A stretch of DNA of 63,636 nucleotides, filler included, from Olpidium bornovanus S191 (Eukaryota; Fungi; Olpidiomycota): assembly GCA_017911155.1 (NCBI GenBank). It is 31 parts of 31 records of this genome, joined end to end, with 100 filler letters (N's around TTAATTAATTAA, not from the genome) between each part and the next. Parts side by side here need not be neighbours in the genome. Positions count along the whole stretch, not along the records: positions 10,511 to 11,670 come from JAEFCI010001089.1; 30 more parts are not named here. The stretch is one strand, 5' to 3'. Below, piece by piece: positions 1-63,636 of this stretch; position 1 is the stretch's first letter; each line of letters starts with the position of its first letter. The notes beneath the pieces were generated by a model. That model searched no databases. It was not told the origin of the DNA and saw only the letters and a program-made list of their open reading frames with translations. The position numbers were made by a program, and so were the translations under genes.

Positions 1-862
1 CCCCCCCCCCCCCCCCCCACGCCCGCGAGAACTCGGCAACCTCCAGCCATACCTGGCGTAACTGCCGGCGGGCCGAAAAGCGCGCGCTGCCTTGGGGACA
101 CGCGCCCGGAAACTCGCCGGGTGGACCCTGCCGTGCCCGGTCGGGTGCTGGTTCGCGGGTTTCCTTTTTTTTCTTGCGGGGGAACCCCACTCGGTGCCGT
201 GCGTGCGGACGCGGCCCCGGGGTCGCAGGCAGGAGGAGTCGGCCGGCCGGCCGGCCGGCCGCCCGGTTTCTGACGGTGCTGATAACGACGGACCGCCGCG
301 ATGCCGTTCCGCGGGCGTCAGAACTTGTCCGCTTGTGGCCTGGGGTTGGGATTTTCTCCCGGAGCCCGCAGGCGTCTCAGCTCTTTCGCTGACGCCCCCG
401 CGTTGCCGCCTGGGCCGCACCACGGATTAAGCGTACGGCACACGTCCGGGCTTTCCGGGATTCTGAAAATTCTTCTTGGGGGAGCGGTTCGGAGGCGAGC
501 GCTCTCCCGCCGCCTCGGGCTTTTCTGCCCAGAAAGTGTCTTCTGCACTTTCTTGGTTACAGCGGCGGCCTCCGCCACCGGGCAACGGGCAACCCGACTG
601 CTACGCCTGCCCCTTTTTCGATCTTTGCGCAGAGTTTCTTCGGTCGTGAGGTCGTCGGGGGTGGGGAAGGGGGGTGGGCGGGGCGTGCAGAGCCTTGCTC
701 CGCTTTCGCTCGTTCACTGCACGCACTCTAAACATCACAGCATTGTGACGGGGTAAAATTCCGTGGCTGCCGTCGCCATCCGCTTCCGCCTTCGGATTTG
801 GCGTCAAAATCCGGCATTAAGACCCGCGGTTGCGCGTTCCACGGGTGTCCTTCGCCCGCATA

Positions 863-920
863 CGGCGTCACAACCGGCGTCAAATTCCGGCGTCAAATTC
901 CGGCGTCAGACCCGGCGTCA
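863..920. repeat. Short tandem array, 5 x CGGCGTCA core at 12-13 bp period
   Basis: Cores at 863, 875, 888, 901 and 913; a related TGGCGTCAAAATCCGG lies near 800. Confidence 0.8.
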
Positions 921-1009
921 GCACCCTTTCATTTCCGTCTGCGACCGCCTCAGCGGAATCCCTCCAACCCCGGCACCCTCCCCGGAAACCACCTGCACGA
1001 GGAATCCCC

Positions 1010-1074
<65 letters not shown>

Positions 1075-1227
1075 CCCCCCCCTCTCCCTCCCTTCCCCCT
1101 CTTCCCCACACCTTCCCTTTCCGCGCCTGGCATCATCCCATATCCCATATAAACATTGCAAGCATTGCGTGTAGTATGTGTGCGTGTGCGTGTGTGTTCG
1201 TTGATTCGGACTTCAACACATCCGAGC

Positions 1228-4965
<3,738 letters not shown>

Positions 4966-5250
4966 TTTGGCCCTCGCGGTCTTCTCCTGCCAGCGTCTAG
5001 ACCGATCTCTTCTGTCGGCGGCGGAGATTTGGATCAGTGGCCAGCGCGGTCGACACGCGCCTTTGCTGCACGTTCCGACCGTTACGGTCGAGATACGGAA
5101 GGAAGAAAGAGGGGATTTGATATGGCGGGCCGAATCTCCCCGGGCCCCGCTTCCTTCCCCGCCCACCTGCGACGCGACACGCACCTGCACCAAGCCGCCC
5201 CGGGTGGGGAGCGGTAACGCCGCCGGAACGGGCGTCAAGGGACGAACAGC

Positions 5251-5259
5251 ACGCGAAAA
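5251..5259. promoter_or_regulatory. Possible G1/S element (ACGCGAAAA; SBF/MBF/E2F-like) upstream of MCM5
   Basis: The motif lies about 290 bp upstream of the MCM5 ATG, with further CGCG words near 5056 and 5174. Such words are common in GC-rich DNA. Confidence 0.25.
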
Positions 5260-5522
5260 GGCTGTCGCGCACGTGCAGCTCGAGGGATCCCTTTGCACGA
5301 ACCGCGCGCCCCTCTCTCTTCCAGGTGGGTTGCGGTTGCGCGCTCGGCCTGTGCGCGGCGGGTGCGGCGCGGGGGCTGGGTGACAGGGGAGGCGGGGAGA
5401 ACGGGCAGGGGGAAGAAGAATTTCCGGCGGAGGTCAGCGGGGCGGCGAGTACGCTCCTCCCTTTTCCTCCCGCGGTGCGCCGGGCTGGACGGGGAGACCT
5501 GGGGGGGGGGGGGGGGGGGGGG

Positions 5523-5622
5523 NNNNNNNNNNNNNNNNNNNNNNNNNNNNNNNNNNNNNNNNNNNNTTAATTAATTAANNNNNNNNNNNNNNNNNNNNNN
5601 NNNNNNNNNNNNNNNNNNNNNN
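5523..5622. other. Artificial contig linker N44-TTAATTAATTAA-N44 (first of 30)
   Basis: Identical 100-bp spacers start at 5523, 7468, 8754, 10411, 11671, 13389, 15070, 16729, 18222, 19690, 22178, 25366, 27185, 28751, 31148, 33667, 37149, 38389, 39904, 43361, 44551, 46062, 47690, 49408, 51759, 53318, 55077, 57235, 60726 and 62361. The palindromic 12-mer gives stops in all six frames. Confidence 0.99.
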
Positions 5623-6245
5623 CACTGATGGCATAGCTGGAGAGATCTTGCACATCTGGACCATAGTTGACAACAATACGATTGCAGATATACGCGTATT
5701 TCGTGCGGAGCCGGCACATCGTGTGATCGCCAACATTGTCATGCTGCGTTTCTTGGGTGGACGTGGCGTCTTTTATACGTAATTATGCATGTGTTTGCCA
5801 GGGGTCGGGCCTGGTTGCCACCTGAACCTACATGGAAATCCCCCTCACCAGATCACTCGTGTGCTTGAAGTTACGTTCCAACCTACGGGAGTTAAATATG
5901 CACTACTTATCTCGCCGACTTTCGTGTGAGGGGCTGCTGGAGCCGCTCCCGGAAGATGTTATGGGAATCCCGTGAGGTTGCTGCATTTGCCTGTCATCAC
6001 CATCCAAATCGTGGTGTTCCCAGATGAGATGAGCGGGAACCAGACAAAAAGTACAACATCTTCGAATCATTCTCATTCAAAAATGCCGAAGAGCCATGAT
6101 GAAATCACGGCGCAGAACTGTCCTCCGGGTGGTGATGTGCGTGCATTGCTGTGGCTGGCTGATGTTTACCAGAAACAAGCTAAAAAATGCAGGGCGGGCG
6201 AAAAAGAAAGAAGGGTACAGAGCAGGCGCTTTCCGTGAAAAGCCG

Positions 6246-7279
6246 GTCCCGGCGTTAACCCGTCAGACATGCCCGAGGTAGCGCGCGGCGTTCCCACGAA
6301 GCCCTCGGCGAAGGAGCTGCCAGACAAGGCCCGTGCCGCGCCTTCCGCCCCGGTCGCTCAGAAGGACAAGATTGGCAAGAATGCCGCAGCCGCCTCGCCG
6401 CCTCAGCAGAACGCGCTTGACAAGTCGGGGAGGACCGCGTCCGCGGGGAAGGACAAAGGTCCGTGCACCGCGAGCGATCCCGGGGACGGATCGAGCCGGG
6501 GCCCTCCACCTTGCAACGCCACGCCCCATGTCGGCTCACGGTTGTCCTCCACTTCGACTCGAGCGCAGTTCCGGGCAAAGTCCAGAACGGCAGCGCAGCG
6601 GAGTCGCAACCGTCGCCGGGAGACGAATCCCTGACCGGCCAGATCGCCCCGATCGAAAGGCCTCTGACTACCGACGGGACCAAAGTGCCATCAAAAGATC
6701 TGGCGCAGATCTTGCACGATCGTATGTGACAAAGCAACCTCCAGCTCTATTTTTTTTGGCGTTTGCAAATGGCCGTTTCCCAGGTTTGATCTCTCCCTGG
6801 CTCGCGTTTTCGTGCCGTGCACGTCTAGAATGGGCAGCAATAGAATCTTCGTTCACCGACACGCTGAAGTACACGTTTCGCTGCCAACGGCGGGAGTGGG
6901 ACGCGTCTGTCGAATATTTCCACGACCTCAGGGTGAACTTTAAGGCCTTCCTGGAACGGCCAGACCAAAAACAAGAGCTTGTAGAGGCGTTTCAGAAGCA
7001 GTATAACGAGATGGACGATGACCTGCGAAGCGACCTCGATGCCAAGGCTGAGTTGCACCAGCGTGCTGAAGAGCTGCGCGACAGGCTGTGGGCGATCTCC
7101 GACAAGCGCAAGGAGGAGGCCGAGGCGGAGCGGCAGGGTTACATCGACGATCGCTGGGTGGACGACCACTTCGCCATCATGAACAACGTATATGTGACTA
7201 TGATGCAGGCCGAAGTCGACCGATACGCGGGCACTAAACATTTTTTACTCGACTATTACAGGGACGCGTGCGGAGCGGT
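6246..7279 (+). CDS. SPEF2: Sperm flagellar protein 2 / CPC1-like central-pair protein, internal fragment
   Basis: FKAFLERPDQKQELVEAFQKQYNEMDDDLRSDLDAKAELHQRAEELRDRLWAISDKRKEEAEAER..MMQAEVDRY..LLDYY matches the SPEF2 conserved block (FLERPDxKQ..KAELHQRV..LRDRLW..RKEEAE..MQAE..RF..LLxDYY). Confidence 0.85.
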
Positions 7280-7567
7280 GAGTACCGGACGTCCGAGCAG
7301 TTGTTTCCCACATTTGTTCCGCCTTTTCGCCGGCTGCGCAATGCTTCTTCTCTTTGCGTTTTTGCAGGACGCAGACGCTCACCGTATGGTCCTGTTTGGA
7401 AATCGTGGAGATTTTAGGTCATAGACGAGACCATACCGGCACCCATCACGCTGCCAACGATTGCATGNNNNNNNNNNNNNNNNNNNNNNNNNNNNNNNNN
7501 NNNNNNNNNNNTTAATTAATTAANNNNNNNNNNNNNNNNNNNNNNNNNNNNNNNNNNNNNNNNNNNN

Positions 7568-8717
7568 CATGAGGTACGCGATGCTGCCCCTGTTGTCGCA
7601 TATCTGCTTCTCGACGTTGTGGTCTGCCAAAACGTCGTTGACTCTCTTGCGGCAGGTAAAAAAAAAAAACAAAAAAGGAAAAAAAAGAAAACAAACAAAA
7701 CACAGGGTTAGCCTCCTGCACATATCTCGCGCGTCGAGCTTGTGGCGACGGAGCAGACGTTCGGCAGGGGGTTTCTTCTCAACGACCGCGATCGCAGAAG
7801 CCAAGATCTGAAGACCGCGCAACCTTCTTTTTTTTCCCCCACTCACCTTCAGCACGCCGGGAACGTTCTTGTGCGTGAACAGCAGGCGCACGGTCTTGCT
7901 GTCCTCTGGTATCATCCGGAGGTCGCACTCCGGGTAGTTGACGCTCATCATCGACGAGCCGGCGTTGATGAACGTGATGAGGGTTTTGGCGACCTCGTTG
8001 GCGATCAGCGTCTGCGCCTCCTCCGTCGACCCGCCTGACGTTGTGAAAACAACACAGGGTTTTGATCAGCGGCCGTGACGAGCGAAGACCACAGTTTTTG
8101 TCCGCGCAACAAACAAAAAAAGGGTCCGTCATTGTCGTTCCCCCCTTCCGTACCGATGTGAGGTGTGAGGATTGTGTTCGGACAGTTGCGAAGCTCGTTC
8201 TCCTCGAAGTTCTTGCCGTTTGCCTTTGGTTCTGACGGATACACGTCGACGGCCGCCCCGCCGAGGTGTCTGGATTTGAGATTTTTCACCAGAGCGGAAA
8301 TGTCGACCTTCCAGGACGTGGTCATAGGTATCCAAAACCCGTTAGGGACAGGAGGAAATAGAAAGGGGGAGCAATCCAAAAGAGGAGGAAACCGCGCCGT
8401 GCGCATTTTACCACTGTCCCCCGGCTAGCGTTGATCAAGGAGCTCCCGGGACGCATCATCGCGATCTCGCGCTCCCCGATCATGTTCATAGTCTCCTCCG
8501 TCTCGGGCACGTGCAGCGTGACGAAATCGGCGGATTTGAGAAGGTCTTCGAGGGTCTCCACCGACCGGGCCCTGCCGAGAGGCATCACCTGCAGCACGTC
8601 GTAGAACAGTATCTTCATACCCAAGCTCTCCGCCATGATCGACAGCTGAGAGCCGATATGGCCGTAGCCGACGATCCCGAGGACCTTGCCGCGGATCTCG
8701 TGACTCTTCGCGGAGAC
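7568..8717 (-). CDS. SER3: D-3-phosphoglycerate dehydrogenase, partial
   Basis: EIRGKVLGIVGYGHIGSQLS, DFVTLHVPET, LINASRGTV, GAAVDVYPSEP, ILTPHIGGSTEEAQ, and ACT-domain HKNVPGVLK. Confidence 0.96.
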
Positions 8718-8853
8718 CTCGACGTCCAGAACGGGCCGAAACAGGCGCGCGGANNNNNNNNNNNNNNNNNNNNNNNNNNNNNNNNNNNNNNNNNNNNTTA
8801 ATTAATTAANNNNNNNNNNNNNNNNNNNNNNNNNNNNNNNNNNNNNNNNNNNN

Positions 8854-10061
8854 GCTGCGCTTCGGACAAAGTTGCGAAGTATGACTCTCGAGAAGTGAGT
8901 CCGATCGCGGCTGTTGAAAGCGTGACGGCGGTCAACGCAGATTAAAGTCAGCGAATCAAAGCGTAAATGGCATGCCAAGAGAAATACGGAGCGCGAACAA
9001 TTCGCTCGTTGTGCGAAAGTGTTCATGAGTCGTCGCCAAACTCCTTTCCCATCGAATGAGAAAAAAAACCGCCAATCAGGTGGAATCGACAAGCCATACC
9101 TGAGCGACTCAACGCCGACTTCCCTCGTCATATCTTCGGCAGGCTTGTTGTCCCCATCCAGAAGCTGGACCCAATAGGTAGTTGCCCGCGGGTCTTCCGG
9201 GACATCGGCCCGGGGATCGTCTTTGGGCACGGCGGTCCTCAACCTGCCGATGCACCTCGCTGAGTACCTATTTGACATTCATTCGCGTTATCGGTGGGAT
9301 TTTCGATGAGATTGCGCAAGCGTCTTCAGTCATCCGTGTCCCCCGGCTCGCGCGGAGGGAGGGGGTGGGTGGGTGGGGGGTGGGCGGTTGAGGTATTGGG
9401 CAAGGTTAAAGTGCTTTCGTCCCAAGGTGCTCACACAAAGCCGTCGATCTGGCAACCAACAAACTCTCCCGGCTGGTAGTTGAGCGCAAAGGTGTTGTAC
9501 AAGTCCTCGACGACGTCGGCAAGCGGCAGGGTTGAGAAATTGACCAGTTGAAGGGCCTGCGCTTTGAGCGCCTCAGGGAACCGGCCTTCAATGGTCTTGG
9601 CTGCGCGCCGCTCCGACTCCAGGGCCTGCGGGTACGTCAGTCCCTTGGTCGCCGTAGTCTCGCACTGCCAGACCTTCTGCATGTAGAACGTGTACCGGGA
9701 TATGTACTCCCTGCGGGTGGAACGAGAAGGGCAGAACAAAAGCTCCGTGCGGACGAGCGGAGCGCGTTCACAAAGTCAAGGGCGCCGTTTAGCAGGATAT
9801 AATCCGCCGGCAAATGAACAACGGGCAAGCCCGTTTGCCGCACGTCCCGGCGTCCGGGCTGTTCTGGCGCCAAACGCGGGGGGTCAAGCAGGGCGACGCG
9901 TGCGGAACCGAAGGATACGGGTACGTCTTGAATATCTCGCCCGTGAAGGGGATCACGAACACGACGGCTTTGTACGGGTCTGCTGCGGACGAGGCCGCGG
10001 CGAGCTCGTGCAGCGGCGGGGGCGACGCCGTCGGGTACGGCCTCTTCCTAAAGAGCGGCAT
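8854..10061 (-). CDS. ITC1: WAC-domain ISWI accessory subunit (Itc1/ACF1-like), 5' part
   Basis: MPLFRKRPY..VFVIPFTGEIFKTY, YISRYTFYMQKVWQCETTATKGLTYPQALESE and RDRTHFSRVILRNFVR are WAC-domain N-terminal motifs. ATG at 10061. Confidence 0.82.
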
Positions 10062-10290
10062 GTTTCTTCTTATCGTGGCGCGCGCCTCGCTCGCTCTCGC
10101 CTCCCCGGCGGCGCCGGCAGCAGGTGCGCTGGCGGGCTCCTTTTCTCGGCCGCTCGTTCTCCTCCGCGCGACTCTCCGGCGGCGGCGGTCTTTCGGCCCG
10201 GGGCAAAGGTGTAGATCAGAGGCGGGTTTGGGGGGGGGAGCCAAGGGAGCTTTTTGGTTGTTGGGGAACGGGAGGGAAAGGGGGGGGAGC

Positions 10291-10410
10291 ATGGCAGACT
10301 TTCAGACAAGGCACAATGTCTTTGTCAGGCCGACCTTGGGGTACGACTTGATCTTGGGACAGCCTTGGCGCACAAACTACGGTACACGAGCCTGTGGAAG
10401 GACGACGGCA
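10291..10410 (+). mobile_element. Ty3/gypsy-type aspartic protease remnant
   Basis: FQTRHNVFVRPTLGYDLILGQPW resembles the retropepsin C-terminal YDxILGxPW motif. It is short and truncated by the contig end. Confidence 0.45.
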
Positions 10411-11094
10411 NNNNNNNNNNNNNNNNNNNNNNNNNNNNNNNNNNNNNNNNNNNNTTAATTAATTAANNNNNNNNNNNNNNNNNNNNNNNNNNNNNNNNNN
10501 NNNNNNNNNNCATGGATTTGGGGCTACCAGTTGCGCGCCCAGTGTATCCGCGACTCAGCCTCCGCCTTTTCTCCCTTTCCCCCTTTTCTAACACGCTGTT
10601 CTGTGGTCCGGAATAACCTCTGCTAAGTTATCGGATTTGGCCTCCACCGAGCATATAACTTATCAGAAGGAATACTGTATCTCTCAAAAAGTCAGATGAT
10701 CCGGCAGAACTCCCTTGCTGTAACAGATTTTTGGACGTTAGCAAAGGAGGGGAGGGAAGGGGGAGGAAGGGATGGTGGGCCAGGCTGGTAGCGAACGGCG
10801 CGGCGGGCAACGGTTTTATTTTTCCCTTTTTGGTCAAACTTAAACTTTTAATCATTTCTTTTTCTTTTTTCATTTTGGGTTTTTTTTCTCTTTTTCTTCA
10901 GGGGTTGGGTAAAGCAGAGTGGGGAGGGAGATGACCTGCGCGTCGGCCTGGGGGACTTTAGCAGGTTTGCGTCGCGCAGGGCCAGCGGCGGAGAAGAATC
11001 GGCCCGAGTTTGTTACCGGGTAGGAACTGAGCTGGACAAAAAGGGGACGGGGAGGTCGCGTGCCCCGGAGCCGGGTTCTTTTTCCTCCGGTGCG

Positions 11095-11328
11095 TCATTT
11101 GTAGACCACCGGCTTGGAGAAGGCCGGCAGGGCGGTGCGTGTGCGAACCCGGCATGGAATGGCGGTCAGCGAGGCGCGCGCCCGGAAATGCGTGCGAGGA
11201 GCCGGAAAGGCAAATCTCTCAGGCAGATCTGCTGCGGAGCCTCGTCGCTCCGGCCCTCAAAACCCGTCACTTCCGAATGCGCAGGAACTGTCCCGCGGAT
11301 CCCCTCAGCTCCCCGAAATCCGTCACAT

Positions 11329-11361
<33 letters not shown>

Positions 11362-11670
11362 CCCATCCCCCCTCCCGCGCTTCCCCGCTTCCACCGGCGG
11401 GCTTCATCGCAAAAAAGCCGGCCGATGGTTTGCTTTCTCACCTGGTTAAATATCTTCTTATCACCGCCGTGGGGCGTGTAGTTGATGTTCTCGAGGCTGC
11501 CGACCTTCGACCGCGCTCTCTTAAAGTCCATCTTCTCGCTGAATATCTTGACGTCACCGCCCTGGCGCACGTACCCCTCGTTCCGGGAGTCCACCTTCGA
11601 CTCCGCCTGCCTGTCGAAGTCGACCGGGCGCGAGTGGATCTTGACGTCCCCGCCGCCCGGCTTGTGGCGG
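11095..11670 (-). CDS. Tau/MAP2/MAP4-like microtubule-binding repeat protein, 3' fragment
   Basis: Exon 11442-11670 encodes RHKPGGG-DVKIHSRPVDFDRQAESKVDSRNEGYVRQGG-DVKIFSEKMDFKRARSKVGSLENINYTPHGG-DKKIFNQ, followed by a GTGAG donor. A putative terminal exon at 11095-11112 reads PVVYK*. Confidence 0.85.
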
Positions 11671-11770
11671 NNNNNNNNNNNNNNNNNNNNNNNNNNNNNN
11701 NNNNNNNNNNNNNNTTAATTAATTAANNNNNNNNNNNNNNNNNNNNNNNNNNNNNNNNNNNNNNNNNNNN

Positions 11771-13359
11771 CATGCACCTTCTCGTCTGCAGCGATCGTGG
11801 TCGCTGCCACCGCAGCTTCACTGTCAACCGCCCCTAGCTCCTCGTTTTGTGTCAACGCCGTGGCGTTGCCTGCTGCCTGGTAAGCGCTCATCTCCTGCGC
11901 GTACCGCTCCTTGTCCTTCTCGTAGAGATCGTAGAATTGCTGTGGAACCAAGTTAACTGTTAGCTTTACGCGCGAAGCACGTGGCGTAATAAACAGCTGA
12001 CGCCCCTTCCGATATCCTTCTACAGGGCTTCTTCGAAAGCGGTCAGCAACCCACCCTCTGCTCCTCCCGACTCATTCCGTTCCACCGCTGGGCCAGCAGC
12101 TTGGTGGTATCGCTCTGACTTAGTGTGTCAGGCGCCTTCTTGTGCTCCTCCTTCCTCATCATACTGCAAAACACCATGAACGCATTTGCGGGTCGTTTGG
12201 GTGCATTGGGGTCCGGCGGTTGCCTGGCCCGGCCCTTTCCGCTTTTCCCTCCTACGGCCGCGGGAGCAGGGGAACAGCGTTCACCTACCCCGCACGGAGG
12301 CTGCAGGCTACCATTCGCGCCATCCGTTGAGGCCTTGTGAGCATCCGGAGGCTGTGTATTTCGGGTTGAGATACGAGGTTACTTGGAGGTTGCCAAGTCA
12401 GGGAAACGCAAAATTTAGGAAATATAAATCAAAGGATCGTAATTTCTGTTCATTGCTCCGCGGTAGACGCCGAAATTTCCGCTTGTCTATTGCGTACCGC
12501 GTGAACATAATCACCGAACAGATCGGCATCACTGAGGTCACCTTGGTACAGCGATTCCAACTTCTCAAAGAGCAAGCTGACGCGCGCGCACGACCCACCA
12601 CGGAGGTTTTAGGCTCAATATCACCGTAGTGGAACGAATAGCCGAAGTGCCGCGCTAAGGCGGAGCGACAAGACTTCACCAAGCCGGCCCCGCCCCCAAC
12701 CCCCCAGTCGCGTGGACGGAAAAGTCTTAATAGCGAGTTCACCTCCTTTCGACTCGCAGCCGTGCTACACGCTGCTTCGACCGCTCAAGCGTGAGCATCA
12801 GCAAGTCATATTCGCCCTCCACATCCCTGATTCGCTTGAGCAATTCTCTGTGTTTGCGGCGGTACTTGGCCTCTGCAATGCACCGCGCGCAAAAAACGTG
12901 ATAGGATAAGCAAGTCGTGCTTGACCCGCTGCATGACCACCGCTTCCACCAAAAAAGTTCACGTTCGCTAACCCCGGCTTTGTTTGAACTCAAAAGACGC
13001 TAAAAAGTGAGGGGGGGAGGGGGGGAGGGGGAAACGCACCCTCAGCTGCGGAGAGGCGGTTGGCCTTCGATGGCTTCTGCGGAAGGGAAAACGAGGCGGC
13101 GACGGACTAATTGCACCAAAAGCCAGGCAAACAAATTTGACGCCTTCCCGTCGCCAAGGTATGTGTCGAACCCGCAAGTCTCCCGCGTTCGCGAGCGGGC
13201 ACCAGCGCGCGGCGTTCCCGCGGGGACTGCGGCCTCTCGGGGAACTCCCGAGCAGGCCTGGCGCTGATTCGGGGCGTGCCCTGCGACGTCTACGGCAGCG
13301 AGAACACTTGTTCCGCGGTGTTCCGGCCCGCTTCTCACCTCTGGGCTGCTGACGGACAT
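11771..13359 (-). CDS. NHP10: HMG-box protein with INO80E-like coiled coil (Nhp10-like INO80 subunit), 3' end truncated
   Basis: Spliced MSVSSPE|KPSKANRLSAAE|EAKYRRKHRELLKRIRDVEGEYDLLMLTLERSKQRVARLRVER. HMG box DPNAPKRPANAFMVFC..LLAQRWNGMSREEQ..YDLYEKDKERYAQEM. Confidence 0.75.
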
Positions 13360-13488
13360 ACGCGGCGGTGTGCACTGGCGGCGGCGGGNNNNNNNNNNNN
13401 NNNNNNNNNNNNNNNNNNNNNNNNNNNNNNNNTTAATTAATTAANNNNNNNNNNNNNNNNNNNNNNNNNNNNNNNNNNNNNNNNNNNN

Positions 13489-13609
13489 GGTGCTTGCTGC
13501 GCGGATAGCTGTTTCTAATCTGCACAAGGAGACCAAGAAGAGCTTTACCTCCGTGATCGAGGACTTGTACAACTACGTCAATAAGAAGAATGGCAAATCT
13601 TCGCCCATG
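13489..13609 (+). CDS. RNR1: Ribonucleotide reductase large subunit, short N-terminal fragment; homology stops at a CATG
   Basis: [39 protein letters not shown] is a near-invariant Rnr1/RRM1 segment. No downstream RNR sequence (such as YDRDF) is present in the contig. Confidence 0.8.
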
Positions 13610-14038
13610 GCCGGTGTGGCCGGTGTGGCCGCACAGGCGGAGCTCCCGCACGCAGGGCTATCCCTTACACACCGGGACACACCCGCGCGGCCAACGTTTG
13701 CACGCAAGCCCGCGCCGGCGCCTGCGTCTGCGATTTGGATGCGTTTTACAATTGCCATGATAATAACAAAGGAGCAAGCATGGAGTGCGTTTGTAGAGCA
13801 GCTGGGTAATGAGCTGCGCAAACATGGCCGAATAATTTGATATTCATGGATCTGTTCACCGGTGATGCGGGGTCATCGCCGACCCTCCCCGTGTCACCAG
13901 TTCTTTGTTAAACACCGCCGTAATCCAAAACTGCCCGGCGCGGCGAAACAGCGGAACTCACCGAATTCTGTGCCGTTGGCCACACTCAACTCTCTCCCCT
14001 TGAACAGCAGAACGTCCCCCAGCGCCATCCGGCCAGCC

Positions 14039-14931
14039 ATGAAGACCGCGCTCGTGGTACGTCGCGCGCGCTGCGGCCCCTCGCTGCCCTCTTCCTCCCC
14101 CTTCCCTCCCCACTTTCCCCCCATCTTTCCCCTCGCGCTACAGCACCGGGCGCGCCTTATTCCGTCCCAGCTCCAATTTTGCTGCGGTGGCGTCACCGGC
14201 GTTCGCGTTGTCTGACCGGAATCTTGTTTCCGGAATACTCCCACAGCTCGTCGCGGACGGCTCGTCAGAAGTGGAAGCCGTCATATCCAGTAAGCTCCCG
14301 TTTGCGACCGTTTCCTCGCCTTCACGACGCCGTGCCGCGCACGCGCCCTCACTCGTGCTCTCTCCCCCGCCCCCACCCCCTTTCCGCCTCCGAAAAGTCG
14401 ACGTGCTCCGGCGGGCCGAGATTTCCGTTACGGTGGCGGCGGTCAAGCTCCAAGCGGGGCCGGACGGCTCCGCCTCCCGCGCGCCGCTTGTTCTCACCTG
14501 CTGCCGGCAGGTAGGCGTGGTCGCCGACACCCGGGTCGAGGACCTGCTGCGCCCGGACGCCGCGGAGTTCAAGTCGTTCGACGTCGTCATCGTCCCGGGC
14601 GGCCTGGACGGCGCGCGGAAGATGGCAGAGGACGAGCACGTCAAGCGGCTGCTGTGCCTTGCGTGGAAGGGAGGGGTCACTGTCGCTGCCGTTTGCGCCG
14701 GTGCGTGCCCTTTCTTCTTTCCGTTCTTTTTTTTCTTCTTTTTGTTTTAGCCTGTTGGCCCGCAGGTCGTTCGCCACGCGTACCATATCAGAGAGTTTTG
14801 TGTGCTTAACTTTCTGACCCAGTGCGAACTTTTTTTGGCCCATTTAGGGCCCACGGTGCTGAAGGCCGCGGGCGTGGGGCTCGGAGGCGAGCTGACGTCT
14901 TACCCTGCTGTACGCGACCAGCTGGACGGCG
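14039..14931 (+). CDS. PARK7: DJ-1/PARK7 (ThiJ/PfpI) family protein, 3' truncated
   Basis: MKTALV|LVADGSSEVEAVIS|IDVLRRAEISVTVA..FDVVIVPGGLDGA..AAVCA|GPTVLKAAG. The catalytic Glu (EVE) and nucleophile Cys (VCAG) are retained. Confidence 0.88.
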
Positions 14932-14957
14932 GTAAGTTGGTCCCCGCGGTCTCCGCC

Positions 14958-14991
<34 letters not shown>

Positions 14992-15030
14992 CCCGCGGGG
15001 GGGGGGGGGGGGGAGGTTGGGCCCCGGGGT

Positions 15031-15069
<39 letters not shown>

Positions 15070-15345
15070 NNNNNNNNNNNNNNNNNNNNNNNNNNNNNNN
15101 NNNNNNNNNNNNNTTAATTAATTAANNNNNNNNNNNNNNNNNNNNNNNNNNNNNNNNNNNNNNNNNNNNCATGTATATTCTGATGCAGATCTTGGATTAT
15201 AGCAGCGTGAGCCAATGGGGCTAAAAACACTGTCGGGGAACGGCGCCAGAATCTTAAACTGATTTTTCCTGACAACGGGAAATTTCTGAAAGCACAGCGA
15301 CCTGTTGGAATGGCTTTGCAGGGCGAGCCAGACACCTGGTGCAAA

Positions 15346-15427
15346 GGGCGGATAGCTCAATGGTAGAGCATTTTTCCGGGTGGAGGAAGGTCCCGAGTTC
15401 GACCGGATCGACTGGCGCGACGCCAGT
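15346..15427 (+). pseudogene. tRNA-derived sequence (pseudo-tRNA or SINE head)
   Basis: D-arm and A box are intact (TAGCTCAATGGTAGAGC). The anticodon stem pairs only by wobble (TTTTT/GAGGA). B box GAGTTCGA is present, but the 3' T-stem and acceptor strands are missing. A perfect 7-bp hairpin follows. Confidence 0.6.
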
Positions 15428-15697
15428 GTGCTCTTGCTACTATTACCATACTGCCAGACGGCTCAAGTCGCCGCTCCGCGACGGCTTGTTGCTCTGCCAA
15501 AGCAAACTCTCCAAATTTCGTTACGTGTAAAACCCAGTCTGGATCTCCGCGCGTCACCGCAAAACGGGTCTAACCCCCTCACTTTTCCCCTCTTCCCTCC
15601 AAGCAGCGAATCTTTTTCCGTTGCGGATCATTCCCATAACGCAATCCAATTTCCACAAGCAGAGTCGTATATTCCCTCACCCACCAAATCTAGATTC

Positions 15698-16672
15698 TCA
15701 ACATCTCAGCTTGTCCTTCGCCCTCAACGCCGCCCTCGCCGCGTTTGCCAGCCGCGGGTTGACGGCCCCCGTGACCTCGTCATCAGCCAGCACCCGGAGC
15801 GCTTCATCGAACGCCTTGATGACCGTCTGTGCGTGTCTTGCTCTCTCGGAAGCCGTGAACGACCGCGCACGACGAGCCGGACCATGCGGCTGTTGCGGCG
15901 GCTGTAGCGGAGGCGCAGCACTTCCTTCTTCGGCGGTCTGAGGCGGCAGCTGCTGCTCGGGGACGGACGATAACAACGGTGCGGTGGCGAGCGCCGGAGA
16001 ATGGGCGGCGGAGGCGGCGGCGGCAGCGGAGGCGGCGGCGGCGGCGGCGGAAGCAACAACAGCAGCGGCATCCTCGCAAGTCGTTGCTTCGCCAGCTAGC
16101 CCGCTATAAAATTGCTCCGAGAGGTTCGACGACGACGCCGCCGTCGTTTCCGCTGTCATCCGCGCCACCTCAAAAAGATGCTCCAGTAACGTGAGCACGT
16201 TCAGCCGCAACTCCTCCGGATACCGCGCGTCGGAGTTGGCGAGGATCTTCAGGACAGCGTCCGACAGCTTCTTCTTCGGCCGTCCCGCTGCGCCCGTTCG
16301 AATTGCATCTTGTGCCGCAGTCGCAGAAGAGTTTGACGGCGGTGCGTGAAAGCCGGCGATCCCTGCGGACACGTCACCAGTTTCTGACTCGTTAGTATTT
16401 GCCAGGGCTCCTTCAGGCGAGCAGAACGCTTCCAGAATGGCGTCCACTGCAAAGGCGGTACGTCAGATGATTTGGTGAAGGGGGTGACCCTTGAGCAAAC
16501 GCGCACACGCAAAGCGTACACTCAGTAGTCCTGCCCTGTTCCTGCCCCCCGCGGAGCACAACTGTCATGGCGAACACTGCTTCGTTCTGCAACACAGGGT
16601 ACCGCTCGTCGCATGCCATCTGAGCGGTTGGCAGAATAACGCCCTCTGACAGTAGCGCAGTTCGCAAATTCA
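15698..16672 (-). CDS. RAP1GDS1: SmgGDS/RAP1GDS1-like armadillo-repeat GEF, C-terminal fragment
   Basis: EGVILPTAQMACDERYPVLQNEAVFAMTVV and ILANSDARYPEELRLNVLTLL parallel RAP1GDS1 GGIKHLVTMATSEHVIMQNEALVAL..LLADERSAPEIKYNSMVLI. Confidence 0.6.
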
Positions 16673-17030
16673 CTGGCCGCACCAAAAAAAAATTTCAGGT
16701 TTTCGTCAGGATGATACGAAAACGCGCCNNNNNNNNNNNNNNNNNNNNNNNNNNNNNNNNNNNNNNNNNNNNTTAATTAATTAANNNNNNNNNNNNNNNN
16801 NNNNNNNNNNNNNNNNNNNNNNNNNNNNGTTCCGCGGCGACGCAGGGTTATCATCGTGCGAGGGCCGAAACTCGGGAGCCAGTAGGGCTGGCAAAGCGGA
16901 AAGTCAAATAAGAAAGGTCGGGTGCCGGTAACAGAGAAAGAATGGCATGAAATCAAAAGCATCGGGTGATAACTCTGGCCCTAATGTTGTTGAGGATTCA
17001 TGGAATGCGCAGGGAGGGGAGGAGAGGGTT

Positions 17031-18098
17031 TCACCAAAGGCGTGCAGCAATATTTTGCAACCAACCTCGAGTCCAGAAAGCGTCTGCATCATTTTTTTCG
17101 CATGCCTTCCTACTTTGCTTCTGATGGTCGTGTTGCCGGGAGTGGTGCGGAACGGACCGCGACTGTCCCAGGGATTGTGGCTCGTCCTGGTGCTGCGGAG
17201 TAGGAGTGGCGATAGTCGGGTTGGTCGGCGAGGCGGCCGCGACTTTGCACAGCGCTCCGGGGAGTTCGAGAGGTTCCTGATGATGATGGGAAGCCGCATG
17301 GTAAGGTCGACGCTTTTCGGAGGGTATTTTGTCAGCCATCGGCCAGCTCGAGTCCTGGCGGGAAACGTCCGGGTCGTCGCCCTGCAGCTGCGGCGCCGTC
17401 TGCTCTTCGCGCGGCGAGGCGGGCAAAGCGGTCGGAACGCCATTCCCGACTCGCCGTTTGGACGACCCGCTCCAACGGGCGGTGTAGGGTGCGCCCTCGT
17501 TGGGAACATGCGGTGGCGCGCCCGGCGCGGGAAACGGGACTCCGGCCGCCCGCTTAACGGTGGTTTCAGAGAGCGTGGCGGATGTTTCTGCCGCCGCTTC
17601 CATTTCGCGAGCGGCCATCGAAACGCCCTTCTCGGGCTCGCCGTATCCCTTCTCCGGAGTCGTCCGAGCTTCCGCGAGCGCGCCCTCGGAAAGCGACGAA
17701 AAAGCTGCCGGCGGCGGCGGCGCCGGCCTATCATCGTCCGGCTCTCCCGCGGCGAGCAGATCCTTCTGAGCGGTTTCGTTCCTCAGATCCCCCAAGTGCT
17801 TCTCAGCCACCTCATAGTTAGTCGCCGTTCCCGACGCGGCCTGCGCCGGGGCGCCCGACCGCTTCCGCCGGTCTTCATCGCCGGCGGGGCTCTGATTTTC
17901 GCGGTTGTACGCTGAATCGAAGATGCGGCGGTTCTTGCAGCGCCCTCCGCCGCGGACCTTGTCGCCAGCACCGCCACCGCCACAAGACCCGCCCTTATTG
18001 GCGTGCCCGCCGCTCCGGGGACGACTGGCCATACCGCCGTAAACGTTTCCGGCTTGGAGTTTCTGGGCGCAACTCCCGCCGCTGCAATCGCCAGGCAA
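17031..18098 (-). CDS. Hypothetical low-complexity/disordered protein exon
   Basis: A 355-codon open frame rich in A/P/S/G/E. No recognisable motif, and overlapping frames are also open because of the high GC content. Confidence 0.3.
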   Translation of the reverse strand: MPGDCSGGSCAQKLQAGNVYGGMASRPRSGGHANKGGSCGGGGAGDKVRGGGRCKNRRIFDSAYNRENQSPAGDEDRRKRSGAPAQAASGTATNYEVAEKHLGDLRNETAQKDLLAAGEPDDDRPAPPPPAAFSSLSEGALAEARTTPEKGYGEPEKGVSMAAREMEAAAETSATLSETTVKRAAGVPFPAPGAPPHVPNEGAPYTARWSGSSKRRVGNGVPTALPASPREEQTAPQLQGDDPDVSRQDSSWPMADKIPSEKRRPYHAASHHHQEPLELPGALCKVAAASPTNPTIATPTPQHQDEPQSLGQSRSVPHHSRQHDHQKQSRKACEKNDADAFWTRGWLQNIAARLW

Positions 18099-19948
18099 AC
18101 CATGATTCGGACGCCCTATCTGGTTGCAGGCCGTCTTTTTTCCGTCATTGACAATGGCAGCCAGGCGAGAAAAGCGGAAACCGGAAGGGGTCGGATTTAC
18201 ATAAGCAATTCCCGCCAGAGANNNNNNNNNNNNNNNNNNNNNNNNNNNNNNNNNNNNNNNNNNNNTTAATTAATTAANNNNNNNNNNNNNNNNNNNNNNN
18301 NNNNNNNNNNNNNNNNNNNNNAAAGTGTGCCTTAAGGAAAAGCGTCTACTTTCGTCTTCCCCGTGTGTTTTTTTGTTTTTTTTTTTTTGCCGCACCCGAT
18401 TTGACGTAATCCCACAAACATTCACTTGAAATTTCTCTGCTTCGGCGGGGTAGGTTGTGTATGCAGTGCGATGGCGATGAAAATGAAGTGCAAATGCAGA
18501 GCTTTTCTCGAATTATTCTTGCCATGCTAATCCTGGATTGAATTGCGTTCTTGGGTATGCGCGCACGGCGGCTGGCCCAGCAAAACCTTGACAGTAATCT
18601 GCAAAACAGGCTCCGCAGTTGCACGCGCTGACGGATTTGCTGGGTTTAAGTAAGTGTTTAGGTAACGGTTTACGCTGAGAACAAATTGGGTGGTGTAAAC
18701 GCTGCCCTCCTTGTCGTTCTTAGTTATTTGCGCAAGATGGCCTTTGCAAAGTTCAGCGAGTGCGGGTGCGCCTCCGGCGCGGCCGGTGGGAATGCTGGTT
18801 GATACGCTGTCGGTTTTTATTTTGGTGTTTTCGTTTGGCTACGTTGGGTGGTAGTAGTAGTAGTATGAGAGCGGTAAAAATATTTTGGGCGCAACCACGC
18901 GGACTCGGAATACACGGATCCTCCTTGGGCCTGGGGACCTCCTCAGAGGATAAGCACGCGGACTCGGAACACGCGGATCTTGCTTAGAACTGAATGCCAT
19001 CGGCGCCGTCGCCACAGGCATCGGCGCTCGGGGAGAAAAAATCTTGACATATTTTAAGACAATTATGCGCCTGACGAAGAGCGGTCGTTGGAGAAAAAGA
19101 GTCTGCCGACGAGGTGCAGTTGCGCGAGAGGAACCCCCCACCCCCGCCTTCCCCCCCGCGGCGCCGATGAGACCAGCTCGACGGGCACGGTGGCGTTCAC
19201 TTCTGCTCTGAATGATGTTGCCCGGACCGAAGGGCCTCCCTTGGTTGTATCCAAGTTCCGTGGCCCGGCGGAGTGCTTTTTTTTTTGGGTCCTCGCGAGT
19301 GCGACTTTCCTGCCGAGAGGCGCGCGACTTCGGCAAGACGCACGGGATGCAATACGAAAGCTATGAATGGCGTGTCAGGGCCGCGAAGGCGACGTTGGAC
19401 ATGAACAGCCTTTTACTCCACGGCATTCCGCGCGGACGCCTCGACGCTTCGGCCTGGCGCCTCGCTCCTTGGCTGGTGCATCATGGCCCTGCCAGGTGAG
19501 TCTTCGCACATGAAGCTACTGCAGGCCGGCCCTTACCTTCCTAATTTTAGTCCAGTTCTTTATAGAAAGTAACAAGTTATGGGGCTTAAATTTATGGGGG
19601 TCAGATCAGCGGAACCAAACGTTCACGAAAAGTGTTAAGCACTCGGCATCGGCAACAACATGGTGTTTGTGGAAAAGGTCCATCACGCANNNNNNNNNNN
19701 NNNNNNNNNNNNNNNNNNNNNNNNNNNNNNNNNTTAATTAATTAANNNNNNNNNNNNNNNNNNNNNNNNNNNNNNNNNNNNNNNNNNNNCATGAGATGAG
19801 CGGCGCGGAGCGGGTAATGCAATGAAGAGACGGCCATCCAACAAATGAAACGAAGCGATCACCAGCCCGGTGAAATTTGGGCCAAATTAGCATAGCCGTC
19901 TGCGAACGGGGATGGGGAGACGCGAACGGGCAGACGGCATAACTCCCC

Positions 19949-20973
19949 TCCACGACCTCCGGCTTTGGAACAAGCTGCTTTAGCTCTGCAACACTCAGCC
20001 GGTTGAGTTTCTTCAGCTTCTTTTTGGACACACCAGCCTTCTTCTTCTCCTCATCCTCCGAGTCTACGTCACCCTTTTCCGTTTCCATCGGCTTTCCTTC
20101 TCCTTCATTAAGAGTAACTTCCGCACCTTCTGCAGGCTGCAGCGGGCGTAGAAAGGGGTCAAAGGCAGTCCCTCAAAGAGCTGACACGGTCGTCGCTAGA
20201 ACGTGCCGCCCACACACCGACTCATCCTCCGGCTTAGTCACGGAGAAGTGCTCGAAAATGCTGCTGAACTCCTCGAAGTTCGGGTCCTCCGGATTTAGCA
20301 CACTCTCGCTGACGTACACAACCTCGACGTCATCGTCATCAGAGTCGGCAACGTTGTCCTGGCGAAGCGTCGGTCACCGATAACCGGAAGTTAACAGAGC
20401 AGCGGATTGCAGCGTCGGCCAACTCGAGACACGCTACGTTTGCAACGAAACAGCGCGACAATAGAGGCAAAACGCGGCCGCACGCGGGGTTTTCGCGTCC
20501 TAGACGCAACAATGCTGCTCCAATTGCCTGGTTTCTCTGCCGGGGCCCATGCGCTTGAATGTTTTCGTTCGCGCCTTCCTCACCTCCTTCGGCTTCGGGG
20601 CTTGCCGCAGGTTTTCCTTGCCGCTTTTCTTCTCCGCCTTCTTCTTCACCTTCCGCCGCGCCCGCTTCTCCTGATGTTTCTTCTTTTTGGCGGCCTCAGC
20701 GCGCAGCTGCTTCGCGGAAGCGCCGCGGCCATTGCCGGCCCCGTTCGAGTCGGCGCCGGCCAGGTCCGACGGGGATTGGTCCCCCACAATCTCAATCCCG
20801 TCGTCTCTTTTCCACTCAGCCGAGCCGTTCCGCGTCGGCCCGTTCGCCGTTTCGGCTGCTGCCACCGTCGGGGCCGCGCCTCCGTCCGCCTCCGGCGCCA
20901 AGCTGTCCCCTCCGCCGAAGCGGGCGTGTAGCGATGCTGGCGCTGGAACAGGTGCTGGTGCTGGTGCGGTCAT
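19949..20973 (-). CDS. SF3B2: Splicing factor 3B subunit 2 (SAP145/Cus1), 5' part
   Basis: DVEVVYVSE..DPNFEEFSSIFEHF and SKKKLKKLNRLSVAELKQLVPKPEVVE. ATG at 20973. Confidence 0.92.
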
Positions 20974-21206
20974 TTTCCTCGGGCGGGGGACGGTGAGGAG
21001 CGGAAGCACAAGGGGGTGATGAGGCGAAGAGGGAAGAAATGGGGGAAGGAGGAATTTATTGAAGCGCAGCGTTCAGTTCTCAAACGAGAACCCCGTCTTC
21101 TCCTTCCCATCAAACACAACGAAGGCTCCAAAACAAGCTGTGCGCGCGCGTACGGCAACGGAAATATCCATCAGGAGGTGCTCGAGCACCTACCGCAAAT
21201 GCTTCA

Positions 21207-22075
21207 GGAAATGTGCCGCTGTTGTGGTCGTGCTCCCTGCTGGCTGGCCTTGTTACCGCCGTTCTTGCCTTTGCTCTTGCTTTTGTTGTTGTTGTCGGCC
21301 TTGTGCGCCTTCTTGCCCTTGTCCTTGTCTTTATCCATTGGCCTGATGTCACCGTTGGAGCGTGGTCAATGCCTGAGCGCAATCTCTATTGCATAGTTGA
21401 ACTCCTTTTGTAGTCGGCCATTCTGATAAATAATTGGACTAAGGATGGAGAATCGTTCTAATTGACGAGATTTGTGACGTATGTGGGAATGAGAATCTTC
21501 TCTGAGACGCCAAATTCCTGTTGACATGCAAAACGTTGGTTCGATTGCAATATGCCACTATATTTATTCTATAATACATTTACACTAGTAAAATATATCC
21601 TGCACTATTAACTCTTGTGTATGCGGCAGAAAGAAAAAACATGGTCCGCAATTTTGCACTTGATAATCTACCGGAATGCGTGATCTTCTACTTCGGCGCG
21701 GAGAAATTGACGCTGACGCGCGACCTTGAGCGTGGGCCACAATCAAACCCGATCAGGATAATCAGCAGGGTACTCCCATATGTGTTTACTCCCCCATGTG
21801 GTGGTGTCACCAATCAATTTTGACCTGATGATTGTGATGGTGATGAAAGGGGAGTGCATCGCGATAGAGACGTAGGCTTCGACTTTGTCGAAGAAGGCAA
21901 GCAGTTTGGCACAGCTACCTGTTCCATCATACTTCGGGATATCGGCCTGGACGCCTTTCAAGGCTTCCTGGCCGTCCCGAGGAAGCAGTTGTGGGTTATG
22001 CACGTATAAACCCTCTGGAGTTGTGCAAAACGTTGTATGGCAACGGTGGGCCTGACGTAGACGGCGAGTAGCCAT
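21207..22075 (-). mobile_element. Degenerate LTR-retrotransposon Gag relic (gypsy-like capsid start, K/N-rich tail)
   Basis: IPKYDGTGSCAKLLAFFDKVEAY..IIRSKLIGDTTTW follows the PxF/YDG..F..VE..SKLxG..W Gag pattern. The frame is broken by stops. Confidence 0.55.
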
Positions 22076-22277
22076 AGTGTACTGCGGAGAGGTCAGAGTT
22101 ATTCCCGAACCGTTAGGTTAGGGTCTACAGGAGCTTTTTCGCTTTCGCCGTCACGCCCGTGACTGTAGCGTCATGCCNNNNNNNNNNNNNNNNNNNNNNN
22201 NNNNNNNNNNNNNNNNNNNNNTTAATTAATTAANNNNNNNNNNNNNNNNNNNNNNNNNNNNNNNNNNNNNNNNNNNN

Positions 22278-23488
22278 CATGCCACCTCGCGCATGATTTC
22301 GCTGCCGCGATACAACATCGACCGCAAGATCTGCATTGCGGGGAGAAGGGCATCCATGAGCATCTGCAAACACGGGCACAGCGATTGTGCAACACGGTCT
22401 GGCATGGACGCGTACCTCTGTAGTCATGACCAGACAGGAAGCGGTCGCATTAATGGTGACGTCTCCGGTCATCAAACCGACGTCGTTAAATTCGGCTTGG
22501 AGTTCACGGTATTTCTGATTACTAAGTGCCTGGTGAGCGCAAAAAAAAACAACGGGGGGAACGTCAACTGCGAATTCCCTGGTGACTCAAGGAGCACAAA
22601 ACGGTGACGGAAGTTCCAACCTTGATAGGACTGGTGTAGATGACCCGCTGCTTGTTTTGTAGGCCTTGTGCTATCGCGTACTCGGCCACCACCGTCTTTC
22701 CTGCAGAGGTATGCGCAGATACTAGAACCGACTCCTCCCTCTGAATTGCGTATATAGCGTACTGCTGGAACGGGTCGAGCGTGAAAGGGTATTCGCGCGC
22801 CGGCTTCTCGGGCGGTACATGTTCCGCAATTGGGACATACGGATAGTCGGGCGGCAAAGCTACTTGGTGACGGACCTGGGAAGGAAAAGGAGGACGGTAA
22901 GAGGCGCGGAGAGCAGAAGCGAGACACGCGAGCAGCGAACGGTGGAGTTGAGGACGGCCAAGCCGTGCAAGGGAAGGGGGGAAGGGGAGGGGGACTCACG
23001 GAGTGGCTGATCTTGATCTGCTTTTCGGTCTCCGCTTCCTGACCGACGGCTGCGACTTCGCGTTCGACCTGTACCGCGGTGACGTCGGTAAGCAGAACAT
23101 CCTTATCGACGCGCGGTTTCTTCGCGCGGCCCTCGGGCGGCTGGAGGACTCCGTCGCGGGCCGCGTGCTGGGCAGCCGGAGGACCAAGGTCGGATTTGTC
23201 GCTAAAGGGGTTCTCGAGCGCGCGCTTCTTCCCGCCCATCCCGTCCGCCTCGTCGCGCGACCGCAGCGGCGGTAGCCCATCGGGCTGTAAGTCATACTCC
23301 TCCCCCTCCTCCGCCTCCTGCTGGTGCGCCTGACGGCGGGGGTGCTGGTGGTGGCGGAGGCCGCCGGTGGCGGCGGCGGCGCTGCTGCTGCTGACGTCGC
23401 GCTGCTGCTGCTGCTGCTGCTGCGGCGGCGGCTGCGCTTCGCCCGCCTCGTTGAAGACGTCGAAGAGGGCGTCGTCTCCGAAGCCCAT
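22278..23488 (-). CDS. MTR4: RNA helicase MTR4/DOB1, 5' part
   Basis: [44 protein letters not shown]|[28 protein letters not shown]|[17 protein letters not shown]. Confidence 0.96.
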
Positions 23489-23654
23489 GGCTTTTTCCGG
23501 TGGCTGGCGGGGAGCCGGGCGAGCAAATAAAGTTTGCGCCCGTGTTTTTTATTTTTTTTTATTTTATTTTTTTTTTTTTTTTTTTTTTTGTCTTTTCCGA
23601 GCGGCGGGCAGGGTTTCGCCCGAAGGGGGGGAGGGGGGGAAGGGAAAAGGGGGG

Positions 23655-23688
<34 letters not shown>

Positions 23689-23743
23689 ATCCCTGCGAAT
23701 TTCTCTCGCGCACTGCTGCCCTCGCCCGCTCCGCCCCCACAAA

Positions 23744-23781
<38 letters not shown>

Positions 23782-23938
23782 TCGTCGTCGTCGTCCTGTT
23801 TTTCTTCTCAGAGAGCCTCCCGGCACTGGCCGCCGCTGCCGGGGAGACGCGGACGCGGACCGGGACACGGTCGCAGCCCCGGGCAAACCGCCGCCCGGCT
23901 CTTGCTCCGTGGCCGCTGCTGGCGCCGAGACGCCGCCG

Positions 23939-25365
23939 ATGCCCGCTCCTGCCGCTCGCCAACCCCGTCGCCAAGCCTCAGCACAGCAGGCCTACCCGTC
24001 GGGCACGGCGTTCCGCCGCGGGGCGGCCGTTTCTGCAGGCCGCCTGGCCCCCGCGTCCAGCGGGAGTCTCGAGGTGGCGGCGGTGCCTCTGCCGGGGCCG
24101 GGCCGCGCGCGGTCGACCGAGCAGGCCGTAGCGGAAATCGCCGCCCCGCCTCTTTCCGCCGGCAGCTCCGAACCCCCGGGGCGAGCCCTTGAGAGCGCGG
24201 GCTCGGCGCCGCACGGGATGAACGGCGCGCTTCCCGCCAGTGGCCGTCTTGACGGTTCGCTGGGTTTTGCTGGCCTTTCCCAGATGACGCCGCAGGCCGC
24301 CGCCGCTTTGGCTGCTGGTGGGGGAACCGGTGCCGGTCACCGGTCCGCCGCGGCGGCCCAGCTGCTTTCGGCCGCGTCGAGACTATACTACGGCCCGCGG
24401 ATCCTGCTTGACAACCCTCCGGATCCAGCAGTCTCGGCATACTGGAGGCGCACCGCGCGCCGTGCCGCTGCCGCCGAGCAGCAGGAACAACAGCACGCGT
24501 CCATGGAGACTTTATCGGCGTGGGCGGAAAGGGCGCATCAGGTCGGTGAAGAGTGCGCACGAGGGACGTCTTCTTGGCTCGGTGCTTTGTCCAAAAGCGA
24601 GGTGGTGCTGCTCGGACAAACACCGGCCCACGGCGCCGGCCCGTTCGAAGACGTGGGTGACCATTTGTGTCGGCGCCCCACTCCACGTTTCCGCTACAGC
24701 CGCACTCTTCGTCCTGCGCCGTGCTCAAATCGTCCGTGAATATTCGAAGAGGTTCGTTGCGGATATGGCGGCAGACTCCGCAGGGCGGAGGTGCTACACC
24801 ATGCCATACAGCAGCCGATAAAACCCCGCCGGCCCCGACCGACGGGACGCCCTACCCTTGCCACGAGGAACAACCAAGATATGGCCTACGGTTTGTCTTT
24901 GACTCGAGCTCACCGTGCCGGATACGAGTTTTGTGCTTTGCGAAAGAAACCGTTGCAGACGGGTGAGAAACTTTGCCTGCTCTGACTATCTGGTGGTTAC
25001 CCACGTTCTTGGCGGCCGCGGATTCGCCGTTTTTGACTCCCGTGCACGCAACTGCCAAGCCAGGAAATTCGACCTCCAGTTTCCGCACCTCGTAATACCG
25101 CCTTTCGAGCGTAACGAGGGCCTCGGGCAAGAATTCGAGCTACCCGAGCGTTATCACGTCGACCTGGCCCGCTACATCCACTTGTCAGCCACGTCCCTCC
25201 CGAGACCCTCGTCCGAAGAGGCAGACCTTGCGACCGGCAACTCGTCGCGACGCCCCACGGGGATTTCACCGACGTCGCAGCCCGAAGACAACTTTCCGGT
25301 CTTCCCGTTTGTGGTCGTCATAGAGAGCAGGGACGACGAGATTTTCGCAGACGCCGAAAGACATG
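23939..25365 (+). CDS. MGRN1/RNF157/LOG2-like E3 ligase, N-terminal part (RING not reached)
   Basis: AVLKSSVNIRRGSLRIW..YGLRFVFDSSSPCRIRVLCFAKE and EGLGQEFELP..VDL..FPFVVVIE match the MGRN1 N-terminal domain (LRSLVNIRKDSLRLV..YSLEFTFDAD..GVSQQFSLP..FPVVI). Confidence 0.7.
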
Positions 25366-25892
25366 NNNNNNNNNNNNNNNNNNNNNNNNNNNNNNNNNNN
25401 NNNNNNNNNTTAATTAATTAANNNNNNNNNNNNNNNNNNNNNNNNNNNNNNNNNNNNNNNNNNNNCCCCCCGCTTTTCTGGCGAACTTCAAGACGCGTTT
25501 TCTCGGGCCCCACCGATTGATTCCCACGAAACTTTGAGGAAACCACCGCCCCGTTTGCGCGCACCTCCTCCCAAAGTTGTAGAACGACCGGCGGCCGGAC
25601 GGCGGAGAACGAAGAGAAAACGTCTCAAAACGGAGCACTTTTGGCCTTCTTTTGACGACTGCGAAGTGGGGACACGTTCAATCGGCGAACGGCCAACACA
25701 GGCAAACTCTCCTCGCCGGGGCGCATCCGCTGCAGCAAACAGATCGGGAATCGGAGGCCTCTCCGCCGAGAACGAGACCTGCCGAGTTTGGGAAATTGTC
25801 ACCCCCTTCTCAGATTCACTGGAAACGCTTCTCACCATCTCTCATCATCCTCACTGTCCAACACAAAAAATCCGAGTAAACAGGAATTCTAG

Positions 25893-25943
25893 TAAATCCA
25901 GGGTAAATGCGTAGTGTGAGCACCACGCATTTACCCGGATTTA
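25893..25943. repeat. Inverted repeat, about 19-bp arms with 12-nt loop
   Basis: TAAATCCAGGGTAAATGCGT (25893-25912) versus ACGCATTTACCCGGATTTA (25925-25943); perfect apart from one bulged A. Confidence 0.9.
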
Positions 25944-25951
25944 TACGGGAG

Positions 25952-26225
25952 TACTCGCTTTTACCCCGCGGAAAAATTTGAGTAAAGCTGAGGTTCCCCG
26001 CATTTACTCGGTTTTTCGCCGTCAAAAGCACCCCCGCGTAAACGGGAGTGAATGCGGGTAAATCCGATTAAATCCGTTTCCTCACTTTACTCGCTTTTTC
26101 CCCGCGGAAAAATTTGAGTAAAGCTAAGGTTCCCCGCATTTATTCGGTTTTTCGCCGTCAAAAGTACCCCCGCGTAAACAAGAGTAAATGCGGGTAAATC
26201 CGATTAAATCCGTTTCCTCACTTTA
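25952..26225. repeat. Two tandem copies of a 136-bp unit, each with an internal inverted repeat
   Basis: Copies at about 25952-26087 and 26088-26225 differ by a few substitutions. The internal pair is CCCGCATTTACTC / GAGTAAATGCGGG. Confidence 0.92.
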
Positions 26226-27865
26226 AATCGCTTCCCCCCCCTCCCCCCTTTCACCCGCTTTTGCTCGTTGTTCCCCGACCGGGTTCCCGCATCCGTCCCG
26301 GCACCGCCCGTTCACGCTACCGTGCATGCGGGCATACCACGACGCCGTGCTGCCACCCATGCTTCCATCACATCACCATGGAATGGACAGTTGATACCAA
26401 CTCAAGTTCGCTTGTTGCGACGGGGGAAATTTCGATGCGATAGCAAACATCATAAGTAGAAAGGGCGTGTTCGGCGTGGTGCTTGCGAAAGAATGGCTCA
26501 TGTTCATGGCTTTCTCCCGGGCCGTCGAGAACTTCACCGCCGCTTCTGTCATCTACAGCATATCCACAGGATATGCGCATTTCCAAACACAGTTATCACG
26601 GAGCTACCCGCGCTCTGGCTGCTTGGCAATTCCTCTCGGCAGGCGGGTCGTTCGTGTCAAAAGGGACGACGTTGTAGAGCAAGTATTGCCAAAGCTGAAA
26701 CGGCGGTTGCTGGCAAGAGCGCTGTTTTGCTGTCCAGCCTCGTCGTCACTTTCTCTTTTCTCACTCGTCTCTCTTTCGTTTTCGCTTTCTTTTTCTTTCG
26801 TTCGTTCTCCGCCAGGCGTCCCTGCTCTGCTTCTTTTTTTTGCCGTGCTCTCGTCTCGTTTCTGACTTCGGGTCCCTTCCAATGCGTTCGATTCTACGTC
26901 TTAGCTCTGAGTGCGCGCGGGCGCCGTGGGGGGGGGGGGGGCCCGGGGGGGGGGGGGGGTCCTTTTGGAGGTGCGTTTGTGGACGCCACGCTTTGTTAAA
27001 CTGAAAGACGGTGGTGCGTCGATTCGTGAGCTCAAAGGTGAAGAGAACTAACGCCTCCGACAGTCAAATTATCGAGCCCCCACCAGCCCGAATGTTTGGT
27101 TTTTGCTGTGTCGCGGTGCGAAGCTCCTGTGTCTTTGCCCCGATCGTTCGCGACTCGCTCGATCGCGACTCCCCCCCTTTCCCCNNNNNNNNNNNNNNNN
27201 NNNNNNNNNNNNNNNNNNNNNNNNNNNNTTAATTAATTAANNNNNNNNNNNNNNNNNNNNNNNNNNNNNNNNNNNNNNNNNNNNGGGGGGGGGGGGGGGG
27301 GGGGCGGCGGGGGGGGGGGGGCGGGGGGGGGGGGGGGGGGGGGGGGGGGGTGCTTTTGCCGCCCGGTTTGCATTGGAAAAGCGTGCCGGGGGGCGCGGGG
27401 TGTTGTTGGGCCCGCAGAGGAGTTCTCCAGAGTTCGCTCGGCAAACGGAAAAAGGGATTGCGGACAAGGGACGGCGGAAATGCGGGATGGACGCTGGAGG
27501 CCGGCTGTCACGTGACGCACGCGTCTTTTTTCTCTCTTGCTCGCCCGCTCTCCCTCGATCTCACCCACCTTCGGACGCGCGCGGACGCGGAGGGGGCGGA
27601 AAGGAGAGAGCGCGCCGCCGCGGCCATCCCGGAGGCGGTCATAATCTCCCGCCTCTCCCCCTCTCCTTCCCCGTTTCTCCGCGACAAACAGGACCCCACC
27701 CTCCGCCACCTCTCCGCCGGGCGGCCGCGGGGAAGGCGGGCCGCGCGCGCCGGCGCGGGAAGGGAAAAGAGAGGAGAGAAGGGGAAACGGGGAAGAGGAA
27801 GAGAAGCCACCATCCTCCACCGGACACCCTTCCCCCCCTCCCTTCCTCCTCCCAAATAAGAGATC

Positions 27866-28557
27866 ATGCTCAACCCCGAGCATGAGGCCGCCGCCGCCGC
27901 AGGAGGAGGAGGAGGAGGGGAGGAGCAGGCGGGAGCGGTCGCCCCCGGCGGCGGCACCAACAACAGCTCCGAGGAGTGGCTGCTCCTGCGCGTCGGCACC
28001 GTGCCGCGCAGCTCGCTCGGCTGGTTCCGCTGCGGCGTCGGTTTCTACAACAAGAAGGAGTACCCCCGCGCCATCGAGTGCTTCCAGAGAAGCGTGCAGA
28101 TGGACCCGCTGAACGTACCGTAAAAAAAAAGAATAAGAACGAATCATTTTTTTTCAAGGTGCGGGGAAACGGAGGAGCCCTGAACTGACCCACACTCCCC
28201 GCTGACGCGTCCCTGCCCCCGACGCGGGCGGGCGGGGGGGGGACCAATCCGTTCCGCGACCGCACCCCTCCCCAAAAAAGTACAACGCGTTTCAGATCTT
28301 AGCGCGGGCGTGCATCGCGGTCAACAGTACGTTTTGACGTCGCAAACTTCCTCGCAGTGGAAGCGGCAGATTGTCTCCGCCCCGCGAAAACGTGAAACCG
28401 TCTTCTGACCTTTCCGCACCCCGCGCCCCCGGGGCGGAAAATTAAAAAATCTCCAGGAAAAGACGACGCGATCGCCGCCCTGAAGCAGTCGGTGAACCTG
28501 GACAACCCCTCGGACTGGCAGCTCCTGGTCGAGCTGACGGCGAGCCGCGACCAGTGA
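27866..28557 (+). CDS. Small TPR-like protein (131 aa), complete, 3 exons
   Basis: Exons 27866-28114, 28281-28326 and 28457-28557 splice in frame to ..WFRCGVGFYNKKEYPRAIECFQRSVQMDPLN|YNAFQILARACIAVN|RKDDAIAALKQSVNLDNPSDWQLLVELTASRDQ*. Confidence 0.8.
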
Positions 28558-28850
28558 AACAGAAACCACCTCCTCCCCGCCCTCCCTCCGTTACCGGTCG
28601 CCCGCGCCGCAGGGTCGACAAAACCTTTTTTCCCGGACCTGGGAAATCCCCTTCCCCCGGCCGCTGGCTTCCCCCGCCCAGGTAGGGGGAGGGTGGGGGC
28701 GGGGGAAGCCAGGGGGCGGGAGAGAGGAGAAAAAAGAAAAAAAAAAAAAANNNNNNNNNNNNNNNNNNNNNNNNNNNNNNNNNNNNNNNNNNNNTTAATT
28801 AATTAANNNNNNNNNNNNNNNNNNNNNNNNNNNNNNNNNNNNNNNNNNNN

Positions 28851-29398
28851 CCAGGGTTTCTTTGCGATGCGGAAGCACGCGGACAACATACTGCTGCTCG
28901 TGGATATGATGCAGAGCGGTGAGTTCATACCGCCTTCCTCGCCCTCGCTGCATTCTCTCCTTTATCCATGCGGCCAATCTTTTTCTTTTCTTCCAGAGGC
29001 GGAAGCTTTTTGTGCCCACTGACAAATCCAACGGCTTGGAACGTTCCCGCCCCATACCGGCGCAGACTCGAAGCTCGCGTGCTTCGCCCATGCAAACACC
29101 ACCCAGGCGCTCAAAGACAGGTTTCAGCTGACGCTGACGGAGCCGCAGGCGGCTGAATTTGCGGAGACGCTGATCATGAAGAGCTGCTACAACGTGTTCA
29201 CGCGGCTGTATGACGTGTTCCAGTATCAGACAAACGGTGGGTTTCGCCATCTTTGGATCTGGGCGTCTCCTCGTTTTCCGGGTGAAGGGGGAGGGAAGAA
29301 GGTGGGAAGACGGTTTCGTGTTGACCGGTAGGCTACGAATTGTTTATTTGTTGACGTTGGCTCTTTCGCCGCCGCCCGATGCTCCAGGAATTTTATGA
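28851..29398 (+). CDS. PIK1: Phosphatidylinositol 4-kinase beta (Pik1), C-terminal exons
   Basis: QGFFAMRKHADNILLLVDMMQS|..ALKDRFQLTLTE..LIMKSCYNVFTRLYDVFQYQTN|GIL*. Confidence 0.9.
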
Positions 29399-30095
29399 AG
29401 GACCCGCCGTGACCGGGTTCTCTAGATTACCCCTCCCACTGTCTGTGGGCAGTATCATCAATTTTGATTTTTGGTTTTGTAGAGAGCTGTTCCTGGTCGG
29501 TGGTATTGTTCGTGAAGCATACCACACAACGCGTTCCAACTGGCCTCGATCCGGACGTCTTTTTCCTGCCCGCCGCTTGCGCACTGAAATTTTTGTGCAA
29601 AAAAGTTCCGATTGGTGACGTTTTAAATGGTCTTTTTTTTTACTCTCGGTATTTTTGGGTAGAGAAACGGGGAGAGGAGGGAGAGGGAGGGTAACGTTCC
29701 GTCCTTCCATCCTGAAGCTGTTCCACGGGAGGCTGGCGCAGTTGCAAGTGCGAACGAAGTTCTTCTAGAGACGGAGCTCTCAGTTTCCCAAGGAGGCCAG
29801 AACGTCGCGATCTGTTGGGTTGCTCACGCGTTGTCCCGTAGCCTTGGTCAAGGGGCTCAAACGCGTATCGCACCAGGGAACGCCCGAGTTCTCTCCAGAT
29901 CCGTTCTGCAAACATCTGAAGCATCCGACCAGTTAGCGCGTGGCACGGGGCCGTGCGCCCTCCCACGGCCCACGGGCAAAAGAGCTCACCCGTCCTGCCT
30001 CGCGGTGGGAACGCTGACTCTGTTGTCAAGTATCGTGAAGAATGGAGCGGGGGTAGTGCGTAGTGACACGAGTCGAGCAATGTGACGTGGTTGCA

Positions 30096-30160
30096 GAGCG
30101 AGGTGACAAGGCTGAGCGAGGGGACAAGGCGGAGCGCGGTGACAAGATGGAGCCCGGTGT
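30096..30160. repeat. 18-bp tandem repeat, about 3.5 copies (GAGCGAGGTGACAAGGCT-like)
   Basis: Units start at 30096, 30114, 30132 and 30150. Confidence 0.8.
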
Positions 30161-30285
30161 GAGCGAAGCAGGGAGCGCGTAATCGGCAGGGCGGTCGAGG
30201 GGAGGGACAAAAGGGGCCCAGGGGGAAGAGAGAGTTGCGATCCGTGATAAATAGTAAGCTGTCAAGGAAGTACAGCATCCAAAGC

Positions 30286-30358
30286 GGGGAATTAGCTCAG
30301 ATGGTAGAGCGCTCGCTTAGCATGCGAGAGGCACGGGGATCGATACCCCGATTCTCCA
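30286..30358 (+). tRNA. tRNA-Ala (AGC)
   Basis: Full cloverleaf: GGGGAAT/ATTCTCC acceptor, GCTC/GAGC D-stem, CTCGC-TTAGCAT-GCGAG anticodon arm, CGGGG-ATCGATA-CCCCG T-arm. A TTTT Pol III terminator follows. Confidence 0.97.
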
Positions 30359-31247
30359 CTTTTATGTTTTAATTTTGCCCTACCCCGCCTTTTGAGCTCC
30401 AACCCGGCCGAAACAGGCGTTCCCGCGCGATTCCGCTGCGGCTTAAAAAAAAAGGGGGGGGGGATTGTGTGCGGGCGTTATGAAGGGGGTAATCGGCATG
30501 ACACTACCTTTCGGAAGACGGTGTCGTGGAACGATTTGAGATGAAGCACACACCGTCTGCCGACTGTACTGTGGTGCGGTTTGTACGCTGTGTGGGAAGC
30601 CGTGTTTGTCCAACGGCTTGACTTTTTTCCCCCAATGTTGCGCCATCCAACAAGGCGGACCTCAAATCCAGAAATTCAATAAGCACCCCCCCACTCTACC
30701 GAGCCCAAAGCTCTCGGTCGAGATTTTCTGAAATCTTTTCTTCCCAGAAATTTGCAAAAGGCGTTTCGCGAGACCCCGCTGCGGCATATATTGTACATAT
30801 CACAGGAGGCCTCTTATAAACCTCGGGGCCAACCGTGGACTTGTACAAGCTGGTACAAGAATGTCAAAATTTAATTGCCAGAGATTGCCGCTGGTGCCAG
30901 AACCGAAAATCGTTCCGGCTGCGGCTGGGACTTAGGGAATGTTTGCAGCCACGGCAGACGATAGTGTCAAAGAGCGACGGCAGGTGTCGGGCAGTCGAAC
31001 GTCGACGGTAATGGCAAACCAACCGTCATGGTAATGTCTTGCAGGCGGTGACGGGGACGCCATCGGTGGTGACGGTGGTATGGGGGATTTTCTAATACAA
31101 CAACGGTGACTGTGGTGACGTCGACGGCAAGCGGGCGGCTGATGACGNNNNNNNNNNNNNNNNNNNNNNNNNNNNNNNNNNNNNNNNNNNNTTAATTAAT
31201 TAANNNNNNNNNNNNNNNNNNNNNNNNNNNNNNNNNNNNNNNNNNNN

Positions 31248-32178
31248 CTAGAGGAAATAAGGCGTGTTCGCCGACGCGCGCTGCGGGATTCTGCGCTCGT
31301 TGTCCGGCACGGCGTTGAAAATTTTGAAGTTGGACTCGTCGATGTCCAGCGACTCGTCGATCTGCATGATGGAAGCCACGTTGCCGCACCGGTAGCAGTA
31401 GTTGGGCGCCGACCACACCGTCACGAGGTTGTTGTCGGGGAACATGAACTTGTAGCCCTCCTGGACCAGCTGGTGCGCGCGCGCGATCAGGATGAGGTTG
31501 TTGACCTGGTTGAACTCCGCCGCCACCTTCGCCCCGAACAGCCAGCCCGCGCCGCGCGGGCTCACCGCCCACGCTTCCACGTCCTCCGGGTCCGACCACA
31601 TGAGATCTGAGGGGAGCAAAAGCGGAAAAGGGCGGCCCGGCGGCGCACCCGGTCTTTAGACGGAATCCCCCATCGGAGAAACAAAAAGAAAAGTAATCTT
31701 CGGCTTTGCGCCTAACCCGGGGGGGAATCTTCGCGAACCCCAGGCGTGCGACCCATCGTCCTCACCGCAGAACGACCCTTCGTGCGGTATCTCCTGGCAC
31801 CGTTGGATCGTTCGTATTTGGTCTAGTGTCCGGACGTCCGGTGAAAGACCACCGTGTACACAGAGAATTCGACCGTCCACAATCTGTAAAACGAGGGGCG
31901 ACGGAGTCAGAAATCCAAACCTCGTGGCCCGGCGGAAGGGGAAGATTGTCCCGGCGGACAACCACAAAAAAAAAAACTGAAAATTGAACGCTCACCGCTG
32001 CCAACGTTAAATAATCGAAGACCTGGCAACAATACTTCCACACGTTCGCGTTGCCGTATTTTTGCTGGCATTCGTCTGCGCGTCGGATTTTGACGGTTGC
32101 GAGGACGGGGAGGAGGGAAGGGGGGGCGCGGCGAGCAAATGAATCCGAGCGTGATCTGACGTTAGCGCACGGCGGCGG

Positions 32179-32216
<38 letters not shown>

Positions 32217-33406
32217 CCCGCCCGGCTTTTCCGTCGCGGAGTTTCAAGGCGGGCCGGGGGTCTCACCAAAAAAGCCGTAAACTTGGGTGATCTGGCGGCT
32301 CTCATGGTTCCCGCGCAATAACGTTATTCGGTCCGGGTACCTCGCTTTGAGCACCATGAGCAAGGTGAAGGTCTCCAGGCTGTAGTATCCTCTGTCGACG
32401 AAATCCCCCTGGTTAAGGAGGATGCGGAACGGGCGATCCGTGAGCCCGGCTGGACGTTCTGCCCGCCGTTCTGGGAGAGACAGCACGGTCTCCTCCCTCC
32501 TCTTCGTTCGCCCTCCTCCCTCCCCCTTGTTCGTTCTCCTCCGTCCGTGCGCAGCAGAAACGCGTCCGCTGTTCTAGGAAAGGCGGTCCTAACCTCTCTC
32601 CCTTCCACTTTTCCTCTCCTCCTCCCTCCGCCTGCAGCAGCAACGCGTCCGTTCAAGCTCGAACGCCGCCCGGCCCGCAGTTACACGCGGCAGGGAACGC
32701 GAGAGCTCGGCGCGCCCCCTCTCCGCGGCCGCAGCACCGCTTCGCTTAGAAGTCGTTTTCGGCGTCTGGAGGATGGACCACTCCCCCGCCTTGAAAATGC
32801 GTCGCCGCGAAGGAGACCGCACCGGACGGCGGGGACAAACGAAGGCTCAAACGTTCTTTCCCTGCTCCCTCCGAGAACCAAATACGGCGGCGGCGGGACA
32901 CTGCTCTTTTTACCATAAAGATATAACAAGTATCCGGTGCGTCCCCGCCCACTCTGAACAGCTCCAGCAGGTCGTAGAATTGTCCGTGGATGTCACCGCA
33001 CACAGTCACCGGCGAGTAGACAGGCTGGACGTTGGAATCCTCCATGAGCAGCTCTTTCACCTTGTAGCGTTCGACGCGCGCGGGGGACCCGGAGCGGTGC
33101 GGGAAAAGGGGCGGGAGCGGCGAGCATCAGCGATCTTCCGTCCGCGTTCCGGGCGGGGACACCGCCTCGAGAGGCAAATATGCTCTTTTTTCTTCTCTCT
33201 CTCTTTTTTCTTTTCTTTTTTTTTCGCGGCGATTGAGGGCACCACCCCGGCCGTTGGGGCCTGCCAAAAGCGAAGCTGGGGCAGGCCGAGAGAGAGACCA
33301 CCGGTTCCTGGGTCCGTTTTACCATCTCGCAGAGCTTCTTCATGTCCACTTCGGGGAGGTACTTGCATTGTCGCACGGCCTCCAGCCACTCGTCCGGTCC
33401 GGGCAT
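31248..33406 (-). CDS. SIT4: Ser/Thr phosphatase PP6 catalytic subunit (Sit4/Ppe1), complete
   Basis: [80 protein letters not shown] and C-terminal TPYFL*. Confidence 0.96.
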
Positions 33407-33573
33407 AACAGCTCTGCCGCTCCCTCTTTCTCTTTTTTTTTTTTTTTTTTTTTGGTTGTTCTTCTTTCCCTAAATCTGTGTCCCGCCCTGTCTTTTTCTT
33501 CCCCGCGCCGCCTCCGTTTTCACCTGAAGGGAGTGGGGGCTTGCGCGAAGGGAGGGGAGCGGGTGGCGGGTGG

Positions 33574-33605
<32 letters not shown>

Positions 33606-34006
33606 CGGGGCGGGGCGGGGGGGGGCGGGGGGGGGGAGGGGGAGGGGGGGGGGGGAGAGCCCCTGCNNNNNNNNNNNNNNNNNNNNNNNNNNNNNNNNNN
33701 NNNNNNNNNNTTAATTAATTAANNNNNNNNNNNNNNNNNNNNNNNNNNNNNNNNNNNNNNNNNNNNCGGGCGGGGCCCCGCCCCCCCGCCGGTGACACGC
33801 GCGGTCCGGCGAGCCGGCTCTGCGGCGGTGCTGCGCTTGACAGGCGACCCTGCTCCCCACCTCCCCGACGCTCCGTGCGCGTGCTGTCGAACCGCGACGC
33901 AGAAGACTTCCGAGATTGCGCTCTTCCTTCCCGCGGAGCGCCTCCCATGGCCCGGCTTGGGGAGACGACTAAACCGCCGCCACGGGCTATCCCTTCACGG
34001 CCCCCT

Positions 34007-34045
<39 letters not shown>

Positions 34046-34410
34046 AGCGGGACCGCATTTGTTCTCTCGCCTTTTTCCGGGGAAAAGGGGAACGTGCGCG
34101 CGGCGGGAGGACTGCGGAGGAGGACGGGGAGGAAGAGGGGGGCGGCCGCTGCGTTGGGGTTTGGTTGGCGGCCGGTGGCGGCGATAGGAGAACGCCACCG
34201 TCCCCGAGGGTGCGCGGCGGTGTGAGATCCGCCCCGTCCCGTCCGCCCCGCTGTTTCGGGGGTTTCCGGCGTCGCCCGTCGTATCGAACCCGCTTTCAGA
34301 TAGGCAACAGAAAACCCCATCTTCCTCTGGCGTCCGATGATCATCTCGCTCCGTCTGCGTCTCCCCGGCCCCGCCCCTCCTCTCGCTCCCGCCCACCCCC
34401 AGTCCGACAC

Positions 34411-37020
34411 ATGCCCGAACGTGGTCTCGCCATTCCGAACCCGGGCGAAGCCGCCCTGCAACCTAAACGCGGCGTCTCCATGATGGATGATCTGAAACTC
34501 GCTGGTCGGCCCGGCGGCGGCGGCGCCGGCGGCGGCGCCGGCAGCGGCGGCGGCGGCGGCGGCGGCGGTCCCGGCGGCCCCAGCGGCGATGCGAACTCCG
34601 ACACGAGCCAAGGGAAAGGCCGCTACCCGACGCCCGGACAAAGGAAGCTGCCGCTCACCGTCGACACGGCCGTGCAGCAGCAGGCGGCGGGGGGACCGTT
34701 TCAAGAAAGGAAGGCGCCGTCGCGCCTGTCGCCGACGAAGGCCACGGGGTATGCCAAGTTCCCGGCGGCGAGCGCCGCCGCTGCCGCCGCCGACCGGCGG
34801 GCCAGGCGGAGGTCGTCAGCCGACAACGCCCGCGGGCTGGCGAACGCGGCGGCCGCCGAGTCGGCGTCGCCTTCCTCGCCGGCGAAGACGCCGCTGAGCG
34901 CGGTCAGCCTGGGATCGCCCAACAACGCCACGCTGATCTCGCGGAAGCCGAGGTCGCTGAGCTTTTACCTCGACCTCCAATCCGCCGAGCAGGCCAAGCG
35001 GTGGCGGCAGGCGCGCGGCGGCTCCGGTGCCGTTTTCCTAGATGCCCCCGCCGGGTTTCATGCCTTCGGCGCCCTCGGCTGGGACAGAGCTGCCTCTGGC
35101 CACGGGTTTTCGTTCGGCTCGGGGCGGCGGCGGCGCTCGAGCAGGCGCGCCCCCGCGGCGGACGAGACCGACCACATCACGCGCATGAACGCCCGACTGC
35201 TCAAGGCGTCGCTGTACCGATCGCGGTACCTGCACGAGCGCCGGATGATGCTCAAGACCAAGTCCGAGATCATCAAGAACCGCGTGCTGCTCCAGAAGTA
35301 CAAAGAGCGCCTGCACCAGCTGCGGCTGCGCACGCGGCAGGAATTCGACATGACCGCCGCGGACATGAAGCGGCGGCTGATTATCCAGACGAACGCGGAA
35401 AGGTGGAGCGCTCAGGTCCGGCGGGCGCAAATGATCTCAAACCTGAACCGGATCCGGAAAGCTCTCCAGCTGCGCAGGTCGTACTCGGATTACTTTGCGC
35501 AGTCCGTGTCGGCGATGCAGGACGTTGAAGACTCCGCGCAGGCCTACACGTACGCGGGCGGCGCGCAGTCCAAGGACTCGGTCGTCCTTCAACACTCCGC
35601 CTACCCGAACGGCAGGTCGGAGCAGGCGCCGCAAGTGCAGGGGTTCCGCGACCGGTTGTCGGCCGAAGCTGCCAGGATGGACGTCGCCGGCGGAAGCTCG
35701 CCGCTCTCCCCGGCGTTCACGCCGCCGTCCTCCGCGGTCGCCTACCAGATGCGGGCGGGGCCTGGCCAGGCCGCCCTGTCTACGCCGTCCTCGGCGTCAC
35801 CGTCGTCCGCCGGTCTTCCTCACGTGAGCGGAAGCGAAGCCATCCTCACAATCCCCGTGGCCGTCAACTCGCAATGGCATTACGCGCCCGTCTCCCCGAG
35901 CCAGGTCAGCCCGGAGCCCGCGGTAGGTCACCTGACAAGGTTGCCGTCGCCCGTGTCGCCTCTCAAGCGCTCGGCGTCGGTTCCGTTGCTCGGCGAGTCC
36001 GGCGGCGAGTCGACCTTCGCCACGCCGGCGGCCCTGCCGCTTCCGTCGCCGATCCCGCACGGCGTCCTCCTCGACGGCGCGCCGCCACCCATCACGGCCA
36101 TGACGCTCCGGGAGCTGGATTTCGACGAGATCACGAAAGAGGTCCAGCTGCGACACGACCTGGTGTTTGACCCCGGCCTGACGCTCAGGCGCAACTTCGA
36201 GGGCGAGGCGGGCGCGGTCAAGCAGGCCAAGGGCGACGATTACTGGGCGAAGCTCGAGGCGGAGCTGGAAGGGAAGCCGTACGTCATGCCGCAGTCGGTC
36301 GCCGACCTCCCCGAGCATCTCGCGCAGTCGCCGATTATCCAGGCCAGCAGGGAGTGTCACGCCAGGCAGGAGATGCTGGCCGAGGCGCAGCGGGAGCCGC
36401 GCTCGCCCAGTTTTCGGCGCGTCCCGTACCTCGTCCTCGAAGCACGCAAGATCATGCAGGACCTCATCCCGTTCAGCGAGACGTTCTACCGCGAGCTCAA
36501 CGAAAAGATGGACGTTGAGCTGATCGCGCAGCAGTGCGAGAAGGGCGTGTGGGTGATGTCCGGCCTCGCCGAGTGGATCGCGGGCGTCCTCCACGCGAAC
36601 TGCGCCCCGTTCCGCGACGTCCTGGCCCACAACTTCGTCAGCGACGTGAAAGAGGGCCGCTACGGGAAGGCCTTCCGCGGCCTGTTCGAGCTGCTCGAAC
36701 TGATGAAGCTGGTGAGAGGGGATTTCACCCGCCTCCCCACGGTCGTCCTGAAGGATACGCCCCGAGCGTCAGGCGCGGTCCTGGGGAAAATCACCGGCCC
36801 GCAACGCGATGCTGTTTGCGTCTGGTACTGCGCGAACGGCTGCGATTTCTGACGCTTCCCCATATTGCGCGCTCGGGCGATGCAGGACGTCGCCAACTAC
36901 CAGATGAGCACGAAATGCCGGCACGAGATCGTCCAGTCCGCCGCCGAGTACGAGTGGAAATATTTCAAAACTCGCCTGGACGTGGAAATGCTTACGCTAG
37001 ACGGGACCGCAGAATGGCTC
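34411..37020 (+). CDS. SOK1: T-complex protein 11 / Sok1 family protein, 3' truncated
   Basis: PPITAMTLRELDFDEITKEVQLRHDLVFDPGL..KGDDYW, MDVELIAQQ, NCAPFRD, GLFELLELMKL|DVANYQM..AAEYEWKYF. Large exon 34411-36711. Confidence 0.88.
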
Positions 37021-40003
37021 CGGCAGGGCATGTTCGCAGGCGGTCGGGAGGGTGATGGCGCGTGATGTGGTGAATCCTTTGCACATCGATCAACCCGCCG
37101 GCCAGCCTTTCACAATGGTTCCCCTCGAAACTGTGTTATTGAGGACACNNNNNNNNNNNNNNNNNNNNNNNNNNNNNNNNNNNNNNNNNNNNTTAATTAA
37201 TTAANNNNNNNNNNNNNNNNNNNNNNNNNNNNNNNNNNNNNNNNNNNNCATGACCATCGAGCGGAAAAAACGAGTTTTTCTGGAGAGGTAAAACGGCGGG
37301 AGGCGGGGGGGAAAAGAGGGGAGGGCACGTCCAAAAACGCTTGAGGTATCGAGATGAGAGAGGAAGGCAAAGGGCCTGCTGCTGGCGGGAAGGACGAGCT
37401 CTTCGGCGGCAATCTGTTTCTGGAGGAGGACGGCTGCTTCGAAAAGGCTTTTGTGGGAACTGCGGCGGGGGAGTTTTACGTTCCTGCGTTCGGGATTTCG
37501 CCGCGGCGGCGGGATAAGCAGGGAAGAGCGGGAACCTCCGACGGTCGCGGTTGTCCTCTTTCCCGCAATTGCCGCTCTGGCACGGCCGTCCGGGTTGGCG
37601 GAGCGGGGCGAGCGATTTCTTTCCGGGTTGTGGGCATCGGCGCTCCTCCCTTCCCCCCTCCCATTGGCCGGGGCATGGGAGGGGGAGGCCCGGGGATGTT
37701 CACCGTTGTGAGTTCTCGGATTCACCACGTTCCCGCGCCGATCCACGCTCCCCCTCTTGAACCCTTCCCCCGCGATTTTTTTTTTCTTTTCCCGGAAATC
37801 GTCGGCAACCCGGCTTGCGGGGGCTTTGCCTTCCTTCTCCGGGGTGTTTTTTTTTTCCGAGGCCGTAATTTTCCGCGGCGATCCCCCCGGCGGTTGCCCC
37901 TGACAACCGGGTTCAATTCCCGGGCCTCCCTTTTCCCCCTTTTCCCCGTGTTCAGAGTTAGGCGGAGATACCTTGACGACCGCGGGTGCGGGGGGAATTT
38001 TGCCGTGAGATTCGCGTACCAAAGCGCGCTGAACGCCAGCGCCAGCAAAGAAGCGGAGAGGGTGGTATCAAAATCAGGTAACGCCACACTGGTCTTTTGA
38101 TCGCGCCCCCATCCCCCCCCCCCTTTCGCTCCATTTTTTCACTTTCGGCAGCTTGAAGGCAAAGAGAGAAAGCGCTTAAGAATGCTTTATGTGACTGGGC
38201 CACACGCACAAATGGGACGTTCGTTTCGGCGTCTGGATAGAGGCTTTAGGGAAAGAACCTATCACACCGCCAACTTTTAGACCGCTGTTGGTGGGAAGCA
38301 ATTTCCAGATAACCTTTAAAATATTGGCAGCATCGAGTTTTCGAAAAAAGTTTTCGAGATGGATAACAACGGCGCGCACATTCTCATGNNNNNNNNNNNN
38401 NNNNNNNNNNNNNNNNNNNNNNNNNNNNNNNNTTAATTAATTAANNNNNNNNNNNNNNNNNNNNNNNNNNNNNNNNNNNNNNNNNNNNAGCAGAGGTCCC
38501 AAGCTCGCAGCATTATCCGGGGGTCGTCGGACGTCCTTCCAGCATAAGCTTCCGCCCGCGGCCTTTTGGGTCTTTTTATCTGCGCGGTCTCGGACGACCA
38601 TGCCTGACGAATTTCCCGATTTCCGTCTTTTCGCGGCCCGGGGCAGATCTTGGTCAACCTCCCCGACAAGGTGACAGTGCCGGGGGCATTGGAGGTGTTG
38701 CTTGCCGACCGGGAGGGCCTGCATAAATGGTGCCGACACACGTTATCCTGGCCTGAGGAGCCACGCTATTGCATAACTGAAACCAAAGAAAGCAGGTTTT
38801 GAAGGCGGCGCAGGGCCTCTTATTCGTGGGACGGTAATTGTCGAGAGTGGGCGATTACGCGTCAAGAAAGAGAGAGAGAGAGAGAGGAAGGACAGTCGGC
38901 TGCCTGTCGTATGGGTTCGCACGCGTTTTTAGGGGGCGGAAGGAGAGGCCTACGCGTTGTACAAAATTGCTCTGCGGCAACCAGCTTTTCACTCTTCCGC
39001 AGTAGTTGAAATTCTATGCTCGGTTTCTGGAATTTAATGCGTGGTTTTTGGTTTCCTCACACTTTCTCCCGTTTTCCCCTCGCACCCTTCGTTTCCCTTT
39101 ACTACAGCCGCCCCACCGTGACTGATGAGCTTGTCTCGAAAGTCACGGCCCGCCACGTGACGAAGCTTGTGGTGGTTTCTCGTGGTATCTTTTTGGTTTT
39201 TGCTCCTCTGTTCTTCTTCAACTCGCCGAACGCCACCCGCGACGCCGTCCTTCTCAACCCTTCCTTCGTTCGCCAAGTCTTCTGTTTTCACGCGCAACAA
39301 CACCTGTGTGCACAATGCCTTTTCACAACCGTCGTCACAACGAAGCAACCCGACAGGTCTTCACCGCATTCTGGAACCATCTTCTTCGAGACTTTCGCAG
39401 TCTTTCCGCGACGGCCACTGCCTGCGTCACGCAACGACCTTCTCCCGAACGCGAAACGACCCTTCGCGGCCGAATGATCCGCTTCGTGCACTTCTGTTGG
39501 CGTTTTCGGGCCATGGGAGATGGCGGCAACATCGAAGTTTGCGTCGCCTTACTGCAGTATGCCTGTTGAGCATGACGACAAGTTCGCACTGCATTTCTCT
39601 CTAGTTCTGACTGCTTCTCTTCTCCGCAGACTGCGTCGGTCTATGATCGTGTCGTTCTGCCAAGTGATGCAGTGGCCTCCGTCAATTTTTCTCCCTGCAG
39701 ACCCTCGCGAGCTCGAGTTCCTCTTCCTTCCGTCCGATCTCCAATACTGCGGTCCTGACGGTCCGATCGATCGCGATCACGACCCGCGACCCGACCCCGT
39801 CGTCGACGATTCTTATATCTAGTGTCGCTTTTTGGTGGACAAGGTCTTGGCCCCCTCCCCCGACGCCGAACTCCCAGACGACTATGTCCCTCCGGTCCTT
39901 GGGNNNNNNNNNNNNNNNNNNNNNNNNNNNNNNNNNNNNNNNNNNNNTTAATTAATTAANNNNNNNNNNNNNNNNNNNNNNNNNNNNNNNNNNNNNNNNN
40001 NNN

Positions 40004-42158
40004 ACATGGATGATTTCCCCGAGTCGGTATTTGGTATCTGACTCTGGGTGGGGTTTCCGCGTCTGTTTGCTCAATTGGTAAATTTTGCAGGACTCGGTTG
40101 GCTCCCAGGCCTGCACTCGCGTGAGATCACCTTACACTTGTTTTTGCAATAGCCAGAGGTTCCATTGTCTGAGATGTCCCAATTGCTTATGCCACAGGTG
40201 ATAGTCAGTTGAGGTGGCGGCGAGTGCAGTCATCCCCCTTTGTGTCCTTCCATCTGGCCATGGTTGGCCTTGCAGCCAGGTAGAATAGATGGGTGCAATC
40301 ATCCCGCGTCCCAGTAATTATGAGGGTGTCGTACCGTATCTTGGCCTCCTTCATAATCATGGCCTTTCCGTCTGCCGTGAAGAGGAGGTCCAATCCATTG
40401 TACGTCGCAGCAGGGAGGGTGATCAGGGACATTCTGAGATGTGGCCTGTGTAGCACGTCCTTTAACGTAAATTCAGCCCTGGTCTTGCTGTGCACCATGG
40501 ACACATCTCCTTCCATTGTAACGCTGTGGTTTTCGTCTTTCCCAGCTGCCCAAACCGCTTGCGACGTTCACCGTGTTGTCTTGAACCATCTGGACGGGTT
40601 GATCATATGCCTTGTATATCCGCTGTCAATCGTGGCACGTGGCTGCTCTATGCTTGCTGCGTTGGCATGAAAAACGGCGTTTGCCGTGCGGGTTTCACGT
40701 CCACGGCGGCGGTGGTGCCAACAGTGGCTTTAGGTGCCACATTCTGCGCTTTTGGTTTTGGCATCAGGAGCCTTGGGTTCCCTTTGTTCATTTGACGTGC
40801 GACACTCTTTCGCAATGTGCCCATGGATGGGCCTTTTTTTCTAGTCACCAATTATACGAAGGCCATTGTACTATGTTCAAATTTTCCAAACTCGGGGGTC
40901 ATGAGCATGACTCGTATTTTTTCGTCACAGCTTCGCCCAGAGTGGAACCTCATCGCCGAGAATTGTTCGTCCCTTGGAATGGGGATCTGGAGATACAGAT
41001 AGTTGAATGTTTCGATGTACTTTTCAATGTCCCCGTCACACTTAGCCTGGGATAGGTTTGCCAGATCCTTCATGGGCATTTTTTGGTGTTCACGCCGGTG
41101 GTACTGTTGGTAAAGGGTATCCAGCAGCTCTTCCCATTCTGTCCAACGACCATGGCTGCCGCGCCGGTAGTTCTTAGAGTGGCTTCTCCAAAGGAGACTT
41201 GCTTGTCTGCCTAGCTTATTGGTAGCTAGCGCCAGGGCTTCTGCCGGGTTGAAGCGCCCGGCTTCCGTGGACGTCTCCATTTTTTCTATGAAGTCGGTGA
41301 CGATCACCGCCCCTCCTGGACTCACAAATTGTGGGACGGAGGCCAGTAGTGCTCTAACCACAAGGCCCGAAGGTATGGAATCGGCGCTCCCATGGTGCTT
41401 GCCGCGTCCGGCATAAAGGCTGTGGTCGCGGTTTTCCGTGCCGCGCGTGTTTTCGTCATCTGGGCGCAGGTCTGAGCTGACCAACTCTTCAACCGTGTCT
41501 TGGAGGTCTTGGAGTTTGTCTTCCATGACGGCCATTTCCCTTTGGAAGGAGGCCACCCTGTCACGTAGGGCAGCCATTTCCGCGTCTGCATTTTCACGCA
41601 CACGGCGCCGCTTCTCCTCCTTTGCTTGTTCTCGTTGTAGCAGAACGGAGTCCCCTATTCTTCTCGATTTCTCTGACAGTCCGGTCATTCAGGACGTGTT
41701 GGACAATACGGACTCTCTCAACAGGCTTTGCGCGCCGGTCTTGGTGGCATCACAGGACATTCCCCTTCCGCGTTCGGGGGTGAAGAAGGAGGCTATGCCT
41801 TCCTCCGGCGTGCCCCTGAGTTCACCCGGCATGGCTGTTGGGCCAAACCACAGTTGCTGCGGCCGGGGCAGTCTTTTTGCTTTTTTGCTTTTCGACGGTA
41901 AGCGCCTCGTTCTTGGTCAGGGCAGTCCCTTTGAACTCATAACCTGTTGGAGCAGAGCCGAAGAAGAAGGCGAAGATGCAGCGTACACCGCGAGCCCGAA
42001 AGGACGAGAAGGAAAGGAGAACTGCATTCGGGGCGGTTGTTTTCTGGTTTTTCCGGGCCCTATTTTATATGGCGGCAACTAAGGAATCTACGCAGGGGTA
42101 TCGCGGGCTGGCGTGCGCGCAATGCGTCTACGGCTCAGCCCCCCCCTCTTATTCTACA
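40004..42158 (-). mobile_element. Degenerate Ty1/copia-type LTR retrotransposon, 5' half (LTR-PBS-Gag-CCHC-PR-pre-integrase-IN start)
   Basis: On the minus strand: LTR TGTAGA..TATAAAA..TCCAACA (42158-41945); PBS GGTTATGAG (41944-41936); Gag 41688-40852; knuckle half GHIAKEC; protease IDSGYTRHM..LKDVLHRPHLRMSLI; LWHKQLGHL; C..SKQTRKPH..LGEIIH. Stops and frameshifts are present. Confidence 0.88.
41945..42158 (-). repeat. 5' LTR (about 214 bp) of the copia element
   Basis: TG..CA termini with imperfect inverted ends, an internal TATA, and an adjacent copia-type PBS. The partner LTR is not in the contig. Confidence 0.65.
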
Positions 42159-43460
42159 GAGACGGCCGGCACAAAACCCACCTCCCGCAAACGCGTGCGG
42201 TGGCGCGCGGCTGGCGGTTTTTTCTCGACACAAAAAAAAAAAAAAAAAAAAAAAAAAAATAAAAGGGGTCGTCCGCGCGGGGTGTGTGTGTGTGAACGAC
42301 GACGGCCGCCCCCGGAATCTCACGTATTTCGCTCGACGTGGCGGGGGGGCGGCGGGGGACGAGAGAGAGAGGCGGGTTTTCGGGGCTGGACGGGTGCTTT
42401 CGCGGCGCGGCGTCTTGGTAAACGGGGGGCGGGGCCCCTTTTCTCACTTTGCTTTTTCGGAGAGAGACTTCTTGCAGAGGTCGGCTTGGGCTCCCCCCCC
42501 CCGCCCCCGGCTCCCGCACGAGTGTCCCTCCCCGTCCGGGGCGCGCCAAAAGCGTCACGGTCCTCGTGAGCCCCCGTCGGCGCGGCGTTGTTCCCTGTGT
42601 GGCTCTTCTCTGCAACCCTCCTTGCCGAGGACACGTCAAGACCGAAAAGGGGGCCCCCCCCCCCCCCCCCCCCCACCCCTCCCGCGTTGCCCAGCCTCGG
42701 GTCCGCGGTGGACAGAAGTCGCCTTTGTACCGCGTTCCTTGGGCTCTTTTCGCGTGATCAAACGCGCTTCCGGTCCGGCCGCGACCAGGGAACGGTCAAA
42801 AGGCCGCTTGGTCGCGTGTCGCCGACGGGGACGGGGAGGGGAAACAGCGACGCGCGGGGAAAAAAAAAAAAAAAAAAAACTCGGGGCGTTTGGGGCTCCC
42901 GCCCCCCTTTCGGCGTGTTTGGGCGGAATCGTCTCCGCCGGTTCCCTTTTCTGACGGGCGCTTCGGTCGGAGGAATTTCGGGTTTTTTTCTCCCTCCAGA
43001 CCAAGACCCGCCTGGTTGTTGCCTTCCCCGCCTTTCCGTTTGCGAACCGGCTCCGTCAACCGTACATCACCCGCCGAAAGGCGCGCGCGGCCCCGCCCGC
43101 CGGTGGAGAACCCCGCGCGGATCCCGCGCCGCGGCGTGAGGGGGGAGGGGGCCGAACTCCTCCGCGCGGGGGAGGCACGAAAATTTTGGCGGCGGCTTTT
43201 TTTTTTCCGGATCCTGGCCGCTCCCCCCTTCTCGAGTCGCCCGCGCGGCGGCGGGGGGTAAAATGGGAGGGGGAGGGGGAATTCGCGAAGAGGATGGAAG
43301 GTTGTTTTTTTGGCGCGTCTCATTTTTTCTTTTTGTTTTTTTATCTTTTTTTTTTCCATGNNNNNNNNNNNNNNNNNNNNNNNNNNNNNNNNNNNNNNNN
43401 NNNNTTAATTAATTAANNNNNNNNNNNNNNNNNNNNNNNNNNNNNNNNNNNNNNNNNNNN

Positions 43461-44472
43461 CATGGAGCAGGCCGAGGCGCTGTTCGTTTCGTTGGTCCTG
43501 GCGCTCGTCAACGACGAGGCGAGAAAGTGCCGGGAGATGGCTTCGGTGCTTATCAAGGCGCTGATCCTGCGGATGGAGAGCGCGGGACGGACGGACCGGA
43601 TGTACGGCCTGTTGAACGGCTGGATGAAGCAATGCGAGCGGCAGCGCAACCTCGCGCGGACCGCCATCCAGGTCTTCGGCCTCGCCGTCGAGGCGTTCGA
43701 CATCCGGTTCAAAAAACAGATCCCCACGCTCGTCTCTCACATCCGGACCGTCCTGGAACTCTGCCGCAGATCTCTCCAGGAGGCGGAGGAAAAAACCGCG
43801 GCGGATCCCGGAGCGCGGTCGTCGGCGGACGGAGTCGCCGACTGGGAGATGGCGTACTTTTCGCTCGCCACCCTGTCGAAGCTCCTCAAGCAGTTCCCCA
43901 ACCTCGCGCACGACAGGTCGCCCGCGGTCGAGGACGTGTGGCGCGTCGTCGCCTCCGACGCCATGATGCTGAACCCCCACACCTGGGTCCGGTCGTCGGC
44001 GGCGAGGCTGCTCGGCGTGTACTTCGCCGGCGTCGAGGAGCGGCAGATACGCGGAGATCCGGGAAGTCCGCGGCCGCCGCTCATGGAGGACGCCCGCCTG
44101 CTCCAGATCGCGCAGTTCACTCTGCTGCAGCTCAAGACGCGCAACTCCACCGAGGACTTCGACATGCAGGTCACCAAGAACCTCGTCTTCCTCGGCCGGT
44201 GCCTCTTGCACCTGCCGGCCGGCGAGGCCGCGCCCGCGCGGGCGGCCGTCGAGAACGACGAGGACCGCGCGAGCGAGGACGAGAACGTCCAGGACGACGA
44301 TGCCGCGGCGGAAGCCGACGACGCTGAGGAGAGCGCGACGGTTTCCGGCCCCGCGCACCGAAAGCGGAACGAGGCCCTCGCGCGCGCCGCGACAAAGAGC
44401 CTGCTGCCGTTCTGCAAGCGCGTGTCGCTCATGGCGCGGAAGGCCCAAGCGCAAGCGGACGCGGTCAAGCAG
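43461..44472 (+). CDS. UTP20: U3 snoRNA-associated protein UTP20, C-terminal-region exon
   Basis: LFVSLVLALVNDEARKCREMASVLIKAL, WEMAYFSL..SKL, LNPHTWVRSSAARLLGVYF and QVTKNLVFL. Confidence 0.85.
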
Positions 44473-45358
44473 GTGCGGGAAGGACCCTTTTTTTTGCAAC
44501 GTATTTTCCCCTTGCCAAGTTTCCGACGTTTTTCGAAAACCGCGTTCTAANNNNNNNNNNNNNNNNNNNNNNNNNNNNNNNNNNNNNNNNNNNNTTAATT
44601 AATTAANNNNNNNNNNNNNNNNNNNNNNNNNNNNNNNNNNNNNNNNNNNNCATGTCGTTCGTTAACTTTGGACTTTGATCACTTTGCGTCCTCTTAGACA
44701 CGCCACGCTAACAGGTAATGCTGCCGAGGAGAATTTCGAACGAACGTCCGGCGGAACTTTCGATGCAGCTTTGCGAACGCGGCCAGCAACGTCAAAATTA
44801 TGCGCTGCGCAGCGCCCTCGGTGGGTCCAATTTGACCGGTCGCGTCGCTGAAAGGGACGGTCGCCGTCCAAAACGCGCCCCCCAGCGGGCGGCTCCCGCG
44901 GACGGCAGAATTTGGCTGCTCGGCTCAGAACGAACGACCCACCCCAAAAAATTCGACAGCTGGCGGTGCGAGCCGGTGATCCATCCTATTGAATATTTAC
45001 ATTAGATTCATCACGCGAAAAAAGCTAGCGTATTACGTCGAGAAAAATGAATGGCGAAATTAGGTGGGGAAGATACGCATTTCCTTGGCATGAGGTACGG
45101 GTGCAGACGCGGTCGCTGTCACAAGACGCGTCGATGCGTTATGTGGTGTGTTGGATGATGTGACAAAAAAAAAATAATAATAAAAAATGGGGGGGGAAAG
45201 GGAAGCATTTGCAAGTGTGCAGAGATTTCTGGAGTTTTCTATGCGCGTGTGCGTGCAGTGGGTGAGAATGCTATGCCTGATGCCTTAAATCGATTAATGA
45301 CGGAACCAGTCGGCGCTCTGAGCCCAGGGACAAACAATCGACGCGGACTTTCGGGTAC

Positions 45359-46061
45359 TTATGCGCGGCCGCGACCTCCCCTGCCGCGTCCGCCTGCACC
45401 GATGATGCCTCCAAATCTACCGCCTCCGCGATTATTTTCAGCGCCGTTCCCCGCGTTATTTCCCGCGCCGGTTCCCGCGTCATTTTCCGCGCCGGTTCCC
45501 GCGTCATTTTCCGCGCCGGTTCCCGGGTCATTTTCCGCGCCGGTTCCTGCGTCGTTTTCCGCGCCGTTTTCTGCGTCATTTCCAGCATTGTTCCCGCCGT
45601 TGTTTCCTGTGGCGGTTTTCGGCGTTATTTTCCGTCCCCGTTTTCCAAACGTCGTCGGCGTTTCGCAATTCACCGGGCCATTTACCTCCTGCGTCCCCTG
45701 CGTCATTTCCGCTGCCGTTGTTATCGCCGACGTTCACTCGAATGCAGTCGTCCTGCGCGCCGCGCTGGGCGATGGGCATGACGGTCGGCTGGTGCGAGAA
45801 CGATCCGGACATCGAGCATATCCGGTAGGTTCCCGCCGTGTTAAGGGTGCCGGCGGGGACGTCCACAAACAGCGTGCCGTCAGCTCCTGCGGCGTCGTTG
45901 AGGCCTGTTGACATGCGCGGGCTGCTGTTGAGACGATGCACATGCGCGTCAACGGTGGTGAGTTTTGACGCTGCCCGCTTACCTTGGAAGAAATCTTTCT
46001 GGTTAGCGTCGGGTGCCTCGGTCAGAGACGTCAGCTGCTGAATTGTAACGTGCTGATGACC
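45359..46061 (-). CDS. Uncharacterised fungal protein family (HQP.MP.AQRG.QDDC motif) with G/N/D-rich repeat tail, 3' part
   Basis: Spliced GHQHVTIQQL..DFFQ|GLNDAAGADGTL..GTYRICSMSGSFSHQPTVMPIAQRGAQDDCIRVNV..DAG|GNNGG..(AENDAGTG)n..RGGRGRA*. Introns at 45905-45982 and 45607-45685. I recall this motif from a widespread fungal family often mislabelled 'ribosomal protein S17'. Confidence 0.72.
45441..45584. repeat. Coding 24-bp tandem repeat, about 6 copies
   Basis: Unit GCGCCGGTTCCCGCGTCATTTTCC at 45441, 45465, 45489, 45513, 45537 and 45561; it encodes AENDAGTG-type octapeptides on the minus strand. Confidence 0.92.
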
Positions 46062-47411
46062 NNNNNNNNNNNNNNNNNNNNNNNNNNNNNNNNNNNNNNN
46101 NNNNNTTAATTAATTAANNNNNNNNNNNNNNNNNNNNNNNNNNNNNNNNNNNNNNNNNNNNCATGTTGCCCGTCAGGTAGCTTTTCGGACTTCTGCCTTT
46201 TGGCTCACTTTCGACTTTCGACCACTTTTTCAATGGCTCTTCCGGTTTGCAGATAACAGCTGATATGGAGGAAGGGGGTAGATTCCGGTGGATCCAGTCT
46301 TGCTACCGCAATAGATTACTATAGCTGTCATTGTGAACCCTTGCATATGCACGCCGACTTTCACCCGGGCACATAACTCTGTCCCAAACCTGACCTGGGG
46401 TGGGCAGAATACCTCTGTTTTCGAGATTATCGTCGAATGTTTGGGCGAGTCGAAAACAGGCTGTTTCTGGTGAAATACTTGCACCTTCAAGTGCTGCATG
46501 CAGGATGCGTCAAACATAGTATAGTCGGTTTTGTGCATGCGTCAAACTTAGCCGGTTTCGCAACCGTTGCCCAGGAAGCACCACGTGGAGGTGTTTGACG
46601 AGCTTCCCTTTTCTTTTTCTTGGAAAAAAAGAAACCCTCAGGGAGGTAAAGAAAACCCTGGTCGTTCAGAGGAGTCACGAAAAAACGGAATTGCGGGATT
46701 GGGGTCGTTAGCCGCAAGTATTTGAGAAGCACGAAAGGCAGAGCTGATGGTTCGATTCGTGGACCCAATCCCGGAAACGCGAACGCAAGTGCGTCCAGTG
46801 GACTAACACAGTTTCGAGAGGAACCGCTGAGAAGGGCAGGCCAAACTGTTATCGAAGTGCAAAGGATATGCCAGCCGGCCACGCGCCAGCTCCCGACCTT
46901 CAGGCGGCCCGTGCCATGCCAGCAACCGGTTACTCAGTTGCCCCCGGCAAATTCAGGTTAGAATGAGTCTGCTGAAGGAGAGCCTTTTCTTCTCTGCCAG
47001 AGCCTACTGGGACAATCTTCGCACAGGGTTCTACCCGAGTACCTAGGCAAGCTTTCGCCGGCGCTGGGGGAGCGTCTGCACTGCGCACAGTGGGCGGCCA
47101 AGTTCCATGCGCAATGGCAAGAGAGGAAGTGTAACGGAACCACTGACCTCTCTTTTTTCTCGCGTTTACACGCGCCGCTGCTGGAAGTGCGCGACCAGTT
47201 TCGCGCTGTCTTCCGTTTCCTTCGCTTGTGGTGGGGGTAAGGAAAGGCGCGGAAGCGCTGGATTCTGAAGAGCGCGGGGCTCGGCGCGAGGGATGCGGGT
47301 ATGACCCTTTTCTGTTTGTGGTGCGGGGACGATACGGGGCGGGGGGCCTCGCGCGGGGGCGGCTGCCTTTTATGGTGGGCAGGCGCGGCTGTGCGGAAAA
47401 CCCTGGGGGCG

Positions 47412-47442
<31 letters not shown>

Positions 47443-47843
47443 GGAAGGGGGGAAGCCGACCGGAAGCCGGCCGAAGGTCAGTTGTCACTTTTACCGGGGG
47501 GCGGGGGGGGGGGGACGTAAACAAAAGCCAGAGTTGGCCGGGTTGACGGACGAGGGCCCCGGCCAGGGCATGAATACACAACCGCCCCGCCTTTTTCGCA
47601 CCGCAACACACAACCGCTTTTCCCTGAAACCGATTTCCCCGCGTCGCCCCCAAACCCCCGTCCACGCGCTTCGCTCCGCAGCCGGCTCANNNNNNNNNNN
47701 NNNNNNNNNNNNNNNNNNNNNNNNNNNNNNNNNTTAATTAATTAANNNNNNNNNNNNNNNNNNNNNNNNNNNNNNNNNNNNNNNNNNNNCATGGTTACTT
47801 TTCATCCATTTCCGCAAACGACTCGACGGCAGCGCTCACGATC

Positions 47844-49407
47844 TCAAGCGATCTCAAGGAGAACGGTCAGCTTCTCCGCCAGCACGTCACCTTTTGCATC
47901 GGTTCCCCGCCCGTCACCGCCGCTCCCCGGGCCGGAGCGAGTCTTGCTCGGCGAGCGCCTGGCCCTCGGAACCACCGGCTCGCCGAGAGAGCTCTCCACG
48001 GACAGCACCAGCTTTCGAAACTGGGCCCGGCGGGCTTTGAGCGCGTCCCTGTCCCCGGCCGCGAGGCCCTTCACTTTCGTCGCCGCGTCGGGTATGGTCT
48101 TTTTTTTTTTTTTGGTTTTTCGTTCGCCAAAAAGTCAGCAGGAACGCGAAATCACCCTTTCCCCCTGGAAACCGGCCTCTTACCTCGATGAACCGGGCGA
48201 AGGTTTCAACGGGCAGAGTCTTCAACTCGAACGCCAGCTCCACGAACAAGGTTTGGTGGCATATCACGTTCGAGTACGTCAAGTTGGTCATCTGGAGCAA
48301 AAAGGTGCGGGGGAGGGGGGAATGGCCGGGGCGGGGAAAAGTTTTGGCGCGCAAATTCGCGTGGAATCCGAGCTTTCAAGGTAATTTTTTTTAAAAAAAA
48401 AGAAACTTTTTCGACTCACAGCCTGCAGGATCCGCTGCACCTGCGCGAAGACGGCCGCGGGCGTGTTTTCGACCCGGAGGTGGCCGACCAGGGTTTGCAG
48501 CGTCTTCCCCATTTTCGTCAGCGGCCGGGTTCCCCCGCAGTCCGGCAGCGACTGCACCAGAAGGGACAGTCGGTTCGTCTGCGGGTAGAGAAGAGGCCAG
48601 CGGGGTCAGCCGGGGAACGGCGGCGGGTTCGCCTTCTCTCTCTTAAAAAAAAATAAAGCGGAAAAGCAGCCCAGGGGGGGGGTCCCCGCCTTTGCTGAGT
48701 TTCAGGTCCACCTCGACCATGTCGGCCGCGAGCTCTAGGAGCAGGACGCCGTACGCGGCCTGCGGAACGCGGCCGTTATCCTCATATACCGAAAAAAAAA
48801 AAAAAAAAGAAGAAGAAAGAAGAGTCCCAGCTGTTCCCCCACTTTGCGCAGCTCGTCGTCCCCTCCGATCGCTGCCGTCTTGCGCTTCCGGCATCCCGCT
48901 CCCGTCTTCTTCTCTGCCGGCGGCGAAACCGCGGCGTCGTCCAGGTCTGTCGAAGAGCCCGACGCAGCGCCCGGCCGTTCGACGCAAACTCGGCCGGCGG
49001 CGGCGGCGGCTTCCTTCCGCAGCGCGAGGGCCTTCGTGACAAAACTCCAGAGGCGGACGTCCGGTTCGGCATCCGCGCGGCACGACCGCGCGCCCGGCGG
49101 ACCGGCGCCGGCGGTTCCCACGGCGTCGCGTTCCGGGCGCGCGCAATCGCCGTCGTCGTCGTTGTCGGCGCGGCGCCTACGGTCGTACGAGCTGCTGAAA
49201 ACGCGGAGCAGGGCGCGCGGGTGGCGCGCGAGCGTGCGCTTGAACGCCGCGCGGGCGAGGGCGACTTCGTCGCGGAAGCCGCCGCCGCCGCCGCCGCCGC
49301 CGCGGAGGTACCTCACCCACCCGGAGGCGGACGGCGACGGCTCCGCGCCGAGCAGGAGGACGTCGCGGAAGGTCGCGTACAGGACCCAGCGCGGCGGCTC
49401 CACGCCC
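47844..49407 (-). CDS. Unidentified multi-exon helical protein, 3' part
   Basis: Consistent GT-AG exon chain: ..DDELRK|VYEDNGRVPQAAYGVLLLELAADMVEVDLKLSK|..VFAQVQRILQA|MTNLTYSNVICHQTLFVELAFEL..|..EKLTVLLEIA*. Family not recognised. Confidence 0.55.
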
Positions 49408-49831
49408 NNNNNNNNNNNNNNNNNNNNNNNNNNNNNNNNNNNNNNNNNNNNTTAATTAATTAANNNNNNNNNNNNNNNNNNNNNNNNNNNNNNNNNNNNN
49501 NNNNNNNCTTTTTTGTGGGGGGGGGGGGGGGTGGGGGGGGGGGCCGGGGGGGGGGGTGGGGGGGGGGGGGGAGGGGGGGGGGGGGGGGGAATTGCGCCCA
49601 GCCTACACCAAACAACTGTCGTCGTCCGCCTCGTTTATCTGGCTTTGCCGGCTCGCGGGCTTTCTTTGGGTTGGGCCACGGTTTCTCTCTCCGGGCGACG
49701 ATCCCCAGAGGGCTGCTCTGCAGTCCCCCTTCCTCCCGGCGTTGGCGGGGCCAGTCCGTCCCGCCGAAACGAATTACGCTTTCCTGACCCGCCCGGCCCG
49801 TGCCCTGCGCGCTTCTTCTTCCCGTTTTCAG

Positions 49832-51737
49832 GGCGATCAGTTCGACAGCGCCCTCGACCTAATGCGGCGGATGCCGCCGCACAAGGCGGAGGAGAACCTG
49901 GCGGGTTTGATCGAGCTTGTCCCGCACCTCACCGATGACCTTCTCTCGGCTGTTGACCAGCCCCTGAAGGTCCAGCGCTGCGAGAAGACGGGAAGGGACT
50001 ACGTCGTGTGCGACTACAACCGTGACGGAGACTCCTACAGGTCCGTTTTCTCTTTATTTTCTTTTTCAACTCGATCGGAGGCCTGCGACGGGTCGTTCGC
50101 ACTGCGGGGAAACGCGTTTGTTAGAAAGGGAACGGGGACGCACGCGCGGCGTCTGCTCCGAGCGGCTTGTACCAAAGGAAGCAAAAGGCGCAGTCTGTTT
50201 CGCCTCTTCAAACAGATGCCGGGAAGATGGGGGAGGGTGGGTCAATCCACAGAATTTCGGGGAAGCCTTCGGCAGCGGGAAAGGGAAAACGGCGTCATAC
50301 GGGAAGCCCGGGAAGAAAAAGCGTCCATTCCGCGGAATTCACGGGAAACCGGCGGAAAAAGGGCGTCAATCCGCAAAAATTCCTTTGGCAGTGGAACGGA
50401 CGGCGGCATCGTGGCGGGCGGAAAGAGACTCCAGTCGAACTGATGCGCATATCATCCCTGAACCCGGTGTATCTCAGGCACATGCGTCAGAGTCAAAACC
50501 TGTCCAGCAGACCGTTCGGTGCTGACGATTTCGGCGGCGGAAGGCAGTTTCCTGAGGAATCCGCGCAGACTTCCCGCCTGGCCGGCGCCCCCCTCAACGT
50601 CGCTTTGGCCCGTTCCCGGGTTATCCACGGACAGTTTTGGCTCATGTCCCGGGATGTTTCTGCCATATTTGCTTCTTCTCGTTCCGCTGCATCTCAGGTC
50701 GCCCTGGTCAAACCTGTACACGCCGCACCTCACCGACGGGACGACGCCTTCGCAGAAGCTCCGCAAACTCGAGGTTCAAGCGAACGACGCGTTCGACACC
50801 TACCGCGAGCTGTGGGTCTGAGAAACGGCTAAAGAGGGGGCCCGTGCGCCTCGCGCAGGGTTGCGGATGCAACGGCAGATTCGATGATACCGGAGTCCCC
50901 GAGTGTTCCACGTCCTTTTACCTGTCCACGTTGAGGCCTTTTCGCGACTCCCTCACGCACCGCCGTTCGTCCCGCGACTGTCCCAGGTACTTTGAGGGCG
51001 GCGTCTCGTCTGTTTACCTCTGGGATCAAGACGACGGTTTCGCGGGAGTTGTGCTGATCAAAAAAGGTGGATTGCGGGGACGCGAAGGGACGGCGACAGG
51101 AAGTGAAACGTCCCTTTCCGCTGTCGCTAAAACGCCTTCCGCCCGAACGCCGTCGGGCACACCTCTGAACGGAAAACGAAGTTGCCGACAGCTCGAAAAA
51201 CGTGAAGGGCGCCTGGGACTCCATCCACGTGTTTGAGGCCGCCGAACGGGGGCGCAGCGCCCATTACAAGCTTACGTCGACCGTCATGCTGTACATGATC
51301 ACGGGCGGGGCTGAGGTCGGTAACATAACCCTCTCTGGAAGCATGACCCGTCAGGTAAGCTCCTTCTCGCGGCGGCCTCTTCTCCTTCCCCCTCTCATCC
51401 CCCTCCCCCCCCACTTTACCCCCCATTTATGCGCACTTTTCCCGGGATCTGGGCGGACCGTAAATTTCTCCCTCCATTCTGCATTCTTCGATGGCTCGCT
51501 TGCGGAAAGGCCGAGTCGGACTACCCTCTCGACGGACAGTCGGCGCATGTCGGCAACCTCGGTCGGCTGGTGGAGGACACGGAATTGCGCATGCGTAACC
51601 TGCTGGAGCAGGTATACTTCGGCAAGACCAAGGACGTCATGAACGACCTCCGAAGCGTGCGATCGCTGGCCGAGGTCCAGCGGCAGACCGACATCCAGAA
51701 AGAGCTGATGGGCAAACTCCACGACCGGAACCGCTGA
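49832..51737 (+). CDS. CAP2: F-actin capping protein beta subunit (start exon not seen)
   Basis: [30 protein letters not shown]|[54 protein letters not shown]. Confidence 0.97.
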
Positions 51738-51967
51738 AAATCCGGGGGGGATTTGCGCNNNNNNNNNNNNNNNNNNNNNNNNNNNNNNNNNNNNNNNNNN
51801 NNTTAATTAATTAANNNNNNNNNNNNNNNNNNNNNNNNNNNNNNNNNNNNNNNNNNNNCATGCGTCCCGAAAGTTACGACACGTAACGAGCGTCAGGAGT
51901 TTCCACCCGGTGGCCCCCTGTAGGTGGGCCCGGATGCGGCCATCTGCTCTGACGTTCCCCCGGCGGC

Positions 51968-52260
51968 AAAGAAATAAATGAAGAGAAGGAAATAAAAAAA
52001 GAGAGAAAAAAGAGAAAAAATAAGAGAAAAAAAGGAAAAAAAAGGAAAGAATAACGAATAAGAAAAAAAAAGGGAGAACGAAAAAGAAGGGAAAACGAAT
52101 GAAAAGAAAAACATAATGACGAAAAAAATACAAAAATAAAATAAAAGATAAAAAGGAAAAAAAAAATAAAAAAATAAAAAATAATTCGACAGAAAGAAAA
52201 TTCAAAAGAACGAAAAAAAAAAGCAAAGGAGGCAAAAAACGAAAAAAGAAGTAAAAAAAC
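51968..52260. repeat. A-rich low-complexity tract
   Basis: About 290 bp dominated by A with scattered G/T; the ORFs called on the opposite strand are F-rich noise. Confidence 0.85.
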
Positions 52261-52490
52261 CCCCGGAAAAAAAATATATGTCAGCGCTCCGTTTTAAATT
52301 CCGCCTTTTCAAGGGCGAGAAAAAAAAGGTGTGGCGCTCAGGGAGAGGAAGGACCAGGGAGCGAGCGAGAGAGAGAGAGAGAGAGAGAGGGAAAAGAGAG
52401 ACAAGGGGGGGGGGAAGAGAGAGAGAGAAAAAGAGAAGACGAAACCAAAAAAAATGCTTCAACGCGAAAGCCCACCGCGTTTCTTAGCCA

Positions 52491-52684
52491 GTTCGGGCAC
52501 AAAGCTCCCAAGCCCGAGGCGAGCGACGCCGTTGACGAAGAGAAGGAAGACGACGACGACGACGACGACGTCACGGTCGACACGCTCGCAGACGAGCCCC
52601 TCCTGCAGTCGGCGGCCGCGGCGCCCCGGTCGCCGCCGCTGCCTTCGTTGCTGGACGCGAGCGAGTGCCGGTGCACGAGGAAGC
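52491..52684 (+). CDS. Possible acidic exon of an unidentified gene
   Basis: CAG|FGHKAPKPEASDAVDEEKEDDDDDDDVTVDTLADE..SECRCTRKR|GTACG. A possible upstream exon reads MSALRFKFRLFKGEKKK at 52278. Confidence 0.3.
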
Positions 52685-52757
52685 GGTACGTCGAGCCGGC
52701 GCCGGGGATTCCGACGGGCATGGCTCTTCTTTTTTTCCCAACAAGATCGAGGTTGGG

Positions 52758-52794
<37 letters not shown>

Positions 52795-53477
52795 GGGAAA
52801 AAAGAGAAATTAAGGAAAAAAAGGGGGGCTTTGCCGGAACGGAGGCGACCTGTGGGGGATGATCAGGAGGCAAAAATAGAAAAACCCGTAATGAGGGGAT
52901 CTCGGCGACTTATCCGTGCACGCCAAAACGGAAAAAATACGTTGGTAGACGGGAGAGAGTGTGGGCGGGGAGAGGGGGTGTTCGCGGCGGCCAAGGAAAG
53001 GGGATGGGGGCCCCGACCCCAATGGGGTTTCACGGCTTTTTTGTTTGCTTCGCTTCAATCCCCCCCCCCCCTCTCCCCTCCCCCCTCCCTTTTGCGGCGC
53101 ACGGTACGGTCAAGGATCCGCGGCGGGATCGTCGGACCAGGCGACGGTGCGGAGCCCTCCGCGGGGTGCCGGGTCACGGGCCGCCAAAGAAGCAAGCATG
53201 GAACTCATTATCGTTCACGCCCCCCAACGAAGCACGCCATTGGCACCAACAGCCCGGAGCCGTCAAGGAACGCTGCGAGAGAAAAGACGCCAGGGTCAAA
53301 GTCGGCAGGATACGGCGNNNNNNNNNNNNNNNNNNNNNNNNNNNNNNNNNNNNNNNNNNNNTTAATTAATTAANNNNNNNNNNNNNNNNNNNNNNNNNNN
53401 NNNNNNNNNNNNNNNNNCGCGCTTTTGTTAGGTCGTCTAATGTGGTTTTGGGATGGGAAAAATGAAATTTTTCTGCA

Positions 53478-54755
53478 GAGACTCCAGCCCTCGGAAACCT
53501 CGAGCAACTCGCTTTGATGGAGGCTCACATGAACATGATGCAGAAGCGGCTAGAGGAGTTGAAAAGCGCGACGGTGGGAACGAAGCACTCGAAGAAGAAG
53601 AAGTCGTCGCGGTCGGAGTCTACGCCGCCAGGCGGCAAGTGGAAGCCGGGGAAGAGCGCCAAGGGCAAGTCGTCGTCGTCGTCATCCTTGTCGAAAAAGT
53701 CGAAAGCGGAAGCAAGCGGCGTCGCGTCACGGCGGGGCAGCGCGTCCAAACCGACCGCGCCGTCGGAGAGGGAGCGGGACGCATCGGCTGTTGGGTCGCC
53801 TTCCGCCAAGGGTAGGGTTAAGAAGCGGCGCGCGAGCGAAGTGGACTCGAGCGGCGAGGAGGGAGGCGACCGTTCCGGGCACCCGTCTCGCCCCGCATCA
53901 ACGAAGGACGCCGCCTCCTCCGCGTCCGGCGCAAACGCGAAACCGGCCGCGAAGAAGGCCAAGCCGGCCGCGGGTCCGCCAGTGATACTGTTCGAGCACA
54001 AACAGCAGCTGTCGGAGATGATCAACTCTCTCGGCGAGGATAAGCTGGAGACGGTGATCGAGATCATCCACGACTCGATGCCGCACCTTCGCGGCGCTAC
54101 CGAGGAGGTCGAGCTGGACATCGATGCCCTCGACTACGGCAGTTTCTACCGGCTGTACAACTACGTTGTCAACGACGTCCGCCCGTCGAAAAAGGGGACC
54201 GGCGCCGGCAGGGGCGGAGGGGCGGGCCCCGCCGGAAAAGGCAAGAGCGGAGTCGGCGGCAAGTCCGGCGGAAACGGAAGCGCTGCCGCGCCGGACCGAC
54301 CCCCCGGCGGCGAGGCGGGCCCGACTTCGCCGCGCTCCGCGGCGGCGGATACCACAACCGCGTCGTCGGCCAACGACGCGGCGGCCGGCGGCGGCTTGGA
54401 AAAAATCAAGTACCTCTCCGAGGAGGAGCAGACCCAACAGATCATGGTCCTCGAGGAGAAGCTGAGGCGATTCGCGGATGTCGCTGCTGCCAACAGCACC
54501 GAAGAAGGTCGGTGAAAAGCGGGGCCGCGAGCTTGTCCATTTCCCCCCCCCTTTCTGTTTTTGTTCCAAGCCCCGCCAACCCGCGTTTTTGTGCTTCGCG
54601 GGTTCGGCAATTCGTCGCTGGGTATTCACGCGATTTTTTTTTATTATTATTCGTCCGGGCTACGTTCGGTTTTAGAAAAGCGTGAAGCGGACAGCGACTC
54701 CAGCGACGAGTCTGCGGATTCGAGCGACGAGTCTTCTGACGGAAGCTTGGCCTAA
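53478..54755 (+). CDS. BDF1: BET bromodomain factor (Bdf1-like), C-terminal ET domain and SEED tail
   Basis: EHKQQLSEMINSLGEDKLETVIEIIHDSMP..EEVELDIDALD..LYNYV is an ET domain. SEEEQTQQI..LEEKL follows, then the terminal exon DSDSSDESADSSDESSD..*. Confidence 0.9.
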
Positions 54756-55176
54756 AACTTTGCCCCCGTTCGGATGTTCTGGTAACAGCCCAAGGAAAAT
54801 GCCCCCTTCTTTTTTTTTTTTTTTTTTTCCGCGTCATACATATCTTTTAAATGGCTTCTTCCCCCCCCCGCTTTCCCCCCAACCGACCCCAAATCATCAT
54901 ACTCATTTTTTCTTTTTCACCGTCGATTCTGTTTTCTTTCGTTTTTCTTTTTACCCATGCGTTTTACCTCCTTTCTCTTACCCTATTTTTTTTTTCATTG
55001 TTCCTTCTGCACGGTCATCCTGCTCGAAGCTTTCCCGACGCAGCGGCCTTGCATAAACTCCCCCAAACCCCATTCCNNNNNNNNNNNNNNNNNNNNNNNN
55101 NNNNNNNNNNNNNNNNNNNNTTAATTAATTAANNNNNNNNNNNNNNNNNNNNNNNNNNNNNNNNNNNNNNNNNNNN

Positions 55177-55218
<42 letters not shown>

Positions 55219-55269
55219 CCCCCCCCCCGCCCCCCCCATCCCCCACCCCCCCCCCCCCTTCCCCCCCCG

Positions 55270-55309
<40 letters not shown>

Positions 55310-55361
55310 AAAAAGCTCGCCACGTCGGCCCGGGAAAGGCGCGCGCGCCCAAAAGGAGGGC

Positions 55362-57119
55362 ATGTCGACGTTCGGTAGGCGGAAGAGCGCCAGAGACGCA
55401 GATGCATTTGACCCGCCCGACGGCCCGCCAGTGTCCGCGGTTCTGCCGAGTCGCCTGCGAGGGGGAGGAACGTTTCTTTTCTTTAGGGCCGCGCCCACTC
55501 ACCCCTTTCATTATCGCCGGCCCTTTTCGCCCCCATCGTCACCGTGCGGCGCGCAGACGGCCAGATCCGGTAAGGCGACCTCCGGAATTACGTGCCTGCC
55601 GGACAGGCGGAGGCTGACCGGCTTTGCTTTATCTCCCTCTCCGCCTTACCCGACCGCCAGCGAGTTCCCTTGGCTGGCCATAGACAACTTCCGCTGCCGA
55701 AAACACGTGCGTTTCTACCTGCTGTCACACGTACACACGGGTGAGAAGACATCTCGTGTTTTGTTGGATGCGGACGCCGAGGAGAACGGACGGGTGTTCT
55801 TACCGCTTTGCGTTCTAGATCATCTCGACGGGCTCGACAGCCGCCGCTTTGAAGGCGTCATCTACTGCTCTGCGGCAACCGCCAGGTTGTTGCCTCAGCT
55901 GCTAACAAAGAGGCAGAGGGGCGTGCGGACCGTTGACGGGAGGCCTGTCGTACCTAGGTTTGCTCACCTCGTTGATAAGCTTGTAGGTGGGTACATTCGG
56001 TCGGCAAAGCAGTCACTTCCGCCGCACTTATCGCGAAGGTTTTCGTGTCATTAGCACCCGCTTGAGATTGAGCAACCGAGCACGATTGGGGATGAGCCGA
56101 ATACGGTGACTGTTACTTTAATACCCGCAAACCATTGCCCGGGTGCTGTCATGTGAGCAAGCTACTTCCCGCGCCAGCTGTATGGAGCCAAACGTCAATT
56201 TTTTTGGGCTCACGAGATATCTAACCAGGATTTTGCTCGAGGGTGTCGGTGCCGACGCCAGTCCTTGCAATGTTTTGTACACGGGCGACTTCAGAGCGGA
56301 GAGGTGGTACACAGACGAAATCCGGAGGAATTCGCCGCTGGTGATGCCCAGCGGGGACATGAAACCCATTTCCACGCTCTACCTCGACACTACCTTCGCC
56401 AATCCTGGTTTCCGTTTTCTACCAACGAAAGTAAGCAGGCGTCGTCCACGAACCTTTCGATTTCATGTGAACGGAGTCGTTGAGCATCCCGTTTGTAGAA
56501 TTCGCTCGGTTGGAATTGTTAAGTTTTTAAGCGGGGTCCGCATCGGTGCAGAGACAAGCTATAGAAAGAATTGAACATCACATATTCGAGGACTTGCCGC
56601 CCCACGTTCAAATCCATCTCGAGTGCTACATGTTAGGGTACGAGGATATATGGATTGCCTTAAGGCGCCGGTTCAAACAAAAGGTCGGCAGTTTCGATAC
56701 TTTCAGTATATCCGTTTCACTGGACCAAACGTTCTTGACGTTTACGATTACCGCCCGAACATTATTTTGCACAGATTCATGTATCTGAATATTCATACGC
56801 GCTCTATAAATCGATCAAGGACTTGTCAGACCACTACGAGGAGATCTTGGAATCAATTACTACTGACCATGAAAGCACGCGATTCCATGCTTGCGCGGAT
56901 GATCGCGGTGGACTGTGCCGAATCCCGTTCGATTCACGATCAGTGCAGCTCAAGCCTTCCGCACTATGGTTTGCAAGGATGGATTTGGATGCGAAGGTCC
57001 CGGAAAGGCGGGATGAGTGCTTCGCGAATATGAAGTCGGTTATCGAGCAGATGGAGAGTCGATTGGTTTGTATTTCTGAGATTTGGTTTTTGCATTCTGA
57101 ACTCGGCCCGCGCCCATGA
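55362..57119 (+). CDS. DCLRE1C: Artemis/SNM1C-like metallo-beta-lactamase/beta-CASP nuclease (3' end uncertain)
   Basis: MSTF|DGQIR|EFPWLAIDNF..YLLSHVHT|DHLDGL, IYCS, ANHCPGAVM, VLYTGDFRAE, LYLDTTF, LGYEDIW. The N-terminus parallels human Artemis MSSFEGQMAEYPTISIDRF. Confidence 0.8.
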
Positions 57120-57472
57120 CGAGCGTTCGGTCCTCGCCACTCTTGCTGCTGAATTTGATTAAACTTTTGCTTCGGCAGCGCACTGATAATTAATTTGTTA
57201 TTATTATTCCTTACCGGCCATCAGCGATTGGCCTNNNNNNNNNNNNNNNNNNNNNNNNNNNNNNNNNNNNNNNNNNNNTTAATTAATTAANNNNNNNNNN
57301 NNNNNNNNNNNNNNNNNNNNNNNNNNNNNNNNNNAAGGAAAACTAGGAAAGTTAGGCAGGCAAGTCGAAGAGCCGGAGAAACCAATTTGCGGCTGTACAG
57401 GCAGATAAATATATAAAAAAAGGTGTAAAGGCGTGGCCCCCCGTTACAAAAGCAAAGGGCCCCGCCCCCCCC

Positions 57473-57517
<45 letters not shown>

Positions 57518-57957
57518 CCCCCCCCGGCCCCCCCCCCCCCCCGGCTCTTTCCGGCGGCGCCTTGTGAGAAGGAAGGACCTTTTTCCACCCCGGGCCGCCC
57601 GGCCGGAACCAACGACGAGACCCCTTCCCCCTGCGCCCTACTCCCCCCACACCCCAGGGTGCCGCGCTTCTCGACCCCCCGCGACGACTCCCCCGCCACG
57701 TCTCAACTCTGGCGCGCCCCAGGCCTTCTCTGCTACCAGGCCAAAGCGACCGCGCTTCCGGCCAGGCGAGGCCTACCCGCGGCCACGGTCTCCTCTCCCG
57801 CGGCGCTCCGGCCGGTGGGGCAGGGCCGGCGTCGCCGCGCGTGCCACACCCCGGAAACGGACACTCTGAGCTGGGACCGTCCCGCGTTGCTCTGGCGGTC
57901 GCTTGCGCTTCGTCATCCCGTCCTTTCGTGTCATAGGATTTTTTGGTCCGGGAAGGC

Positions 57958-60725
57958 ATGACACGTGGCCTGCAAGCGCTGTTCGGGGATCTCCCGGATG
58001 CGTCTGATGTCTCCGCCACCGAGCTATTCACGGCTTTAATGGCCGAGCCTTTCCAGCGCAGATGGCGCGCTTTGGCGCACGGCTTAGGAATCGACCTGGT
58101 CAGCCAGGTGCGGTACCGCCTATCAACGCCTACTATTTGGGGGGGAGGGGGCGGGGACGAAAAATGCGCGTTATTCCGGCAAAGCGTGATCGGCGTACGC
58201 TTTGTTGAAAGATGAAGCTCTGATACGCGGAATCTCTTTTTAACTGTTTGCACACTTTTCTGTTTTCACTAAAGCGTGAGATCGATCTGGCCTCCCCGTT
58301 CACGGATGCAAAAGGACGGGCCAGCTTCGCTTGCGCGGGATGCTTGGATAAGGCCGCTGATCGTTACCCTACCACGCCCGCAGAAATATGCCGCATATGC
58401 TACGTGGGCGTGTTCGGTGTCAGCCGACTGCTCCGGATGAATTTGGAAGACCGCCATCGGACTAAGAAACCAGAGAAACGAACGGAATGCGAGTCCTGCA
58501 TGTCGGTGTCCGAAAGCTTGAAATCCTATGGAAACATCGTCATCTGCGCGAAGTGCGCAGTCATTTTTGGTTTTAAAAACCGCCCTCGTAGGGCGGCAAC
58601 CGGCCGAGATCCATTTTCGCCCATAGGTTTCGTTCTGGAAGACTGTAATCCCGGCTCCACATCACGCGAACCGCCGCTAGAGAATCCCGTCCGCCCTTCC
58701 GTGGTGCAACGCATGATTTCGCCACCGACGACCCCTGAAAGGAACAAACAAAATAAATCAAACGACGCGCGACCTGTGTGTGAATCTTGCGGCCGACGAA
58801 CGTCTTGCCTGGAGACGTACGGAAATCTCGGGTTGTGCGGGGCGTGTGCACTGGTGTTCCGCGACAACCGTGGCTCGCGCAGGCGCACCAATGGGCAAAA
58901 CGAGCCCGCATGTTTGATTGCAAGAACGCCGGCTCCTACTCCGGCAAAGAATCGCGATGTCGCGATTAACAAAACCACGCCGCGGCCGCTCAGAGAGCAG
59001 TCGCCGGAAGACGCCCGACCCGGATCCTCGGGGAACACTCCTGGCTGTTTGGTCAGGCGACCAAGAGGCAGGCCGAGAAAGCCTGATGCCGCAGCGGCTG
59101 GTGGAGGACCAGCGAGTTCAAAGAGTAATTTATTACAAGTCCCCTATGGTTCACACTGCGAACGAGGAAGATTGCGAAAGTCTCTCCGAACTCAAAACAC
59201 CGGCCGCAGTGCCGTTACGGACGACCGCGGAAGTTATTCAGAGGATGCGCTTCCAAAGACCAACAAATTTTGCCGGTCACAATCAGGAGACGCCATTCCA
59301 TCGGGTATTACTCCATGGGGAAAATCACACACGAGTGCCTTCGTCCGCCTGCCAACCGCCAGGCAGGCTGCTCTCATGCAAAATGCAGGACAGGAGGTCT
59401 TCGGAGATGATCTTACACCAAAAGCGCGTCTGGAGCATCTAAAAAAGGGGGGGATAATTGAGGTGCGCGGACTGGACCTCAGGTGGTATGCCTGCCGCGT
59501 TCTGGCTACAAGCGGGTACAACGTGCGCGTTCATTACGAGGGCTGGCCTGATGAAGACGACGAGTGGATCCAGGCAAACAGCACTCGCATTCGGTTAATT
59601 CAGGGCGAAGAAGAATCAAAACCGGCAACACACGTTCCGCAAAGAAAAAGGAAACGCCTGGAAGACCGCAATGGCGGTCAAATTTTGGATTTTAAAGAGC
59701 AAAATGGATCTTTCGACGAGCCGGCCGACGCGGATGCTGAGGAAGAATGTGCGTACACGAGGAGCCTCACCATTCAACCGGCCCGGCCCTGCCGGTGTCT
59801 TGTGCCGGGATTTGACCGGCGGAACATAATTGGCAGATAGCAAATCTTGGATCATTTACTGCAACCAATGCGAAAAACGCATCGATAAAGTCCGGTGCGG
59901 GTTTGTTATAATTTCTGCGACCAATGCCTGGACTGAGAAACGACGCATACCATTTTGCTGATTAAGTTTTTGCGCGCGCGGCGCCTCTCAGTTACTATTG
60001 CACGTACTGCGAACGAGCTTCCGACGGATGGGATTATCAGTCGTTCGAGTTGTGCCTAGAGTACGTTCCCGGTGCATTTTCTTTTCCCAGACATTTTGAA
60101 CCTCGTTCAGATGTGCGTAAAAATTTCTGTTTGCGGCCAAAATAAAAAACAAGCAGCTGCCTCTCCCATCGCTTTCCGTACGATCACGAGCACCCACGCT
60201 CGTCTTTTGCGCAGCAGACGATCTTGGAAGAAACGCCGAGCGGCAGGGAGTTTGTAACAGCTCGTGGCCTCTCCGACGTCCGCGAAACAAACGGTGGCGC
60301 GCAGGTGATTGAATTTAACGCCTCGGACACCGCCGAACATTGCCGCTGCGCTTTGTGCAAGGACGACGACCCTGGCATTCTCGGCGGATTCGTCGGGCCG
60401 TTTTGGGCGACGGTTGAAGATACGAGCCCAGATTCCAAAGAGAAGGACGTCCGGTCGAAAACAGGGTTTTGGGTTCACCTCCACTGCGCAAAATTTTCGG
60501 CGGAAGTTTACGCCACCGGCGACGGTGATTTGCACAACGTCGTCGCCGCGATTTACCGAGGGAGGAAGCTGGTGCGTGTTGGGAACTAGTTTCCAGGAGA
60601 GATTTCTCTTCGCTGTCGGAAAATGGCGAGCGATACGGCATTGAACTGGTCAAACCATATGCAGAAATGTGGGTCGTGTAAACTGAAAGGTGCTACAGTT
60701 GGATGTTTCGAGCCGAGGTGCATGA
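57958..60725 (+). CDS. Multi-domain chromatin reader: 3 x C4 finger, AT-hook, Tudor-knot/chromo-like, ZZ, extended PHD; partial
   Basis: Three CX2CX15CX2C units (58332-58862); RRPRGRPRK (59055-59081); GIIEVRGLDLRWYACRVL..VRVHYEGWPDEDDEWI; spliced YCNQCEKRIDKVR|YYCTYC..FELCLD|CLSHRFPYDHEHPRSSFA; CALC..WVHLHCAKFSAEV..AIYRGRKL|KCGSCKLKGATVGC. Confidence 0.75.
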
Positions 60726-60825
60726 NNNNNNNNNNNNNNNNNNNNNNNNNNNNNNNNNNNNNNNNNNNNTTAATTAATTAANNNNNNNNNNNNNNNNNNN
60801 NNNNNNNNNNNNNNNNNNNNNNNNN

Positions 60826-61913
<1,088 letters not shown>

Positions 61914-62326
61914 TTAGCACCCGTAGGCCTTCGCCAACCGGCAACCAAGCCCGGCATTCCGAATTAGAGGCGGGGTGAGCCTAAGGGCGCGCCAAGGAAC
62001 GCGATTTGGGCGCAGAAAGATTACTGCCGAAGCGCCCGCACCCCAGCGGAGATCACGGGTCTCCGGCGTCTACGCAGCACAAAAACGCGTGTCCCCGGGG
62101 GAGAGGGAGGGAAGGGGTGAAGGGGTGGGAAGACTGTGTTCTCTCTTCTGGCCCCGAGGAATTCCTCTCTCTCTCTCTCTCTCCGCCCCTGCCCGAAAAT
62201 CTTTGCCGCGATGCTCTGCGGAACACGTGAGGGCGAGAATTTTTTGTCCCTGCGAGCGGCTGCTGCTGGCAATGCCCCGGCGACGCTTCGGAGAGAAACC
62301 GCGGCAGCGGGAGGAGGGGGGGAGGG

Positions 62327-62360
<34 letters not shown>

Positions 62361-62460
62361 NNNNNNNNNNNNNNNNNNNNNNNNNNNNNNNNNNNNNNNN
62401 NNNNTTAATTAATTAANNNNNNNNNNNNNNNNNNNNNNNNNNNNNNNNNNNNNNNNNNNN

Positions 62461-62516
62461 CAACCTGGACCGTGCCGGCCGTTATCGCGTCGGTTGCTTT
62501 TTTGGTTTTTTTTTTT

Positions 62517-62582
<66 letters not shown>

Positions 62583-62586
62583 GGGG

Positions 62587-62622
<36 letters not shown>

Positions 62623-63037
62623 CGCGCCCGGTTCCGTGCAAAATAAAGGAAGAGCCGCCGACGGGAAGACCTCACTCGCGGCGAATCGCAGGAGAAACTA
62701 GCTTCAGCGTCTTTGACTGGGAAGCGGGCCCATCCCCTTTCCCAAACCGAACCTTGAAATCCCGCATTGACGCGCAGCCTTCGATGCCCAGCTCCACCAT
62801 GTCAAGCACTTGCGCGTCGTAGGTCCTCCCGATGACGAGGTTGTGCGGTCGCTTCTTGGAGTGCGACCCGAAGCAGAACAGGGACGAGTCGTTTTTCCGC
62901 GAGAAAAACTCCAAAGACGCCACGTCTTCGAAGGGGCGAAGCTCGTTCTTCTTTGTGAAATTGACCGCGAAGGGCTTCTTCAGCAGCGACTGGCAGGTGT
63001 GCGGGTGCCGAAGAAACGAGAGGAAGAGAGAAAGAAA

Positions 63038-63108
<71 letters not shown>

Positions 63109-63577
63109 AAGGAAAGCGAGAGGGTGGAGGTTGGTTAAACGGGAAAAACGCACGCCCTTCTCCCTTTTCCTCCGAGGAGGAACCACGCCCCGGTCGAAAG
63201 TAACAAAGAAAAAAGGGTCCGTTCTGGAAGAGAAAAAAAAAGGTCCCACACTTACAAGGTCCGACATGGCCGTCCTGACAATCTCGGACGTGGTGGTCCC
63301 TCGCAGGAAGAGGGCAACCTTCGGGTTCTCCTCCACCTTCGGCGCCCTTTTCTCCATCGCCCGCTTGGAGCGAGCATTCTTGGGCCGGCTGGAACGGAGG
63401 TGGTTAGGATATGTTCGCAGCAAAGTGGCGAAAACGGTCGGTAAGAGCCCTCCCCCGGCCGCCGAGTGTGCCACCCGCAACCGCCGCACGGGGGCAGCCA
63501 CCACGGGGCGGTCGCAGCGTACAACAACTCGACCGTCGCACGCGAAGACGGGAAACAACGTACACAGCGCGCAACAT
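62461..63577 (-). CDS. RPF2: Ribosome biogenesis Brix protein RPF2, 5' part
   Basis: MLRAV|RPKNARSKRAMEKRAPKVEENPK, FTKKNELRPFED..LEFFSRKNDSSLFCFGSHSKKRPHNLVIGRTYDAQVLDMVELG. Confidence 0.94.
63045..63100. repeat. (AG)n microsatellite in an RPF2 intron
   Basis: About 28 perfect AG units. Confidence 0.95.
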
Positions 63578-63588
63578 GATTTTTTTTT

Positions 63589-63620
<32 letters not shown>

Positions 63621-63636
63621 CCCCCCCCCCCCGCGC

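Follow-up and report, generated by a model that had tools for sequence, protein, structure and literature searches.

At the edge of a 1,160-bp metagenome-derived contig deposited for Olpidium bornovanus, a zoosporic fungus that infects roots, which occupies positions 10511-11670 of the window (the whole stretch of DNA analysed, 63,636 nucleotides), lies an exon that encodes microtubule-binding repeats of the tau/MAP2/MAP4 type. Translation of the minus strand from position 11669 yields 76 open codons that run directly into a GTGAG donor, and this exon spans 11442-11669. In order of translation, it encodes RHKPGGG, a first 31-residue repeat (DVKIHS...KVDSRNEGYVRQGG, repeat A), a second 31-residue repeat (DVKIFSEKMDFKRARSKVGSLENINYTPHGG, repeat B) and DKKIFNQ (Table 1). 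The reading frame is truncated upstream by the contig edge at 11670, and what remains visible is an 81-residue C-terminal fragment with at least two complete repeats and a fraction of a third, the array lying at the extreme C-terminus.

Table 1 Features of the repeat-coding gene at the edge of the contig, with positions counted along the window.
Feature	Position	Strand	Basis and remarks
End of upstream repeat, RHKPGGG	11649..11669	-	Translation; aligns to tau KHVPGGG / KHQPGGG
Repeat A, 31 residues, degenerate	11556..11648	-	KVDS for KxGS, RQGG for PGGG
Repeat B, 31 residues, canonical	11463..11555	-	SKVGSLENI core, KVGS at 11496-11507, end TPHGG
Start of C-terminal tail, DKKIFNQ, up to donor	11442..11462	-	Translation, RNA splice
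Intron, 329 nt, GT..AG, 68% G+C	11113..11441	-	RNA contigs of 8 runs
Last coding segment, PVVYK and TGA stop (11095-11097)	11095..11112	-	Spliced translation; tail motif common to chytrid proteins
3' UTR	10616..11094	-	Longest RNA contig reaches 10616; without Rfam or Pfam signal

The profile search suggested alongside the sequence-only reading gave a clear answer. The fragment matches PF00418 in Pfam with an E value of 3.9e-23 and 81.5 bits over three stretches, against a gathering score of 27, and the best stretch places residues 40-70, that is, repeat B, on positions 1-31 of the 31-position profile. Two traits that define the family are present: two complete 31-residue units stand in tandem above the Pfam gathering threshold, and the array is C-terminal, with the stop 12 residues past the last repeat in the RNA-supported splice form. 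When searched with phmmer against all PDB sequences, nearly all matches are tau chains, the best being a microtubule-bound tau construct (6CVN, 1.6e-23). The peptide aligns to tau 298-371, with the last repeat on R4 and DKKI on NKKI, and the resemblance of that repeat to tau R4 had been noticed from the DNA before any search was run. Chance or low-complexity resemblance to tau is ruled out by the Pfam and PDB E values, and it is confirmed that the exon encodes true tau/MAP2/MAP4-type (PF00418) repeats, whose binding to microtubules is itself a prediction from sequence. The sequence-only reading had divided the exon into the last residues of a repeat, two units of 31 residues each and the start of a pseudo-repeat; translation and Pfam uphold the first two elements, whereas the third is a 12-residue C-terminal tail and not a longer R'-like region.

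The repeats differ in how well they keep the two signature motifs. In the visible fragment, the upstream one ends in KPGGG, the middle one carries KVDS and RQGG, and the last carries KVGS and PHGG, which leaves a single fully canonical KxGS and one canonical repeat out of two complete ones. Judged by these residues, the middle repeat, which lacks both the glycine and the proline, may be a weak microtubule binder.

The intron had been inferred from the genomic sequence, and it is real: assembled RNA contigs of 8 public runs (at least seven studies, three organism labels) join 11442 to 11112. The downstream exon starts with CCG GTG GTC TAC AAA TGA, so that the protein ends in GGDKKIFNQ-PVVYK, with the splice junction between the glutamine and the proline. 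The C-terminal tail after the last repeat thus amounts to 12 residues (DKKIFNQPVVYK), and the stop codon ends at position 11095, where the original reading had begun the feature. The 3' ends of several runs fall at about 10835-10888, and in one run a loose end that resembles poly(A) lies at 10855; an A-rich genomic tract adjoins this position, so internal priming is possible for that end. Lower-depth contigs enter the intron in two runs, with unspliced RNA or DNA as their source. At the other end, RNA contigs of 752-973 nt reach about 250 nt upstream of 11670.

Two irregularities in the RNA assemblies coincide with repetitive sequence. The intron contains a perfect (GCC)10 microsatellite at 11331-11361, where the contigs of several runs break. 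In one run (X8), a 57-nt low-depth contig, with 27 nt on one side, skips 70 nt of the coding exon (11502-11573), which is most likely an assembly collapse between two similar repeats and not a real splice. Elsewhere in the piece, an antisense 177-residue open reading frame and two short minus-strand frames have no Pfam match, Rfam returns only sub-threshold noise, and nothing else notable was found on either strand.

The only identical protein among the database relatives retrieved is KAG5463135.1, a 156-residue partial 'hypothetical protein' deposited for the Olpidium bornovanus metagenome-assembled genome (MAG) from this same contig. Its gene model ignores the real donor (11442/11441), treats most of the intron as coding, with a poly-alanine run from the GCC microsatellite, and is back in frame just ahead of PVVYK. 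As it reads through a donor that is removed by splicing in the RNA, about half of the deposited protein is wrong. A protein search found no longer or identical further Olpidium protein (matches of 86-273 residues), and a scan of JGI metagenomes for a longer version returned only relatives at 42-48% identity.

Many independent RNA data sets contain the transcript, and it is spliced correctly in every run examined. In a run from 2012 (X5), the transcript contig covering 10855-11670 has a depth in the thousands, compared to about 10-90 in other runs. Our guess is that this is the original Olpidium zoospore RNA library, which would hint at high expression in zoospores, although such depth is an unreliable measure of expression. 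Another run, X17, which bears a different organism label, contains a diverged allele or strain over 10888-11670, with three substitutions in 229 coding nucleotides (A52A, which is synonymous, plus F49L and H12Y) compared to 14 substitutions and two indels in 225 nt of the 3' UTR. Divergence of the coding part is thus about fivefold below that of the UTR, which points to constraint on the coding part. These data bear on whether the repeats might be a decaying remnant, or might serve something other than microtubule binding, as the absence of the KxGS glycine and the PGGG proline from repeat A and the PHGG in place of PGGG in the last repeat could suggest. We regard this as highly improbable, given transcription with correct splicing in every run, the low coding divergence of the second strain and the retention of the full SKxGSxxNI core in the last repeat.

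Which organism the gene belongs to needs separate consideration. The Olpidium assembly was obtained by washing non-axenic zoospores off cucumber roots and binning the sequences on their tetranucleotide composition (PMC7865070), so a mis-binned contaminant had to be weighed. Because binning was based on composition, agreement in codon usage with other Olpidium genes (GC3 of the exon is 0.90) would be a circular argument, and provenance rests on motif evidence. An HMMER search of 1.84 billion representative proteins returned 757 relatives, with best non-self identities of 42-57% and none above 57% apart from KAG5463135.1. A near-identical animal contaminant, which the sequence-only reading had named as the outcome that would undo it, is therefore ruled out, as the contig's own deposited protein is the only closer match. 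The top single alignments are to mosquito MAP4-like proteins (57%) and to Lingula tau and a sea-urchin MAP2-like protein (about 51%), with chytrid proteins at 42-48%. In a maximum-likelihood tree of the last two repeats and tail (34 sequences, 81 columns), Olpidium falls on a polytomy, and approximately unbiased (AU) tests reject none of its groupings, be it with fungi (p = 0.38), with chytrids of the Spizellomycetales and Rhizophlyctidales (p = 0.46) or with animals (p = 0.41).

Sequence motifs are more informative. A tail of the form GG-x3-I-x3-P-[VIT]-[VIL]-Y-[KRV], within about 25 residues of the C-terminus, occurs in 10 of the 292 family members fetched; nine of these belong to Spizellomycetales or Rhizophlyctidales, and the tenth, a protein from a JGI metagenome, clusters with those nine. 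After splicing, the Olpidium tail fits this motif with identical spacing (GGDKKIFNQPVVYK compared to GGHVVIVNEPIVYK in Spizellomyces). The degenerate KVDxR form of the middle repeat is in turn common to the Chytridiales Dinochytrium and Chytridium lagenaria, where D/EVKIFSEK follows as well. Together, the tail and the degenerate middle repeat speak for a zoosporic fungus, at a level of resolution that does not separate Olpidium from a co-occurring chytrid. Copies of the transcript with at least 99% identity further recur in many runs, under several organism labels, and in a soil metagenome, which fits a widespread root parasite.

It is unlikely, if still worth weighing, that the binning assigned to the Olpidium MAG a contig of some other eukaryote in the zoospore preparation, be it a soil chytrid of another kind, a protist or a small animal. 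Insects do give the best identities over single aligned segments and the 81-column tree does not place the sequence, but no database protein exceeds 57% identity despite the dense sampling of animals, the tail motif is chytrid-only, the KVDxR repeat is shared with Chytridiales, and the protein stops 12 residues past the last repeat, unlike the animal members examined. For a soil chytrid, the fit of the tail to Spizellomycetales and Rhizophlyctidales, which are common in soil, has to be set against the recurrence of the same transcript across runs, labels and a soil metagenome, as a widespread root parasite would produce. The source organism is most likely Olpidium bornovanus, as deposited.

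Olpidium is one of many fungi in which the family occurs, as the sequence-only reading had guessed in allowing for unannotated database matches. Among the matches listed, PF00418 proteins are found in Chytridiomycota (Spizellomyces, Powellomyces, two Geranomyces species, Thoreauomyces, Phlyctochytrium, Rhizophlyctis, Dinochytrium and Chytridium), Glomeromycota (Cetraspora, Racocetra, Gigaspora, Paraglomus, Funneliformis, Geosiphon and Ambispora) and Mucoromycota (Helicostylum, Syncephalastrum and Pilobolus). The fungal members that we re-scanned have three to eight repeats, with E values of 1e-25 to 1e-98, and no other convincing domain. No PF00418 protein of Dikarya is among the matches listed, and the family was apparently lost there, model yeasts included. 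The Spizellomyces gene, SPPG_00495, has eight introns and is flanked by ordinary housekeeping genes on a scaffold of 2.24 Mb; this context, together with the presence of members in several phyla, indicates that the fungal family is no artefact. Proteins of the tau/MAP2/MAP4 family are intrinsically disordered, and the Atlas model of the Spizellomyces protein has a pLDDT of 0.39.

Within the 288-residue SPPG_00495, several introns lie at equivalent places of different repeats (after GSL/GSLE, and within or just past PGG), which suggests that the repeats were duplicated along with their introns. The Olpidium exon, with its 2.3 repeats, is intron-free. The tau-like proteins of Glomeromycota have a feature of their own: far beyond the repeats, at the very C-terminus, they conserve a motif (...ELT-x-AQ-x-x-YD-[ES]-SW-[IL]). 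It was noticed in six sequences, JGI or uncharacterised proteins among them, matches nothing in Pfam and is missing from those chytrid and animal C-termini that were inspected.

The multi-repeat proteins of the non-flagellated Glomeromycota and Mucoromycota bear on two proposals made from the DNA alone. The first tied the Olpidium gene to the flagellum, a link that is not supported now that phyla without flagella turn out to have kept the family. The second placed the origin of the family before the split of animals and fungi. The many fungal entries fit this, but the 81-column tree and the AU tests do not demonstrate vertical descent. We consider an origin before the split plausible, and our preferred reading makes the family ancestral to opisthokonts, retained in early-diverging fungi and apparently lost in Dikarya. 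The competing scenario, in which the fungal PF00418 genes, that of Olpidium included, derive from an ancient horizontal transfer from an animal, could draw on the striking likeness of fungal and animal repeats (45-57% identity), on a tree that leaves the kingdoms unseparated and on the matches listed, among which no unicellular holozoan or non-opisthokont member was identified. Strong similarity between fungi and animals is, however, expected of a short motif constrained by tubulin. Members are moreover spread over four fungal phyla with lineage-specific architectures and tails (PVVYK-type in chytrids, ...YDSSW[IL] in Glomeromycota), the Spizellomyces gene has eight spliceosomal introns in a native genomic context, and fungal monophyly is not rejected by the AU test (p = 0.38). 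Transfer from an animal therefore seems to us quite improbable, and we retain descent from the opisthokont ancestor as the preferred reading.

An origin older than animals is not a new idea either. UniProt names several fungal PF00418 entries 'Microtubule-associated protein', Pfam provides precomputed matches for them, and the 'fungus Rhizopus delemar' was part of the analysis of MAPT, MAP2 and MAP4 by Sundermann et al. (2016; PMC4815063), who remarked only on its distinct architecture. A 2026 review of microtubule-associated proteins covers the family through its animal members only, and our full-text literature searches yielded neither a characterisation of a fungal member nor a discussion of an origin before metazoans; nor did they return any work on microtubule binding, localisation or phosphorylation of the fungal proteins. 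The novelty claimed for the locus holds in that no characterised fungal member came up in these searches, but not against the UniProt names, the precomputed Pfam matches and the place of Rhizopus in the 2016 tree. The Olpidium gene is a fragmentary, mis-annotated addition to a fungal branch that is catalogued but unstudied.

Taken together, the evidence makes it likely that the locus is the 3' part of a gene that a zoosporic fungus, most probably O. bornovanus, expresses and splices, and that codes for a small microtubule-associated protein of the tau/MAP2/MAP4 family. The behaviour of this family is established from cryo-EM of tau on microtubules and from the phosphorylation of KxGS by MARK, and fungi have MARK/PAR-1 orthologues of the Kin1/Kin2 type. 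By analogy, each repeat would follow the outer surface of the protofilament and span tubulin interfaces, anchored by its S-K-x-G-S segment, and tandem repeats would staple successive tubulins and in this way promote microtubules or stabilise them. A MARK/PAR-1-type kinase would then release the protein by phosphorylating the serine of KxGS, a switch that could be conserved given the Kin1/Kin2-type orthologues of fungi. Since relatives were kept by the non-flagellated Glomeromycota and Mucoromycota, the likely substrate would be cytoplasmic microtubules and not the axoneme specifically, for instance the microtubule roots of zoospores or the microtubules of long coenocytic cells. More tentatively, and as a possibility we would not yet favour, the short, repeat-only proteins of Olpidium and chytrids could represent the ancestral opisthokont form of tau/MAP2/MAP4, abundant in zoospores, where they would stabilise cytoplasmic microtubule arrays and be switched off by the fungal MARK/PAR-1 through KxGS. 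If so, the tau-microtubule-MARK module would have arisen before animals and neurons did, and a transformable chytrid could serve to dissect it.

Descriptions of tau, MAP2 and MAP4 usually present them as animal proteins, and research on neurodegeneration has tau at its centre. The good conservation and the expression of such repeats in Olpidium, with relatives in chytrids, Glomeromycota and Mucorales, implies that the repeat is an old opisthokont invention and offers a simple, non-neuronal setting in which to ask for the original role of the repeat and of its KxGS switch. The Olpidium locus itself is of limited value for this, being an 81-residue C-terminal fragment on a 1.2-kb contig from a group whose fungal members are already in Pfam and UniProt, with one in a published phylogeny; the obvious system, and a better starting point, is the complete orthologue in the transformable Spizellomyces punctatus.

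Among known systems, one of the closest is vertebrate tau (MAPT), from R3-R4 to the start of R'. The two share the 31-residue period, the V-x-I/V...S-K-x-G-S-L-D/E-N-I...P-x-G-G core, the KKI past the last repeat and the C-terminal position of the repeats, with phmmer E values of 1e-18 to 1e-23 and identities of about 40-45% overall and about 60% over R4. Unlike vertebrate tau, the Olpidium protein has neither an R' pseudorepeat nor a long C-terminal tail, as it stops 12 residues past the last repeat, and it has one degenerate repeat (KVDS, RQGG) and PHGG for PGGG. Invertebrate tau/MAP4-like proteins, whose characterised examples are PTL-1 of C. elegans and Drosophila tau, reach the highest raw identity (51-57% over 75-81 residues for mosquito MAP4-like, Lingula tau and Lytechinus MAP2-like proteins) and share the GGDKKIF junction, whereas they are much larger, with long N-terminal projection domains, longer C-terminal tails and no tail of the chytrid type.

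The fungal members differ among themselves in what they share with Olpidium. Those of Glomeromycota and Mucoromycota (Cetraspora, Paraglomus and Geosiphon; Syncephalastrum and Helicostylum; Rhizopus delemar, PMC4815063) are alike in having four to eight repeats and no other Pfam domain, but come from non-flagellated fungi and have long C-terminal extensions; the end motif of the Glomeromycota is absent from Olpidium. Those of Chytridiales (Dinochytrium kinnereticum and Chytridium lagenaria; 47.5% identity over 80 residues) have the same degenerate penultimate repeat, with KVD-x-R for KxGS-L followed by D/EVKIFSEK, whereas they add a KLTFK-type segment past the last repeat and a longer tail without the PVVYK end. 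In the remaining chytrids, Spizellomyces punctatus (SPPG_00495, XP_016612831.1), Rhizophlyctis rosea, Powellomyces and Geranomyces, the proteins are small (266-393 residues in complete examples), consist almost entirely of repeats and are 42-47% identical to Olpidium over the last two. Their tails are 3-12 residues longer than that of Olpidium. The intron of Spizellomyces is placed 8 nt further upstream than that of Olpidium and in another phase, and we accordingly dropped a shared intron position as evidence. What these chytrids and Olpidium do have in common is an intron a few codons from the tail and the tail itself, GG-x3-I-x3-P-[VI]-V-Y-K, equally spaced and near the C-terminus.
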